NCBI GenBank assembly: GCA_035540975.1
Contig: DATLFN010000152.1
Location: 1,541 to 65,540 of the forward strand
Origin: Acidimicrobiales bacterium
GTDB taxonomy: Bacteria; Actinomycetota; Acidimicrobiia; Acidimicrobiales; GCA-2861595
DNA length: 64,000 nucleotides
Reading direction: 5' to 3'
In this document: positions 1-64,000 of the stretch, in pieces
Layout: the number at the start of each line of letters is the position of its first letter
Position numbering within the stretch: position 1 is the first letter of the stretch
The notes under the pieces: generated by a model
Told to the model about the DNA's origin: nothing
The model's database searches: none
What the model saw: only the letters and a program-made list of their open reading frames with translations
Made by a program: the position numbers and the translations under genes

Positions 1-1529
1 CAGTAGAGGTACTCGTGGTCGAGGGGCGAGGAGCCGTCCACCACGGGGACGCCCTCCGGGAGGGCGTCGGTCCACGAGCCCCGGTCCGACTGGCTCATCC
101 CCCATGGGTTGCCGCTGTTCTCCAGCGACCGGAACGACCGTCCCAGCTCGGCCGGGAACTCCGACTCCATCAGCGTCAGGTACCGGCGCATGTCCAGGAT
201 CTTGTCGAGGATCTCGATGTCGACGGGGCACACCTCGTCGCACGCCCGGCACGACGTGCACGCCCACAGCTCCTCGGGCGTGATCCGGGCGAAGAGGTCG
301 GGCGCCCGCACGGTCAGCTCGGGCTCGTGGCCGACGATGGGCGCCACCGGCCCGCTGGTGCCCGCCGCGCTCTCGGCCATGACCTGGCCCACCTTCAGGA
401 CGATCTCGCGGGGGTCGAGCGGCTTGCCCGTCATCTGGGCCGGGCACACCTCCGTGCACCGGCCGCACACCGTGCAGGCGTCGGTGTCGAGCAGCTGCTT
501 CCACGTGAGGTCCTCCACCACGCCGGCGCCGAACCGCTCGAGGTCGGTGGTCGCCAGGTCCGGCATCGGCCTCATCGCCCCCCGGGGCCGGTCGCGCGGC
601 GACAGGTAGAGGTTGAGCGGCGACGTCACCATGTGCCGGAGCTTGGTCTCGGGGAGCAGCACCAGGAACGCCAGGAACGCCACGACGTGCGCGGTCCACG
701 TCGCCTGGTGGACGTTCGCCAGCGCGCCCTCGCCGAGCCCGTCGAACAGCGAGGACAGCGGGTAGCCGACGACCGACCAGCGCTCGAACGCCGGGCGCCC
801 GTCGAGGGCGATGCGCATCGCCTCGGCCAGGTGGCCGCTCACCCCGACGGCGAGGAAGGTCCCCAGCACGGCGGCGTCCTCGGGCCGGGTCTTGGTCCGC
901 AGGCGGAACGGTGGCCGCCCCCACCGGCGGGCGATGGCCCACAGCACCCCGGCCAGGAACGCCACGCCGGCCACGTCGCCCACCAGGCTGTAGCCCCGGT
1001 AGACGTCGCCGGTCAGGAACTTGAACCGCTCGGGCAGCTGGTGGTCTACCTCGAGGACGACGGTCACGGCGAACAGGACGAGGAACGGGAAGTAGAGGAG
1101 CGAGTGCATGACGCCGGCGGCGCGGTCCTCGGCGACGGTCCCCATCGAGACGCCGAGCCAGAACCGCCTCAGCCGGCGGCCGGCCGTCGCCCGGCTGGTG
1201 TCCCGCCGCTCCGCCCCGCCCCGCTCCCAGTTCCGGACGCGGCGGGCGAACAGCGCACCGACCGCCGCCACCGTCACCGCCGTCACCGTGTAGAACACCG
1301 CCCGCACCGGGCCGGCGACGTTGGCGAACACCTCGCGGCCGACGGCGGCGGGCGGGTGGCCGCCCACCACCAGCCCTGCCAGCCCCGACGCGGCGACGAC
1401 GCCGGCGCCGGCCAGCCCCAGGGCGAGGGCGAGATGCGACGGCGACAGGCGCCGGGCCGGGTGGCGGGCCACGCCGAACGGTACCGCCGGGATTCGCCGC
1501 GGCCCGATCATCGGACCGCCGGAGTTCAT
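1..1529 (-). CDS. Membrane-anchored Fe-S oxidoreductase, HdrD/DsrK-like (3' end outside window)
   Basis: Absent from the ORF track because no stop lies in the window. Reverse-strand reading from ATG at 1529 gives MNSGGPMIGPRR..., several hydrophobic helices, then two 4Fe-4S motifs CTVCGRCTEVCP and CTSCRACDEVCP. The listed + ORF 15..1550 is its antisense shadow. Confidence 0.7.
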   Translation of the reverse strand, partial: MNSGGPMIGPRRIPAVPFGVARHPARRLSPSHLALALGLAGAGVVAASGLAGLVVGGHPPAAVGREVFANVAGPVRAVFYTVTAVTVAAVGALFARRVRNWERGGAERRDTSRATAGRRLRRFWLGVSMGTVAEDRAAGVMHSLLYFPFLVLFAVTVVLEVDHQLPERFKFLTGDVYRGYSLVGDVAGVAFLAGVLWAIARRWGRPPFRLRTKTRPEDAAVLGTFLAVGVSGHLAEAMRIALDGRPAFERWSVVGYPLSSLFDGLGEGALANVHQATWTAHVVAFLAFLVLLPETKLRHMVTSPLNLYLSPRDRPRGAMRPMPDLATTDLERFGAGVVEDLTWKQLLDTDACTVCGRCTEVCPAQMTGKPLDPREIVLKVGQVMAESAAGTSGPVAPIVGHEPELTVRAPDLFARITPEELWACTSCRACDEVCPVDIEILDKILDMRRYLTLMESEFPAELGRSFRSLENSGNPWGMSQSDRGSWTDALPEGVPVVDGSSPLDHEYLY

Positions 1530-1575
1530 GCCGAGGCAACATGGCCGTAATGTCGGGCTCCTAGCGTCCGGCAGC

Positions 1576-2112
1576 ATGGAAGCGTCACCCCCCGAGGTCG
1601 TCCTCCTCCGGTGGCCCCTGGAACGCGACCGCCGCGAGGTCCTCGCCAGCTCGCAGACCGCCCGTCTGCTGCTCGTCGAGGAGGGGGCCGCGCCGCCCGA
1701 GCCGGAGGACTGCGTGGAGGACTGGATCCGGGTGCCGGCGCCCGACGCCGACGTGAAGGTGCGCGTCCGCGCCCTCCTGCACCGGTCCCGCCGCCATGCC
1801 GGCACGGCACCGGTCCTCGACAGCGACGGCGTGCTGCGCTTCGGGGCGGCGTGGGTGTCGCTCCCGCCGGTGGAGTCGCGCCTCACCGCCGCCTTCCTCG
1901 AGCGCTTCGGCGCGGTGGTCAGCCGGGAGGCCCTGGCCCGGGCCGGCTGGCCCGACGGGGCACCCGGTCGCAACGCCCTCGACGTCCACGTCCTCCGGCT
2001 GCGCCGGCGCCTCGTGCCCGTCTCCCTCGCCATCCGCACGGTCCGCTCCCGGGGCTACCTGCTGGAGGCGGCCGCGTCGGGGTGGGGCGACGTCCGGGTC
2101 CGGCACGCGTGA
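1576..2112 (+). CDS. OmpR/PhoB-type winged-helix DNA-binding protein (no clear receiver domain)
   Basis: C-terminal LRFGAAWVSLPPVESRLTAAFLERFGAVVSREALARAGW...LDVHVLRLRRRL...IRTVRSRGYLL fits the trans_reg_C pattern. In-frame ATG 1576 (MEASPPEVVLL) chosen; the 1321 start would overlap the divergent gene. Confidence 0.6.
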   Translation: MEASPPEVVLLRWPLERDRREVLASSQTARLLLVEEGAAPPEPEDCVEDWIRVPAPDADVKVRVRALLHRSRRHAGTAPVLDSDGVLRFGAAWVSLPPVESRLTAAFLERFGAVVSREALARAGWPDGAPGRNALDVHVLRLRRRLVPVSLAIRTVRSRGYLLEAAASGWGDVRVRHA

Positions 2113-2188
2113 CGAGCCCGCTCCCCGTCGACGGGCCCGGGCGCGCCGCCGGGCACCCGACCGCGCGGCACCCGAGCGAGCGCCGGTC

Positions 2189-2908
2189 CTAGAACGACGA
2201 GGCGGTGTTCTCGGCCTGGTCGCCGAGTAGCCGTTCCGACACCGGGGCGAGCCGGTCGTCGAGGTCGAACACCCACGGCACCCCGGTGGGGATCTCCAGC
2301 TCGGGGATGTCGTGGTCGGAGATGCCGAGCAGGTGCTTGACGAGGGCCCGGAGGCTGTTGCCGTGGGCGGCCACCAGCACGGTGGCCCCGCCGGTCAGAT
2401 CGGGGGCGATGGCGTCGAACCAGTACGGGAGCATGCGGACCACCACGTCGCGCAGGCACTCGCCGGTGGGCAGGACGTCGACGGGCAGGCGGGCGTAGCG
2501 GGCCAGGTGGCGCGGGTGGCGGGGGTCGTCCGGCGCGATCGGAGGCGGCGGCACGTCGTAGCTGCGCCGCCACACGCGGACCTGGTCGGCCCCGTGGACG
2601 GCGGCCGTCTCCGCCTTGTCGTGCGTCTCCAGGGCGCCGTAGTGGCGCTCGTTCAGCCGCCAGTGCCGGCGGACGGGCACCCATGACCGGTCCATCTCCG
2701 CGAGGGCGAGGTTGGCGGTGCGGATGGCGCGGTTCTGCACCGAGGTGTGGACCACGTCCACCTCGATCCCGGTCCCGGCCAGGCGGCGGCCGCCCTCCAT
2801 CGCCTCCTCGACGCCGGAGGGCGACAGGTCGCACTCCTGCCAGCCGGTGAAGACGTTCCGGAGGTTGAACGTGCTCTGGCCGTGGCGCAGGAGGACGAGA
2901 CGGTGCAC
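2189..2908 (-). CDS. gpmA: 2,3-bisphosphoglycerate-dependent phosphoglycerate mutase
   Basis: LVLLRHGQSTFN, RHWRLNERHYGAL and AAHGNSLRAL motifs. The ORF extends to TTG 2980, but GTG 2908 gives the usual MHRLVLLRHG N-terminus. Confidence 0.9.
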   Translation of the reverse strand: MHRLVLLRHGQSTFNLRNVFTGWQECDLSPSGVEEAMEGGRRLAGTGIEVDVVHTSVQNRAIRTANLALAEMDRSWVPVRRHWRLNERHYGALETHDKAETAAVHGADQVRVWRRSYDVPPPPIAPDDPRHPRHLARYARLPVDVLPTGECLRDVVVRMLPYWFDAIAPDLTGGATVLVAAHGNSLRALVKHLLGISDHDIPELEIPTGVPWVFDLDDRLAPVSERLLGDQAENTASSF

Positions 2909-2972
2909 CGGCGTACCGTAGCGGAGGGCCGCCGAGCGCTCCCGCTGCGTCCTGACGACACCGGCCGCCCGA

Positions 2973-2993
2973 CTTGCCAATCAGGCGCTCAAC
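2973..2993. promoter_or_regulatory. Degenerate HAIR-like (HspR operator) element upstream of dnaK
   Basis: cTTGCC-N9-CTCAAc has the spacing of the HAIR consensus CTTGAGT-N7-ACTCAAG. The right core is perfect and the left core matches 3/5. It lies about 50 nt upstream of the dnaK ATG. Confidence 0.35.
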
Positions 2994-3045
2994 TTTGCTA
3001 GGCTGGCGCTGTCACGTAAGAACGAGTCCCTCTGGAGGCACCTCC

Positions 3046-4878
<1,833 letters not shown>

Positions 4879-4884
4879 CCCACG

Positions 4885-5670
4885 GTGCCCGGACCCGGCC
4901 ACCCCGGCCACTTCCCGAAGCCCCCCGGCTGGATCGACCGGCCGGGGCAGCCGTCGTCGGCCGGCGGCGGCCCTTCGCGTCCCCCGCGGACGTCGGGTTC
5001 GGCCGACGGCTCACCGGGCGCCGGCCCGCCCGGGCGCCCGTCCGCCGGTCCCGCCACCGACCCGGCACCGGGCCCGGGCCCGTCAGCGGGCAGCGGGACC
5101 GGCTCCGCCGAGAGCGGCGCCCCGTCGGGCGGGTCGAGCCCGGCCCAGGAGGCGGCGGCCAAGGTCGCCGAGATGCTCGGGCGCCAGGAGGAGGACGACG
5201 GCGACGCCGTCGAGGAGGCCGCCGAGGCCGTCGAGCACGACATCGACGCCCTGGCCAAGGCGGAGGCCCAGCGCGACGAGTACCTCGACTCGCTGCGCCG
5301 CCTCCAGGCCGACTTCGAGAACTACAAGAAGCGCATCGCCCGCCAGCACGCCGACATCCAGGAGCGGGCGGCCGAGAAGCTGGTCGAGAGCCTGCTCCCG
5401 GTCCTGGACAACTTCGACCTGGCCATCTCCCACGCCGCCGCGGACGCCGGCCTGGAGCCGATCCACCGGTCGCTGCTGAGCGTGCTGGCGTCGGCCGGTC
5501 TGGAGCGCATGGACCCGGCCGGGCAGCCCTTCGACCCGAACGAGCACGACGCCGTCCTCCACGAGCCGGGGGGCGACTCGGCCGAGCCGGAGGTCATCGA
5601 GGTGATGCGGGCCGGCTACCGGTGGAAGGGCCGTGTCCTGCGCCCGGCCATGGTGAAGGTGAAGGGCTAG
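4885..5670 (+). CDS. grpE: Nucleotide exchange factor GrpE (long Pro/Gly-rich N-terminus; start uncertain)
   Basis: RLQADFENYKKR, LLPVLDNFD, DPNEHDAV and GYRWKGRVLRPAMVKV motifs. GTG start lies 7 nt after the dnaK stop. The roughly 100-aa PG-rich N-terminus has high GC3, so it is probably translated. Confidence 0.88.
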   Translation: MPGPGHPGHFPKPPGWIDRPGQPSSAGGGPSRPPRTSGSADGSPGAGPPGRPSAGPATDPAPGPGPSAGSGTGSAESGAPSGGSSPAQEAAAKVAEMLGRQEEDDGDAVEEAAEAVEHDIDALAKAEAQRDEYLDSLRRLQADFENYKKRIARQHADIQERAAEKLVESLLPVLDNFDLAISHAAADAGLEPIHRSLLSVLASAGLERMDPAGQPFDPNEHDAVLHEPGGDSAEPEVIEVMRAGYRWKGRVLRPAMVKVKG

Positions 5671-5688
5671 AGGTCGAGAGAGAAGGCT

Positions 5689-6789
5689 GTGCCGGCACAG
5701 CGCGAGTGGTTCGAGAAGGACTACTACAAGGTCCTCGGGGTCACCGAGAAGGCGTCCGAGAAGGACATCACCAGCGCGTACCGCCGGCTGGCCAAGAAGC
5801 TCCACCCCGACGCCAACCCCGGCTCCGAGGACCGCTTCAAGGAGGTCTCGGCCGCCTACGACGTGCTCGGCGACCCGGCCAGGCGCAAGGAGTACGACGA
5901 GGTCCGCCGCATGGGGCCGGCGGGGTTCGGCCGGCCCGGCGGGAACGGCGGCCCGGGCTTCGGCGGCGGCTTCCGCGTCGACGACCTGGGCGACCTGCTC
6001 GGCGGGCTCTTCACCAAGGGCCGCGCCACCCGCAGCCGGTCGTCACCCCAGCGCGGCGACGACCTCGAGGCGACGCTCAACCTGTCGTTCTCCGACGCCG
6101 TCGACGGGGTGATCACCTCGGTCAACGTCATCAGCGACGCCGCCTGCCACACGTGCAACGGCACCGGGGCGGCGCCGGGGACGTCGCCGGTGATCTGCTC
6201 GGCGTGTGGAGGGCGGGGAGCGGTGAACGAGAACCAGGGGCTTTTCTCGTTCAGCCAGCCGTGCCCGGAGTGCCGGGGGACCGGCATGCGGGTCGAGACG
6301 CCGTGCCGGACCTGTGCCGGCTCCGGCCTGGAGCGCCGCCCCCGCCAGGTCAAGGTGCGCGTCCCCGCCGGGATCGACGACGGGAAGCGCATCGTCCTCA
6401 AGGGGCGGGGCGGGGCAGGGCACAATGGGGGCCCTCCGGGAGACGTGTACGTGGTGGTGCGGGTGGCGAGCCATGAGCTGTTCGGTCGAAAGGGCAAGGA
6501 CCTGACCCTCACCGTCCCCGTCACGTTCGCCGAGGCCGCCCTGGGGGCCACGGTGAAGATCCCCACCCTCGGCGAGCCCGTCACCCTGAAGGTGCCACCG
6601 GGCACCCGGTCCGGCCGCACGTTCCGCGTGCGGGGGCGGGGCATCGACACCGGCGACGGCCACGGTGACCTGCTCGCCACCGTCGAGGTCGTCGTGCCCG
6701 AGAGGTTGTCCGAGGAGCAGCGGTCGGCCGTGGAGGCGCTGGCGGCCGCGTCGTCGGAGTCGCCCCGGCGCCACCTGGGCGTGGAGTGA
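5689..6789 (+). CDS. dnaJ: Co-chaperone DnaJ
   Basis: J domain DYYKVLGV...KKLHPDAN, a Gly-rich linker and four CxxCxGxG zinc-finger repeats (CHTCNGTG, CSACGGRG, CPECRGTG, CRTCAGSG). Confidence 0.95.
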   Translation: MPAQREWFEKDYYKVLGVTEKASEKDITSAYRRLAKKLHPDANPGSEDRFKEVSAAYDVLGDPARRKEYDEVRRMGPAGFGRPGGNGGPGFGGGFRVDDLGDLLGGLFTKGRATRSRSSPQRGDDLEATLNLSFSDAVDGVITSVNVISDAACHTCNGTGAAPGTSPVICSACGGRGAVNENQGLFSFSQPCPECRGTGMRVETPCRTCAGSGLERRPRQVKVRVPAGIDDGKRIVLKGRGGAGHNGGPPGDVYVVVRVASHELFGRKGKDLTLTVPVTFAEAALGATVKIPTLGEPVTLKVPPGTRSGRTFRVRGRGIDTGDGHGDLLATVEVVVPERLSEEQRSAVEALAAASSESPRRHLGVE

Positions 6790-7163
6790 TGGCCGCCGCC
6801 GACGCCCGCCGGGCCGTCTACGTGATCTCGGTCGCCGCCGAGCTGGCCGGCGTGCACCCCCAGACGCTGCGCATCTACGAGCGCAAGGGGCTGGTGGACC
6901 CCGCCCGCACCGTCGGCGGCAGCCGCCGGTACAGCGAGCGCGACATCGAGCGCCTGCGCCGCATCCAGGACCTCACCAACGCCGGGCTCAACCTCGAGGG
7001 CGTGCGCCGGGTCATCGCCTTGGAGGACGAGAACGAGCGCCTCCGGGCGCAGCTGGCCCAGGCCCGCCTCGACGCCGAGGCGGCGGTCGAGCTGGCCCAC
7101 CGGGAGCACCGCCGCGACCTGGTGCCCATGAACCAGTTCCCCGTCCCGTACCGGCGCCGCTAG
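6786..7163 (+). CDS. hspR: MerR-family heat-shock repressor HspR
   Basis: VYVISVAAELAGVHPQTLRIYERKGLVDPARTVGGSRRYSERDIERLRRIQ is the MerR HTH. It is the last gene of the dnaK operon and overlaps the dnaJ stop by 4 nt (GTGA). Confidence 0.88.
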   Translation: MMAAADARRAVYVISVAAELAGVHPQTLRIYERKGLVDPARTVGGSRRYSERDIERLRRIQDLTNAGLNLEGVRRVIALEDENERLRAQLAQARLDAEAAVELAHREHRRDLVPMNQFPVPYRRR

Positions 7164-7422
7164 GCGTTTCGCCGTCGCAAGCGGAGCTTGCTCGGCGAGC
7201 TCTGTCGTGCTCCGGGCGGCCGGCGGAGCCGGCCGCCCTCCGCGCTGGACCCTCGTCCCTGCATGGCCGGCAGCCGGGGAGCGCCGCCTCCGGCGGCGGT
7301 CGGCGGCCGCCGTCCGTTGCCGCCCACTTCCGCGACGGCCCCCGCCCCTACCGCCCCCTTGCCGCGTTCCGGCGGCACGGGAGGGCGGATAGCGCCCCGA
7401 TTTGCCGCCGGAACCGCCGCCC

Positions 7423-7452
7423 GGAACCGCCCCGGTTGCCCGGGGCGGTTCC
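7423..7452. terminator. Strong GC hairpin between convergent hspR and the caspase-like gene
   Basis: GGAACCGCCCCGG-ttgc-CCGGGGCGGTTCC is a 13-bp perfect stem. It is followed by TTCT on the + strand and begins 3 nt beyond the minus-strand stop at 7455-7457. No long U-tract on either strand. Confidence 0.5.
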
Positions 7453-7454
7453 TT

Positions 7455-8339
7455 CTAGATGCAGATGTCGGGCAGCAGGCAGATCTTGCCGGCGTTGGGG
7501 TTGGGTGCCAGCGGCCCCGGGGGCGGGGGCGGTGGCTTCGGAGGGCCGGACAGGAACCAGTCGCCACCGGCGCCGCCGCCGAACATCACCGGCTGCTGGA
7601 CGCCCTTGCGCTGGCCGGACGTGAGGCGGGGCGCCTCCCGCTCGGCATGGCGGAACATCTCCTGGATGGACACCACGCCGTCGCCGTTGGCGTCGCCGCG
7701 GTTCTCCATGGCCGCGAAGCGCATGGTGAGCCCCGTGTAGATCGACATGCCCCAGCCGGGGTGCTCGTAGGACTTCTGGTGCTCCTCCGACGAGCCGGTG
7801 AACAGCCGCCGGTCCCCGAAGAGGCCTCCCTCGTTGAACCCGGCCGCCTCGCATCCCGAGATGTCGGTCCACAGCCAGCCCCGGACGCTGCCCAGCCGCT
7901 CGCCCAGCTCGCGGTCGGAGATGATCTTGTTGTCGTAGGGGACGAGGAACTCGTCGAGCACCTCGCCGTCGCGGTCGAGGTCGCCGCCCCGCTGGAACAC
8001 GTGGCCCGAGTAGTGGAACACGCTGAACGAGCCGTCGTTGCTGCGGTCGCGCAGCCAGTCGAGCCCGGCCCGGATGTTCGCCCCGGTGGCCGCCGTACCG
8101 GTGAGGACCCGGATGGAGTCGTCGGCCCAGCCTGCCCGCTTCAGCACGTCGCGGAAGGTGTCGGCGTCCCCCGCTCCCCCGACGGGCGCTGCCGGGCGGT
8201 TCCCGACGTGCCCCGACACCCCGACGATCAGCGCCGTCCGGCGTGCCTCAGCAGGAGGGCCCGCCGAAGCGGGCCCTCCTGCCAGAAGTTGGAACAAAGG
8301 GACTGACAGCACCGCCGCTGCCAGCAGTCCACGCCTCAC
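7455..8339 (-). CDS. Secreted caspase-like (clan CD, C14-type) cysteine peptidase with embedded EF-hand
   Basis: Signal peptide MRRGLLAAAVLSVPLFQLLAGGPASA. Caspase-fold pattern ALIVGVSG...FSVFHYSGHV (His) ... LVPYDNKIISDRELGERL...WTDISGCEAAG (Cys). Canonical EF-hand loop DANGDGVVSIQE. Pro-rich tail ending KICLLPDICI. Confidence 0.6.
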   Translation of the reverse strand: MRRGLLAAAVLSVPLFQLLAGGPASAGPPAEARRTALIVGVSGHVGNRPAAPVGGAGDADTFRDVLKRAGWADDSIRVLTGTAATGANIRAGLDWLRDRSNDGSFSVFHYSGHVFQRGGDLDRDGEVLDEFLVPYDNKIISDRELGERLGSVRGWLWTDISGCEAAGFNEGGLFGDRRLFTGSSEEHQKSYEHPGWGMSIYTGLTMRFAAMENRGDANGDGVVSIQEMFRHAEREAPRLTSGQRKGVQQPVMFGGGAGGDWFLSGPPKPPPPPPGPLAPNPNAGKICLLPDICI

Positions 8340-8343
8340 GGCG

Positions 8344-10209
8344 TTACGACTGCGCGGCGGCTCTCACCCGCCGGACGAGGACGGCGGCGCTCAGGAGCCC
8401 GAGGCCGGCGAGGGCCATGGCGGGCCCGCTGGAGCCGGTCCGGGGGAGCACGTCGACGCCGGTCGCCGGCAGCTCACGGCCACCGCCGACGCTCGGGACG
8501 ACCACGGTGGTCTCGCCCGTGATCGGCACCGTGATGCGGGCACCGCCCTGGGCCGAGCCGGTGGCGCAGTTGCCCGTGGCGACGGCGTTGTTGGTGAACT
8601 GGCCGGCCGCCGAGTTGGCGGCGACCGCCACCGTGATGCTCACCGTCTTCGACTGTTTCGGTCCGATCGGGCCGATGTCGTCGAAGGTGATGGTGTTGGC
8701 GGTCTGGCTGTTCGCCTGCGGGTTCGTGCCGGTGATCGTGTACCGGACGCCGGCCGTCGTCGTGATGGTGTCGACCACCCGGACGTTGGTCAGGTCGCAG
8801 TCGGCGAACGGGTTGGTGACGTTGATGTTGTAGGTGAAGGTGTCACCGGCGTTGACGGTCTGCTTGTCGGCGGTCTTGCTGACCGGGACGTTGCAGCGGA
8901 TGCCGCCGGCCGGGACCTGGGCGTGCGACTCCATGTGGCCGACGCGGATGTCGAGGACGCTGACGCCGAGGAGGGTGGTCGCCTCGAGCAGCTGCACCCG
9001 GACCACGTCCACGGCACCGGAGGCGACGGTGCCGTCGCCGCCCTGGGTGGCCGACGAGTTGGCGTCGCCGCCGATGGCCCGGGGGTCCTCACCGATGACG
9101 ATGGAGGCCACACCCGGGATCTCGATGGGGAGGCCCTCGGTGCCGAGCAGGTCCTGCAGGGTCAGCACGGTGTTTTCCACGCCGCCCTCGAGGATGCTGA
9201 GCACCGGGGTCTCGGGGCTGACGGCGCCCGGGCCGTAGTGGACGTACGCCTGGCCGGGGAGGCCGGTGGCCACCGAGCGCAGCACCCACTCACCGAGGAA
9301 CTCCAGGGTGATGGCGCCGCCCAGGATGTCGACCGGGGCGATCGTCATGCGGGTCTCGGTCATGAGGCCGAAGTGGTCGCCGATCTTGTTGCCCTGGGCG
9401 TCGGTCTGGGGGACCAGCCGGGTGATCGACCGGGACTGCGACACGGCGCGCTCGGGCTCGGGGGCGTTGGTCTCGACGGCACCGCTGGCGAACGGAGCGT
9501 CGCCCTCGGTGGCGCCACCCAGGTTCAGCAGCTGGGCGTCGGCGGCGTAGCCGAGGCCGTAGCTGAGGGGCTCCCCGAGGGAGCAGGTGTTGTCGCCGTC
9601 CCAGCGCACCTGGGCCTCGCCGCGGACGAGGGACGCATAGGCGGCCGGGTCGATCTTGATGGGGCCGACCTCACGGCGGACCAGCGCCGAGGTCGGAGGG
9701 CCGGAGACGAGCGCCCGCTGCGCCAGCAGGAGCTGGTTGGCGTTCACGTCCTGCGAGACCGTCGTACCGACGCCGATCTCGAGGCCCGAACCCCGGCCGA
9801 AGACACGGTCACCCTGGAGGTTGGGGTCCAGGCTCGTGTTGGGCAGCGCAGGCTGGATGACCTGCTCCATCTCGTTCACGACCGTGCCGGCGGCGGCGCC
9901 GGGGCCTCGGGTGACCCCGCCCGTGCCCTTGGAGGCCACCGTGGCGCCCGAGAAGGCCACCTCGGTGTCCAGCACTCGTGTCGTCCCCGCCGTGATGGCA
10001 TCGGCGTGGATCACCGTGCCGGTGCTGTACCCCTTGTAGTCGGCCTGCGCGGCCGGGACTTGGGCCCCCGCCGGCGTGCCCCCCGCGAACACCGAGGTCG
10101 TCAATCCGACCAACAGGCTGCTCGCTACGATCGACAACCGTCGCTTCACAGGTATCTTCCCTTCGCCGAAGACGTCCGACATGCCCGCGCTGCCGGCACT
10201 CTCGTTCAT
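8344..10209 (-). CDS. LPXTG cell-wall-anchored surface protein with DUF11-like repeat domain
   Basis: C-terminus ELPATGVDVLPRTGSSGPAMALAGLGLLSAAVLVRRVR is a sorting signal plus TM plus basic tail. A DUF11-like segment is KTADKQTVNAGDTFTYNINVTN. Signal peptide KRRLSIVASSLLVGLTTSVFAGG. Start set at ATG 10209 (MNESAG...); ATG 10182 is an alternative. Confidence 0.75.
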   Translation of the reverse strand: MNESAGSAGMSDVFGEGKIPVKRRLSIVASSLLVGLTTSVFAGGTPAGAQVPAAQADYKGYSTGTVIHADAITAGTTRVLDTEVAFSGATVASKGTGGVTRGPGAAAGTVVNEMEQVIQPALPNTSLDPNLQGDRVFGRGSGLEIGVGTTVSQDVNANQLLLAQRALVSGPPTSALVRREVGPIKIDPAAYASLVRGEAQVRWDGDNTCSLGEPLSYGLGYAADAQLLNLGGATEGDAPFASGAVETNAPEPERAVSQSRSITRLVPQTDAQGNKIGDHFGLMTETRMTIAPVDILGGAITLEFLGEWVLRSVATGLPGQAYVHYGPGAVSPETPVLSILEGGVENTVLTLQDLLGTEGLPIEIPGVASIVIGEDPRAIGGDANSSATQGGDGTVASGAVDVVRVQLLEATTLLGVSVLDIRVGHMESHAQVPAGGIRCNVPVSKTADKQTVNAGDTFTYNINVTNPFADCDLTNVRVVDTITTTAGVRYTITGTNPQANSQTANTITFDDIGPIGPKQSKTVSITVAVAANSAAGQFTNNAVATGNCATGSAQGGARITVPITGETTVVVPSVGGGRELPATGVDVLPRTGSSGPAMALAGLGLLSAAVLVRRVRAAAQS

Positions 10210-10441
10210 CAAGAGAGACGTGGCTGGCAGTGCCTTATGACGGTGTGTCTGCTGATTTTTGTGTTGCTGTCGAGTTCCGGGCGGTCCGCGGCCGCCTGTG
10301 CCGGTTGTCCGGCGGCGCAATCCTTTCACAACCGCACCCGTTTTACACAGTCCGTTGCGTACGGCTCGACGCGAGCGCCCGGAGGGCGGCGTGGGCGCCC
10401 TCCGGCGGCGACCGGGAATGCGTCGTGGGGGGCCCGTCGTT

Positions 10442-10462
10442 CTTGATAACGTCATTAGCAAG
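10442..10462. promoter_or_regulatory. HAIR-like inverted repeat (candidate HspR operator) upstream of clpB
   Basis: CTTGATA-acgtcat-TAGCAAG has 7-nt arms matching 6/7 as an inverted repeat with a 7-nt spacer, the same geometry as CTTGAGT-N7-ACTCAAG. It lies 32 nt upstream of the clpB ATG. Confidence 0.45.
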
Positions 10463-10493
10463 TTTCCTCGTGACCTGACCCGCAGAGGTAGCG

Positions 10494-12980
10494 ATGGCGC
10501 TGGACCCCAACCGCTGGACCCACAAGACCCAGGAGGCGTTCCAGGACGCCGTCGAGCTGGCGCGGTCGGCCAGCAACCCCGAGGTCACGCCCGACCACCT
10601 GCTCGCCGCCCTCCTCGCGCAGGCCGACGGAGTCGTCCTGCCGCTCCTGGAGCGGGCCGGGCTGTCGCCCCTGACCGTCCGCAACTCCGTCACCGAGGCG
10701 CTGAGCCGCCTGCCCAGGGCGTACGGGAGCGAGGCCCAGGTCGGCCGTGCCCTCCAGCAGACGTTCGAGGCGGCCGAGGGCGTGCGCGTCGACCTCCGCG
10801 ACGAGTACCTCTCCACCGAGCACCTCCTGCTGGTCCTGGCCGACCGGCTGGGCACCTCGCGCGACGTCCTGCTCGAGGCCATGCGGGAGGTCCGGGGCAG
10901 CCACCGGGTCACCAGCCAGGACCCCGAGACGCAGTACCAGGCGCTGGAGAAGTACGGCCGCGACCTGACGGCGGAGGCCCGGCGGGGGAGGCTCGACCCC
11001 GTCATCGGGCGGGACGAGGAGATCCGCCGGGTGGTCCAGGTGCTCTCCCGGCGCACCAAGAACAACCCCGTGCTGATCGGCGAGCCCGGTGTGGGCAAGA
11101 CGGCCATCGTCGAGGGCCTGGCCCGGCGCATCGTCGAGGGCGACGTCCCCGAGAGCCTGAAGAACCGCCGGCTGGTCTCGCTGGACGTCGGCTCCCTCGT
11201 CGCCGGCGCCAAGTACCGCGGCGAGTTCGAGGAGCGCCTGAAGGCGGTGTTGAAGGAGATCACCGACGCCGGGGGCGAGGTCATCACCTTCGTCGACGAG
11301 CTCCACACGATCGTCGGTGCCGGCGCGGCGGAGGGCGCCATGGACGCCGGCAACATGATCAAGCCGCTGCTGGCCCGGGGCCAGCTGCGGATGATCGGCG
11401 CCACCACCCTGGACGAGTACCGCAAGCACATCGAGAAGGACGCCGCCCTCGAGCGCCGCTTCCAGCAGGTCTACGTGGGCCCGCCGTCGGCCGAGGACAC
11501 CGTCGCCATCCTCCGGGGCCTGAAGGAGCGGTACGAGGTCCACCACGGCGTCCGCATCCAGGACGCCGCCCTGGTGGCGGCGGCCGTGCTGTCGGACCGC
11601 TACGTCACCGGCCGGTTCCTCCCCGACAAGGCCATCGACCTCATCGACGAGGCGGCCAGCAAGCTGCGCATCGAGATCGACTCGGTCCCCATGGAGATCG
11701 ACGTGGTGGAGCGCCGGATGCGCCAGCTGGAGATCGAGCGGGTGGCCCTGGAGCAGGAGACGGACGCCGCCTCGGCCGAGCGGCTGGCCAAGCTGGACGA
11801 GGAGCTGGCCAACCTGCGCGAGCAGGCCGACGCCATGCGGGCCCACTGGCAGGCCGAGAAGGACGCCATCGCCGAGATCCGCGCCCTCAAGGAGGCGCTG
11901 GAGACGGCCCGCACCGACGTGGAGCGCCACGAGCGGGAGGGCAACTACGAGCGGGCGGCCGAGATCCGCTACGGCCAGCTGCCCGAGCTGGAGCGCAAGG
12001 TGGAGGAGGCGGGCGCCCGCCTGGCCGAGGAGCAGGCCACCAGCCAGATGCTGAAGGAGGAGGTGGACGCCGAGGACGTGGCCGAGGTGGTGGCCAAGTG
12101 GACGGGCGTGCCCGTCTCCCGCCTTCTCGAGGGCGAGGTGGAGAAGCTCGTCCGCATGGAGGGCGTCCTCCACCGGCGGGTGGTCGGACAGGACGACGCC
12201 GTGTCCGCGGTGGCCAACGCCATCCGCCGCTCCCGCTCGGGCCTGTCCGACCCCAACCGGCCCATCGGCTCGTTCCTCTTCCTCGGCCCCACCGGCGTGG
12301 GCAAGACCGAGCTGGCCCGGTCGCTGGCCGACTTCCTGTTCGACGACGAGAAGGCGCTCGTCCGCGTCGACATGGGCGAGTACCAGGAGAAGCACACCGT
12401 CGCCCGCCTCATCGGCGCCCCGCCCGGCTACGTGGGCTACGACGAGGGCGGCCAGCTCACCGAGGCCATCCGCCGCCGGCCGTACGCCGTCGTTCTGCTC
12501 GACGAGATCGAGAAGGCCCACTCCGACGTCTTCAACGTCCTGCTCCAGCTGCTGGACGACGGGCGCCTCACCGACGGCCAGGGCCGCACGGTGGACTTCA
12601 CCAACACGGTGGTCATCATGACGTCGAACCTGCAGGGCGACCCCGAGGACTTCTTCAAGCCCGAGTTCGTCAACCGCATCGACGAGATCGTGCGCTTCAA
12701 GGCGCTGACCAGGGACGACCTGTCGAGGATCGTCGACATCCAGCTGGGGCACCTGGAGAAGCGGCTGGCCTCCCGGCGCCTCGCCCTGGAGGTCACCCCC
12801 GACGCCCGGGCCTGGCTGGCCGACCGCGGCTACGACCAGGCGTACGGCGCCCGCCCCCTCCGCCGCCTCATCCAGCGCCACATCGGCGACCTCCTCGCCC
12901 TCGCCCTGCTGGAGGGCCGGTACGAGGACGGGTCCACCGTCAAGGTGGACGTGGAGGGCAGCGAGCTCGTGCTCCGGTAG
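10494..12980 (+). CDS. clpB: Disaggregase ClpB
   Basis: Two AAA+ modules ([15 protein letters not shown]; [17 protein letters not shown]), a long coiled-coil middle domain and the typical N-terminus [16 protein letters not shown]. Confidence 0.97.
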
Positions 12981-13011
12981 TCCCGGGGGCGGTCGGGCCG
13001 TCGGCCTATGA

Positions 13012-15496
<2,485 letters not shown>

Positions 15497-15500
<4 letters not shown>

Positions 15501-15943
15501 AGGTCGCCGTGCTCATGGGGTCGCCCAACGACCGGGACAAGATGAAGGGCGCCGCCGCCATGCTCGAGCGCTTCGGCGTGGAGTGCGACGAGCGGGTGCT
15601 GTCGGCCCACCGGACCCCGGCCGAGGTCGCCGCCTTCGCCTCGTCGGCCCGGGACGACGGCTTCGCCGCCGTCATCTGCGGCGCCGGCATGGCCGCCCAC
15701 CTGGCCGGGGTGGTCGCCGCCCACACCACGCTCCCGGTCATCGGCGTGCCCCTGTCCGGTGGAGCCCTCAACGGGGTGGACGCCCTGTACGCCACCGTGC
15801 AGATGCCCAAGGGCATCCCGGTGGCCACGGTGGCGATCGACGGCTCCGCCAACGCCGGCCTGCTCGCCGTCGCCATCCTGGCCGTCACCGACAAGGTGCT
15901 GGCCGACAAGCTGGCCGAGTTCCGCGCCGGGGGCGCCCGTTGA
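15497..15943 (+). CDS. purE: N5-CAIR mutase (class I PurE by the SAHRTP motif)
   Basis: [24 protein letters not shown] and [22 protein letters not shown] motifs. ATG overlaps the purD stop (ATGA). Confidence 0.9.
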
Positions 15944-17244
15944 TCCCGCGGTACTCCATGCCGGAGATGGCGGCGCTGTGGACCGACGAGGCCCGCCTCG
16001 CCACCTGGCTCCAGGTCGAGGTCCTGGCCGTGGAGGCGTGGGCCCGTCTCGGCGTCGTCCCCGAGGCCGATGCCCTCGCCGTGCGGGGGCGGGCGCCGGA
16101 GGTCACGGAGGCCATGGTGCGGGCGGTGGCCCTGCGCGAGGCCGTCACCGACCACGACGTGGCCGCCTTCGTCGATGTCGTCCAGGAGGCCATCGGCGCC
16201 CCCGCGGGCAACTGGGTGCACTACGGGCTCACGTCGTCCGACGTGGTGGACACGGCCCTGGGCGCCACCCTGGCCCGGGCCGCCGACCTGCTGATCGCGG
16301 CGTCGGACGGGCTGGTGGCCGCGCTCGAGCGCCGGGCCCGCGAGTTCATCGACACGCCGATGGCCGGGCGCACCCATGGGATCCACGCCGAGCCGACCAC
16401 GTTCGGGGCCAAGCTCGCCCTGTGGTGCCTCCAGGCCGACCGGGACCGGGCCCGGCTGCGCGCCGCTCGCGACGCGGTGGCCGTGGGCAAGCTGTCGGGC
16501 GCGGTGGGCACGTACTCCAACGTCGACCCGTCGGTCGAGGCCTTCGTGTGCGAGCGGATGGGCCTGCGCCCCGTCCCCTCCACCCAGGTCGTCGCCCGCG
16601 ACCGCCACGCCGAGTTCCTGTGGGCGTGCGCGTCGGCGGGGGCGGGCGTGGAGCTCATGGCCACCGAGATCCGCCACCTCCAGCGCACCGAGGTGGGCGA
16701 GGCGTACGAGCCGTTCGGGGCGGGCCAGAAGGGCTCGTCGGCCATGCCCCACAAGCGCAACCCCATCACGTGCGAGCGCCTGTCCGGGCTGGCCCGGGTG
16801 CTGCGCGGGTACCTGGGGGCGGGCCTGGAGGACGTCGCCCTGTGGCACGAGCGCGACATCTCCCACTCGTCGGTCGAGCGGGTGGTGCTGCCCGACGCCA
16901 GCCTTCTCGCCTACTACCTCCTGCGGCGCATGACCCGGGTGGTCGACGGCCTGGAGGTCGACGCCGCCCGTATGCGGGAGAACCTCGACCGGTCGCACGG
17001 CCTCGTGTTCAGCCAGCCCGTGCTCCTCGCGCTGGTGGCCTCCGGCCTGCCGCGCGACGCCGCCTACCGCATCGTCCAGCGCAACGCCATGGCCGCGTGG
17101 GAGCAGGGCAAGAGCTTCCGCACACTGCTGGAGGGCGACCCCGAGGTCGCCCTGGGCGCCGACGCCCTGGACGAGGCCTTCGACCTCGGCCGGGCCGTGC
17201 GCAACGCCGCCCGCGTCCTCGACCACCTGGAGAAGATCTCGTGA
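15940..17244 (+). CDS. purB: Adenylosuccinate lyase
   Basis: (L)[14 protein letters not shown]-terminus, [10 protein letters not shown] and [11 protein letters not shown] signature. TTG 15940 overlaps the purE stop; ATG 15958 is an alternative. Confidence 0.9.
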
Positions 17245-18122
17245 CCCTGGAGCACCGCTATTCCGGGAAGGTGCGCGACATCTACGACGCGGGCGACGGG
17301 CGCTTGCTGTTCGTCGCCTCCGACCGGGTGTCCGCCTTCGACGTCGTCATGGCCGAGCCGGTCCCCGACAAGGGGCGCGTCCTCACCGCCATGAGCGCCT
17401 TCTGGCTCGAGAAGCTGGCCGACATCGCCCCCAGCCATCTCGTCTCGGTGGACCCGGCCGACTTCCCGCCCGGCGCCGACGACATCGACGACGCCGCCGG
17501 TCGCACCATGCTCGTGCGCCGGGCCGAGATGCTGCCCATCGAGTGCATCGTGCGCGGCTACGTCTCCGGCTCGGCGTGGAAGGAGTACAAGGCGTCGGGC
17601 ACCGTCCACGGCACGCCGATGCCGCAGGGGATGCAGGAGTCCGACCGCCTGCCCGAGCCCGTGTTCACCCCGTCCACCAAGGCGAACGAGGGCCACGACG
17701 AGAACATCTCGTTCGAGGAGGCGTGCCGAATCGTCGGCGAGGACGTCGCCAAGCAGGCCCGGGAGATCAGCCTGGCCGCCTATGGGCGGGCTGCGGACTG
17801 GGCGCGGGCGAGGGGCATCATCCTGGCCGACACCAAGTTCGAGCTGGGCTGGATCGACGGCGACCTGGCGCTGTGCGACGAGGTGCTCACGCCCGACTCG
17901 TCCCGGTTCTGGGCCGAGGCCGACTGGCAGCCCGGCCGCACGCCGCCGTCGCTGGACAAGCAGCCCCTGCGCGACTGGCTGGAGGCGAGCGGCTGGGACA
18001 AGTCGCCCCCGCCCCCGCCGCTGCCCGAGGTCGTGGTGAACTCCATGCGCGAGCGCTACATCACGGCCTACGAGCGCATCACCGGCCGCCGCTTCTCCGA
18101 GTGGCTGGGGGTGAACGCGTGA
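17241..18122 (+). CDS. purC: SAICAR synthetase
   Basis: YSGKVRDIYD, ASDRVSAFDVV and LADTKFELG motifs. GTG overlaps the purB stop (GTGA). Confidence 0.9.
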   Translation: MTLEHRYSGKVRDIYDAGDGRLLFVASDRVSAFDVVMAEPVPDKGRVLTAMSAFWLEKLADIAPSHLVSVDPADFPPGADDIDDAAGRTMLVRRAEMLPIECIVRGYVSGSAWKEYKASGTVHGTPMPQGMQESDRLPEPVFTPSTKANEGHDENISFEEACRIVGEDVAKQAREISLAAYGRAADWARARGIILADTKFELGWIDGDLALCDEVLTPDSSRFWAEADWQPGRTPPSLDKQPLRDWLEASGWDKSPPPPPLPEVVVNSMRERYITAYERITGRRFSEWLGVNA

Positions 18123-18376
18123 CCGCCCGCTACGACGTGCGGGTCGAGGTCTCGCTGCGTCCCGGGATCGCCGACCCCCAGGGCGCCACCATCGAGCGGG
18201 CGCTGCCCGCCCTCGGCTTCCAGGGCGTCGCCGGCGTCCGGGTCGGGAAGTCGATCCGGTTCTCGGTGGAGGCGGGCGACGAGGCGGAGGCTCGCAGCCG
18301 GGTGGAGGAGCTGTGCAACCGCCTGCTCTCCAACCCGGTGATCGAGGACACCCGATTCGATCTGACGGCCGTATGA
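18119..18376 (+). CDS. purS: FGAM synthase subunit PurS
   Basis: 85 aa, RVEVSLRPGIADPQGATIERAL...NPVIED pattern. GTG overlaps the purC stop (GTGA). Confidence 0.85.
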   Translation: MTARYDVRVEVSLRPGIADPQGATIERALPALGFQGVAGVRVGKSIRFSVEAGDEAEARSRVEELCNRLLSNPVIEDTRFDLTAV

Positions 18377-19047
18377 GCCGCGTCGGCGTCGTCCAGTTCC
18401 CGGGCTCGAACTGCGAGCACGACGTCGTCGAGGCCGTGGAGAGGCTCGGCGGCAAGGGCGACATCGTGTGGCACGGCTCGCCGACGCTGCCCGACGTGGA
18501 CGCCGTCGTCCTGCCCGGCGGCTTCGCCCACGGCGACTACCTGCGCCCGGGGGCGATCGCCCGCTTCTCGCCGGTGATGGACGCCGTGCGCCGCTTCGCC
18601 GGAGAAGGTGGTCCGGTGGTCGGGATCTGCAACGGATTCCAGGTGCTCACGGAGGCCGGCCTCCTCCCCGGCGCGCTCCAGAAGAACGCCGGGCTGAAGT
18701 TCTTGTGCACCACCGTGGAGCTGCGCGTGGAGAGCGCGAAGTCGGTCCTTACGTCGGGGGCGACGGTCGGCGACATCCTCCGCATCCCCATCAACCACTT
18801 CGAGGGCAATTACACCTGTGACCCGGCGACCCTCGACCGCCTGGACCGCCACCAACAGGTCATCCTGCGTTATGTCGACAACCCCAACGGATCCAGCGAT
18901 TCCATCGCAGGCGTCTGCAACGAGCAGGGGAACGTCGTCGGACTGATGCCCCACCCGGAGCGGGCGAGCAGCGCGCTGCTCGGGTCGGAGGACGGCCTCG
19001 TCCTCCTGCGGTCTCTGCTCTCCGGGGCGGGCGTTCCCGGCCGCTGA
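18373..19047 (+). CDS. purQ: FGAM synthase glutaminase subunit PurQ
   Basis: VGVVQFPGSNCEHD, GFAHGDYLR, GICNGFQ (catalytic Cys) and MPHPER motifs. ATG overlaps the purS stop (ATGA). Confidence 0.9.
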   Translation: MSRVGVVQFPGSNCEHDVVEAVERLGGKGDIVWHGSPTLPDVDAVVLPGGFAHGDYLRPGAIARFSPVMDAVRRFAGEGGPVVGICNGFQVLTEAGLLPGALQKNAGLKFLCTTVELRVESAKSVLTSGATVGDILRIPINHFEGNYTCDPATLDRLDRHQQVILRYVDNPNGSSDSIAGVCNEQGNVVGLMPHPERASSALLGSEDGLVLLRSLLSGAGVPGR

Positions 19048-19054
19048 CGGGCGC

Positions 19055-19477
19055 TCAGCTGGCGCTGCGCTGGATGCCGGCTCGGCGCAGGACCGAGGCG
19101 TCCACACCGGCCTCACGCCACGCCGCATAGGTGATGCCCTTGCGGTGGCTGTACTCCCCGGCCGCCGCCACGAAGTCGTCCTCCAGGGCGGCCAGGTCGA
19201 CGGCGTCCTCCTTGGTGGAAAGCTCCGCTTGCAGGTTCATGCGCTCCTGCACGAGTTGCAGCCGGGTCAGAGGGTCGGCTTCCTCGATGCGATTTGCGAT
19301 GTCGTCCAGGCGCCGCTTGATCGAATCCGGCGTGCGCTTGCGGCCCCGCTTGGGGCGATGCGCATCGAGGGCCTCGAGGTACCGGCGTACGGCGCGGCCC
19401 TGCTCCCTTCCCAGGGCGAGCGCCTGCTTGTGCGCGTCGGTCATGGTGGATTTGGTCTTCTTCGCTCGAGGAGCCAT
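19055..19477 (-). CDS. Hypothetical protein with a basic N-terminus, inserted antisense in the pur cluster
   Basis: 140-aa ORF MAPRAKKTKSTMTDAHKQALALGREQGRAVRRYLEAL... The composition looks native and is not shadow-like. I recognise no family. Confidence 0.55.
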   Translation of the reverse strand: MAPRAKKTKSTMTDAHKQALALGREQGRAVRRYLEALDAHRPKRGRKRTPDSIKRRLDDIANRIEEADPLTRLQLVQERMNLQAELSTKEDAVDLAALEDDFVAAAGEYSHRKGITYAAWREAGVDASVLRRAGIQRSAS

Positions 19478-19579
19478 GGACCAAGCAAACTCCCTTCCGT
19501 CGGGAATTTCAAATCAAAGCTCGGAATTCCATTTGGTGGTCAGGCCCGCAGCGCAGGGTGGCGGCATAGGGTGACGGTC

Positions 19580-21778
19580 ATGGACTACGAGGTCGCGCGC
19601 GCGCTGGGGCTCACCGACGACGAGTCGGACGCCATCGCCGGGATCCTGGGGCGAGCCCCGAACCACCTCGAGCTCGCCATGTACGCGGTGATGTGGAGCG
19701 AGCACTGCTCGTACAAGTCGTCGAGGCTGCACCTGCGCCGGCTGCCCACCGAGGGGCCGCGGGTCCTCGTCGGGCCCGGCGAGAACGCGGGGGTGATCGA
19801 CGCCGGCGACGGGGTGGCCCTCGCCGTGCGCATCGAGAGCCACAACCACCCCTCGGCCGTCGAGCCCTACCAGGGCGCCGCCACCGGCGCGGGCGGCATC
19901 CTGCGCGACATCTTCACCATGGGCGCCCGCCCGATCGCCCTGCTGGACCCCCTGCGCTTCGGCCCGCTGGACGAGCCGCGCACCCGGTGGATCTTCGAGG
20001 GCGTGGTGAGCGGCATCTCCGGCTACGGCAACTCGGTCGGAGTGCCCACGGTGGGGGGAGAGGTGGTCTTCGACGAGTGCTACGCCGACAACCCGCTCGT
20101 CAACGTCATGTGCCTGGGCGTGATGCCGGCCGAGCGCCTGGTGCTGGGGGCCGCCACCGGCGTCGGGAACCTGGCCGTGCTGCTCGGTTCGACGACGGGC
20201 CGGGACGGCATCGGCGGGGTGAGCGTGCTGGCGTCGGCCGGGTTCGGCGACGGCGACGCCGACGCCGACAAGCGGCCCAGCGTCCAGGTGGGCGACCCGT
20301 TCGAGGAGAAGCGGCTCATCGAGGCGTGCCTCGAGCTGCTCGATGACGGGCTGGTCGTCGGCATCCAGGACCTCGGCGGCGCCGGCCTCACCTGCGCCAC
20401 CAGCGAGACGGCGTCGCGGGGCGGCGTCGGCATGGACGTCTACGTGTCCGAGGTGCCCCTGCGGGAGCGGGGCATGGAGCCGTTCGAGGTGATGACCAGC
20501 GAGAGCCAGGAGCGCATGCTGGCCATCGTCACGCCCGAGTCGCTGGACCGCGTCGTCGAGGTGTGCCGGCGCTGGGAGGTCCGCGCCTCCGTCGTCGGGA
20601 CCGTCACCGCAGGCGGTCGCCTGCGCATCCTCGACCGGTACGACGGCGACGTGCTGGCCGACGTGCCCGCCGCCTCTTTGCACGAGGACGCGCCGCTCTA
20701 CGACCGGCCGATGGAGGCGCCGTCGCCGGCGCCGCCTCTCGGGGAGCTGGAGTCGCACGACGCCGGCGCCGAGCTCCTCGACCTGCTGGTCGACCCGTCA
20801 TGGGTGTACCGCCAGTACGACCACCAGCTGTTCCTCAACACCGTCGAGGGGCCCGGCGGCGACGCCGCCGTCCTGCTGCTCAAGGCGCCCGGCCTCCCGG
20901 CCGCTCCTGGGGGAGCTTCCCGGGGCATCGCCGTGTCCACCGACGGCAACGCCCGCTGGTGCGCGGTGGACCCCCGCGCCGGGACGGCCATGCTGGTGGC
21001 CGAGTCGGCACTGAACGTCGCCTGCGCCGGGGCGGGACCGGCGGCGGTCGTCAACTGCCTCAACTTCGGCAACCCCGAGCACCCCGAGGTGATGTGGCAG
21101 CTGTCGGAGGCGATCGACGGCATGGCCGACGCCTGCCGGGCCCTCGGCCTGCCCGTGGTGGGCGGCAACGTGAGCCTCTACAACGAGAGCCGCGGGCGGG
21201 ACATCGACCCCACGCCCGTCATCGGCGTGGTGGGGCTGATGGAGCGCCTGGAGCGCCGCCCGCCGGGCGTCGGCCTGGTGGACGGCGACCGCCTGCTGCT
21301 CCTCGGGACCACCGATCCGGGACTGGGAGGGTCCCTGTGGGCGCTGCGCACCCATGGCCGCCGTGGCGGCCCGCTCCCCGGCCTCGACCTCGCCGCCCAC
21401 GCCCGGCTGCTCGGCCTCGTGCGGGGGCTGGTGGCCGACGGCGTGGTCTCCGGCATCCACGACGTGTCGGAGGGGGGGATCGGCCTGGCCCTGGCCGAGA
21501 TGGCCGTCCGCTCGGGCGTGGGCTTCGCCGTGGCGGGCGTGGCCACCGCCGCCGAGCTCTTCTCGGAGTCCCCGTCCCGGGTCGTCCTGTGCGTCGGCGC
21601 CGACCAGGTGCCCGAGGTCGAGGCCCGGGCCGCGAACGCGGCCGTCCCGGTGTCGGGCCTCGGTGTGGCGGGCGGCGACCGCCTGGCCGTCGCCGGGCTG
21701 GTCGACGTCGCCCTCGACGAGGCGGTGAACGCCTGGCGCTCGGCCATCCCGCGCGCCCTGGAGCCCGAACGCGCCTGA
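19580..21778 (+). CDS. purL: FGAM synthase large subunit PurL
   Basis: LELAMYAVMWSEHCSYKSS, ESHNHPS and two AIR-synthase-like repeats. ATG 19580 chosen (MDYEVARALGL); the 19145 start is an upstream extension. Confidence 0.92.
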   Translation: MDYEVARALGLTDDESDAIAGILGRAPNHLELAMYAVMWSEHCSYKSSRLHLRRLPTEGPRVLVGPGENAGVIDAGDGVALAVRIESHNHPSAVEPYQGAATGAGGILRDIFTMGARPIALLDPLRFGPLDEPRTRWIFEGVVSGISGYGNSVGVPTVGGEVVFDECYADNPLVNVMCLGVMPAERLVLGAATGVGNLAVLLGSTTGRDGIGGVSVLASAGFGDGDADADKRPSVQVGDPFEEKRLIEACLELLDDGLVVGIQDLGGAGLTCATSETASRGGVGMDVYVSEVPLRERGMEPFEVMTSESQERMLAIVTPESLDRVVEVCRRWEVRASVVGTVTAGGRLRILDRYDGDVLADVPAASLHEDAPLYDRPMEAPSPAPPLGELESHDAGAELLDLLVDPSWVYRQYDHQLFLNTVEGPGGDAAVLLLKAPGLPAAPGGASRGIAVSTDGNARWCAVDPRAGTAMLVAESALNVACAGAGPAAVVNCLNFGNPEHPEVMWQLSEAIDGMADACRALGLPVVGGNVSLYNESRGRDIDPTPVIGVVGLMERLERRPPGVGLVDGDRLLLLGTTDPGLGGSLWALRTHGRRGGPLPGLDLAAHARLLGLVRGLVADGVVSGIHDVSEGGIGLALAEMAVRSGVGFAVAGVATAAELFSESPSRVVLCVGADQVPEVEARAANAAVPVSGLGVAGGDRLAVAGLVDVALDEAVNAWRSAIPRALEPERA

Positions 21779-21839
21779 CCCCGGCGTTCACCTCGCGACG
21801 GCGCGCCAGGGCGTGGCGCGCCTCGCGAGGTGAATCCCT

Positions 21840-22661
21840 TCAGGGGCGGCGGTCCTCCAGCTCGGCGAGGGCCGAGTCGGGGACGTGGAGGTCGCCCCGG
21901 CCCACGCCCACGGCCAGGTCCGGCTTGTAGGTGCCGTGGTGGTCGGAGCCGCCGGCCGCCACCAGGCCCAGCCGCTGCGCCATGGCCGCCAGCTCGTCGC
22001 GCTCGCCCGGGTCGTAGCGGCCGTAGATCGCCTCGACGCCGGCCAGTCCCGCTTCGGCCAGCTCGGCCACCGCCGACTCCAGGGCGTCGGGCGCCAGCCT
22101 GGTGCTGAGCGGGTGGGCGAGCACGGCCACGCCGCCCGACGCCCGCGCCAGGGCGATGGCGCCGACGGGGTCGACGGCGCGGCGGGGAACGTCGCCCGGT
22201 CTCCCCCGGACGAGCCAGCGCCGGAAGGCGTCGTCGATGCTCGTCGCCCGCCCCTGGCGGACCAGCAGGGCGGCGGCGTGGGGGCGGCCGGCCCCCGATC
22301 CGCCGGCCAGCTCGAGCATCTCCTCGTAGTCGAGGCCGAGGGCCGCCGCCATGGCCCTGTTGCGCTCCTCCCTCGCCTGCTGGAGCTCGACCAGGGCCTC
22401 CTGGAACGGGCCATCGCCCGGCTCCACGAAGTAGACGAGGACGTGGAGGTTGCCCCGGTCCCAGCGGCACGAGATCTCGCACCCCGGCACCAGGCGCACG
22501 CCCAGCTCGGCGGCCCGGGCGGCTGCCGGGGCCACCCCGTCGAGGCGGTCGTGGTCGGTGAGGGCGACGGCCGAGCACCCGGCGGCGGCCGCCAGCTCGG
22601 GGATCCGGGCGGGAAGATCCGACCCGTCGGAGACGCTGGAGTGGGTGTGCAAGTCGATCAA
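21840..22661 (-). CDS. PHP-domain metal-dependent phosphoesterase (TrpH/YciV-like)
   Basis: (L)IDLHTHSSVSDGS, ALTDHD, VLAHP and GGSDHHG motifs. TTG 22661 gives the usual MIDLHTHS start. The 820-aa ORF 21840..24302 is this gene plus the antisense shadow of purF. Confidence 0.8.
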   Translation of the reverse strand: MIDLHTHSSVSDGSDLPARIPELAAAAGCSAVALTDHDRLDGVAPAAARAAELGVRLVPGCEISCRWDRGNLHVLVYFVEPGDGPFQEALVELQQAREERNRAMAAALGLDYEEMLELAGGSGAGRPHAAALLVRQGRATSIDDAFRRWLVRGRPGDVPRRAVDPVGAIALARASGGVAVLAHPLSTRLAPDALESAVAELAEAGLAGVEAIYGRYDPGERDELAAMAQRLGLVAAGGSDHHGTYKPDLAVGVGRGDLHVPDSALAELEDRRP

Positions 22662-22727
22662 GGCCTGGACGGTACGCGCCGCCGCCGGGTCGGCCGGTCC
22701 GGCGGCGCCGTGTGCGAGACTGAGCCC

Positions 22728-24266
22728 GTGACGGACGGTCAGCCCCACGCCGCCGACGCGGAGGGCGACGACCACCTGCGCGACGCCTGTGGCGTGTTCG
22801 GGGTGTACGCGCCGGGCACGACCGTCGCCCACCTCACCTTCGAGGGCCTGCACACCCTCCAGCACCGCGGCCAGGAGTCGGCCGGCATGGCGGTGAGCGA
22901 CGGCGACACGATCACCATCGTCAAGGACATGGGCCTGGTCACCAACGTCTTCGACGAGCGGACGCTGGCGCCCCTCAAGGGCCACCTGGCCATCGGCCAC
23001 ACCCGGTACTCCACGACCGGCTCGTCCACCTGGCGCAACGCCCAGCCCGTGTACCGCGAGCCCGGCGAGTCCGGCTTCGCCCTCGGCCACAACGGCAACC
23101 TCACGAACACCGAGGCCCTGGCCCGGGAGGCGGGGATGCTCCCGGGCATGATCACCAGCGACAGCGACCTGGTGGCCGAGCTCATCGCCGCCGAGTTCCC
23201 GGCCGACGGGCACGAGCACAGCGACGGGCGCGACCTCGAGCGGGCGCTGGTGAAGGTGCTGCCCCGCCTGGCGGGCGCCTTCTCGTTCGTCCTCATGGAC
23301 ACGGCTCGGGTGATCGGCGTGCGTGACCCGAACGGGTTCCGGCCCCTGTGCCTCGGCAAGATCGAGGGCGGGTGGGTGCTGGCGTCGGAGACCGCCGCCC
23401 TGGACGTGATCGGCGCCCACTTCGTCCGGGAGATCGACCCGGGCGAGATGATCGTGATCGACGCCGCCGGTTGGCGCTCCGAGCGCCCGTTCCCGGCCCA
23501 CCGGGTCGATCCCAAGCTCTGCCTGTTCGAGTTCATCTACATCGCCCGGCCCGACAGCCAGCTGTACGGGCGGGAGATCCACGGTGCCCGCGGCCGCATG
23601 GGCGAGCTGCTGGCCGAGCAGGCGCCGGTGGAGGCCGACATGGTGATGGGCGTGCCCCAGTCGGGCGTACCCGCGGCCGAGGGCTACGCCCGCCGCAGCG
23701 GCATCCCGTACGGGCAGGGCCTGGTCAAGAACCCCTACACCCACCGCACGTTCATCGCCCCCAGCCAGGAGCTGCGCCGCCAGGGCGTGCGCCGCAAGCT
23801 CAACCCGCTGCGGGGGAACGTGGCCGGCAAGCGGTTGATCGTGGTGGACGACTCGATCGTCCGGGGCACCACGCAGCGCGCCATCGCCCGCATGCTGCGC
23901 GAGGCCGGCGCCACCGAGGTCCACGTCCGCATCACCAGCCCGCCCTACAAGTGGCCCTGCTTCTACGGAGTCGACACCGGGAGCCGCTCCGAGCTGCTCG
24001 CCGCCAACATGTCGGTCTCGGAGATGCAGGACTACCTGGGCGTCGACTCGCTCGCCTTCCTCAGCCTGGACGGCCTGGAGCGGGCCGTCGGCGCCCCCGG
24101 CGCCGGGTTCTGCAACGCGTGCCTGACCGGCCGGTACCCCACCGAGGTGCCGGTCAACCTCACCAAGGGGGTCCTCGAGACGGGGTCGAGCTCGCCGTCG
24201 GAGGACTGGCAGGTCGCCGAGGCGGCGGCCGCGGTCGAAGGCCTCGCCGACGCCGACGGTGGCTGA
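22728..24266 (+). CDS. purF: Amidophosphoribosyltransferase
   Basis: Propeptide then CGVFGV (N-terminal nucleophile Cys), LQHRGQESAGMA and VVDDSIVRGTT (PRPP loop). C-terminal Cys ligands CFYGVD...CNAC suggest the 4Fe-4S type. GTG 22728 is in frame. Confidence 0.92.
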   Translation: MTDGQPHAADAEGDDHLRDACGVFGVYAPGTTVAHLTFEGLHTLQHRGQESAGMAVSDGDTITIVKDMGLVTNVFDERTLAPLKGHLAIGHTRYSTTGSSTWRNAQPVYREPGESGFALGHNGNLTNTEALAREAGMLPGMITSDSDLVAELIAAEFPADGHEHSDGRDLERALVKVLPRLAGAFSFVLMDTARVIGVRDPNGFRPLCLGKIEGGWVLASETAALDVIGAHFVREIDPGEMIVIDAAGWRSERPFPAHRVDPKLCLFEFIYIARPDSQLYGREIHGARGRMGELLAEQAPVEADMVMGVPQSGVPAAEGYARRSGIPYGQGLVKNPYTHRTFIAPSQELRRQGVRRKLNPLRGNVAGKRLIVVDDSIVRGTTQRAIARMLREAGATEVHVRITSPPYKWPCFYGVDTGSRSELLAANMSVSEMQDYLGVDSLAFLSLDGLERAVGAPGAGFCNACLTGRYPTEVPVNLTKGVLETGSSSPSEDWQVAEAAAAVEGLADADGG

Positions 24267-25338
24267 CCCCCTCTCGTCACCGCCGGCCCCTGCCGGTGCC
24301 ACCTACGCGGAGGCGGGCGTCGACATCGGCGCCGGCGAGCGGGCCGTCGAGCTCATCAAGGAGGAGGTCCGCTCGACCTTCCGGCCCGAGGTGCTGGGCG
24401 ACATCGGCGGCTTCGGCGGCCTGTTCGCCTTCCCGAAGGGCTATCGCGACCCGGTGCTCGTGGGGTCCACCGACGGCGTCGGCACCAAGGCGCTCATCGC
24501 CCAGGCCACCGGCCGGTTCACCACCATCGGCATCGACCTGGTGGCGATGTGCGTCGACGACCTGGCCTGCCAGGGCGCCGAGCCGCTGTTCTTCCTCGAC
24601 TACATCGCCGTCGGGCGTCTCGACCCCGACCACGTCAAGCAGCTCGTGGAGGGCGTGGCCGCCGGTTGCCGCCAGGCGGGGTGCGCCATCCTCGGTGGGG
24701 AGATGGCCGAGCACCCGGGGGCCATGGAGCCGGGCGAGTTCGACCTGGTGGGCGCCGCCGTCGGGGTGGTGGAGCGTGACCGCATCGTCACCGGCGACGA
24801 CCTGGCGGCGGGCGACGTGCTGCTGGGCCTGCCGTCCCCGGGCCTGCGGTCGAACGGGTACTCGCTGGCCCGCAAGGTCCTGCTGGACCTCGGCGGGCGC
24901 GGGCTGGACGACCCGGCCTGGCACGGCGCCGGTCACTCCCTGGCCGACGAGCTGCTCGAGCCGTCGGTGATCTACTCGCCGGCCGTCTCGGTCCTGGTGG
25001 ACGCCGTGGACGTGCACGCCATCGCCCACGTCACCGGCGGAGGGATCCCGGGGAACCTGGCCCGCGTGCTGCCAGCGCACCTCGACGCGGTGGTCGACCA
25101 GTCGTCGTGGGAGCGGCCGCCCATCTTCGGCGAGATCCAGCGCTTCGGCGACGTGGGCGACGACGAGATGGCCCGGGTGTTCAACCTCGGCATCGGCATG
25201 ATCGTCGCCGTCCCCGCCGGGCGGAGCGCCTTCGCCGCCCTGGACGTGTTGCGGGACAAGGGCCACCGCGCCGTCGAGATCGGCGTGGTGACGCCGGGAA
25301 CCGGGCGCGTGCACCTCGAGGGAGGGCCCGGGCGGTAG
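24259..25338 (+). CDS. purM: AIR synthetase
   Basis: YAEAGVDI, DIGGFGGLF, GTDGVGTK and DYIA motifs. Overlaps the purF end by 8 nt. Confidence 0.93.
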   Translation: MADPLSSPPAPAGATYAEAGVDIGAGERAVELIKEEVRSTFRPEVLGDIGGFGGLFAFPKGYRDPVLVGSTDGVGTKALIAQATGRFTTIGIDLVAMCVDDLACQGAEPLFFLDYIAVGRLDPDHVKQLVEGVAAGCRQAGCAILGGEMAEHPGAMEPGEFDLVGAAVGVVERDRIVTGDDLAAGDVLLGLPSPGLRSNGYSLARKVLLDLGGRGLDDPAWHGAGHSLADELLEPSVIYSPAVSVLVDAVDVHAIAHVTGGGIPGNLARVLPAHLDAVVDQSSWERPPIFGEIQRFGDVGDDEMARVFNLGIGMIVAVPAGRSAFAALDVLRDKGHRAVEIGVVTPGTGRVHLEGGPGR

Positions 25339-25355
25339 GGGATGGCGGGGGTCGC

Positions 25356-26816
25356 CTACGTCCCCTGGCGCCAGGTCCGCTCGAACGGGAGGCGCCACGC
25401 GTGCGGGGCGATGAGCTGGTGGATCGCGTTGGGGCCCCATGAGCCCACGGCGTAGGGACGCACCGGGGGCGGCGACGCCAGGAGCGGAGCGGAGACCTCC
25501 CACAGCCGCTCCACTCCTTCGGCCGAGGTGAAGAGCGTGTGGTCACCACTCATGGCGTCGTGGATGAGGCGCTCGTACGCCTCCAGCACGTCGCCCGCCC
25601 GCCCCGTCTCGTGGAGGGCGAACTGGAGGCTCAGCTTGTCGAGGCGCATGCCCGGACCGGGCCGCTTGCCGTAGAAGGACAACGAGAGCCTTGAGGCGTC
25701 GGCCAGGTCGAAGGTGAGGTGGTCGGGGCCCTGGGCGCCGATCCCGGATCCCGTCGGGAACATGCTCTTCGGCGGCTCACGGAAGGCGATGGAGATGATG
25801 CGGGCTCCCTCGGCCAGCCGCTTGCCCGTGCGCAGGAAGAACGGCACTCCCGCCCACCGCCAGTTGTCGATCATGCAGCGCAGGGCGACGAACGTCTCCG
25901 TCTCCGACCCGGCGGCCACCCCGGCCTCGTCGCGGTACCCGGTGTACTGGCCGCGCACGACGTGGGACGGGTCGATCGGCACGAGCGACCGGAAGACCTT
26001 GTTCTTCTCCTCGCTGATCGCCCCCGGTTCGAGCGCGGTGGGCGGCTCCATGGCCACGAAGGCGAGCACCTGGAACAGGTGGGTCACCACCATGTCCCGG
26101 TAGGCGCCCGTGCTCTCGTAGAAGCCGATGCGGCTGCCGATGGCGAGCGTCTCCGGAACGTCGATCTGGACGTGGTCGATGAAGTTGCGGTTCCAGATCG
26201 GCTCGAACAGCCCGTTGGCGAACCGGAACGCCAGGATGTTCTGGGCGGCCTCCTTGCCGAGGAAGTGATCGATGCGGAAGATCTGCTCCTCGGCGAAGGT
26301 GCGATGGAGCGTGGCGTTCAGGGAGCAGGCGCTCGCGAGGTCGGTGCCGAAGGGTTTCTCCATGACGACGCGTGCGCGGTCGACGAGGCCGGCCTCCCCG
26401 AGAACTCGTACCGCGTCCGTCGCCGCCTTCGGCGGCACGCTGAGGTAGTGCAGGCGCCGCGGCTCCGGGCCGAGGTCGGCCTCGGCGAGGTCGACAGCCT
26501 TGCGGAGCCCTTCCGGGCCGGCACCCTGGGGCACGTACGTGAGGTTCCTCTCGAACGTCGACCAGTGGGCCGCCATGACCCGCGGCCGGCCGAACTGCTC
26601 GCACGCCTTGCGGGTCGCCTCACGGAAGCCCGCGGTGTCGAGGTCGTCGAGTGACGTGCCGACGATGCGGCACTCGGGCAGCAAGCCGGCGCAGGAGAGG
26701 TGGAGCAGGCCGGGGAGCAGCTTGCGGCGGGCCAGGTCACCGGTGGCGCCGACCAGCACGATGAGGTGCGGCTTCAGCGGCGACATCAGCGCCGAGGTGA
26801 TGTCGCTCGGTTCCAT
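25356..26816 (-). CDS. zwf: Glucose-6-phosphate dehydrogenase
   Basis: LVGATGDLARRKLLP (NADP-binding motif), RIDHFLGKE (active-site signature) and IQIDVPE-like HVQIDVPE. Confidence 0.9.
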   Translation of the reverse strand: MEPSDITSALMSPLKPHLIVLVGATGDLARRKLLPGLLHLSCAGLLPECRIVGTSLDDLDTAGFREATRKACEQFGRPRVMAAHWSTFERNLTYVPQGAGPEGLRKAVDLAEADLGPEPRRLHYLSVPPKAATDAVRVLGEAGLVDRARVVMEKPFGTDLASACSLNATLHRTFAEEQIFRIDHFLGKEAAQNILAFRFANGLFEPIWNRNFIDHVQIDVPETLAIGSRIGFYESTGAYRDMVVTHLFQVLAFVAMEPPTALEPGAISEEKNKVFRSLVPIDPSHVVRGQYTGYRDEAGVAAGSETETFVALRCMIDNWRWAGVPFFLRTGKRLAEGARIISIAFREPPKSMFPTGSGIGAQGPDHLTFDLADASRLSLSFYGKRPGPGMRLDKLSLQFALHETGRAGDVLEAYERLIHDAMSGDHTLFTSAEGVERLWEVSAPLLASPPPVRPYAVGSWGPNAIHQLIAPHAWRLPFERTWRQGT

Positions 26817-26828
26817 CCCGGTGCGACG

Positions 26829-27451
26829 TTAGGCGAGTGATCCCATGGCGCCGGCGGCCCCGGTGACGGTGGTGGCGCCGCCCGCGGTGGCGGCGGTGGC
26901 CCCGGTTGATCGGGTACGGGCCCGTCGCCCGGTCATCGCGCAGCGCCGACCGGTCCTCGCCGGCCACAGCTGAGTCGGTCGCCCTAGGCGGAGCAGTTGT
27001 CCTGAGCGCCACCGAGGCGGGTCGTCGTCCGGCTCGAAGCGGTGGCGGAAGGTGAAGGCTGTGGGCGTCGGGCCGTGCGCCCGGAGGTGAGCGAGCCGGG
27101 CGATGGCCTCGTCCACCGTCGGGATCCTCCCCTCGGGGACCCACCACAGGCACAGGATCGGTTGCACCGGCGCCTCGAAGAACTGGCGGCGGCGGAGGAA
27201 CTCCACGTGTGCCGAGCGGTAGGTGAAGTCCGCCAGGGCGTCGATCGACTCCCAGACGCTGAGGTTGAGATCTCCAGGGCGTCCTCGAAGGCGGAGATGC
27301 CGGTGGCGTTGCCGCTCTCGTCCTGGAGCCGCCAGACGAATCCGGGGCTCGCGTCGGCCAGCGCGTTGATCGACGCCAGGTTCGACCGGAAGTCGTCGAT
27401 CCTCGGGTCGTCGATGGGAGCCCGGAGGCGCCCGACGTTCAGCTGCGCCAC
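26829..27451 (-). pseudogene. DUF3291-family gene interrupted by a 1-nt frameshift (3' limit uncertain)
   Basis: The N-terminal part (M)AQLNVGRLRAPIDDPRIDDFRSNLASINALADASPGFVWRLQDESGNATGISAFEDALEI lies in one frame. Its continuation NLSVWESIDALADFTYRSAHVEFLRRRQFFEAPVQPILCLWWVPEGRIPTVDEAIARL...FTFRHRFEP lies in another. The junction is at about 27267-27275. GGAGG precedes GTG 27451. Confidence 0.65.
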
Positions 27452-27972
27452 GTGCACGCCTCCATGGTGTCGCACGGTGGCCGACCCGTCAGGCTCTGGT
27501 CGTCGGACGACGGGAGGACGCCGGCTCCATCGGGACGATCCCCCGCTACATCCCCCCGCGTGGCAGTCGCGCGGGAACGAGCCGAGCGACCGGGCGAGGC
27601 TGAGTCCCCGTCGCGGCGCCACTGCGGCGTGGCGCGGTTCCAACCTCCTCGCCGAAGGACGAAGGGGCCGGACGACGACGCCCGGGCCCTTCGTCCCCCC
27701 GAGCCGCTCCCCTGGTGGCTTCCGGCCGGCGCGGCGAGCGTGCCGAATCACAGGTCAAAGCGCGGCGACGGCGATCACGGGGCGGTTGACAGCGCCGGTG
27801 ATCCCAACTGGGTCGGGCTGTCCGGGGTGGTTGTCGCCAAGGGCGTATGGGCGTATTGTGTAGGTGCAGCCAACCTATAGCGATTGAGCAGAATGCGGCC
27901 GGCCGGGTGGTCCTCCTGGCCGTGAGCCCGGCCATGTCCTCCGACCGGTGTGTTGTGCCCGAGGAGGACGCC

Positions 27973-29853
27973 ATGTGCTTCAAGAACCTGCCGATCGACT
28001 TCGACGCGGATGGGCGCGCCTTCCTGCGGGAAGGCGGAGGCGATCCATACGCGATCTCGCCGGCGCCACGCCCGAGCTACGTCCGCCGCCCCGAGGGCCC
28101 CGGTGCGCAGCTGGCCTCGCCGCCGCGCCTGCGGGACTGGAACATCGACCCGATGACCCGGGTGGCCGGGGCGCTGGCCATCCACACCGTGCTCGACCTG
28201 GAGAACCGCAAGGCGGTGGAGGCCCACTCGCGCGCCATGCTCTTCCGTGGCTACGAGATCATCCTCCAGGGCCGTGACCCCCGAGACGCCATCGACATCA
28301 GCTCCCGGGCGTGCGGCGTGTGCGGCGGGGTGCACGCCACCGTGTCCTCGCTCGGGCTCGACATGGCGTTCGGCGTTGTTCCCCCACCCCTCGGCACCGA
28401 GGTGCGCAACCTGGGCGAGGTGGGGGAGATGTTCTACGACCATCCGCTGCACCTCGGGCTGCTTGCCGGGCCCGACTACTCCACTGCCCTGGTGTCGATC
28501 ACCAACCCCGAGCTGGTCACCAGGGCGGAGAAGACCCTTGCTCCCCATGGCGACGTCCACGGCTACCACACGATCAAGGACATCATGGATGCCCTCGACC
28601 CGCTCACTGGCCAGATCTACCTGGAGGCACTGGAGTGGACGCGGGTCGGCCGCATCATGTGCATGCTGATGTACGGCAAGTACCCGCACCCCTCGACGCT
28701 GGCCCCCGGCGGGGTCACCACCACCATCTCCACCTCCTCCTTCAACGAGTACTACACCCAGCTCGGGAAGATCTTCGACTTCTGCAAGGTCATCTGCCGC
28801 ATCTGGGACGACCTCGTCGACTTCTTCCTGGAGGCCAACCCGGCGTACGAGCAGGTCGGCGCCAGGGAGTGCAACCTGGCCCAGACGGGCATCTGGGACG
28901 ACTCCGGGGCCTATGACGCCACCTACGCCAACGCCGACGCCTGGGGCAACCGGCGCTGGGCCAAGCCGGGAATCATCCTCGATGGGAAGCTCGTGACCAC
29001 GAACCTGGTGGACATCAACATGGGCTTCGAGGAGTTCGTGGATCACTCCTTCTACGAGGACTGGACAACGGGGGGGAGCCCACGCTTCCGCACCGAGTCG
29101 CTCGGAAACCCGATCTCGCCGTACCACCCTTGGAACAAGACCACGGTGCCGAAGCCGACGGCCACCGACTTCCGTGGCAAGTACACGTGGGCCACGGCGC
29201 CCCGCTGGGACCGCCGAACCGTGGAGACGGGCGCCTACGGCCGCATGTGGACCACCGCCCTGGCCGCCGACATGGTCAAGAACCCATTCCTCGAGGCGAC
29301 CGGCGACGGCCTGCGCATGGTCATGCCCCGCCACGGCCTCCCCGAGGAGGAGCTGTTCTGGAAGGTGCCGAGGACCCTGAACGCCCTCGAGCGCAACCGG
29401 GGCCGCGCCTACGCCATGGCCTTCACCGCCGCCATCGGCATGAACTGCATGCTCAAGGCCCTCGAGTACTGGCGCCGGGGTGAGACCAAGGTGCACACGC
29501 CCTACAAGGTGCCGAAGGACGAGCGGCTGGCCGTCGGGTTCTGGGAGGCCGGCCGGGGCTGGCTGGTCCACCACATCCACATGGACAAGGGCAAGCTGCT
29601 CAACTACCAGATCACGACACCGTCGACGATGAACGCGTCGCCCCGCGACCCGTTCGGGGGCCTCGGCCCGTACGAGCAGGCCATCGTCGACACGCCCATC
29701 CTCGAGAGCGTCCCCGACGACCAGGTCAAGGGCCTGGACGTGCTGCGGGCCGTGCGCAGCTTCGACCCGTGCATGCCCTGCACGACCCACATGGACACCG
29801 GCAGGGGAATGCTCGTGCGCGAGGTCAACTCGTGCGGCTGCACCTTGGACTGA
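27973..29853 (+). CDS. [NiFe]-hydrogenase large-subunit homologue, stand-alone (no small subunit adjacent)
   Basis: LFRGYEIILQGRDPRDAIDISSRACGVCGGVH (L2 RxCGxCxxxH), YDHPLHL, EAGRGWLVHH...YQITTPSTMNASPRD and SFDPCMPCTTH (L5) plus a 20-aa tail. The L1 position reads DPMTRVAGALA rather than RxEGH. ATG 27973 follows GAGGAGG; ATG 27934 is an alternative. Confidence 0.85.
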   Translation: MCFKNLPIDFDADGRAFLREGGGDPYAISPAPRPSYVRRPEGPGAQLASPPRLRDWNIDPMTRVAGALAIHTVLDLENRKAVEAHSRAMLFRGYEIILQGRDPRDAIDISSRACGVCGGVHATVSSLGLDMAFGVVPPPLGTEVRNLGEVGEMFYDHPLHLGLLAGPDYSTALVSITNPELVTRAEKTLAPHGDVHGYHTIKDIMDALDPLTGQIYLEALEWTRVGRIMCMLMYGKYPHPSTLAPGGVTTTISTSSFNEYYTQLGKIFDFCKVICRIWDDLVDFFLEANPAYEQVGARECNLAQTGIWDDSGAYDATYANADAWGNRRWAKPGIILDGKLVTTNLVDINMGFEEFVDHSFYEDWTTGGSPRFRTESLGNPISPYHPWNKTTVPKPTATDFRGKYTWATAPRWDRRTVETGAYGRMWTTALAADMVKNPFLEATGDGLRMVMPRHGLPEEELFWKVPRTLNALERNRGRAYAMAFTAAIGMNCMLKALEYWRRGETKVHTPYKVPKDERLAVGFWEAGRGWLVHHIHMDKGKLLNYQITTPSTMNASPRDPFGGLGPYEQAIVDTPILESVPDDQVKGLDVLRAVRSFDPCMPCTTHMDTGRGMLVREVNSCGCTLD

Positions 29854-29953
29854 GGCCCCCCGCCGGGTCCGGCCGTCCGCTCCCCGTGCGGCCGGGCCCG
29901 GAACGGGCACACGCCGGGCGGCCGCCCCACGCGAAGGGAAGGACTCGATTGAG

Positions 29954-30148
29954 ATGCCGAAGGTTGACCCGACAACCCACGAACCCATGACCGATGCGCC
30001 CGACGCACCGGATGACCAGCGAGGGGGCAAGACCATCGGAGATCCTGCCCTCGACGACGCCACGGTCACCGGAGGATCCGGCACGAGGGGCGACGAGCTG
30101 GACGAGACCAGTCGCCTGCCTGGTGAGAAGCCGGCCGAAGGAGAGTGA
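29954..30148 (+). CDS. Small acidic, probably disordered protein (64 aa)
   Basis: MPKVDPTTHEPMTDAPDAPDDQRGG...DELDETSRLPGEKPAEGE. A GAAGGGAAGGA ribosome-binding site sits about 10 nt upstream of the ATG. GC3 is moderate. No family recognised. Confidence 0.45.
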   Translation: MPKVDPTTHEPMTDAPDAPDDQRGGKTIGDPALDDATVTGGSGTRGDELDETSRLPGEKPAEGE

Positions 30149-30226
30149 TCTTCGTCGGCTTGGCGCTCGCCAACTCCGGCGTGCACCCGGACCGCGCCGC
30201 GGGGAAACCAGGCGTCGACCGTGGCG

Positions 30227-30337
30227 ATGCGCACCGTGTGTCTGTGCTCGACCTGTGACGCCGAGAAGCTCCGGGGCCACCTCGACAGCGGCCGTGTGGT
30301 CCCGCCGCAGGAGAACCCGGCCACCGGATGGGAATGA
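30227..30337 (+). CDS. Candidate 36-aa Cys-rich small ORF translationally coupled to pncB
   Basis: My own reading (below the ORF-track size cutoff): MRTVCLCSTCDAEKLRGHLDSGRVVPPQENPATGWE. G/C at the third position in about 31 of 35 codons. Its TGA (30335-30337) overlaps the pncB ATG 30334 as ATGA. Confidence 0.4.
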   Translation: MRTVCLCSTCDAEKLRGHLDSGRVVPPQENPATGWE

Positions 30338-31695
30338 CCACCGACGTCCCCCACGCGCTGCTCGTCGACCTCTATGAGCTCACCATGGTCGACGTCTACC
30401 GCCGGGAGGACATGGCGCATCGCCCGGCGACGTTCAGCCTCTTCGTCCGAACCATGCCGCCCGGGCGCGGCTACCTCGTCGCGGCGGGGCTCGACGATGC
30501 CCTGCGCTGGCTCGAGGAGCTCCGCTTCGGCTCCGAAGAGCTGGCAGCCGTCGAGCGGCTCGGCCTTTTCGACCGGGCGTTCCTGGACTGGCTGGGCGAG
30601 CTGCGCTTCACCGGATCGGTGAGGGCCGTGCCCGAGGGCACGGCGGTGTTCGCCCACGAGCCGCTCATCGAAGTCGACGGGCCCATCGCAGAAGCTCAGC
30701 TGGCTGAGACGTTCCTGCTCAACCAGTTCACGGTCCAGACCACGCTCGCCACCAAGGCCGCCCGCTGCCGTCACGCGGCAACCGGCCGGGCCGTGGTCGA
30801 CTTCGCCCTTCGCAGGGCGCAGGGAATCGACGCCGGCATGACGCTGGCCCGCACCGGTCCCCTCGTCGGGCTGGCAGCCACCAGCAACGTGGCGGGCGCC
30901 GATCGCTACGGCCTTTCCGCCAGCGGAACCATGGCCCACTCCTTCGTCCAGGTCCATGCCGACGAGGCCGACGCCTTCAGGGCCTTCGCCGGTGCCTTTG
31001 GCGACGCCACCGTCCTGCTCGTCGACACCTACGACAGCCACCAGGGAATCGACAGAGCCATCCACGTGGCTACCGAGTGCCGGAGCCACGGCACCGAGAT
31101 CCGAGGCGTCCGCCTCGACTCCGGCGATCTGGCGGCACTGGCCCGCCATGCCCGCCGACGACTCGACGAGGCCGGCTTCCCCTGGGGTGAAGGTGTTCGT
31201 CAGCGGCGGCCTCGACGAGCTGGAGATCCACCGCCTGGTCGACGAGGAGGGTGCACCGATCGACGGGTTCGGTGTCGGTTCGGCCCTCGGCGTCTCGGCT
31301 GACGTGCCCACCCTTGACACCGTGTGCAAGCTGGTGAGCTACGACGGTCGCCCGGTTCGCAAGACCTCACCGGCAAGGAGATCTGGCCCGGTGCCAAGCA
31401 GGTGTGGCGGGCGCTCGACTGGTCGTTCGATGTCGTCACCATGGCCGACGAGCGGTCACCCGCACCGGGCCGGCGACCGCTGCTGATCGAGGTCATGCAC
31501 GGTGGCCGACGTACTCCTTCAGGCCGGGTGACGCTGACCGAGGCCAACCGACACTTCGAGCAGGAGTGGGCCGGCCTCCCCGCGCCGCTGAAGCACCTGT
31601 CGGCACCGGCGGCCCATCCGGTAAACATCTCGGCCGGGCTCCGCCGGCTCGCCGAATCGCTCGACGCGAAACGGGGATCAATGGAGGCGCCGTGA
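30334..31695 (+). pseudogene. pncB: Nicotinate phosphoribosyltransferase with two 1-nt frameshifts
   Basis: Three consecutive frames carry one protein: MTTDVPHALLVDLYELTM...RLDSGDLAALARHARRRLDEAGFP | GVKVFVSGGLDELEIHRLVDEEGAPIDGFGVGSAL...KLVSYDGRPVRK | GKEIWPGAKQVWRAL... The junctions are at the CCCC run 31179-31182 and near 31368-31373. Confidence 0.75.
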
Positions 31696-32367
31696 CCGAA
31701 GCGCTGTCGGATCCCGCCTTTGACCGACGGACGGCGCTCGTCGTCGTCGACGTTCAGAACGACTTCCGACGCCGAGGGCAGTCTCTACGTGAACGGCGGC
31801 GAGCAGATCATCCCGACGATCAACCGCCTCGTCGCCGCTGTGCAGGCAGCCGGGGGCGCGATCGTCTACACCCAGGACTGGCATCCGAAGGTCACGCCGC
31901 ATTTCCGCAAGGACGGCGGAGCCTGGCCTGTGCACTGCGTGGCGGACACTTGGGGAGCACAGCTGCATCCCGACCTCGACGTCGAAGGTCCGGTGATCCG
32001 CAAGGGCACCGCCGGCGCGGACGGCTAATCCGGGTTCAGCGTGCAGGAGGTGACCACTGGCTCCGAGAGGCCAAGCGGCCTGCATGACGTGCTGAGAGAG
32101 CGTGGCATCAACCGCATCATCGTCGTGGGGCTCGCACAGGACGTGTGCGTCAAGGAAACCGTGCTCGACGGACGCCGTCTCGGCTACGAGACCGTTGTCC
32201 CGCTGACCGCAACCCGTGCGGTCAGTCTCGAGCCCGACGACGCTCGCCGTGCCTTCGAGGCGATGGTCGCAGCCGGCGCCATGGTCCACCGATGCGTCCC
32301 TTGCGGGGGCACCGGTGTCGAAGCCGAGGACCGCTCCCGGTCCTCTGCGAATGGCGGAGACGAGTAG
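31692..32367 (+). pseudogene. pncA: Nicotinamidase/pyrazinamidase with one frameshift and one in-frame TAA
   Basis: VTEALSDPAFDRRTALVVVDVQNDF | DAEGSLYVNGGEQIIPTINRL...WPVHCVADTWGAQLHPDL...GADG * SGFSVQEVT...IIVVGLAQDVCVKETVLD. The frameshift is near 31774-31777. TAA at 32026-32028 sits where the family has Tyr (GYSGF). GTG overlaps the pncB stop (GTGA). Confidence 0.75.
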
Positions 32368-32374
32368 CTGGGAC

Positions 32375-34513
32375 CTAGAACTCGACGAGCTCGCGTGCTG
32401 CGGCGGCGATGTCGTCGACCTGGGGGAGGGTGGCAGCCTCCAGGGTGGGCTCGTACGCCACGTGGGTGTCCTTGGCGCCCACCCGCCGGACGGGGGCGTC
32501 GAGGTCGCAGAACAGCTCGGACGCCGCCCACGCGGCCACCTCGGCGCCGAACCCGCTGGTGACGATGTCCTCGTGGACGACGAGCAGCTTGCCCGTCCGC
32601 TTGACGGAGTCGGCGACGGTGTCGTGGTCCCATGGGGCGAGGGTGCGGAGGTCGACGATCTCGACCGAGCTGCGGCCGTCCTCCTCGAGGCGGGCCGCCG
32701 CCTGGCGCGACTTCTCGACGGTGGCGCCCCAGGTGACGATGGTGAGGTCGGTGCCCCGCCGCACGTACGACGCCCGCCCGAACGGCAGGACGTAGTCGGG
32801 TCCGGGGTAGGGGTCGCGGGCGTAGGGCTGGCGCAGCAGGTGCTTGTGCTCGAGGAAGAGCACCGGGTCGTCGTGGCGGAACGCGGCCCGCAGCAGGCCG
32901 GCGGCGTCCCGGGCCCGGGACGGGAAGGCGACCAGCAGCCCCGGCACGTGGGTGAAGATCGACTCGCCGCACTGGGAGTGCCAGATGGCCCCGCCGCTGA
33001 GGTAGCCCCCGATCGGGACCCGGATGACGACCGGGCAGCTGAACGCACCGTTCGAGCGCCAGCGGATGGTGGCCGCCTCGCTCTTGATCTGCTGCATGGC
33101 CGGCCAGATGTAGTCGAAGAACTGGATCTCGGGGGCCGGCTTGAGACCCCGGAGGGCCTGGCCGACGGCCCGGCCCACGATGTTCGCCTCGGAGAGCGGC
33201 GTGTTGTAGCAGCGGGCCAGCCCGAAGGCGCGCTGGAGGCCGTGCGTGGTCCCGAACACGCCGCCCTTGCCCTCCACGTTGGCCAGGACCGCTTCGCGGG
33301 CGTCGGCCACGTCCTCGCCGAACACCCGGATGCGCTCGTCGGCCGCCATCTGCTCGTGCAGCGTGCGCCGGATGGCCTCGCCGAAGGTGACGGTGTCGGC
33401 CGCTCCCTCGCCGACCTCGGCCGGTGGCGGCTCGGGCGGATCGGGGAGCAGGGGCAGCACGACGACGTGCTCGGTGACGGTCGCCGGGTCGGGCCGCGGC
33501 GCGGCCAGCGCCTGCTTGGCGGAGTCGGCGACGATGACCCGCGACTCGATGCGGATGGCGGCCGCCTCGTCCTCGGTCAGGACTCGGCCCTTCACCAAGC
33601 TGCGCTGGAACAGCAGGATCGGGTCGTGCTGGGCCTCCTCCTCCAGCTCCTCGGGCGGCCGGTACTTGCTCTGGGTGTCGGCCGCCGAGTGGGAGTACGG
33701 GCGGGTGACGGTGGCGTGGATGAGGCCGGGGCCGACGCCGGCCCGCACGTGCTCGACGGCCTTGCGGCCGGTGCGGCGGACGGCGAAGTAGTCCCGCCCG
33801 TCCACGTGGTGCACCTCCAGCCCCCGGAACCCCCGGACCAGCTCGTCGATCGGGGCCGGCCCCTGCTCGGACGCCGGCACCGAGATGGCGTAGCCGTTGT
33901 CGGCGACGACGTAGAGCACGGGCAGGTGCATGGTGCAGGCCGTGTTGAGGCTCTCCCAGAACTCGCCTTCCGAGGTGGCGCCCTCGCCCAGCGAGACGTA
34001 GGTGAGCTCGTCGCCGTAGGCGGTGCACCCCGGGAGGCCGGGCCGGCGGGAGATGTAGCGGGCGGCCTCCGCGCAGCCCACGGCGGGGATGCACTGGCTC
34101 CCCGTGGGGCTCGACTGGGTGACGACGTTGCGGTCCACGAAACCCCAGTGGCAGGGCATCTGGCGGCCGCCGGAGGACGGGTCGTCGGCCGAGCCGACGG
34201 CCTGGAGGAGGATCTCCAGAGGCGAGACGCCGAGGCCCAGCATCAGCGCCCGGTCCCGGTAGTAGGGGAAGAACCAGTCGTAGCCGGGGCGGAGGTTCCG
34301 GGCCAGGGCGAGCAGGAGGGCCTCGTGCCCGGCGCCCGAGATCTGGAAGAACACCCGGCTCTGCTTCTGGAGGCTGATCTCGCGGTCGTCGAGGGCGCGG
34401 GAGATGCAGGCCAGGCGGAAGTCGTCGATCAGCTCCGCATGGGGGATGCCACGGAGCGTGGGCTCGTCGCCGGGCGCCGCGCCCTGGCGCTGGTGCTCGA
34501 CGGTGCGGGCCAT
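32375..34513 (-). CDS. 2-oxoacid (branched-chain type) dehydrogenase E1 component, fused alpha+beta
   Basis: Alpha part: QISGAGHEALLLA and VSLGEGATSEGEFWESLN (ThDP motif). Beta part: VFGEDV...GGVFGTT, DTPLSEANIVG and VIRVPIGG. ATG 34513 (MARTVEHQ); the 1089-aa ORF 32375..35644 is an upstream extension over vdh. Confidence 0.85.
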   Translation of the reverse strand: MARTVEHQRQGAAPGDEPTLRGIPHAELIDDFRLACISRALDDREISLQKQSRVFFQISGAGHEALLLALARNLRPGYDWFFPYYRDRALMLGLGVSPLEILLQAVGSADDPSSGGRQMPCHWGFVDRNVVTQSSPTGSQCIPAVGCAEAARYISRRPGLPGCTAYGDELTYVSLGEGATSEGEFWESLNTACTMHLPVLYVVADNGYAISVPASEQGPAPIDELVRGFRGLEVHHVDGRDYFAVRRTGRKAVEHVRAGVGPGLIHATVTRPYSHSAADTQSKYRPPEELEEEAQHDPILLFQRSLVKGRVLTEDEAAAIRIESRVIVADSAKQALAAPRPDPATVTEHVVVLPLLPDPPEPPPAEVGEGAADTVTFGEAIRRTLHEQMAADERIRVFGEDVADAREAVLANVEGKGGVFGTTHGLQRAFGLARCYNTPLSEANIVGRAVGQALRGLKPAPEIQFFDYIWPAMQQIKSEAATIRWRSNGAFSCPVVIRVPIGGYLSGGAIWHSQCGESIFTHVPGLLVAFPSRARDAAGLLRAAFRHDDPVLFLEHKHLLRQPYARDPYPGPDYVLPFGRASYVRRGTDLTIVTWGATVEKSRQAAARLEEDGRSSVEIVDLRTLAPWDHDTVADSVKRTGKLLVVHEDIVTSGFGAEVAAWAASELFCDLDAPVRRVGAKDTHVAYEPTLEAATLPQVDDIAAAARELVEF

Positions 34514-34518
34514 CCGGC

Positions 34519-35610
34519 TCACCGGCCCCGCACGGGCGCGACGCCGCCGGGCCGGATCAGCTGCACCCGGCCCACGTCCTCGAGGCGGCGCTCGGCCAGG
34601 CGGTCGGCCGCCTCGACGGTCGTGATGCCCTCGGCGTCGGCCGTGGCCAGGACGTGCGCCGTCGTCTCGCCGATCCGCCGGATCTCGCCCTCGGCCCGGT
34701 CGCGGTCGTAGCCGCGCAGCTCCTCGGCCACGTTGATGATCCCGCCCGCGTTCACGACGTAGTCGGGCGCGTACAGGACACCGGCGTCGACCAGGAGGGC
34801 CGCGCACGAGGGGTCGGCCAGCTGGTTGTTGGCGCAGCCGACCACCGCCGCGCAGCGCAGCTCGGGGATGGTGACGGGGGAGAGCACGGCGCCCAGGGCG
34901 CACGGCGAGAAGATGTCGCAGTGGGTGGCGTGGGCCTTCTCGGGTGCCACGACCTCCACCGCCAGCTCGGTGGCCGCCCGTGCCACGGCGGCCTGGTCGA
35001 CGTCGCTCACGGTGACCACGGCCCGCTCCTCCACCAGATGCCGGGCCACGTTGTAGCCCACCTTGCCCACGCCGCTCACGACCACGGACCGGCCCTCGAG
35101 CGACGGGACGCCCCACAGGTGGCGGGCGACCGCCTTCATGGCGTGCAGGACGCCGCGGGCGGTGGCGGCCGACGGGTCCCCCGAGCCCCCGAGCGACATG
35201 CTGACCCCCGTGACGTAGCTGGTCTCCCGGAAGATGAGGTCCATGTCGGCCTGGGTCGTGCCCACGTCCTCGGCGGTGATGTACCGGCCGCCCAGCGAAC
35301 CGACGTAGCGCCCGTAGGCCCGCAGGAGCGGCTCGGTCTTGTCCCGCGCCGGGTCGCCCAGTATCACCGCCTTGCCACCTCCGAGGTCCAGGCCGGCGAC
35401 CGCCGACTTGTAGGTCATGCCCTTGGCCAGGCGCAGGACGTCCTCCAGGGCCTCCTCCTCGGTGGCGTAGGGGCGGAAGCGGGTGCCGCCCAGGGACGGG
35501 CCCAGCCGGGTGGAGTGGATGGCGATGATCGCCCGCAGCCCGGAGGCCCGATCGTGGCAGAAGACGACCTCCTCGTACCCCTCCTCGCCGATCCGAGAGA
35601 AGACGTCCAC
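34519..35610 (-). CDS. Leucine/valine dehydrogenase (Glu/Leu/Phe/Val dehydrogenase family)
   Basis: LGPSLGGTRF, KGMTYKSAVAGLDLGGGKAVI (catalytic Lys motif) and SGVGKVGYNVA (Rossmann). Directly upstream of the E1 gene. Confidence 0.88.
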   Translation of the reverse strand: MDVFSRIGEEGYEEVVFCHDRASGLRAIIAIHSTRLGPSLGGTRFRPYATEEEALEDVLRLAKGMTYKSAVAGLDLGGGKAVILGDPARDKTEPLLRAYGRYVGSLGGRYITAEDVGTTQADMDLIFRETSYVTGVSMSLGGSGDPSAATARGVLHAMKAVARHLWGVPSLEGRSVVVSGVGKVGYNVARHLVEERAVVTVSDVDQAAVARAATELAVEVVAPEKAHATHCDIFSPCALGAVLSPVTIPELRCAAVVGCANNQLADPSCAALLVDAGVLYAPDYVVNAGGIINVAEELRGYDRDRAEGEIRRIGETTAHVLATADAEGITTVEAADRLAERRLEDVGRVQLIRPGGVAPVRGR

Positions 35611-35757
35611 CGTTGGCGAGCGTACAGCCGGACCTCCTGCTCAAGGCGGGCTAGTCATTTCGAATGGGCCGAGAATGACACGTTCGGGCCATCGACGGCA
35701 CTCGGTACAGCCCGTACCTTCCAGGCACGAAAGGGACACTCCTCGAAGGGAACGACC

Positions 35758-35955
35758 GTGCCTGAGCAGACTCAACCCGACCCTCTTCTCACCCCCGCCG
35801 AAGTGGCTGCGCTGTTCCGGGTCAACCCCAAGACCGTCACCCGGTGGGCGCGGGCAGGGAAGATCACCGCGATCCGGACGCTCGGCGGCCACCGCCGGTT
35901 CCGCGCCTCGGAGATCAAGCGGTCCCTCGAGGAGATGCAGCACCAGGGCCTGTAG
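35758..35955 (+). CDS. bldC: BldC-like small MerR/excisionase-type DNA-binding protein
   Basis: PLLTPAEVAALFRVNPKTVTRWARAGKITAIRTLGGHRRFRASEI closely matches my recollection of Streptomyces BldC. GTG 35758 follows GAAGGGA. Confidence 0.75.
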   Translation: MPEQTQPDPLLTPAEVAALFRVNPKTVTRWARAGKITAIRTLGGHRRFRASEIKRSLEEMQHQGL

Positions 35956-36032
35956 ACGGACCCGTCGAGCGGTGACGGCCCGGCGGCCCGGCGACGGGCC
36001 GGCGCGGGACGGCGGGTAGGCTCCGCCGGTCC

Positions 36033-36764
36033 ATGCCCGCCATCGAGGCCGTCACCTTCGACTTCTGGAACACGCTGGTCTACGAGCTGCGCGGCGAGCT
36101 GCGCAGCCGGCGGCTGGAGGCGTGGGCGGGCCTCCTGGAGGAGGCGGGATTCGCCCTCGAGCGCGTCCAGCTGGAGGCGGTCTACGACGGCGCCTGGGAG
36201 GCGTACCTGACCTCCTGGCACGCCAACGAGCAGTTCCAGGCGGCCCAGGCGGCCGAGCACATCATCGAGAACCTGGGCTTCACGGTGCCCCCCGGTGTGC
36301 GGGACCAGCTCATCGAGGCCTTCGGCAACGTCGGGTCGGGCGTGGAGCTCCACCTGGCCGACGGCGTGGAGGCCTGCCTGCGCACGCTCAAGGACGCGGG
36401 CATCAAGCTGGGGATCATCTGCGACGTCGGCTTCACCCCCTCGTCGACGCTGCGGGACCACCTGATCCGCCACGGCGTGCTGCCGCTGTTCGACCACTGG
36501 TCGTTCTCCGACGAGGTGGGCGCCTACAAGCCCTCCGCGGTGATCTTCGAGCACGCGCTGGACGGCCTCGGCGGCCCGGCCCCCGAGCGGGTCGCCCACG
36601 TTGGAGACATCCGGCGCACGGACGTGGCCGGCGCCTTGGCCATGGGGATGGTGTCCGTCCGCTACACCGGCATCGCCGACGACGACAGCCAGCCCGAGCC
36701 CGAGGCCCACCACGTGGTCGACCACCTCGGCTGCGTGCCCGCCGTCCTCGGCGTCGCCCGCTGA
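36033..36764 (+). CDS. HAD-superfamily hydrolase
   Basis: Motif I-like VTFDFWNTL, later GIICDVG and HVGDIRRTDVAGALAMG (motif IV). Confidence 0.7.
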   Translation: MPAIEAVTFDFWNTLVYELRGELRSRRLEAWAGLLEEAGFALERVQLEAVYDGAWEAYLTSWHANEQFQAAQAAEHIIENLGFTVPPGVRDQLIEAFGNVGSGVELHLADGVEACLRTLKDAGIKLGIICDVGFTPSSTLRDHLIRHGVLPLFDHWSFSDEVGAYKPSAVIFEHALDGLGGPAPERVAHVGDIRRTDVAGALAMGMVSVRYTGIADDDSQPEPEAHHVVDHLGCVPAVLGVAR

Positions 36765-36923
36765 GGCACGCTCGGCCCGCTCGCGCGCGTCCGTCGGCGG
36801 CCCAGGGCGCGATTTCTGTCCGTTTCGGCAGGACCGTCGGACCGGACGGCGAACGGGGATACCGGTGAGCCGGCCAGGCGCCAGGTGGGCTGAGCGCTGG
36901 TCCGGGCCCGGGAGGAATGCGTC

Positions 36924-38033
36924 GTGGAGCGTCATCGGACCGCGTGCCGTCGATTGGGTGGAGGTGCGGCCGGCGCCGTACTCCTCATCGCGCTGGGGCT
37001 GGTCTTCGCGCCGTGGGCGGCGCACGCCTCAGACGACCCCCTGTTCGACCAGCAGTGGGCACTCCGGAAGATCAAGGCGCCCGAGGCATGGGCGCTCACG
37101 ACCGGCGAGGGCGTGCGCATCGGGATCGTCGACACCGGCGTCGACCTGGCGCACGAGGACCTGGCCGGGCAGGTGGTCGAGTCGACCAACTGCATCGGCT
37201 CCAACGGTGATCCCAACCGCTGCTCCGGCTCCGGCCAGGACGACCACGGGCACGGGACCCACATCGCCGGCATCGCGGCGGCCGCCAAGGACAACGGGGT
37301 GGGGGTCGCCGGGGTGGCGCCGGGCGCCGACCTCGTCGTCGCCAAGGCGCTGGCGGCCGACGGGTCGGGCACGACCGAGGACATCAACGCCGCCATCCGC
37401 TGGGTGGTGGACCGCGGCGCCAAGGTGGTCAACCTGAGCCTGGGTGGCAGCTTCCTCCAGGACAGCCTGTTCGGCACCTCGCTGCGGGAGGGCGTGCTCT
37501 ACGCCTGGACGCGCGGCGCCATCCCGGTCCTCGCCGCCGGGAACACCAACCTGCTGGGGCTCGGCATCGGCAGCTCGCAGTACGGGCAGCTGCCGGCCGT
37601 GGTCGTGGCCGCCACCGGTCCCGACGACCGCCTGGCCGGGTACTCCAGCCCCGTCGGCAACGCCCAGTGGGCGCTGTCGGCGCCGGGCGGGGCGGGGACG
37701 GCCGACAAGACCGCAGCCATCCTCTCGACCTACTGGAAGCAGGACCAGGCCAACCAGTACGACTCGTTCAGCGGCACGTCGATGGCGACGGCCCACGTCT
37801 CGGGGGCGCTCGCCCTCCTGCTGGCCCAGGGCAACGCCCCGACGATGGCCGTGGCCCGGGTGCTGGGCACGGCCGACCGGGTGCCGTGCAACCCGGGGCT
37901 CCTCGGCGGCCTGTGCCCGGGCCGGCTCAACGTGGGCGCGGCCGTGGGCGCGGTGCCGCCGGGATCGACGGTCGTGCCTCCCTCGGGCCTCCTCGGGCTG
38001 GGGATCAAGCTGCCCCTGGGCTTGGCCCTCTAG
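36924..38033 (+). CDS. Secreted subtilisin-like serine protease (S8)
   Basis: Catalytic triad contexts VDTGVDLAHEDL, HGHGTHIAGIAAA and SGTSMATAHVSGA. Signal peptide present. GTG follows GGGAGGA. Confidence 0.9.
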   Translation: MERHRTACRRLGGGAAGAVLLIALGLVFAPWAAHASDDPLFDQQWALRKIKAPEAWALTTGEGVRIGIVDTGVDLAHEDLAGQVVESTNCIGSNGDPNRCSGSGQDDHGHGTHIAGIAAAAKDNGVGVAGVAPGADLVVAKALAADGSGTTEDINAAIRWVVDRGAKVVNLSLGGSFLQDSLFGTSLREGVLYAWTRGAIPVLAAGNTNLLGLGIGSSQYGQLPAVVVAATGPDDRLAGYSSPVGNAQWALSAPGGAGTADKTAAILSTYWKQDQANQYDSFSGTSMATAHVSGALALLLAQGNAPTMAVARVLGTADRVPCNPGLLGGLCPGRLNVGAAVGAVPPGSTVVPPSGLLGLGIKLPLGLAL

Positions 38034-39247
38034 GCGGCGTCGAGCCGGTACAGGCCGCCGGCGAGTGAGAGGGCGTAGAGCTCGCGGTCGGCGTCCTCGC
38101 CGAAGGAGGCGAGCGACGCCACGCGCGGCCCGAGGGGCCGGGCCTCCAGGCCGCCCGCCCCGTCCACCAGGGCCAGCACCTCGCCTCGGCAGAAGTCGGC
38201 GAACACGTAGCGACCGCGAAGACCGGCCAGCCGCTGTCCCCGGTAGACGTAGCCGCCGGTGACCGCGCACGTCCCCCCTTCGTCGAGGGCGTAGTCGTAC
38301 ACGGGCGGCACCAGCCCGGTGGGGTCGCCGCCCTCGAACGGCCGGGTCCCCTCGTAGCGGTCCCACCCGTAGTTCTCGCCTCCCTTGGAGCCGGGGTCGG
38401 CGGTGCTGATCTCCTCGCGGGCGCCCTGGCCCACGTCGCCGATCCACAGGGCGCCCGTCCGGGCGTCGAACGAGAACCGCCACGGGTTGCGCAGGCCGTA
38501 GGCCCAGATCTCGCCCCGGGCGCCGTCCCGGCCCACGAAGGGGTTGTCGGGAGGGACGGTGTACGGGCGGCCCCCCGACGGCCGGGGGTCGATGCGCAGG
38601 ATCTTGCCGAGGAGGGTGCCGAGGTTCTGGGCGTTGCCCCGGGGGTCGCCACCACTGCCGCCGTCGCCCATCCCGACGTACAGGAGGCCGTCGGGCCCGA
38701 AGGCCAACCCTCCGCCGTTGTGGTTGGCGTACGGCTGGTCCACGGTGAGGAGGAGCCGGGCGCCGGCCGGTTCGGCGCGGCCGGCGGCGAAGGGGTACTC
38801 CACGACCCGGGTGTCGCCCGCCCGGTCGGTGTAGTCGACGTAGAGGCGCCCGCCGTCGGGCGAGAACGCGGCGCCCAGCAGGCCCTGCTCGTAGCCCGAG
38901 GAGACGTCGCCCGAGAGGTCGAGGACGGGCGCGGGGTCCACCCGGCCTCCCCGGAGAGCACGGATCCTGCCGCCCTTCTCCACCACGTAGAGGGCGTCGT
39001 CGCCGGTGCGCACGGCGAGGCCGAGCGGCTGTTCGAAGTCGGCCAGCCTGGTCGCCCGCAGCCGGGGCGGCTCACCGGACGGCTCGCTCGCGGCCGTCGT
39101 GGTGCCCGCCGCCGAGGGCGGCGCGCTCGACGACGGGGCGGTCGACGGGGCGACCGTGCCGGAGGTCGCGCCGGTGCCGCCGTCCCCGGCGCAGGCGGCG
39201 GCCAGCGCCACGGCGACGACGGCGGCGGCGAGCGGACGGGTGCGCAC
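38030..39247 (-). CDS. PQQ-dependent sugar (glucose/sorbosone) dehydrogenase-like lipoprotein
   Basis: Lipobox LAAACAG. HNGGGLAFGPDGLLYVGMGDGGSGGDPRGNAQNLGTLLGKILRIDP and RNPWRFSFD motifs. Its stop shares the CTAG at 38030-38033 with the S8 gene. Confidence 0.8.
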   Translation of the reverse strand: MRTRPLAAAVVAVALAAACAGDGGTGATSGTVAPSTAPSSSAPPSAAGTTTAASEPSGEPPRLRATRLADFEQPLGLAVRTGDDALYVVEKGGRIRALRGGRVDPAPVLDLSGDVSSGYEQGLLGAAFSPDGGRLYVDYTDRAGDTRVVEYPFAAGRAEPAGARLLLTVDQPYANHNGGGLAFGPDGLLYVGMGDGGSGGDPRGNAQNLGTLLGKILRIDPRPSGGRPYTVPPDNPFVGRDGARGEIWAYGLRNPWRFSFDARTGALWIGDVGQGAREEISTADPGSKGGENYGWDRYEGTRPFEGGDPTGLVPPVYDYALDEGGTCAVTGGYVYRGQRLAGLRGRYVFADFCRGEVLALVDGAGGLEARPLGPRVASLASFGEDADRELYALSLAGGLYRLDAA

Positions 39248-39349
39248 GGCAGCCCACGCTAGGAGACCGGCCTTGTCCCGAGGTCGCGGCGGAGGTGATG
39301 GCGACCGGTCGAAATCCCGAGTTGGTACGGTCGGACCGGGAGGGGAGGC

Positions 39350-39844
39350 ATGGACCTGAGCTCACCGGACACCTGGCGCTACATCTGGCTGGCCGCCGCC
39401 GTGGTGTTCGCCGTGGGGGAGATCGCGGTGGCCGGGTCGTTCTTCCTGATGCCGTTCGCCGCCGGCGCCCTGGCCGGGGCGGCAGTCAACTTCGTCGGCG
39501 GGTCGGTCGGCGTCGGCTGGCTGGCGTTCGTGGTGGTGTCGGCCGTGTGCTCGGCCGTCCTGTGGCCCCTCGGCCGCCGCCTGGACCGCAGCGGCCCCCA
39601 CGTCCCCGTCGGTGCCAACCGCTGGGTCGGCCGCCAGGGATACGTCCTCCAGGAGATCCCGGGCGAGCCAGGAGCCACCGGCATGATCCGGCTCGACCGC
39701 GAGGAGTGGAGGGCGGAGAGCCTGGTCGGGCACAGGATCCGGGCCGGCTCGACCGTCCTCGTCAGTCGGGTCGACGGGACGCGGCTGGTGGTCGTCCCCG
39801 TGACGGAGCCCGACGACGCCCCACCGGAGCTGGAAGGGAGCTGA
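39350..39844 (+). CDS. NfeD-family membrane protein
   Basis: N-terminal TM helices plus a C-terminal OB-like GRQGYVLQEI...GMIRLDREEWRAES...GSTVLVSRVDGTRLVV. Immediately upstream of the SPFH gene. Confidence 0.8.
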   Translation: MDLSSPDTWRYIWLAAAVVFAVGEIAVAGSFFLMPFAAGALAGAAVNFVGGSVGVGWLAFVVVSAVCSAVLWPLGRRLDRSGPHVPVGANRWVGRQGYVLQEIPGEPGATGMIRLDREEWRAESLVGHRIRAGSTVLVSRVDGTRLVVVPVTEPDDAPPELEGS

Positions 39845-39847
39845 GCC

Positions 39848-40837
39848 ATGGCGTTCATCGTCGTCCTCGCGGCACTGGCGTTCGTGCTGTTCGTGGTGGT
39901 GGTGAGCGGCGTCAAGATCATCCGCCCCTACGAGCGGGGGCTGGTCGAGCGCCTCGGGAAGTACCGGGACACGGTCGAGCCCGGTCTGCGGGTGATCGTC
40001 CCGTTCATCGAGCGCATGGAGCGGGTCGACATGCGCGAGCGGGTCGTGGACGTGCCGCCCCAGGAGGTCATCACGTCCGACAACGTCGTGGTGTCGGTGG
40101 ACGCCGTCATCTACTACGAGGCCACCGACCCCCAGCGCCTCGTCTACAACGTGGTCGACTTCTACCTGGCCGTGTCCAAGCTGGCGCAGACCAACCTCCG
40201 CAACGTGGTGGGCGACATGCAGCTGGACGAGGCGCTCACGTCCCGCGACACCATCAACACCAAGCTGCGCGACATCCTCGACGACGCCACCGACAAGTGG
40301 GGGACCCGGGTGGTGCGGGTGGAGATCCAGCGCATCGACCCGCCGGCCGACGTCATGCACGCCATGCACGAGCAGATGAAGGCTGAGCGCACCCGCCGGG
40401 CCGTCGTCACCGCCGCCCAGGGCGAGCGGGAGGCCGCCATCGCCCGCGCCGAGGGCGAGAAGCAGGCCGCCATCCTGTCGGCCGAGGGCTCCCGCCAGGC
40501 GGCCATCCTCGAGGCCCAGGGGGAGGCGGAGGCGACGAAGACGGCGGCCGACGCCGAGCGGTTCCGCCAGGTGGCCGTGGCCGAGGGCGAGGCGTCCGCC
40601 ATCCGCAGCGTGTACACGGCCATCCACGAGGGCAACCCGTCGTCGGACCTGCTGGCCGTCAAGTACATCGACGCCCTGGCCGGCATCGCCGACGGGCGGG
40701 CCACGAAGATCTTCCTGCCCGCCGAGTCGACGGCCATGCTCGGGGCCCTGGGCGGCATCAAGGAGCTGTTCGCCGACCTGGACGGTGGCGCCCCGGCCCG
40801 GGGGCGTCGCCGCCCACCCGCCGAGGACGGCGCGTAG
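39848..40837 (+). CDS. SPFH/band-7 (stomatin-like) protein
   Basis: N-terminal TM, then IIRPYERGLVERLGKY...QEVITSDNVVVSVDAVIYY and a coiled-coil EAxA-rich C-terminus. Confidence 0.88.
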   Translation: MAFIVVLAALAFVLFVVVVSGVKIIRPYERGLVERLGKYRDTVEPGLRVIVPFIERMERVDMRERVVDVPPQEVITSDNVVVSVDAVIYYEATDPQRLVYNVVDFYLAVSKLAQTNLRNVVGDMQLDEALTSRDTINTKLRDILDDATDKWGTRVVRVEIQRIDPPADVMHAMHEQMKAERTRRAVVTAAQGEREAAIARAEGEKQAAILSAEGSRQAAILEAQGEAEATKTAADAERFRQVAVAEGEASAIRSVYTAIHEGNPSSDLLAVKYIDALAGIADGRATKIFLPAESTAMLGALGGIKELFADLDGGAPARGRRRPPAEDGA

Positions 40838-41190
40838 GGAGCGCCGCCGGAAGGGCCCGTCGGCGCCGTTCTGCGCCGGCGCGGTGGCGTTCTGCGCCTT
40901 CGCCCACCGCACCCGTCGCGCCGTCCGACGGGCTGATGCGGCCACTTCGGCGGCGGGTGTGCCGGGAGGCCTGGTCGGCGACGTGCCTTCACGCGACCAG
41001 AGGACGCACCCGTGGCCCACATCGACGACTCGCCCGGCAGCCACCGGGCCGACCCCACCGCGGCCGGCCGTCCTGCCGGGCCGCCCGCCGTCTGGCCGGG
41101 ACCCGCCGGCGCGGGAGGCGTACCGTCGGAGTGGCGCGCCGGTCACCGCGACGCGTGTCAACCGAGGCGGGCGCTCGTGCGTCTGTAGGG

Positions 41191-41715
41191 ATGATGACGG
41201 CCACGACGGCGGCTCCCGCGGGAACGGGCGGCACGGACCTGGCGTCGCTCCACCGCCAGCACTACCGGTCGCTGGTGCGACTCGCCTCGCTGCTGGTGGA
41301 CGACGTCGGCACGTGCGAGGAGCTGGTGCAGGACGCCTTCGTCGCCGTGTTGTCGCGCTCTGCCGCCGTCCGCCAGCCGGCGAGTGCGCCCGCGTACCTC
41401 CGCAGCGCGGTGCTGAACGGCGCCCGCTCGCATCTGCGCCGCCGCGCCGTGCGCCGGCGCCCCGGCCCGGCCGAGGAGGCGGAGGACCTGCGGTCGCCCG
41501 AGTCCTCGGCGCTGGTCGCCGACGACCACGCCGCCGTGCTCGCCGCCCTGCGTTCCCTGCCCGAACGCCAGCGGGAGGTCCTCGCCCTGCGCTACTACCT
41601 CGAGCTCAGCGAGGCCGAGATCGCGGAGACGCTGGGGATCGCCCCGGGGACGGTCAAGACGCACGCCCAACGGGCCCTGGCCGCCCTCCACGTCTCCCTG
41701 GAGGACCGGAGATGA
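41191..41715 (+). CDS. ECF-type sigma-70 family factor
   Basis: Region 2 CEELVQDAFVAV...YLRSAVLNGARSHLRRR. Region 4 LPERQREVLALRYYLELSEAEIAETLGIAPGTVKTHAQRAL. In-frame ATG 41191. Confidence 0.85.
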   Translation: MMTATTAAPAGTGGTDLASLHRQHYRSLVRLASLLVDDVGTCEELVQDAFVAVLSRSAAVRQPASAPAYLRSAVLNGARSHLRRRAVRRRPGPAEEAEDLRSPESSALVADDHAAVLAALRSLPERQREVLALRYYLELSEAEIAETLGIAPGTVKTHAQRALAALHVSLEDRR

Positions 41716-42683
41716 CCGCCGACCGGACCGCGCTGGAGCGCACCGAGGCCCGGCTGCGGGCGGCCTGCGAGGCGCGGGTGGCAGACGTGCCCGAGCCGGA
41801 CGCGGCGGCCGCCCACGAGGCCATCGAGCGACGGCTCTCCGCTGCCCGGAGGCGCCGGGCGCTCGGGCGGCTGGGCGGTGGCCTCCTCGCCGCCGCGGCC
41901 GCATTCGCCGCCGTCGTCGGGCTCGCCGGCGTCCTGGGCGACGACGGGCCCGAGCAGGTCCGCACCACCGACGTCCCCACGACCGGCGTCCCCACGACCA
42001 CGACGCTGCCGGCGACGACGACCGTGCCGCCCGACCTCGGTTCGCGGCCGGCGGACGCCATCTGGCCCCCGCCGAACCACGAGCAGTACACCGACCCCCA
42101 GGGCGCGGCGCGCTCGTTCGTCGAGGAGTTCGTCGGCTTCCCGGACCCGCCGCTGTCGGCCTTCCGCCCCACCTCCGGGCCCGAGGGCGAGGTCGACGTC
42201 CACCTGCTCGGCGAGGGCGGCGTCGTGCGGGACCGGGTCGCCAGCACCGTCCTCCTGCGCCTCGCCGCCGACGGCTGGCACGTCATCGGAGCGCGATCGC
42301 CCGACATCGAGGTCGAGGCGCCGCGGCCCCTCGACACCGTCGGCGGGATCTTCAACGCCGAGGGCAGGAGCCGGGGCTACGAGGGCACCATCTCCGTCGT
42401 GGTCGTCGAGGCCGGTGCCACGGCGCGCCGCCCGCTGGCCGAGGCCACCGGCATCGGCGGTGCGGGCGGCGAGTTGGAGCCCTTCCACCTCGATTTGGTG
42501 ATCGACCCCCGGCCGTCGCTGCCGGCCGGCGCACTGGTGTTCAGCACCGACACCGGATGCTCCGGGTGCAACACCGCCTTCGCCGTGGTGCCCGTCCGCC
42601 TGGGCACGGCGACCCTGGAGACGACGCCACCCGCCGCACCGAAGGGCGCCGCCGGGCTCCCGGGCCCGACGACTCCCCGCTGA
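41712..42683 (+). CDS. Single-pass membrane protein coupled to the ECF sigma (candidate anti-sigma/partner)
   Basis: ATG overlaps the sigma stop (ATGA). TM LGGGLLAAAAAFAAVVGLAGVL, a Thr/Pro linker, then an extracytoplasmic domain with FNAEGRSRGYEGTISVVVV (Gmad2-like, from memory). Confidence 0.6.
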   Translation: MTADRTALERTEARLRAACEARVADVPEPDAAAAHEAIERRLSAARRRRALGRLGGGLLAAAAAFAAVVGLAGVLGDDGPEQVRTTDVPTTGVPTTTTLPATTTVPPDLGSRPADAIWPPPNHEQYTDPQGAARSFVEEFVGFPDPPLSAFRPTSGPEGEVDVHLLGEGGVVRDRVASTVLLRLAADGWHVIGARSPDIEVEAPRPLDTVGGIFNAEGRSRGYEGTISVVVVEAGATARRPLAEATGIGGAGGELEPFHLDLVIDPRPSLPAGALVFSTDTGCSGCNTAFAVVPVRLGTATLETTPPAAPKGAAGLPGPTTPR

Positions 42684-42699
42684 CGGGGGGCGCCGAGGC

Positions 42700-44154
42700 T
42701 TGTCCCGAGTCGCCTCCGGTGCGAACCTGATCGCGACAGAGGGGGGTGACGTGAGCGGACGAGCGCAGGCCGGCACCGTCGACGAGGCCGCGGTTGAGGA
42801 GTTCCGCCGCACCTTCTCGGGCGAGGTCGTCCAACCCCTCGACGACGGCTACGACGAGCACCGGAAGGTCTGGAACGGCTCCATCGACCGCCGCCCCGGG
42901 GTGATCGCCCGGTGCCGCGGGGTGGCCGACGTGCGCGCCGCGGTGCGCTTCGGGCGCAGGCACGAGCTGCTGACCGCCGTGCGCGGGGGCGGTCACAGCT
43001 TCCCCGGCCTGTCGGTGTGCGACGCCGGGCTGGTCGTCGACCTGGCGCCCATGAAGGGCGTGCGGGTCGACCCCGCCGCCCGCACCGTGCGCGCCCAGGC
43101 CGGCGTGCTCCTCGGAGAGCTGGACCGGGAGACGCAGGCGTTCGGGATGGCGGTCCCCGCCGGCATCGTCACCCACACGGGCCTGGCCGGGCTCACCCTC
43201 GGAGGCGGCATCGGCTGGATCATGCGGAAGCACGGGCTGACCATCGACCAGCTCGTCTCGGTCGACGTGGTCACGGCGGACGGCGAGCTGGTCACGGCCA
43301 GCGAGCACCGCAACGCCGACCTGTTCTGGGGCGTCCGCGGAGGCGGGGGCAACTTCGGGGTCGTCACCGACTTCGAGTTCCGGCTGAACCCCCTCGGCCC
43401 CGACGTCATGGCCGGGCCGGTGTTCTGGCCGATGGAGGAGGCCCCCGAGGTCCTGCGCTTCTACCGGGACTGGATCGCCGACTGCCCCGACGAGCTCATG
43501 ACGATCGTCGTGCAGCGCCGGGCGCCGGCGCTCCCCGCCGTCCCGCCCGACCTGGTCGGCAAGCTCGTGATCGCCGTCGCCGCTTGCCACGCCGGGCCCG
43601 TGGAGGACGGCGAGCGGGTGATGCGTCCGCTCAAGGCGTTCGGCTCCCCCGTCCTCGACCTGTGCCGGCCCAAGCCGTTCCTCGCGCACCAGCAGATGTT
43701 CGATCCCTCGTTCCGCCACGGCTGGTGGTACTACGTCCGGTCCTGTGACGTGGCCGCGCTGACCGACGAGGTCATCGACGTGGTCGTCGACCACGGCCTG
43801 CGGATCACGTCGCCCATCTCGAGCATCGCCCTCTGGCAGATGGGCGGGGCGGTGGCCCGCGTCGGTGACGACGAGACGGCCTTCAACGGTCGCGGCGCCG
43901 GGTTCACCTTCAACATCAACGGCAACAGCCTGACCGGCGACGGCTTCGACGCCGAACGCCAGTGGGCTCGCGACTACTGGTCGGCCCTCCGGCCGTACCA
44001 CACGAGCGTCTACGTGAACTTCCTCATGGAGGAGGGCGAGGACCGCATCAGGCAGGCCTACGGTCCTGGGAAATACGACCGGCTCAAGGCCGTCAAGCGG
44101 GCCTACGACCCGACCAACTTCTTCCGGCTGAACCAGAACATCGCGCCGGACTGA
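42700..44154 (+). CDS. FAD-linked oxidase with BBE-like C-terminus
   Basis: RGGGHSFPG, GVLLGELD, GLTLGGGIGW and C-terminal YDPTNFFRLNQNI. Start uncertain (TTG 42700 or GTG 42751). Confidence 0.85.
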   Translation: MSRVASGANLIATEGGDVSGRAQAGTVDEAAVEEFRRTFSGEVVQPLDDGYDEHRKVWNGSIDRRPGVIARCRGVADVRAAVRFGRRHELLTAVRGGGHSFPGLSVCDAGLVVDLAPMKGVRVDPAARTVRAQAGVLLGELDRETQAFGMAVPAGIVTHTGLAGLTLGGGIGWIMRKHGLTIDQLVSVDVVTADGELVTASEHRNADLFWGVRGGGGNFGVVTDFEFRLNPLGPDVMAGPVFWPMEEAPEVLRFYRDWIADCPDELMTIVVQRRAPALPAVPPDLVGKLVIAVAACHAGPVEDGERVMRPLKAFGSPVLDLCRPKPFLAHQQMFDPSFRHGWWYYVRSCDVAALTDEVIDVVVDHGLRITSPISSIALWQMGGAVARVGDDETAFNGRGAGFTFNINGNSLTGDGFDAERQWARDYWSALRPYHTSVYVNFLMEEGEDRIRQAYGPGKYDRLKAVKRAYDPTNFFRLNQNIAPD

Positions 44155-44351
44155 ACGGCGTCCTCTCGCCTCGCGGGCCCGACGCACCCCGGCGCCCGCT
44201 GCCGCCGATCGGTGCGGCGACGCATGCGCTCGGCGGCCCTCAGTGCCCAGAGCCGCACGATGTGAACGAGCGCGAGGTTCGGGGCGGAAAGGATGGCCTC
44301 GCGCAGAAGGTACAGTTTTCGGGAATCACGACGGCGGAGGTCGCGCTCGAT

Positions 44352-45860
44352 ATGGCGGTAAGGTCGCAGTCGTCAGCGTCGCCCCCGGCCTCGGTCCGCC
44401 TGCTCCTTGCCGCCCTGCTGTCCCTCGCCGTCACCGTCGCGACGGCGACCGCCAGCTCCGCTCATCACGTCGCCGGCCACATCGGAGGACCGACGACGGC
44501 GCCACCGCCCACCACGGCCGCACCTCCACCGCCCACCACGGCCGCACCGCCGCCGCCCACCACGGCCGCACCTCCACCGCCGACGACGGCCGCACCGACC
44601 ACGACGGCGCCACCCCCGCCGATGACGGCGACCCCGGCGCAGACGACGACGGCGCAGGCTCCGACGGCGGCGGCACCGCAGACGGGGACGACCGCGGTGT
44701 CTCCCGTGACGACCGCTGCCCCGTCGGGCGCGGTCACTGCGTCGCCCGTGGGGACCGCGGGTACGGCGTCGCCGACCACCGGGACGCGGGCGGTGACGAC
44801 GGCGGGCGCCACCACGACACGTAGGACGACGCGCGCGAGCACCACCATCCCGCGGTTCGGTGGTTCCACGTCCTCGCAAGCCGCTCCTCGGCCCGTCCCC
44901 GTGGCGCCCGCGACGGGAACCGAGCCGGTCGAGGAAGCGGTCGTCGGGCCGACGACGGAGACCACCGAGGCCGCCGAGCCGGCGTCGCCGGGCGGGACCC
45001 TGACCATCGGGAGCCGCCCCCTCCGACTCGACCGGGTCGACCCCGCCACCGGAGGGGACGGGGGGATGGGAATGCCGTTCGCCGTCCTGCTCGTCGCCGC
45101 TCTCGTCGCCGGAGTGGCCGCCCTCGCCCTCGCCAACCACTTCGGGTGGCTCGCGTTGCCGTTGCTCGCCCCTTCGAGGTGGCGCCCGGCGACCGCGGCC
45201 GGAGCGGCGGCGCCCATTCCGCAACCGCCGGGCGACGACGTCCTCGCGGGCACGACGGCGGGCGCCGTCGCCGTCGACCCGCGCACGGAGCGCATGGCGG
45301 CAAGGCTCGTCGCCCTGCTGGCCCTGACGCAGCGCGCCCAGTTCGAGCGCCAGGGGCGGCCTCTCCCGACGACATGGGACGCCGTCGTCGACTGGGTTTC
45401 AGCTGCCGGCGCCGGCCCCGGCCTGGAGGCCCACGAGCAGGAGATCCTGCGTCGCCCCACCGGAGCGCTCGACGACGCCGAGGTGGCGATGGCCTCCTGG
45501 CAGGTCGAGGGCGCCGTCGTCGTCACGTGGGCGCTCGGGCTGCTCGACAGGCTGCCGCCGACCGACGAACCGGTGGACCCAGTGCTGATAAGCGGCGCCG
45601 TCGGCTTTCCGGACGGCGCCCGCACGCTCGAGGTCCTGGGATCGGCCCGTCCGCGGGCACGAGAAGAGATCGACGCCGAGGTCGTTCGCCACGAGCGGGT
45701 CCTCTGGAGCCTCCAGGAGCGCAGCGGTGCCGGGAGGCTCACGGAGGCCGAGGGTTCCGAGGCGGTCGACGTCAGCCTCGCCATCACGACCCAACGCCTC
45801 CGCGCCCTCTACTGGTTGCAGGACACCGCCGGCCGCCCGGCGGTGGGGATCGGCGGCTGA
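44352..45860 (+). CDS. Secreted/membrane Pro-Thr-repeat protein with a C-terminal globular domain (possibly DUF4272-like)
   Basis: Signal peptide LLLAALLSLAVTVATATASSA, (PPPPTTAA)x4, a long T/A/P-rich region, TM FAVLLVAALVAGVAALALA, then a roughly 190-aa domain ...WQVEGAVVVTWALGLLD... In-frame ATG 44352. Confidence 0.6.
   Translation: MAVRSQSSASPPASVRLLLAALLSLAVTVATATASSAHHVAGHIGGPTTAPPPTTAAPPPPTTAAPPPPTTAAPPPPTTAAPTTTAPPPPMTATPAQTTTAQAPTAAAPQTGTTAVSPVTTAAPSGAVTASPVGTAGTASPTTGTRAVTTAGATTTRRTTRASTTIPRFGGSTSSQAAPRPVPVAPATGTEPVEEAVVGPTTETTEAAEPASPGGTLTIGSRPLRLDRVDPATGGDGGMGMPFAVLLVAALVAGVAALALANHFGWLALPLLAPSRWRPATAAGAAAPIPQPPGDDVLAGTTAGAVAVDPRTERMAARLVALLALTQRAQFERQGRPLPTTWDAVVDWVSAAGAGPGLEAHEQEILRRPTGALDDAEVAMASWQVEGAVVVTWALGLLDRLPPTDEPVDPVLISGAVGFPDGARTLEVLGSARPRAREEIDAEVVRHERVLWSLQERSGAGRLTEAEGSEAVDVSLAITTQRLRALYWLQDTAGRPAVGIGG
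44497..44600 (+). repeat. About four tandem copies of a 24-nt unit encoding PPPPTTAA
   Basis: Near-identical ccgcccaccacggccgcacctcca units are visible in the sequence inside the CDS above. Confidence 0.8.
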
Positions 45861-45891
45861 CGCTCCGGCCACCGCCGCGGCGCGACGGTCG

Positions 45892-46848
45892 TCATCGCGG
45901 TCCCTCCTCGTAGATCCGCCGCACGATGTCCTCGATCGGGGTCTCCTCGACCGAGATGTCGCGGACCGGGGCCTGAGCCGCCACGCGGGCGAGGACGTCG
46001 GCTGCCGTCCGGTCCGGCGAGAACCGCAGCCACTGTCGCGGTCCGTCGGTGCGGACGACATGGGCTCCGGGCACCTCCAGTGGCGGGTGGGGTTCCTCGA
46101 GGTCGACCACGAGCACCCGCTCGCCCCCGTAGCGCTGCTTGATGCCGGCCACGGTGGTGTCCTCGAGGAGGCGGCCGTGGTCGATGATCAGCAGGCGGGT
46201 GCAGAGGCGCTCCACGTCGACCAGGTCGTGCGTGGTCAGCAGGACGGTCATCCCCCGCTCGCGGTTGAGGGCGACGAGGAAGCTCCGCACCGCTTCCTTC
46301 GAGACGACGTCGAGGCCGATCGTCGGCTCGTCGAGGAACAGGATCTCCGGGTCGTGGAGCAGCGCGGCGGCCAGCTCGCCCCGCATCCGCTGCCCGAGCG
46401 ACAGTTGACGCACCGGGGTGTCGAGGAACCCGGCGAGGTCGAGGAGGTCCACGAAGGCGTCGACGTTCGTCCGGTGGCGGTCGGCGTGGACGCCGTAGAC
46501 GTGGCGGAGGAGATCGAACGAGTCACGCAGCGGCAGGTCCCACCACAGCTGCGTGCGCTGCCCGAAGACCACGCCGATGCGGCGGACGACGTCGGTCCGG
46601 GAGCCTGTCGGGTCCGCCCCGACCACCGCCACGCGGCCGGCCGTGGGGACCAGGACGCCCGTGCAGAGCTTCACCGTGGTGGACTTCCCGGCGCCGTTGG
46701 GCCCGATGTAGCCGACCATCTCGCCCGCCTCGATCGACAGCGAGACCTCGTCCACGGCGCGGACGACCGACCGCTCGCGGCGGAACCGCCCCGCCCGCCG
46801 GGCGACGGTGAACTCCTTGACCACCCCGTCCAGCGCGACGACGGCCAC
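45892..46848 (-). CDS. ABC transporter ATP-binding protein
   Basis: Walker A GPNGAGKST, signature LSLGQRMR and Walker B ILFLDEPT. Confidence 0.92.
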   Translation of the reverse strand: MAVVALDGVVKEFTVARRAGRFRRERSVVRAVDEVSLSIEAGEMVGYIGPNGAGKSTTVKLCTGVLVPTAGRVAVVGADPTGSRTDVVRRIGVVFGQRTQLWWDLPLRDSFDLLRHVYGVHADRHRTNVDAFVDLLDLAGFLDTPVRQLSLGQRMRGELAAALLHDPEILFLDEPTIGLDVVSKEAVRSFLVALNRERGMTVLLTTHDLVDVERLCTRLLIIDHGRLLEDTTVAGIKQRYGGERVLVVDLEEPHPPLEVPGAHVVRTDGPRQWLRFSPDRTAADVLARVAAQAPVRDISVEETPIEDIVRRIYEEGPR

Positions 46849-46849
46849 G

Positions 46850-47686
46850 TCAGCTCCCCGTGCTCCGGTAGTGGCGTACGGCGTTCGACCACACGGCGCG
46901 GGCGGCCAGCGCCAGGGCGAGCGACACCGCGGGCGTGAGCAGGGCGGCCTCCGACGGGGCGCCCAGCGGATCGGGCTTGTCGAGCAGGTAGGCGGCGGGG
47001 AAGTAGGCGACGAACGCCAGGGGCACGACGAAGGTGACCAGTCGTCGGAGCCAGGGCCCGAGCACGTCGATGGGGTACTGGGTCAGGTGGTTCCCGCCGT
47101 AGGTGAAGGCGTTGCCGAACTCCTGCGTCTCCACCGTCCAGAACGCCACGGACGACGTGAGCACCCACACCGCCCCGAACACCACGGTTCCGGAGGCGAG
47201 CGCCACGGGCACCATGGCGACACGGTCCGGCGTCCAGTCGATGTCCGTGCCGGCCAGCGCGACGGCGAGCACCACGCCCGGTTGCACGACCCGTCCCGCC
47301 CGCCGCAGCGCGAACTCGCCGGCCGACAGCTGGAGCAGCGGCGACAGCGGGCGCAGGAGGAACCGGTCGAACGTGCCCGCTTTGATGTGGCGGCCGGCCA
47401 GCTCCGCCTGGCTGGCGAACACGTCGGCCACGGCGAAGGCGACGCCGCCGAGCCCGTAGAGGAGCGCGACCTCGAGGGCCGTCCACCCGGCCAACGCGTC
47501 GACACGGCCGAACAGGACCGCGATCACCGCCAGGTCGAGGCCGGCGACCAGGACCTGGCTCACCAACAGGAGCACGAACGAGGCCCGGTACTGCCAGTCG
47601 GACCGGATCCGTGCCCCCACCAGCCGGCGGTAGACGCCGAGCTCGCCTCGCCACCCGTGGCTGCCGGTCCTGTCGGGGTCAGCCAC
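46850..47686 (-). CDS. ABC-2 type transporter permease
   Basis: Six predicted hydrophobic helices, adjacent to the ATPase; YRASFVLLLVSQVLVAG N-terminal pattern. Confidence 0.75.
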   Translation of the reverse strand: MADPDRTGSHGWRGELGVYRRLVGARIRSDWQYRASFVLLLVSQVLVAGLDLAVIAVLFGRVDALAGWTALEVALLYGLGGVAFAVADVFASQAELAGRHIKAGTFDRFLLRPLSPLLQLSAGEFALRRAGRVVQPGVVLAVALAGTDIDWTPDRVAMVPVALASGTVVFGAVWVLTSSVAFWTVETQEFGNAFTYGGNHLTQYPIDVLGPWLRRLVTFVVPLAFVAYFPAAYLLDKPDPLGAPSEAALLTPAVSLALALAARAVWSNAVRHYRSTGS

Positions 47687-48467
47687 CGTGGACGACCACC
47701 CTGCGCACGGCGCGCGACAGGACGGAACGCCCGGCTCCGGCGAGCACCAGCGCCCAGGCGCACTGGACGGCGACGACCCGGTGCACGTCGGCGCCGCGGT
47801 GCTTGCCGAGGAAGACCTCGACCGGCACCTGCAGCATGGACGCGAACGGCAGGGCCCGGGCCAGCGACTCCAGCCAGCCCGGGAAGAACACCACGGGGAC
47901 GAAGAGACCGCTCATGAAGACGGCGACCAGCAGGCCCAGGCTCGACGCGCCCCGGTCGTCGAGCAGCCAGAAGGCGCTCAAGGCCAGGAGGAACCGCCAC
48001 CCGAAGGCGACGGCCACGGCGGCGAGGACGCTGGCGACGAACCATGGCCACGCCCCGGCGGGCGGCATCCGCACCTCGAACACGGCGACGCCGATCAGGA
48101 ACGGGGGGATGCCGCGGAACAGGGCGTAGAAGCCCGCCTTGCCGTAGGCGACCGCTGCCCACCAAAGCTGGAGGTCGACGGGCCGGAACAGGTCGGCCAC
48201 CACGTCGCCGGTGCGGATCCGCTCGGCCATCTCCGAGTCGCCGAACAACCCCACGACCATGATGAGCGCCTGGGCCACGAAGGTGAAGGTGACGGCATCG
48301 ACGACGTCGAACCCGCCCACCTCGTCCCGCTCCCGGTACACGGCCAGCAGCACGTACACCAGAAGGAAGCCGAAGACCGTGTTCGTGAAGACGCCGGCGG
48401 CCGTGGCGCCGCGGTAGGCGGTCATGCGGCGGAAGGTCTGCCGGACAATCGCCGCGACAACTCGCAC
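47679..48467 (-). CDS. ABC-2 type transporter permease (second subunit)
   Basis: Multi-helix protein. GTG 48467 (VRVVAAIVRQTFRRMTAYRG) follows GGAAGG. Overlaps the next permease by 8 nt. The 48755 start is an extension. Confidence 0.7.
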   Translation of the reverse strand: MRVVAAIVRQTFRRMTAYRGATAAGVFTNTVFGFLLVYVLLAVYRERDEVGGFDVVDAVTFTFVAQALIMVVGLFGDSEMAERIRTGDVVADLFRPVDLQLWWAAVAYGKAGFYALFRGIPPFLIGVAVFEVRMPPAGAWPWFVASVLAAVAVAFGWRFLLALSAFWLLDDRGASSLGLLVAVFMSGLFVPVVFFPGWLESLARALPFASMLQVPVEVFLGKHRGADVHRVVAVQCAWALVLAGAGRSVLSRAVRRVVVHGG

Positions 48468-48573
48468 CGCATCGCCTTCCCGAGCGCGCCGGCCGCGCCC
48501 CCGCTCGACCCGAGCGAGAGAACGTAGCGCCCAACGCAGCGTCGGCGCGAGTCCCACGATGGGGCCGGCGTTG

Positions 48574-48620
48574 TTCGTGCGGCAAGAATGAGCGAATATC
48601 GCCCGTTCTTGCCGCACGAA
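48574..48620. promoter_or_regulatory. Perfect 15-bp inverted repeat with a 17-nt spacer upstream of the ABC operon
   Basis: TTCGTGCGGCAAGAA-N17-TTCTTGCCGCACGAA, 107-153 nt upstream of the first permease start. No U-tract. Confidence 0.5.
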
Positions 48621-48784
48621 ACGGACGGGCGGCGCGACCCCGTCTGACGCCAACGGCACGTCGATTGATGCTGGGTCGCGGCGAGCGCCGGATCCTCTCG
48701 GTCCGGCGCTCAGGCGGTAGGAGCGCCAGGCGCCGCTGGAGAGCGCAGCGAACATGCTGGGCGTTGCGTCGCCCTGCGGAGGCC

Positions 48785-48817
48785 GTCAGATCAGGGTCAG
48801 ATCAGATCAGATCAGAC
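48785..48817. repeat. Pentanucleotide microsatellite (CAGAT/GATCA)n
   Basis: gtcagatcagg gtcagatcagatcagatcagac; several GATC sites; intergenic. Confidence 0.8.
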
Positions 48818-48845
48818 CGGGTGGGACCGTCAGAGGACCCGTCTC

Positions 48846-49144
48846 TCACCGGTCAAGCAAGAAGGTCGTCTCGGCACCGGCGAAAGGCTGATGGAACCGA
48901 CCACCCGGGACGACATACACATCACCCGGAGCGAGGACGACGTCGCCCTCGTCCATCCTGATGGTGAGGGTTCCCGACAGCACGAGAAGGAACTCGTCAG
49001 TCTCAGGGTGGCTGTGCCGCGTGAACTCGCCCCGGGCCTTTACCACTCTCGCGTCGTAGTCGTCGACAACCGCGATCGTCCTAGAGGCGACCAGTGCTCG
49101 GTCAGAGCGGCCAGCACATCGTGAACGTTGCGCGAGATCGTCAC
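48846..49144 (-). pseudogene. Cupin-domain gene with a 1-nt frameshift
   Basis: (V)TISRNVHDVLAALTEHWSP lies in one frame. RTIAVVDDYDARVVKARGEFTRHSHPETDEFLLVLSGTLTIRMDEGDVVLAPGDVYVVPGGRFHQP lies in another. The junction is at about 49080-49090. Confidence 0.6.
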
Positions 49145-49214
49145 AGAGGTCAGCGTCGCACAGCCTGCTGCCCCAGCGCCGTCGCAAGAGACTTGGCCCG
49201 TCGCAACATGCTGA

Positions 49215-49520
49215 ACCGGGCACAGCCAAAGTCGAGACGGCGCAGCGACGCAGCAACCTCCACCAGCGGGCCTGGCTGTTGACCGCCGAGGCGGCCGGGC
49301 GCGCCGGCATGCGGTTCCACGACCTCCGCCACACCGCGGCCGCCCGTTGTCCGCGTACCGGGGCCACGACCAAGGAGCTGAGCCCCGCCTCGGCCACGCC
49401 AGCCCCAGGCGTCGATGATTACCAGCACGCCGCCCACGACCGCGACCGGCGGATCGCCGAGGGCCTCGACGCCATGGCAGCAGAGGCCGGTCTCTCACCG
49501 CCAGAACCCGCCAGTCATCA
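49215..49520 (+). pseudogene. 3' fragment of a tyrosine-recombinase gene, related to the intact int at 58463..59599
   Basis: ...NLHQRAWLLTAEAAGRAGMRFHDLRHTAA...RTGATTKEL...YQHAAHDRDRRIAEGLDAMAAEAGLSPPEP aligns with the last ~90 aa of the intact integrase. Several indels are present and there is no N-terminal two-thirds. Limits are approximate. Confidence 0.7.
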
Positions 49521-49630
49521 GACCCCGTCGATGAGCGTACCGGCGACGCCCGCGGTCGTGGGCGTTCGAGGCGCCGGTGACCGGGGCCGGTACAAGGCAA
49601 AGAGTGGACGCGCCTTGTAACCTTCAATGT

Positions 49631-49873
49631 ATGGAATCTTCCGGCGACCTCCGCGTCTCCTCCCGTGGGCAGATGAGCCTCCCGGCCGCCGCCCGAACTC
49701 GATGGGAGCTGACCGACGGCGGCGAGGTCGGCTATGTGGACCTGGGCGACGCACTGCTGCTCGTGCCCGGTGGGGTTGAGGCCCTTCGACGTCGCGTGCT
49801 CAACGCCGTGACCGACGCGGACTGGGAGGCGGCGGCATCGGGGTTCGGCGATCCCGACCTCGCCAACGAGTGA
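49631..49873 (+). CDS. AbrB/SpoVT-type antitoxin-like protein
   Basis: LRVSSRGQMSLPAAARTRWELTDGGEVGYVDLGDALLLVP fits the SpoVT-AbrB swapped-hairpin pattern. Overlaps the next gene by GTGA. Confidence 0.6.
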   Translation: MESSGDLRVSSRGQMSLPAAARTRWELTDGGEVGYVDLGDALLLVPGGVEALRRRVLNAVTDADWEAAASGFGDPDLANE

Positions 49874-50295
49874 CCGTCGCCCTCATCGACGACCAGGCGC
49901 TCGGCGCCGTCCTCCGCGGCGAGTTGCCGGCCCCGCTCGGCCGTCGGCCCCTCGCCACCACTGGCTGCTGGTACGTGCGGCTGTGCCAGGCCGTGCTCTC
50001 TGCGACCGAACGTCCGGGCGTGCTGTCGCGGCCGTTCGAAGAGCTTCCGGAGGCGCACCGGCGCCAGGCGGTCGACGCCTTGGTCGAGCTCCCCGTCCAG
50101 ATCGAGCTCGTCAGCCTGCGGCACCTCGGCCCGGCCATCGGCCGGCTGCGCCAGCGGCACTCGCTGAACCTGCTCGCCGGTGAGGCGGTTGCCGCCGCCA
50201 AACATCTGGGGGCCGACGTCTTCCTGTCCACCCCGTCGCCGATGCTGGAGCAGGCCCTCGCCATCGAGGGACGCACATGGGCCCGGCTGCTGTGA
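49870..50295 (+). CDS. Putative toxin partner (weak PIN-like features)
   Basis: 141 aa with N-terminal VALIDDQALGAVL (PIN-like first acidic residue). The distal acidic residues are unclear. Coupled to the AbrB-like gene. Confidence 0.4.
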   Translation: MTVALIDDQALGAVLRGELPAPLGRRPLATTGCWYVRLCQAVLSATERPGVLSRPFEELPEAHRRQAVDALVELPVQIELVSLRHLGPAIGRLRQRHSLNLLAGEAVAAAKHLGADVFLSTPSPMLEQALAIEGRTWARLL

Positions 50296-50455
50296 CAGTG
50301 CGGCCGGTCACCGGGCCCCGACGGCGGTCGACTCCTCAGTCCCGGATGGGCTCGTCTCGAATGATGACCAGCGAGGACCCGCACGTGGCCGCAAAGCGCC
50401 ACGACGCACTCGGGAGATGTGGCACGACGGGGCTCTCGCTGTGGGCCACCGTGAG

Positions 50456-50532
50456 CCCCGCAACCCCGCTGACCTGCGGTTTTGTGGTGGTCGGGACCGG
50501 CGTCGATCCGGTGACCTCGCGCTTTTCAGGCG
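50456..50532. repeat. Distal att site: copy of the 3' 48 nt of tRNA-Phe plus 29 nt of flank
   Basis: 76/77 identity with 60456-60532 (single a/c difference at 50463 vs 60463). Confidence 0.9.
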
Positions 50533-50647
50533 GGCTGGGGCCGGTTTGGGCCAGTTGGCTCACCAGCGATTTCGGCGCGAAGTGGCAGGTCAGAACCCAT
50601 TTCTGGCGTTTGGCGAGTGACCTCCACGAACCGTGATTTGCCGCTCT

Positions 50648-50677
50648 GTGCCAGTGCTTCTGGCACGGATCTGGCAC
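50648..50677. repeat. CTGGCAC(G) motif cluster inside the distal arm of the element
   Basis: GTGCCAG (inverted) at 50648-50654, then CTGGCAC at 50660-50666 and 50671-50677. Confidence 0.6.
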
Positions 50678-50895
50678 GAAATAGACACGCGACTACCGGA
50701 TCGCCGAGTCGGCCCGACCTGCTGGCCACCGCACCGAACGTCGGCCAGTGGGATTCGGCGCGCGCCGTCGAGCGCGGCGGCGCTCACGACGACCAGATCG
50801 GCGCACACCGCTACTTCGGCCCGTCGGCGTTGAGGCACGGGAGAACGGCACGTCGGTGCGGCGTGGGAATGGAGCGCTGAGATCTCTGGAGCACG

Positions 50896-51168
50896 ATGTG
50901 CTTCATGGAGTGGATCGTCCTCGTCCTCTTGACAGCGGCGGCATGTGGGGTCATGTGGAAGACCTTGTCTGCGCTCAGCGGACGCCATCCCCAACTTGTC
51001 TGGTTCGCTTCAATTGTGACAGCCCTGATCCTGTCGCTTGTGGCCGCGGGAGTGGCGAACGCGAGACCCGACTGGGCGTACTTCATCCCGGCCGTGCCCC
51101 TGTTCGCCATGGCCGCGGTGGCTACGATCAAGTCAGCCATCCAGGCCCGCAAGGAGCGGTCCCAGTAG
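50896..51168 (+). CDS. Small membrane protein (about 3 TM), element cargo
   Basis: MCFMEWIVLVLLTAAACGVMW...LVWFASIVTALILSLVAAGV...FIPAVPLFAMAAVATI. GC is locally lower. Confidence 0.55.
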   Translation: MCFMEWIVLVLLTAAACGVMWKTLSALSGRHPQLVWFASIVTALILSLVAAGVANARPDWAYFIPAVPLFAMAAVATIKSAIQARKERSQ

Positions 51169-51373
51169 CCCTGCTATGGCCAGGCCGCGGCTGCGTCCAT
51201 CGCAGAACCGACACGGTTCGCCCTCAGACTGTTTGGTCGCAAGGCTCGCTGGCCAGCGCGACTGAATAATCCGAGCGGCCGGCATGATGACGGCCCGGCA
51301 GCAGCCGGGCTCCGCCGGCACGCGCGGATCGGCACGTCGGTGGACCTTCCTCAGGCATTTAGCCGGCCCCGTC

Positions 51374-52003
51374 TCAGCCTCGGTTCAACTCGTCCTCCAG
51401 CTGACGAGCGCCGTCCTCGGGAGGAATCGGCGTGGCGCTCGGTACGGCACCCCAGTGCTTGCGGTCGTCGAAGTTTTCAGCATGCCTGTACTCGTGCTCC
51501 CGCTGCAGCCATTCGGGGGGTTCGGAGGGATCCCCCCACTCGATACGTCCGCTCTCGACGAGATGTCGCCACTTCTCGGGTATCGGGCCCGACCAGGGGC
51601 TACTCAGCACCGACGTGAGCCTTTCGCGTCGGTGTGTCGGCGACAGCTCAGCGAGCTGGCGGAGGAGGAGGGGGGAGATCGGCTCGGGGTCTTCGACGAA
51701 CATCGCGTCGACGTCGAAGTCCGCGCAGCAAGTGGCGTGCTCTTGACCGGCCTCGTAGGCGGCGAGCACCAAGTCACGCTGGTAGCACTCCGGCATGGCT
51801 TCGGCGTCGTTTCGCCACGGCTGCGCGCACGCCCTCGCCAGCGCCAAGCGGCGCCGCGTCGGTGTCAGCTCCGCGAGGCTCCGAGCGAAGCGCTCCGTGA
51901 CGTTCGGGCGTCCTCCGGGCGGCTCGCCGAAGATCCGGATGTTCGGGTTCTTCTTCAGTCGTTCGTGGTCGGCTTGAAGCCGTCGGATCCGCTCCTCGTC
52001 CAT
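51374..52003 (-). CDS. Hypothetical protein, element cargo
   Basis: MDEERIRRLQADHERLKKNPNIRIFGEPPGG... 209 aa from ATG 52003. Native-looking composition and codon pattern. No family recognised. Confidence 0.55.
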   Translation of the reverse strand: MDEERIRRLQADHERLKKNPNIRIFGEPPGGRPNVTERFARSLAELTPTRRRLALARACAQPWRNDAEAMPECYQRDLVLAAYEAGQEHATCCADFDVDAMFVEDPEPISPLLLRQLAELSPTHRRERLTSVLSSPWSGPIPEKWRHLVESGRIEWGDPSEPPEWLQREHEYRHAENFDDRKHWGAVPSATPIPPEDGARQLEDELNRG

Positions 52004-52376
52004 GTCGAGCGATGTTGTCAGACGCGTTCCTTCTCGACCACAGACTTCGCGGCGGTCGCTGGAGACAAGCGCAGCCGTTTGCCGGGTCGCGGCGCCCTCC
52101 GGCCAGGCGAACGGATTTTCGGGGCGGGGGCCGGTCTCCCCGCTCGCCGCTGTCGGGTCACCGTGCCGGCGCCACCGACCGGGCACCTCGGAGCGGGTCT
52201 GGTCAGGGAGAATGCGGCATGGAGTTGTTCTGGTCGGAGGCTGAGGTCGCTCTTCCGAGCGGGCAACGGTTCGCCGTGGACGTCCGGATTGGCCGGAAAC
52301 GGTTGGCGACGCACCACCGTGAACGAAGCTACAGGCGCGGGAGCCGAGTGCGGCTTAGGACTGAGACTGCGACCAT

Positions 52377-53747
52377 GTGCCCGTGAGCAAGAGGATCCTG
52401 CTCCGGGGCGGCTGGCTCGTCACGATGGTGCCGGGCTCGGAGCCGTTCCTCGGCGACCTGCTGATCGAGGACGAACGGATCGCGTCCCTGGGACAACTCG
52501 ACAACGTCTCCGACGCCGAGGTGGTTGACGCCCGCGGCCGCATCGTGCTCCCCGGCCTCGTGGACACCCATCGGCACATGTGGCAGTCGGCGCTGCGCAC
52601 GATCGCGTGCGACTGGACCCTCGGTCAGTACTTCGCCCGGATGCGGGGCCAGCTCGGTGGTGTCTTCCGTCCCGAGGACACCTTTGCAGGCACCCTGCTC
52701 GGCATGGTGGAGGCGCTCGACTCGGGCATCACCACGGTGGTCGACTGGTCCCACAACCTCAACGGTCCCGACCACGCCGACGCGGCGTGGGACGCCCTGC
52801 TGCAAGGTGGCGGTCGAGCCCTCTTCTCCTACGGCGCCAGCAACGACCAGGCGCTGCGCAAGGACGTGTCACCCCAGACCCGCGACGTTGCCCGCCTCCG
52901 GAGCGGCGTCGGCTCCGACGACCGGGCCCGGGTCACCTTGGGGATGGCCGTGCGCGGGCCCGAGTACTCCACCATCGAGAACTGTGTCGCCGATTGGGGC
53001 CTGGCCCGGGAGCTCGGGTTGCCCGTCACCGTCCATGTGGGTGGTGGGCTCCGCGGGGCACAGGGCGGGGTGGCCGAGCTCGGTGCCCGGGGCCTGCTCG
53101 GGCCCGACACGACGTACGTGCACTGCAACATGCTCAGCGACACCGAGCTGGACATGCTCGCGGACGCCGGCGGACGCGCTTCGGTGTCTCCGGAGGTGGA
53201 GGCGAATATGGGTCACGGTCCGGCGGCGACCGCCCGGCTGCGTTCCCGTGGCATCCCCACCGGCCTGTCGGCGGACGTCTGCACGAACGTCGGCGGCGAC
53301 CTCTTTGGGGCCATGCGGGTGGCGATCGCCCTGCAGCGCGGGGCCGACCACGCCGCGGCGCTCGCCCGGGGCGACACCCTCGCCGAGGTCTCCCTGACGG
53401 CGCGGGATGTGCTGGCCATGGCCACCGTCGACGGAGCCAGGGCCTGCGGTCTCGACGACCGCATCGGCACGCTCGAGGTGGGCAAGCAGGCCGACGTGCT
53501 GATGCTGCGGGCGGACATGTTGAACCTGGCACCGCTGAGCGACCCGGTCGGTGCGGTCGTGCACTCGGCGGGAACGCACAATGTGGAATCGGTGTACGTG
53601 GCGGGGCGACCGGTCAAGCGTCACGGGATGTTCGTGGACCTCGACGTCCGCTCGGTCAGCGCACGCGCCGACGCGTCGCACGACTACCTCATGGGCGCCG
53701 CCCGAGTGGCGGACCAGGACTGGTGCCCGCTAGCGCACCAGGCCTGA
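52377..53747 (+). CDS. Amidohydrolase-superfamily enzyme (deaminase/chlorohydrolase-like)
   Basis: ILLRGGWLVTM, VLPGLVDTHRHMWQS (HxH metal motif), VTVHVGG and YVHCN. Fits the COG0402-type pattern from memory. Confidence 0.8.
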   Translation: MPVSKRILLRGGWLVTMVPGSEPFLGDLLIEDERIASLGQLDNVSDAEVVDARGRIVLPGLVDTHRHMWQSALRTIACDWTLGQYFARMRGQLGGVFRPEDTFAGTLLGMVEALDSGITTVVDWSHNLNGPDHADAAWDALLQGGGRALFSYGASNDQALRKDVSPQTRDVARLRSGVGSDDRARVTLGMAVRGPEYSTIENCVADWGLARELGLPVTVHVGGGLRGAQGGVAELGARGLLGPDTTYVHCNMLSDTELDMLADAGGRASVSPEVEANMGHGPAATARLRSRGIPTGLSADVCTNVGGDLFGAMRVAIALQRGADHAAALARGDTLAEVSLTARDVLAMATVDGARACGLDDRIGTLEVGKQADVLMLRADMLNLAPLSDPVGAVVHSAGTHNVESVYVAGRPVKRHGMFVDLDVRSVSARADASHDYLMGAARVADQDWCPLAHQA

Positions 53748-54069
53748 AGCCGCGGACGGGTGGCACGATCCCGCGCTGCTCAGTCCCTCGTAGCCGGGGT
53801 GGCTGCGATGACGCGATTTGGTCGAGGACCGACTGGTCGGGCAGCGCTTCGCCGATCCGGGCCTTCGAGAACCGATCGACGGCTCCATCGAACTGTCGTC
53901 GTCCGTCACCGTCACCCGTACCGACTGCATGATCGCGCGGCGGTCCGCGGCGTCGGTCGCCGGTCGAACACCCTGCCATGTAACGCCGAGTAGGTCCGGG
54001 CCTCCGGCGCCGGAGCCGCACCGAACCGCGGAGCTGACGTGGTGGAGGCGTCTGCGAGCTCGACCCTGG

Positions 54070-54813
54070 TTGAATAGGCCCGAGGAGGTGGAGCCGACGA
54101 CCGACCGGACACGCTTCGAGGTGCCGCTGTACACGGTGGCCGAGGCGGCGCGCATCGTCGCCGTTCCACCCTCGACGCTGGCCGCGTGGGCCAAGGGGTA
54201 CAGCCGCCGGTTCGCCGACCGGGCCACCGTGACCGGCGACCCGGCCGTGACGTGCCTACCGACCGATCGCCGGGCGGACCCGTGCGTGCCCTTCGTCGGG
54301 CTCGCCGAGGCGCTCGTCCTCTCCGCCCTGCGGCGGAGCGAGGTGCCGCTCCAGCGGATCAGGCCCGCCCTTGCCCACCTGCAGCGGGAGATCGGCCTCA
54401 ACCACGCCCTGGCGTCGCGACGCCTCTACACGGACGGAGCCGAGCTGCTCTTCGACTACGGCGAGTCCCACGCTGACACGCCGGACGGCGCCGGTGTTCG
54501 AACGCTCGTCGTCGTTCGCAGCGGGCAACGGGTGTTCGCCGACGTCGTCCACGACTACCTGCGCCGAATCGAGTACGGCGCCGACGGCTACGCGTCGCTT
54601 ATCCACGTCCCGGCCTACGGCCACGCCCAGGTGGTCGCCGACCCGACCCGCTCGTTCGGCGCCCCCATCTTCGAGCGGGGCGGCGCCCGGGTGGACGACG
54701 TCCTCCAGCGGTTCTGGGCCGGGGACTCCCTGGACGCGCTCTCGGCCGAGTTCGGCGTCCCCGTCGACCAGCTCGAGGACGTGCTGCGTGTCGCATCCCG
54801 ACGCGCTGCCTGA
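54070..54813 (+). CDS. HTH + DUF433 protein (antitoxin-like/regulator); start uncertain
   Basis: PLYTVAEAARIVAVPPSTLAAWAKG (HTH) and C-terminal VVADPTRSFGAPIFERGGARVDDVLQRFWAGDSLDALSAEFGVPVDQLEDVLR (DUF433 pattern). TTG 54070 or GTG 54088. The ORF is open from 53818. Confidence 0.6.
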   Translation: MNRPEEVEPTTDRTRFEVPLYTVAEAARIVAVPPSTLAAWAKGYSRRFADRATVTGDPAVTCLPTDRRADPCVPFVGLAEALVLSALRRSEVPLQRIRPALAHLQREIGLNHALASRRLYTDGAELLFDYGESHADTPDGAGVRTLVVVRSGQRVFADVVHDYLRRIEYGADGYASLIHVPAYGHAQVVADPTRSFGAPIFERGGARVDDVLQRFWAGDSLDALSAEFGVPVDQLEDVLRVASRRAA

Positions 54814-55203
54814 CCTCTTCCTCGACCGCAGCCTCGGCCGCATCATCGTCCCGTCACTGTTGCGGGCGGCCGGGCTCCGGCTGACGACCCTGGCCGAGCA
54901 CTACGGCGTCCCCGCCGACGAGAAGGTGCCTGACGAGGACTGGCTGGACCTGGCGGGCGCTCGCGGGTGGGTGGTGTTCATGAAGGACGCGCGGGGTCCG
55001 GTACAACCTCGCCGAGCGCGAGGCGGTAAGGCGCACCGGACCCGCTGCTTCTGCCTCTCCAACCAGAACCTGACGGCTAGGCCATGGCGGCTCGGTTCCT
55101 CGACAACCTCGACGCCATCGCCGCTGCCTGCGCCGGTGAGGGCCCGTTTATCTACGCCGTGCACCAGCGCCGCATCGAGCGCCTCACGATCGGCGGCCAG
55201 TAA
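54788..55203 (+). pseudogene. COG4634/DUF5615-like PIN-type toxin gene with three 1-nt indels
   Basis: The sensible protein ...DLFLDRSLGRIIVPSLLRAAGLRLTTLAEHYG...GWVVFMKDAR | VRYNLAEREAVRRTG | TRCFCLSNQNLTA | AMAARFLDNLDAIAAACAGEGPFIYAVHQRRIERLTIGGQ* appears only by switching frame. The switches are at about 54993-54996, 55036-55043 and 55076-55080. Confidence 0.6.
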
Positions 55204-55220
55204 GGCCCAGAACTTTTTTC

Positions 55221-55240
55221 AGATTCCTCGCGAGATTTCG
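55221..55240. promoter_or_regulatory. Imperfect palindrome upstream of the relaxase (candidate oriT/operator)
   Basis: AGATTCCTCGCGAGATTTCG. Its first 14 nt recur exactly at 58123-58136. Confidence 0.4.
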
Positions 55241-55316
55241 GGCCTCCCCCGGCATAGCTCCACATCGAACCCGAGAACCAACAGACGAGTGCATTGGCCC
55301 GCGGGGGTCGCCGGCG

Positions 55317-58121
55317 GTGATGCGGGTGACCACCATCAAGGCCGGCGCCCACGGCGTGGAGGCCATGGTCGCTTACTACGCCGGTCTGGCCGCCGACCAG
55401 GCCTCCCGAGACGGCGCCTGCCGGGGCCCGGTCGACTACTACCTGGCCGCCGACGAGCCGCCCGGGCGGTGGTGGGGCGAGGGGACCGCCGCCCTCGGCC
55501 TCGGCGCCGAGGTGGCCCCCGAGGAGCTGGAGGCGCTGCTCACTGCCCGCCACCCGGGGAGCGGCGGGCGCCTGGGCCGAGGCTTCGGCGCCGACTCGGC
55601 CCGGGCCTTCGACGCCTGCTTCTCGGCGCCAAAGTCGGTGTCGGTGCTGTGGGGACTGGCCGAGGACCCCTTCGTTCGTGCCGAGGCGGCCGCCGCCCAC
55701 GACGCCGCCGTGGAGGCCGCCCTGTCCTTCTTCGCCCGACACGGCTCGGTGACCCGGCGGGGCACCGACGGCGTGGACCAGGTGGACACCCGGGGCCTGT
55801 CGGTGGCCCTGTTCCGCCAGCACACCAGCCGCTCCTCCGATCCCCAGCTGCACACCCACGCCATCGTGGTGGCCAAGGTCCAGGACGACAGCGGCAAGTG
55901 GCTGTCCCTCGACGCCCGGTTCCTCAAGCGCCAGCAGTGCAGCATCGGCTGGGTCTACGCCGGCGCCCTGCGCTCGGAGCTGACCGCCCGCCTGGGCGTG
56001 GGTTGGGGAGCGGTCAGCAACGGCCACGCCGACATCGAGGGCGTCCCCGCCGAGGCCCTCCGGGTGTTCTCGGCCCGGGCCGCCCAGGTGAAGCAGCGCC
56101 TGGGCGAGCTGGTGGCCCGGTGGGTGGAGGACCACGACGGAGCCGAGCCCGACCCCCGCACCCTGTACCGCCTGGAGCGGTGGGCGGCGGTGGACAGCCG
56201 CCCGGCCAAGCACGCCGTGGGCGACCCCGAGGCCCTTCGGGCCGATTGGCGGGCCCAGGCCGCCACCGCCGGCGTGGCGGCGCTCGACGTGGTCGCCGCC
56301 GCACCAGGATTGCCGGGCCTGGACGGCATCGACCGGCCCGGCATCATCGCCGAGGCCCTGGCCCGGGTGGCAGCCGAGTCCTCCACCTGGCTGCACGCCG
56401 ACCTGAGCCGCCACATCGCCACCCTCCTCCCCGCTGGCGCCGCCGCCAGCGGGGCCGGCGCGGTGGCGCTGGTCGAGGAGCTCACCGCGCTGGCTGCCGG
56501 ACAGTGCGTCGAGCTGCAGCCCGAGGCGCCGGCCGGCGTGCCCCGCCGCCGGGACGGGCGGCCGGTGAGCGAGGCGGTGACCGAGCGCCACCTCACCACC
56601 ACCGCCGTGCTCGACCAGGAGACTTGCCTGCTGGGCTGGGCGGCAGGCGCCGCCACCGGCCCCGGTCCGCTCCCCGACGGCGACGACGCCCAGGCGGCGG
56701 TGGCCGAGGCAGTGGCCGGCGCCGGGCGCCTGGTGCTGGTGGTGGGCCCGGCCGGCACCGGCAAGACCACCGCCCTCGGCACCGCCGCCCGTTCCCTGGC
56801 CGCCCAGGGCCGGCCGGTGGTGGGCCTCGCCCCCTCCGGCAAGGCGGCCGACGTGCTCGGTGCCGAGACGGGCTGGCCGGCCACCACCCTGGCCAAGCTG
56901 CTCACCGACGCCGGCCGGCCGGGCTACCGGCCCCCGCCCGGCACCACGGTGGTGCTGGACGAGAGCGGCATGGCCGCCACCGACGACCTCGACGTTCTGG
57001 TGGGCCTGGTCGGCCGCCACGGCTGGCGGCTGGTGTGCGTGGGCGACCCGGCCCAGCTGCCGGCGGTGGGCCGGGGCGGGATGTTCGAGCTGTGGTGCGA
57101 GCGGGTGGGCGCCCACACCCTCGAGGAGGTGCGCCGCTTCGACGAGCCCTGGCAGGCCGAGGCCAGCCTGGCCCTGCGCCGGGGGGAGCGGTCGGCGGCC
57201 GCCGCCTACGCCGCCCACGGCCGCCTCGACGCCGTCCACCCGGCCCTCCTGCCCGAGCGTTTGGCCCGGGTCCACCTGCTCCGCTCCCAGGCCGGTCGCA
57301 GCCTGGCCATCACCACCGCCTCGGCCGGCATGGCCCGGGACATCAACCTGGCCATCCAGCGCAGACACAACTCCGGCCGGGCCGGGCCGTCGGTGGCCCT
57401 GGCCGACGGCAGCGCCGCCTTCGCCGGCGATGTGGTGGCCACCCGGCGCAACGACCCCACCCGCACCGACACCGGCCAGGCGGTGCGCAACCGCCACACC
57501 TGGGAGGTGGAGGCGGTCGGCGCCGACGGCTCGCTGGTGGTGTCGCATCCAACCCGGGGCCGGGCCCGGCTGCCGGCCACCTACGTGTCCAGGCACGTGG
57601 AGCTGGGCTGGGCGGTGACCGGCTACGGCACCCAGGGCGACACCACCGACGACGGCATCTGCGTGCTGGAGCCCTCCAGCACCCGCTCGGGGGTCTACGT
57701 AGGCATGACTAGGGGGCGGGGCCAGAACCTCGGCCTGGTCGTCGACCCCACCGGGATGGCAGACCCCGAGGAGGCCTTCGCCGCCGTCATCGCCCGGCCG
57801 GCCAACGCCCGCACCGCCCTGGCCGTGCGGGACCGCCTGGCCGACGACCGGGCGGTCACCCCGCCGGCGACGGGCCTGCCGGCGCCCGCGATGACGACCT
57901 CGGTACCGGGCGCGGGGTCTCAAACCGCCGGCCCGGTCGAACCGTGCCCGCCCGGGCCGGACGCCGCCGGTGCCCCGGCGCCGGCTGCCGCGACCGTTCC
58001 CGGCGCCCCGCCGCCCGCGCCGGCTGAATCGCAGGACGACGACGACTTGGTCGCCCGCATGCGCCGGCGGCTCGGCCAGGTGGAGAGGCAGCGGCCGCTG
58101 CACCGGGCTCGAAGGCGCTGA
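55317..58121 (+). CDS. MobF/TrwC-family relaxase with C-terminal RecD/TraA-like helicase
   Basis: N-terminal AMVAYYAG (Tyr pair) and HTSRSSDPQLHTHAIV (3-His motif). Helicase Walker A VVGPAGTGKTT, VVLDESGM and YGTQGDT. Pro/Ala-rich tail. ATG 55320 is an alternative start. Confidence 0.88.
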   Translation: MMRVTTIKAGAHGVEAMVAYYAGLAADQASRDGACRGPVDYYLAADEPPGRWWGEGTAALGLGAEVAPEELEALLTARHPGSGGRLGRGFGADSARAFDACFSAPKSVSVLWGLAEDPFVRAEAAAAHDAAVEAALSFFARHGSVTRRGTDGVDQVDTRGLSVALFRQHTSRSSDPQLHTHAIVVAKVQDDSGKWLSLDARFLKRQQCSIGWVYAGALRSELTARLGVGWGAVSNGHADIEGVPAEALRVFSARAAQVKQRLGELVARWVEDHDGAEPDPRTLYRLERWAAVDSRPAKHAVGDPEALRADWRAQAATAGVAALDVVAAAPGLPGLDGIDRPGIIAEALARVAAESSTWLHADLSRHIATLLPAGAAASGAGAVALVEELTALAAGQCVELQPEAPAGVPRRRDGRPVSEAVTERHLTTTAVLDQETCLLGWAAGAATGPGPLPDGDDAQAAVAEAVAGAGRLVLVVGPAGTGKTTALGTAARSLAAQGRPVVGLAPSGKAADVLGAETGWPATTLAKLLTDAGRPGYRPPPGTTVVLDESGMAATDDLDVLVGLVGRHGWRLVCVGDPAQLPAVGRGGMFELWCERVGAHTLEEVRRFDEPWQAEASLALRRGERSAAAAYAAHGRLDAVHPALLPERLARVHLLRSQAGRSLAITTASAGMARDINLAIQRRHNSGRAGPSVALADGSAAFAGDVVATRRNDPTRTDTGQAVRNRHTWEVEAVGADGSLVVSHPTRGRARLPATYVSRHVELGWAVTGYGTQGDTTDDGICVLEPSSTRSGVYVGMTRGRGQNLGLVVDPTGMADPEEAFAAVIARPANARTALAVRDRLADDRAVTPPATGLPAPAMTTSVPGAGSQTAGPVEPCPPGPDAAGAPAPAAATVPGAPPPAPAESQDDDDLVARMRRRLGQVERQRPLHRARRR

Positions 58122-58122
58122 A

Positions 58123-58141
58123 GATTCCTCGCGAGGAATCG
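58123..58141. promoter_or_regulatory. Perfect 18-bp palindrome immediately after the relaxase stop
   Basis: aGATTCCTCGCGAGGAATC. Shares AGATTCCTCGCGAG with 55221-55234. No U-tract. Confidence 0.4.
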
Positions 58142-58189
58142 CTCCCTCAGCGGCATACCTGGGGTGACCATCGACGTCCAGGAGGAGCC

Positions 58190-58396
58190 GTGCCCAACGC
58201 AACCCCCGACCGCCTGCCCCTGATCGACCTGCCCGCCGTCGCCGCCCGCCTGGGCGTGACGGATCGCTTCGTGCGCCGCCTCGTGGCCGAGGATCGCATC
58301 ACCTTCTACAAGGTCGGTCGCCTGCTCCGCTTCGACCCGGCCGAGGTGGAGGCATGGCTCGACCGCGCCCGCCGGGGCCACCGCCGGTCCGCGTAA
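58190..58396 (+). CDS. xis: Excisionase-type HTH DNA-binding protein
   Basis: LIDLPAVAARLGVTDRFVRRLVAEDRITFYKVGRLLRFDPAEVEAWL fits the HTH_17/excisionase pattern. Directly upstream of int. Confidence 0.8.
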   Translation: MPNATPDRLPLIDLPAVAARLGVTDRFVRRLVAEDRITFYKVGRLLRFDPAEVEAWLDRARRGHRRSA

Positions 58397-58462
58397 CCTC
58401 GTCGCAGGCGTCGCCGGCCCGCCAAAGGCCGAGCCCTTCGGTTCGACGAGAAGGGATCCGGC

Positions 58463-59599
58463 ATGTCCCGGCGACGCCAGTTCGGAAACGTCCGCAGGCT
58501 GTCCTCGGGCCGCTGGCAGGCCCGCTACGAGGTGGAGGGCGGGCGCAGCATCGCCGCCCCGACCTCGTTCGCGACCAAGGCGGACGCCGCCCGCTGGCTG
58601 GCCGGCGTGGAGACGGACCAGGCCAAGGGCGCCTGGGTCGACCCGCTCGCCGGCCGGGTGGCTCTCGACGCCTACGCCTGGGCCTGGCTACGCGGCCACG
58701 CCCGGCTGGCCAAGCGGACCAGGGAGATCTACGAGGCCCAACTGCGCCTCCACATCCTCCCGGTGATCGACCCGGGCGTGCCCGCCCTCGGCACCGTCGA
58801 CCTGACCGATCTCACGCCTGAACTGGTGCGCCAGTGGTACGCCGCCCTGGTCGAGCACCACAGCCCGTCGGTGGCAGCCAAGGCCTACGTCCGGCTGCGC
58901 CAGGTGCTCACCGTCGCCGTGAACGACGACCGGATTGCCAAGAACCCCTGCCGGATCGAGCGGGGAGGCGTGGAGCACCACCCGGAACAGCGTTTCGCCA
59001 CCATGGCCGAGCTGGCAGCTCTGGCCGATGCCGTGCCCGACCCCTACCGGGCCCTCGTCCTGGCCGCCGGCCTCGGCGGGCTCCGCCAGGGCGAGCTGTT
59101 CGCCTTGCGTTGGGACGACGTCGACCTCGGCGGCGCGACCATCGCCGTGCGGTGCAAGCGCCTGCGCCTCGCCTCCGGGGAGGTGATCGAGGACGATCCC
59201 AAGAGCCGGGCCGGGCGCCGCACCATCGCCCTTCCCACCGTGCTGGTGGCCGAGCTCGCGCGCCACCGCGCCCGGTACGGCGGAGGGGCCGACTGCTACG
59301 TGTTCACCTCGGAGGAGGACACGCCGCTGGAGCGCAGCAACTTCAGGCAGCGGGTCTGGCTCCCGGCAGCGCGGGTCGCCGGCCTGGAGGGAATGAGGTT
59401 TCACGATCTTCGCCACTCGGCCGGGACGCTGGCGGCGCGTACCGGGGCCACGACCAAGGAACTGATGGCCCGTCTCGGCCACGCCAGCCCCCGGGCGGCG
59501 ATGATCTACCAGCACGCTGCCGACGACCGCGACCGGCGCATCGCCGAAGGACTCGACGCCATGGCCGAGGAGGCCGGCCTGCGCCCACCGTCCCCGTAA
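58463..59599 (+). CDS. int: Tyrosine recombinase / phage-type integrase
   Basis: SSGRWQARY N-terminal SAM-like arm, GLRQGELFALRWDDVDL (Arg), RFHDLRHS (HxxR) and AMIYQHA (catalytic Tyr). Confidence 0.92.
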   Translation: MSRRRQFGNVRRLSSGRWQARYEVEGGRSIAAPTSFATKADAARWLAGVETDQAKGAWVDPLAGRVALDAYAWAWLRGHARLAKRTREIYEAQLRLHILPVIDPGVPALGTVDLTDLTPELVRQWYAALVEHHSPSVAAKAYVRLRQVLTVAVNDDRIAKNPCRIERGGVEHHPEQRFATMAELAALADAVPDPYRALVLAAGLGGLRQGELFALRWDDVDLGGATIAVRCKRLRLASGEVIEDDPKSRAGRRTIALPTVLVAELARHRARYGGGADCYVFTSEEDTPLERSNFRQRVWLPAARVAGLEGMRFHDLRHSAGTLAARTGATTKELMARLGHASPRAAMIYQHAADDRDRRIAEGLDAMAEEAGLRPPSP

Positions 59600-59632
59600 T
59601 GTCGAGACGGGCGATGGGTACGCTTCCTTTCT

Positions 59633-59866
59633 ATGTCGCGGCTCGACCGGATCACGTCGGACCCCTCGATCTGCCACGGCAAGCCGACCGTCCGGGGCCT
59701 GCGCTACCCGGTCGAGAACCTCCTCGAGCTGCTGGCCTCCGGAATGACGATCGAGGACGTGATCGCCGACCACCCGGACCTCGAGCGTGACGACCTGCTC
59801 GCCGCTCTCGAGTTCGGCGCCCTTGCGACCGGGATGCGGCGAGTGGTGCCACTCGGCGCTGCGTGA
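59633..59866 (+). CDS. DUF433 antitoxin-like protein
   Basis: ITSDPSICHGKPTVRGLRYPVENLLELLASGMTIEDVIADHPDLERDDLLAAL. Confidence 0.75.
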   Translation: MSRLDRITSDPSICHGKPTVRGLRYPVENLLELLASGMTIEDVIADHPDLERDDLLAALEFGALATGMRRVVPLGAA

Positions 59867-60222
59867 AGTTCCTCGTCGACGCCCAGCTTCCGGTTCGACT
59901 GGCCCGCCGCCTGGCGACCGCCGGCCACGACGCCGTCCACACCTCCGAGCTGCCCGAAGCCAACAGGACGACCGACGGCGAGATCGCCCGCCTGGCCGAC
60001 GCCGAGGACCGGGTGGTGGTCACCAAGGACCGGGACTTCCGTGACGGCCACCTCCTGCGTGGCACGCCCGGGCGCCTGCTCGTGGTCGCCACCGGGAACA
60101 TCACCAACGACGACCTCCTCGCCCTGTTCGACCGCCACCTCGATGCCGTCGTCGAAGCACTCGAAGAGGCCCGCTTCGTCGAACTGGCCCACGATCGCCT
60201 GATCGTCCACGGCGACCGCTGA
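59863..60222 (+). CDS. DUF5615/COG4634 PIN-like toxin candidate (intact)
   Basis: MKFLVDAQLPVRLARRLATAGHDAVH...VVVTKDRDF. 4-nt overlap with the DUF433 gene. Confidence 0.7.
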   Translation: MKFLVDAQLPVRLARRLATAGHDAVHTSELPEANRTTDGEIARLADAEDRVVVTKDRDFRDGHLLRGTPGRLLVVATGNITNDDLLALFDRHLDAVVEALEEARFVELAHDRLIVHGDR

Positions 60223-60398
60223 CCGCCGCCGCCGGGCGGGACGGCGACCTCCAGATGGGCCGGCTACGTGCCAGGACCGCCCCTCGTGCCCGCGGCGGCC
60301 CGGCACGTCTGGCTCGGAATCCGGCCCGCGCCGCCACCGACGGGATCGGGTGAGAAGCCCATGAGTGGCCGCCAGAGCCCGAGATGCGCCGGGAAGAT

Positions 60399-60426
60399 CT
60401 GGCACGCTCTGGCACGGATCTGGCAC
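60399..60426. repeat. Three direct CTGGCAC(G) motifs in the tRNA-proximal arm of the element
   Basis: CTGGCAC at 60399-60405, 60409-60415 and 60420-60426, 30-57 nt from the att repeat. Confidence 0.6.
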
Positions 60427-60455
60427 GCCGGGGCTATCGGTCGGTCCGCCGGTGA

Positions 60456-60532
60456 CCCCGCACCCCCGCTGACCTGCGGTTTTGTGGTGGTCGGGACCGG
60501 CGTCGATCCGGTGACCTCGCGCTTTTCAGGCG
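60456..60532. repeat. tRNA-proximal att site (overlaps tRNA-Phe)
   Basis: Direct repeat of 50456-50532. Confidence 0.9.
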
Positions 60533-60560
60533 CGCGCTCTACCAACTGAGCTACCCGACC
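60485..60560 (-). tRNA. tRNA-Phe (GAA), CCA encoded
   Basis: Hand-folded GGTCGGG-TA-GCTC-AGTTGGTA-GAGC-G-CGCGC-CTGAAAA-GCGCG-AGGTC-ACCGG-ATCGACG-CCGGT-CCCGACC-A-CCA. All four stems pair. The T-loop starts with A rather than T. Confidence 0.88.
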
Positions 60561-60561
60561 G

Positions 60562-60636
60562 CGGTCCTGACGGGATTTGAACCCGCGACCTCCGGCTTGA
60601 CAGGCCGGCGTGCACTCCAAACTGCACCACAGGACC
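60562..60636 (-). tRNA. tRNA-Asp (GTC)
   Basis: Hand-folded GGTCCTG-TG-GTGC-AGTTTGGAGT-GCAC-G-CCGGC-CTGTCAA-GCCGG-AGGTC-GCGGG-TTCAAAT-CCCGT-CAGGACC-G. No encoded CCA. It is 1 nt from tRNA-Phe. Confidence 0.9.
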
Positions 60637-60723
60637 TTGGGACCTGCTGTCGCCAAGGCGTGTTGAACCGGGGGACACCTTAGCGGAGCGCCCGGAGGGC
60701 GAGGCCGGCGATCGCCGCACCGG

Positions 60724-61896
60724 TCAGTCGGCCCGGCGCCCGGACGACGACATCGCCGGCTCGGCGCCGTCCCAACCGTCCCCGTCCCGACCGTCCCCGT
60801 CCCGGTCGCCGTTCCGGCCGCCGCCGGGCCGGCCGCCGCGGCCGTCGAGCCCGTCGGCCCCGGGCAACCCGCCGGCGTTGCGGTGCCAGATGGTGCGCTG
60901 CGGGAAGGGGATCTCGATGCCCACCTCGTCGAAGGCCGCCTTGATCCGGGCCCGCAGATGGCGGGCCACCTCGAACTGCTTGGAGGGGAGCGTCTTCACG
61001 ACGACCCGGATCGTCATCCCGTCGGCGCCCAGGTTCTCCACGCCCCACACCTGGGGCTCCTCGAGGATGATGTCCTGCCACTGCTCGCTCTCCCACTCGG
61101 CGACGATCGTCCGCTTGATGACCTCGCCGGCGAAGTCCACGTCCGTGTCGTAGGCGACGTCGACGTCCAGCAGGGCACGCGACCACTGCTGCGACTTGTT
61201 GCCGATGCGGTCGATCGTCCCGTTGGGCACGTGCCAGACCACCCCGTTCACGTCCCGGAGCCGGGTGGTGCGCAGGCTCACCGCCTCCACCACGCCGGTG
61301 GCGGGGCCGACGTCGATGACGTCTCCCACGCCGTACTGGTCCTCGGCCAGCATGAAGATGCCCGAGATGAAGTCGCGCACGAGGTTCTGGGCGCCGAACC
61401 CCAGGGCGACGCCGACGATGCCGGCACCGGCGATGAGCGGCCCGAGGTGGAGGCCCAGCTCCGCCAGCACCATCAGCAGGGCGACGGCCCAGACGCCGAA
61501 CCCGGCGATGCTGCGGATGAGGTCGCCGATGGTCTCGGCCCGCTTGGCCGCCCGGCTCCCGGGCGCCTCGCCGGTCGGGACCAGTGCGGCGGGCGCGTGC
61601 TCGCGGAAGGCGCCCAGGCGGCGCTGGCCGTGCTCGCCCTTGACCCCGGCCACGAACCGGGCGACCGCCCGGGCGATCAGCCGGGTCGCCACCCATGCCA
61701 GCCCGATGACGAGCACGACCTTGGCCGGCTTGACCACGACCGTCTCGGCCATGCTGGCCAGGAACTCGTTGTCCGTCGCCCCGAGCACCGCCCGGCACAC
61801 CGACGAGCTCTCCTCCGGGGTGCCGCACGCCGCACGCTCGGCGGCGGTCCCCTCTGCGGTCTGGGCGAGCAGCAGCGCGGCGAGTGCGAGATCCAT
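60724..61896 (-). CDS. Mechanosensitive channel, MscS family
   Basis: GAGIVGVALGFGAQNLVRDFISGIFMLAEDQYGVGDVI...GVVEAVSLRTTRLRD is the MscS pore/beta-domain signature. ATG 61896. Gly/Asp/Arg-rich tail. Confidence 0.88.
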   Translation of the reverse strand: MDLALAALLLAQTAEGTAAERAACGTPEESSSVCRAVLGATDNEFLASMAETVVVKPAKVVLVIGLAWVATRLIARAVARFVAGVKGEHGQRRLGAFREHAPAALVPTGEAPGSRAAKRAETIGDLIRSIAGFGVWAVALLMVLAELGLHLGPLIAGAGIVGVALGFGAQNLVRDFISGIFMLAEDQYGVGDVIDVGPATGVVEAVSLRTTRLRDVNGVVWHVPNGTIDRIGNKSQQWSRALLDVDVAYDTDVDFAGEVIKRTIVAEWESEQWQDIILEEPQVWGVENLGADGMTIRVVVKTLPSKQFEVARHLRARIKAAFDEVGIEIPFPQRTIWHRNAGGLPGADGLDGRGGRPGGGRNGDRDGDGRDGDGWDGAEPAMSSSGRRAD

Positions 61897-62056
61897 GACC
61901 CTCCTTGGCGAGCCTCGTGGGTGCGGGGCGGCCGCCCGCGGTCGTCCGTGGCCGGGCCGATGGCGCGACCCAGCCGGTCGCCCCTCGTGTGTCCTACCCC
62001 GCGGCGCCTGGGTAGGAATCCCATGCCTGTCGTCGTTTGTCGTCAAGGAGGACCCG

Positions 62057-62437
62057 ATGCCGAAGGACACCAGGGAGGACCTCCCGGGGACCGTGCAGCG
62101 GTCGCCGGCCAAGGCCCGCCGCACGTTCGCGAAGACGCTGGAATCGGCACACGAACAGTACGACTCCGAGGAGCGCGCGCACCGCACGGCGTTCGCGGCG
62201 CTCAAGCACAGCTTCGAGAAGGTGGGCGACCACTGGGAGCCCAAGGACGGCAAGGGCCCGTCCGACGACCGGGCGAAGCGCCGGGGCCGCAAGGGCGGCG
62301 AGTCGGCCGGGGGCGTCGACGTGCTCGGCCGCACCAAGGCGGAGCTCTACGAGCGGGCCAAGCGGCTGGGCGTACGCGGGCGGTCGCGGATGTCCAAGCA
62401 CGAGTTGGGGAAGGCGATCGCCCGCAAGCAGGACTGA
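62057..62437 (+). CDS. ChaB-like protein with C-terminal Rho-N/SAP-like motif
   Basis: MPKDTREDLPGTVQRSPAKARRTFAKTLESAHEQY...AFAALKHSFEKVGDHW (ChaB pattern) and KAELYERAKRLGVRGRSRMSKHELGKAI. ATG follows AAGGAGGA. Confidence 0.7.
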   Translation: MPKDTREDLPGTVQRSPAKARRTFAKTLESAHEQYDSEERAHRTAFAALKHSFEKVGDHWEPKDGKGPSDDRAKRRGRKGGESAGGVDVLGRTKAELYERAKRLGVRGRSRMSKHELGKAIARKQD

Positions 62438-62471
62438 CGGCCGGCGGCGCGCCCGGCGACGCTTCAGCTCA

Positions 62472-62535
62472 GCCCACGGGAAGGTCCGCGGCCGCCGCGG
62501 ACGGCCCACGGGAAGGTCCGCGGCCGCCGCGGACG
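62472..62535. repeat. Two perfect tandem 32-nt units, each with a GC hairpin
   Basis: (gcccacgggaaggtccgcggccgccgcggacg)x2. Each unit contains GTCCGCGGC/GCCGCGGAC. A partial third unit (gcccc) follows. Confidence 0.85.
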
Positions 62536-63100
62536 GCCCCGGTCCGCTGCCAGGGCGCGCCACGGTGATGGCCGCCGCGGAGCGGGCCAGCCGGAGCGAC
62601 TGGGCGCACGGTCGGTGAGGGCCGTACCGGGTTGCTGGCGTGTGCCCTCGTCACGCGCTCGATCCCGGGCGCACCGTTCGGGCGGCGGGCGCCGACCTCG
62701 CCGAGCAGGCGACCGACCACCCCGAGGCCCTCGACCGGGCTCTCGCGCTGCTGCTGCGCCGGGCCCGCGAGCGGCCGGTCATCGGCCTGTTCCTCCCCGG
62801 ACGGCGCTTCTCACCGCCGCGGGCGACGGTAGCCGGGGCGGGCACGTCGGGGCTGCGGTGGATCGTCGGCCCCCTCGAGGGCACCACCAGGAGCCTCGCA
62901 CGATTCTCCCCGTTGTCAACCCCGGCGGCGACCGGGGCGCACCGGGGGCCGGGCTACTGTCGCCGGGCGGGCCCGGCGGTTCCCGGCCCACCCGAGGATG
63001 TCGTCCGATCGCTCGTCGTCCCACGCCCGACCCCAGCCGAGTCCGCCGCCCGGGGCGGCCCCCGCGTCGGCCGCGCGCCGGCGCTAGCGGCTAGCCGGCC

Positions 63101-64000
63101 GTGGCCGAGGTCGACGAGCTCGGCGGAGCCGAGGCGCGGCCGCTGCCGCCGCTCGGTGGACCGGTGGCCGCCGGCGTGGCGATCGGCGTCGTCGCCCTGC
63201 TCGCCGGCCTCCTCCTCGCTCCGGCGCGGACGGCCGACCCGGCGGAGCTGACCCAAAACGGTGCCCACAACTTCCGACCGGAGTGGGACGCGGCGGTGTA
63301 CTTCGCGGCGGCCGCCGTCGGTGTCGCCGCCACCGCCGTCCTCTCGAGGCGCGGGCGGAGTCGGGACCGAGGGTGGCCGGCGGTGTCGTTCGCCGTACCC
63401 CTCCTGGCGGCCGCCGCGGCCACCGGGGCGTTCGTCTCGGCGCGGGCCTCCCCCCCCACCGGCGCCGGGAGCCGGCTCGCGTGGGCGGGCGCCGCCCTCG
63501 TCCTCGTCGCCGCCTGCGCGGCCGCCGCCCGAGCCGCACGGGCGGGCCTCCGTGTGCCGTGGCGCTCGCCGCTCGACGTCCCTCGGCGCCAGCGGCGCCT
63601 GGGCCTCGTCGACCTGGTCGTGCCCGCCCTGCTCGTCGCTTTCCTCTACACGCCGGCGTGGCCGGAGCTGGCCGGGAACGCCTTCGCCGGTGAGGGGGCG
63701 CTCCACCTCGACTTCTTCGGGCTGGGGCCGACGCTGGCCTACGACTCGGGGCTCGCCCTCGGCACCGAGGTCCACCCGTACTACGGGGTGGGTTGGCCGA
63801 TGGTGTTCGCACGTCTCGACGTCCTGTCCTACGGCCACCTGATCCGATTCGAGGCGCTGTACGCGTGTTCGTACTTCATCGGCGTCTACCTCCTCGTGCG
63901 CCGCCTGACCGGAGACCGGCGGTGGGGGGCGGTCGGAGCCGGTCTCGCCGTGCTCCTCCAGCTGTTCACCCTCTTCCCGTCCGAGCTCGTGCTGTGGCGG
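63101..64000 (+). CDS. Polytopic membrane protein, function unknown (3' end outside window)
   Basis: Not in the ORF track (no stop in window). My reading from GTG 63101, just after an in-frame TAG, gives VAEVDELGG...VAAGVAIGVVALLAGLLLAP...VYFAAAAVGVAATAVL...LVVPALLVAFLYTPAW...YFIGVYLLVRRL...GLAVLLQLFTLF. High GC3 throughout. Confidence 0.6.
   Translation, partial: MAEVDELGGAEARPLPPLGGPVAAGVAIGVVALLAGLLLAPARTADPAELTQNGAHNFRPEWDAAVYFAAAAVGVAATAVLSRRGRSRDRGWPAVSFAVPLLAAAAATGAFVSARASPPTGAGSRLAWAGAALVLVAACAAAARAARAGLRVPWRSPLDVPRRQRRLGLVDLVVPALLVAFLYTPAWPELAGNAFAGEGALHLDFFGLGPTLAYDSGLALGTEVHPYYGVGWPMVFARLDVLSYGHLIRFEALYACSYFIGVYLLVRRLTGDRRWGAVGAGLAVLLQLFTLFPSELVLWR

Follow-up and report, generated by a model that had tools for sequence, protein, structure and literature searches.

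The window, by which we mean the whole 64,000-nt stretch of Acidimicrobiales DNA analyzed here, carries a [NiFe]-hydrogenase large-subunit gene that stands alone in a setting of housekeeping genes. The features of the locus are as follows:

27657 to 27696, no strand assigned: GC-rich hairpin with 18-nt arms (27657 to 27674 and 27679 to 27696), 89% complementary
27850 to 27972, plus strand: upstream segment copied with the gene, likely promoter/operator and 5′ leader (blastn against paralogue loci)
27973 to 29853, plus strand: lone large-subunit gene of the [NiFe]-hydrogenase family, 626 codons and a stop (Pfam, structure match, homologues, dN/dS)
27973 to 28107, plus strand: clade-specific N-terminal extension, amino acids 1 to 45 (MCFKNLPIDFD...), not present in group 1h enzymes
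28147 to 28179, plus strand: DPMTRVAGALA, amino acids 59 to 69, at the position of the canonical DPxTRxEGH (L1), with both Glu and His replaced by Ala
28312 to 28323, plus strand: N-terminal Ni-Fe ligand pair C114-x-x-C117 (RACGVCGGVH), invariant in alignment A2 and in all context classes
29545 to 29559, plus strand: EAGRG with the conserved active-site arginine R528, which is invariant
29770 to 29790, plus strand: C-terminal Ni-Fe ligand pair C600-x-x-C603 plus H606 (DPCMPCTTH), invariant
29791 to 29850, plus strand: MDTGRGMLVREVNSCGCTLD, a C-terminal extension of 20 aa that has two additional conserved cysteines, the tail ...REVNSCGCTLE being kept in all classes

The reading frame of the gene is open from 27847 to 29853. 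We regard the ATG at 27973 as the real start codon because it is preceded by a Shine-Dalgarno sequence, GAGGAGGA (27961 to 27968), and because the N terminus that it defines, MCFKNLPI(E/D)FD, is kept in >80 aligned homologues. The product belongs to the Pfam family PF00374 (NiFeSe_Hases; E = 1.1e-68, 232.8 bits against a cutoff of 25.8). A PDB sequence search matched 67 hydrogenase large-subunit sequences at E ≤ 1e-3, and the best solved structure was 5aa5_C, the HofG subunit of the C. necator actinobacterial-type hydrogenase (E = 2.3e-154). The same chain was the top Foldseek match of an AlphaFold2 model (E = 4.9e-36, TM 0.64/0.71), that is, the fold is that of a large subunit. The model, built on a shallow alignment of sequences 76 to 86% identical, is mediocre (pLDDT 63.5, with the N- and C-terminal and metal-site regions below 50); it served for the fold check alone and is unusable for interface mapping. 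The open frame and the matches to PF00374 and 5aa5_C thus bear out the 626-aa large-subunit frame of the preliminary description, and the window gene is an intact, bona fide [NiFe] large-subunit gene.

Both CxxC signatures of [NiFe] large subunits, C114/C117 and C600/C603 with H606, are invariant across the clade; the four metal-ligating cysteines and the C-terminal tail that had been read from the sequence at the outset are all there. Residues C621 and C623 of the tail are invariant in alignment A2. The tail presumably is what the maturation machinery and the endopeptidase act on, judging from general [NiFe] biology as covered in the available text of PMC7294309. The N-terminal extension is kept in all context classes, with C2 to P7 invariant in alignment A2, and the alignment to HofG begins at residue 43.

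The L1 sequence had been described as pointing to an altered proton pathway in this copy, and EAGRG as a departure from the usual EAPRG. Both motifs are present as reported, and neither distinguishes the window copy. DPMTRVAGALA was found in 70 of 70 clade members, with or without a linked small subunit, and the AGA variant and EAGRG extend clade-wide, including ~40 copies located directly after a small-subunit gene in hyp clusters. Clade members have EAGRG or EASRG as the arginine motif; group 1h has EAVRG, and its counterpart of L1 is DPITRIVGSLG, with Val and Ser where Glu and His stand in DPxTRxEGH. Since the AGA variant is clade-wide and the structurally characterized group 1h enzymes carry Val/Ser and EAVRG, the L1 variant is already typical of a described subgroup, an outcome that the preliminary description itself had named as speaking against its reading. 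Absence of Glu and His from DPxTRxEGH is the normal state of aerobic 1h/1m-type enzymes and should not be taken for degeneration.

The window protein is 76 to 92% identical to >120 protein clusters and to the products of 79 genomic loci from Acidimicrobiales MAGs. In the gene-cluster content of its operon-type relatives, the clade agrees with “group 1m” (Hhm), a hydrogenase group of Actinobacteriota, and its taxonomic range is compatible with such a placement. According to the available text of their description (PMC9561532; ISME J, 2022), these are restricted to Actinobacteriota, an Acidimicrobiales (Ilumatobacter) MAG is hhmL-positive, and the cluster is defined by adjacent subunit genes, a HybD-type peptidase, an Fe-S assembly protein, a CooC-type ATPase, a TPR protein, a BirA homologue, a DUF1059 protein, and two 82- to 92-aa single-TM proteins. 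Adjacent small and large subunit genes occur at L088, L090, and about 38 other loci and not at the window copy. Likewise, the accessory set was found in relatives and not in the window: HycI, NifU, CbiA/CooC-like, and TPR_12 in L088 and L090, and BPL_C in L090. DUF1059 had no match in the Pfam annotations of the relatives’ clusters; L090 has unannotated ORFs of 82, 91, and 95 aa.

Three other groups do not fit. For group 1h (formerly group 5; Hhy/Hof), the L1 sequence is SSRACGVCGGVH as opposed to the 1h-typical TSRICGICGDNH, and the window protein is 43 to 44% identical to the 1h enzymes of C. necator, Streptomyces, Mycobacterium, and Methylocystis. The accessory genes of 1h, as taken from the analyzed pHG1 and S. 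fungicidicus clusters, encode NifU-like, DUF5947, and DUF6084 proteins and a ~470-aa protein located between the large subunit and the protease; homologues of DUF5947 and DUF6084 are found in none of the loci tabulated, and a NifU-domain protein is retained in operon-type relatives. As in group 1h, a Tat motif is missing from the small subunit encoded in related operons. Group 1l (Hyl) is characterized by five small TM proteins encoded between the subunit genes, by <40% identity to 1h, and by large insertions (bioRxiv 10.1101/2020.08.06.239558); in the relatives L088 and L090 the subunit genes are adjacent (gap of about 70 to 120 nt), and the clade aligns to 1h at the identity given above with few gaps. 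Group 2b regulatory hydrogenases do not fit either, as the 20-aa tail is kept and neither a small subunit nor a kinase is encoded near the window gene.

The usual neighbor of a [NiFe] large-subunit gene, a small-subunit gene, is present directly upstream in 40 of the 79 related loci and absent from the window. The 64 kb were searched by tblastn with two query sets. Proteins of two group 1h clusters (small subunit, NifU, DUF5947, DUF6084, protease, and HypA-F) matched the large subunit alone, and the full set of 34 proteins from two clade-specific clusters yielded nothing at E ≤ 0.01; there are no hydrogenase accessory genes anywhere in the window. The lack of small-subunit, endopeptidase, and hyp genes initially noted for the flanks is thereby extended to the whole 64 kb. 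Even with the cutoff relaxed to E ≤ 5, the flanks showed no trace of a small subunit or of a regulator of the HTH_20 or HTH-cupin kind. The upstream neighbor, called a pseudogene before, is a DUF3291 gene broken across two frames, and the downstream neighbors pncB (NAPRTase) and pncA (isochorismatase) are likewise split. The gene calls, including the pncA split, repeat in four independent assemblies.

The upstream segment contains an AT-richer box, at about 27850 to 27897, that includes CTATAG. No match to a sigma-70 promoter consensus or an intrinsic terminator was obtained near the gene, no Rfam families, riboswitches included, were found in 26700 to 30400, and no direct or inverted repeats flank the gene as they would a mobile element. 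The hairpin of the preliminary description exists; its folding energy is barely better than that of shuffled sequences (MFE of −35.4 kcal/mol, z = −1.99, with 8 of 200 shuffles folding equally well), it lies outside the segment common to paralogue loci, and it is probably incidental.

In about half of the 79 related Acidimicrobiales loci, the large subunit has no small-subunit gene with it, and two to four copies are present in many genomes. Partner-less large-subunit copies are common in Acidimicrobiales and occur in recurrent contexts; the concern that orthologues would always lie beside a small subunit, making this locus a one-off deletion, can therefore be set aside. In the first context (about 21 loci), the layout is a divergent HTH-cupin regulator (HTH_3/Cupin_2), the large subunit, and a fusion of a maturation-protease fold to a PP2C phosphatase (HycI-like::SpoIIE), with a 4-nt overlap; at some of these loci, genes for a histidine kinase and for a response regulator of the GerE type follow. 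In the second context (about 6 loci, including the nearest relatives of the window copy), the regulator is divergent and HTH_20/ArsR-like. In the third, nothing recognizable is found. The window copy belongs to this last class: the adjacent regulator of its nearest relatives is gone, and its context is unique among the 79 loci. One related locus adjoins the operon of urease, a Ni enzyme. An unsupervised clustering of the ORFs lying up to 5 kb from any copy revealed no universal partner of the “naked” copies, whose contexts differ save among closely related genomes. In the closest genome with a near-orthologue, MAG nzgw85, that gene (L010, 92% amino acid identity) occurs alongside a complete operon, L011, comprising small and large subunits and hyp genes, and an operon copy and a partner-less copy occur together in at least eight other MAGs. 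Neither stand-alone (orphan) large subunits nor a link between hydrogenases and PP2C turned up in literature searches.

Compared to its nearest partner-less copies (L009, L010, and L066), the window gene has a dN/dS of about 0.11 at a dS of 0.44; values are 0.07 to 0.11 for other partner-less pairs and 0.06 to 0.10 for class-A operon pairs. Purifying selection thus acts on the window copy. The suggestion of a very recent relic does not withstand this value, and there is no excess of damaging private changes. Of 626 columns, 281 are invariant among partner-less copies and 278 among operon copies, and a single column is conserved in operon copies yet variable in partner-less ones. Such near-equal constraint, with no surface freed from selection, is what continued use of the small-subunit interface would lead one to expect. 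Four weakly discriminating, conservative columns separate the two sets, which amounts to no class-specific signature.

Paralogues group by genome and not by locus type. In five of nine cases, the partner-less copy was closest, at rank 1 of 37, to the operon copy of its own genome; identical tracts are longer within genomes than between them, and some tracts shared by paralogues look like the result of conversion. The tracking of their own operon copy fits partner-less copies that are kept compatible with one small subunit. Homogenization by gene conversion could mimic retained constraint. Synteny was assessed by blastn; tblastx was swamped by spurious summed matches in this 70% GC DNA. Homology to L009, L010, and L066 extends about 57 to 123 nt upstream and about 6 to 55 nt downstream of the ORF and no further. 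The window protein sequence is identical on six contigs, with the same gene order at the four places examined, which come from four different samples.

The best explanation, in which we place about even confidence, is that the window gene is a functional spare (extra) copy of a catalytic subunit that matures in trans and whose small-subunit partner is encoded at another locus. The parent enzyme would be a cytoplasmic [NiFe] uptake hydrogenase of Acidimicrobiales, of the aerobic, oxygen-tolerant 1h-like type and matching group 1m by cluster content, and the gene may have been copied into a housekeeping region with only roughly 120 bp of upstream leader. HypA-F would load the precursor with the NiFe(CO)(CN)2 cofactor, the protease of a canonical hhm operon elsewhere in the genome would cut the conserved C-terminal tail, and the large subunit would then join, in trans, the single small subunit HhmS made at that operon. 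The result would be an alternative or replacement isoform of the catalytic subunit with its own promoter; this purpose and the maturation and pairing in trans are inferred.

Several observations touch on the spare-subunit reading from either side. The catalytic and maturation features of the window gene are identical to those of small-subunit–linked copies, and a strong Shine-Dalgarno sequence and the conserved upstream box are retained; both speak for it, as do the low dN/dS, the near-equal constraint on partner-less and operon copies, the genomes that hold both kinds of copy, and the tracking of a genome's own operon copy. Against it speak the absence of small subunit, hyp, and protease genes from the 64 kb of this organism examined, the loss of the adjacent regulator, the three disrupted flanking genes, and three private changes. 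Many paralogues are tied to dedicated regulators and to the protease-fold::PP2C fusion, which looks like signaling rather than spare parts. A literature search found no precedent for trans-pairing of an unlinked large subunit.

It is possible, though in our judgment unlikely, that the stand-alone large subunit works without a small subunit, either sensing H2, O2, nickel, or the redox state or else handling Ni, with partners reading the state of its cofactor or maturation. At the paralogue loci, these partners would be the protease-fold::RsbU-type PP2C and the HTH-cupin or ArsR-like regulators; the window copy would have to act on such partners in trans. The two regulator-associated contexts, with the histidine kinase and GerE regulator of some loci, argue for this possibility, as does the locus beside urease. 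The fusion family comprises >120 clusters, some with both PF01750 and PF07228, and the AlphaFold2 model of the fusion (pLDDT 79.8) resembles the hydrogenase maturation peptidases 5ttx and 5zby (TM 0.68 to 0.70) and matches the RsbU domain of Rv1364c (E = 2.4e-17). Isolated large subunits are also able to hold the cofactor and to activate H2 weakly (PMC8159394). More doubtful still is the broader proposal that partner-less HhmL paralogues form an unrecognized class of [NiFe] signaling modules, with the window gene as a member that acts in trans. The status of H2, O2, nickel, or their own maturation might be conveyed through a maturation-protease domain, catalytically degenerate and joined to an RsbU-type PP2C phosphatase, and hence to partner-switching control, or through the dedicated HTH-cupin or ArsR-like regulators. 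However, the window copy has neither such a partner nor a remnant of one, partner-less copies are not set apart from operon copies by sequence, and neighboring regulators may simply set the expression of an isoform. Group 2b H2 sensors, moreover, keep their small subunit and lack the tail. The sensor idea of the preliminary description gains indirect support at the level of the family, from paralogues with regulators and the fusion; the window copy itself has none of these partners.

We consider it quite improbable that the gene is a recently stranded, functionless duplicate in a decaying region, still intact through its youth or through gene conversion from an operon copy. Its unique context, the lost regulator, the disrupted DUF3291, pncB, and pncA genes around it, and the signs of conversion among paralogues would all agree with such a fate, as would three private substitutions at otherwise invariant columns (A49S, N209D, and D375E), the second highest count among 70 sequences. 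These substitutions are conservative, however, and the terminal-branch load of the window copy is 11 compared to 13 for the operon copy L011. A frame of 626 codons has stayed open beside three broken neighbors, dN/dS is low over a considerable dS, the Shine-Dalgarno sequence and upstream box are conserved, and the identical protein recurs on several contigs in the same gene order. An assembly or binning artifact, i.e., a chimeric contig in which a hydrogenase gene is fused to unrelated housekeeping DNA, is extremely improbable: highly similar paralogues are known to mislead short-read assemblers, but four independent assemblies (ENA and JGI samples) give the same gene order on contigs of up to 110 kb, and partner-less copies lie on many long contigs from different studies, long-read assemblies included.

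If the trans-pairing that we favor is true, it would be the first natural case found in which a [NiFe] hydrogenase swaps isoforms or is repaired by replacement. If the copies act alone, they would be natural “minimal hydrogenases” or sensors, with the protease-fold::PP2C fusion as a concrete signaling link. Large-subunit genes (hhyL, hylL, and hhmL) serve as the survey marker for atmospheric-H2 oxidizers, normalized to single-copy genes. With about half of the loci lacking a small subunit and two to four copies per genome, estimates of Acidimicrobiia abundance or “percentage of community” may therefore be inflated.

Among known systems, group 1m shares with the operon-linked relatives the adjacency of small and large subunits, the HycI/HybD peptidase, and the NifU-type, CooC/CbiA-type, TPR, and BPL_C proteins, with 5AA5 as best structural template in common, whereas the window gene has neither small subunit nor cluster; the available text of the group 1m description (PMC9561532) makes no mention of stand-alone paralogues. 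Like group 1h enzymes (HhyL/HofG), of which 5AA5 is the closest solved structure, the window protein has neither the Glu nor the His that mark DPxTRxEGH, and the x of its EAxRG motif is not Pro; it differs from them in its low identity, its 45-aa N-terminal extension, and its different, Cys-containing tail. The group 2b H2 sensors HoxBC/HupUV keep a small subunit, have a histidine kinase partner, and have no C-terminal extension. As [NiFe] modules tied to signal transduction, they resemble the paralogue loci with the PP2C fusion, kinase, and response regulator; the window protein, in contrast, retains its tail, belongs to another clade, and has no signaling neighbor. Even in the absence of a small subunit, isolated HoxC and HoxG of C. 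necator can carry the full NiFe(CO)(CN)2 cofactor, and they slowly activate H2 in vitro (PMC8159394, PMC9886862). Those are genetically linked subunits isolated in the laboratory, whereas here the separation is genomic, recurrent, and, to judge by dN/dS, under selection. The cyanobacterial psbA genes encode D1, a damage-prone catalytic subunit, from dispersed, separately regulated copies that share one partner set and undergo gene conversion. By analogy, the large-subunit copies described here may be viewed as another multicopy catalytic subunit, although the protein and the process are unrelated.

The window DNA is ~70% GC and, judging by related sequences, comes from Acidimicrobiales of soil metagenomes. 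The large-subunit gene lies within an open frame at 27847–29853, whose start at 27973 is supported by a Shine-Dalgarno sequence (GAGGAGGA) 5 nt upstream and by the N-terminus MCFKNLPI(E/D)FD, kept in >80 homologues. The 626-aa product matched Pfam PF00374 (E = 1.1e-68). Among solved structures, its best match was 5aa5_C (E = 2.3e-154), the HofG large subunit from the actinobacterial-type (group 1h) enzyme of C. necator; the remaining hydrogenase structures scored E = 1e-46 or worse. A rough AF2 model (pLDDT 63.5) also had 5aa5 as the top structural match (TM 0.64/0.71). All motifs reported in the preliminary description were found:

DPMTRVAGALA, at the L1 position (that of DPxTRxEGH in hydrogenases)
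RACGVCGGVH, with C114 and C117
EAGRG, with R528
DPCMPCTTH, with C600, C603, and H606
C-terminal tail, 20 aa

The replacement of L1 had been put forward as a distinguishing trait of this protein; it is instead shared by its whole clade. DP[MV]TRVAGAL[AS], RACGVCG..H, EA[GS]RG, DPCMPCTTH, and the tail ...RE[VI]NSCGCTLE were present in 70 of 70 full-length members, independently of a small-subunit neighbor. Group 1h reads DPITRIVGSLG and EAVRG at the corresponding places, so the loss of Glu and His is already characteristic of a described subgroup of active hydrogenases. More divergent homologues were also seen. Three from the representative search (P0126, P0128, and P0132; full length, 590 to 616 aa, 37 to 41% identical) have lost the Ni-Fe ligands, read SRTRGLSSGAH, SRSSGPGSGAH, or GRACGTDSVAH at L1, and end at IRSFDP/S/V, short of the second CxxC; the N-terminus FKNLPIE is shared by one of them. 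These three are truly “dead” hydrogenase-like proteins. Two other large subunits (P0125 and P0135; 42 to 44% identical), with the unusual L1 motifs ACGWCGGVH and CCGYHGGQH, stop exactly at CxxCxxH, without a C-terminal extension.

The absence of small-subunit and maturation genes near the window gene was confirmed by tblastn over the whole 64 kb. Small-subunit, NifU-like, DUF5947, DUF6084, protease, and HypA–F queries from the group 1h clusters of C. necator pHG1 and a Streptomyces fungicidicus plasmid matched only the large subunit itself, and 34 proteins from two clade-specific clusters gave no partner match at E ≤ 0.01. The neighborhood is one of housekeeping genes, as follows:

Upstream: purS, purQ, purL, PHP-domain gene, purF, purM, zwf
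26829–27751 (−), DUF3291 gene, disrupted, split over two frames in the 1157-nt gap upstream of the window gene
29954–30148 (+), 64-aa ORF
30328–31695 (+), pncB (NAPRTase), disrupted, N- and C-terminal domains in different frames
31720–32367 (+), pncA (isochorismatase), split at profile positions 96/103
Further downstream: branched-chain keto-acid dehydrogenase E1, amino-acid dehydrogenase

Gene order and gene calls, pncA split included, agreed at all four sites inspected, each in a different sample, so the split genes are real population features and not assembly noise; the NAD salvage pair pncB/pncA appears to be decaying in the window population. The 64-aa ORF, very acidic and of low complexity (MPKVDPTTHEPMTDAPDAPDD...), is a gene call in all four assemblies; it had no Pfam match and no homologue beside any other large-subunit copy. 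The hairpin noted earlier at 27657–27696 is present and barely above shuffled sequence (z = −1.99). Searches around the window gene gave no Rfam family, promoter consensus, or terminator.

The best 120 database clusters related to the window protein were all 76 to 86% identical to it and 622 to 638 aa long, their named members coming from Acidimicrobiales MAGs. The nearest other representative at 50% clustering was 54% identical, and identity to true group 1h enzymes was only 43 to 44%. A scan of species-representative genomes gave 130 relatives, from which 79 loci were returned, all from Acidimicrobiales or Actinomycetota MAGs, many supplying two to four loci each. Sorting of the loci relied on tblastn searches with reference proteins and, for exemplar contigs, on precomputed Pfam annotation:

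Class A, 40 loci: small subunit, large subunit, ~175-aa HycI-like protein, NifU, 167-aa protein, HycI protease, TPR protein, further genes; nearby, PadR, CbiA/CooC-type ATPase, HypC, SIS protein, HypD, HypE, HypF
Class B, ~20 loci: divergent HTH_3/HTH_31-Cupin_2 regulator, large subunit, 400- to 490-aa protein (4-nt overlap) with a SpoIIE/PP2C C-terminal half
Class C, ~6 loci: divergent HTH_20/ArsR-like regulator (228 to 251 aa), then large subunit
Class D, ~10 copies including the window: no recognizable partner, contexts varying between lineages

One class A exemplar carries a BirA-like (BPL_C) protein. At another class A locus (L088:9-5982), RuBisCO large and small subunit genes directly adjoin the hydrogenase cluster, together with aldolase, ribulose-phosphate epimerase, FBPase, and phosphoribulokinase genes, a neighborhood that fits hydrogen-driven CO2 fixation in Acidimicrobiales. 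Some class B loci continue downstream with a histidine kinase and a GerE response regulator.

DNA homology between the window and its closest loci comprises the ORF and only ~57 to 123 nt upstream and ~6 to 55 nt downstream of it; the Shine-Dalgarno sequence lies in the upstream segment, as does an AT-richer box that includes CTATAG. Neither regulator or small-subunit remnants nor flanking repeats were found around the window gene. The context classes are interleaved in a neighbor-joining tree, where the window copy joins L009 (class D) and L010/L066 (class C), then L011 (class A) and L012 (class B); L010 and L011 come from one MAG, nzgw85. Large-subunit paralogues in loci L005–L087 cluster by genome, not by locus type. 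In nine comparisons within MAGs having both operon and partner-less copies, the best match of the latter among 37 class A copies was that of its own genome in five, with the own copy ranking second in two and fourth in two. Identical tracts spanned 94 to 146 nt in same-genome pairs versus 41 to 66 nt in between-genome pairs of like divergence. These patterns suggest that the dispersed large-subunit genes evolve in concert through gene conversion. Because class B regulators are homologous across lineages (56 to 88% identity), old loci whose large-subunit genes were homogenized by conversion would be the simplest reading.

The window copy had an NG86 dN/dS of 0.11 at dS of ~0.44 relative to L009, L010, and L066, the three loci nearest to it (92% amino acid identity); other partner-less pairs gave 0.07 to 0.11 and class A operon pairs 0.06 to 0.10. 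Partner-less copies had 281 invariant columns out of 626 versus 278 in operon copies, and mean column entropy was 0.47 versus 0.55. A single column was conserved in operon and variable in partner-less copies, not above label shuffling. Within the subclade, 11 changes are private to the window protein and 13 to operon copy L011; at three otherwise invariant columns, the window protein has the conservative changes A49S, N209D, and D375E. No sign of decay was seen in the window copy despite three broken neighboring genes.

Four observations point to a working spare catalytic subunit, our favored reading, to which we give an even chance: constraint is unrelaxed across the entire protein, the maturation tail is kept, related genomes hold operon copies together with partner-less ones (as L010/L011 in nzgw85), and copies co-evolve within genomes. 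In this view, the Hyp machinery and protease encoded by a canonical hhm operon at another genomic site would mature the window protein in trans, and the small subunit from that operon would be its partner.

The main rival, a small-subunit-independent sensing or Ni-related role, seems unlikely for the window copy, which has no partners of the kind found at its paralogues. It draws on these partners and on the finding that isolated large subunits hold cofactor and activate H2 weakly (PMC8159394). The class B fusion (L005:11878–13344, L006:11878–13077, and ~20 other loci), named in databases either “hydrogenase maturation protease” or “PP2C phosphatase,” joins an N-terminal hydrogenase-maturation-protease (HycI/HybD) fold to a C-terminal RsbU/SpoIIE-type PP2C and belongs to a widespread family of >120 clusters, some with both PF01750 and PF07228. 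In an AF2 model (pLDDT 79.8), its N-terminal domain resembles maturation peptidases 5ttx and 5zby (TM 0.68 to 0.70) and its C-terminal domain the RsbU-type PP2C of Rv1364c (3ke6; E = 2.4e-17). On visual inspection, the HycI-like domain retains the GxG motif and His and has Gly in place of the metal-binding Asp of the canonical peptidase, so its role may be binding of the large subunit, not cleavage. The same module stands alone in class A operons directly after the large subunit (L088:11881–12417, L090:7881–8411), alongside the true HycI; this paralogue scores below the Pfam HycI cutoff (E = 4.9e-4) and reads VVLVGAMP for the Asp motif VVVDAVD. Regulators diverge from partner-less genes at these loci:

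L005:8700–9872 (−), L006:8800–9921 (−), and L093:8732–9874 (−), conserved ~380-aa HTH_3/HTH_31 regulator with C-terminal Cupin_2
L089:7919–10621, L010:1791–4643, L066:9023–11881, and L096:301–3137, HTH_20/ArsR-like regulator plus divergent large subunit

The HTH_20 regulator, present beside the window’s nearest relatives, is absent beside the window copy. In L089, the regulator–large subunit pair has been inserted into the ribosomal-protein/rpoB region, with rplA and rplJ on either side. In L093, which lacks the PP2C fusion, the regulator lies between the large-subunit gene and a complete operon for urease, a Ni enzyme. One MAG has an alternative oxidase gene (L005:13576–14286) just downstream of the large subunit–PP2C pair, which may point to a connection with oxygen or redox physiology.

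A silent duplicate that was stranded recently is more doubtful still, given the dN/dS of 0.11 of the window copy and the column conservation of partner-less copies, which is as high as in operon copies. An assembly artifact is highly improbable given one gene order in four samples.

In the literature, we found no description of the recurrent, selected, partner-less state seen in about half of the clade’s large-subunit genes, of their several copies per genome, or of their pairing with dedicated regulators and a protease-fold–PP2C fusion. These observations matter in practice for marker-gene surveys of H2 oxidizers and raise a testable question, trans-pairing isoforms versus [NiFe]-based signaling. 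The published outline of the group 1m (HhmSL) cluster has the two subunit genes side by side, along with genes for a HybD peptidase, a CooC-type ATPase, a BirA homologue, and Fe-S assembly and TPR proteins, in a group restricted to Actinobacteriota and including one Ilumatobacter MAG (PMC9561532). By cluster content and taxonomy only, the clade fits group 1m, and the class A gene content agrees with that outline. The window protein belongs to a known kind, the 1h-like/1m-type large subunits, for which the L1 motif most stressed in the preliminary description is ordinary.
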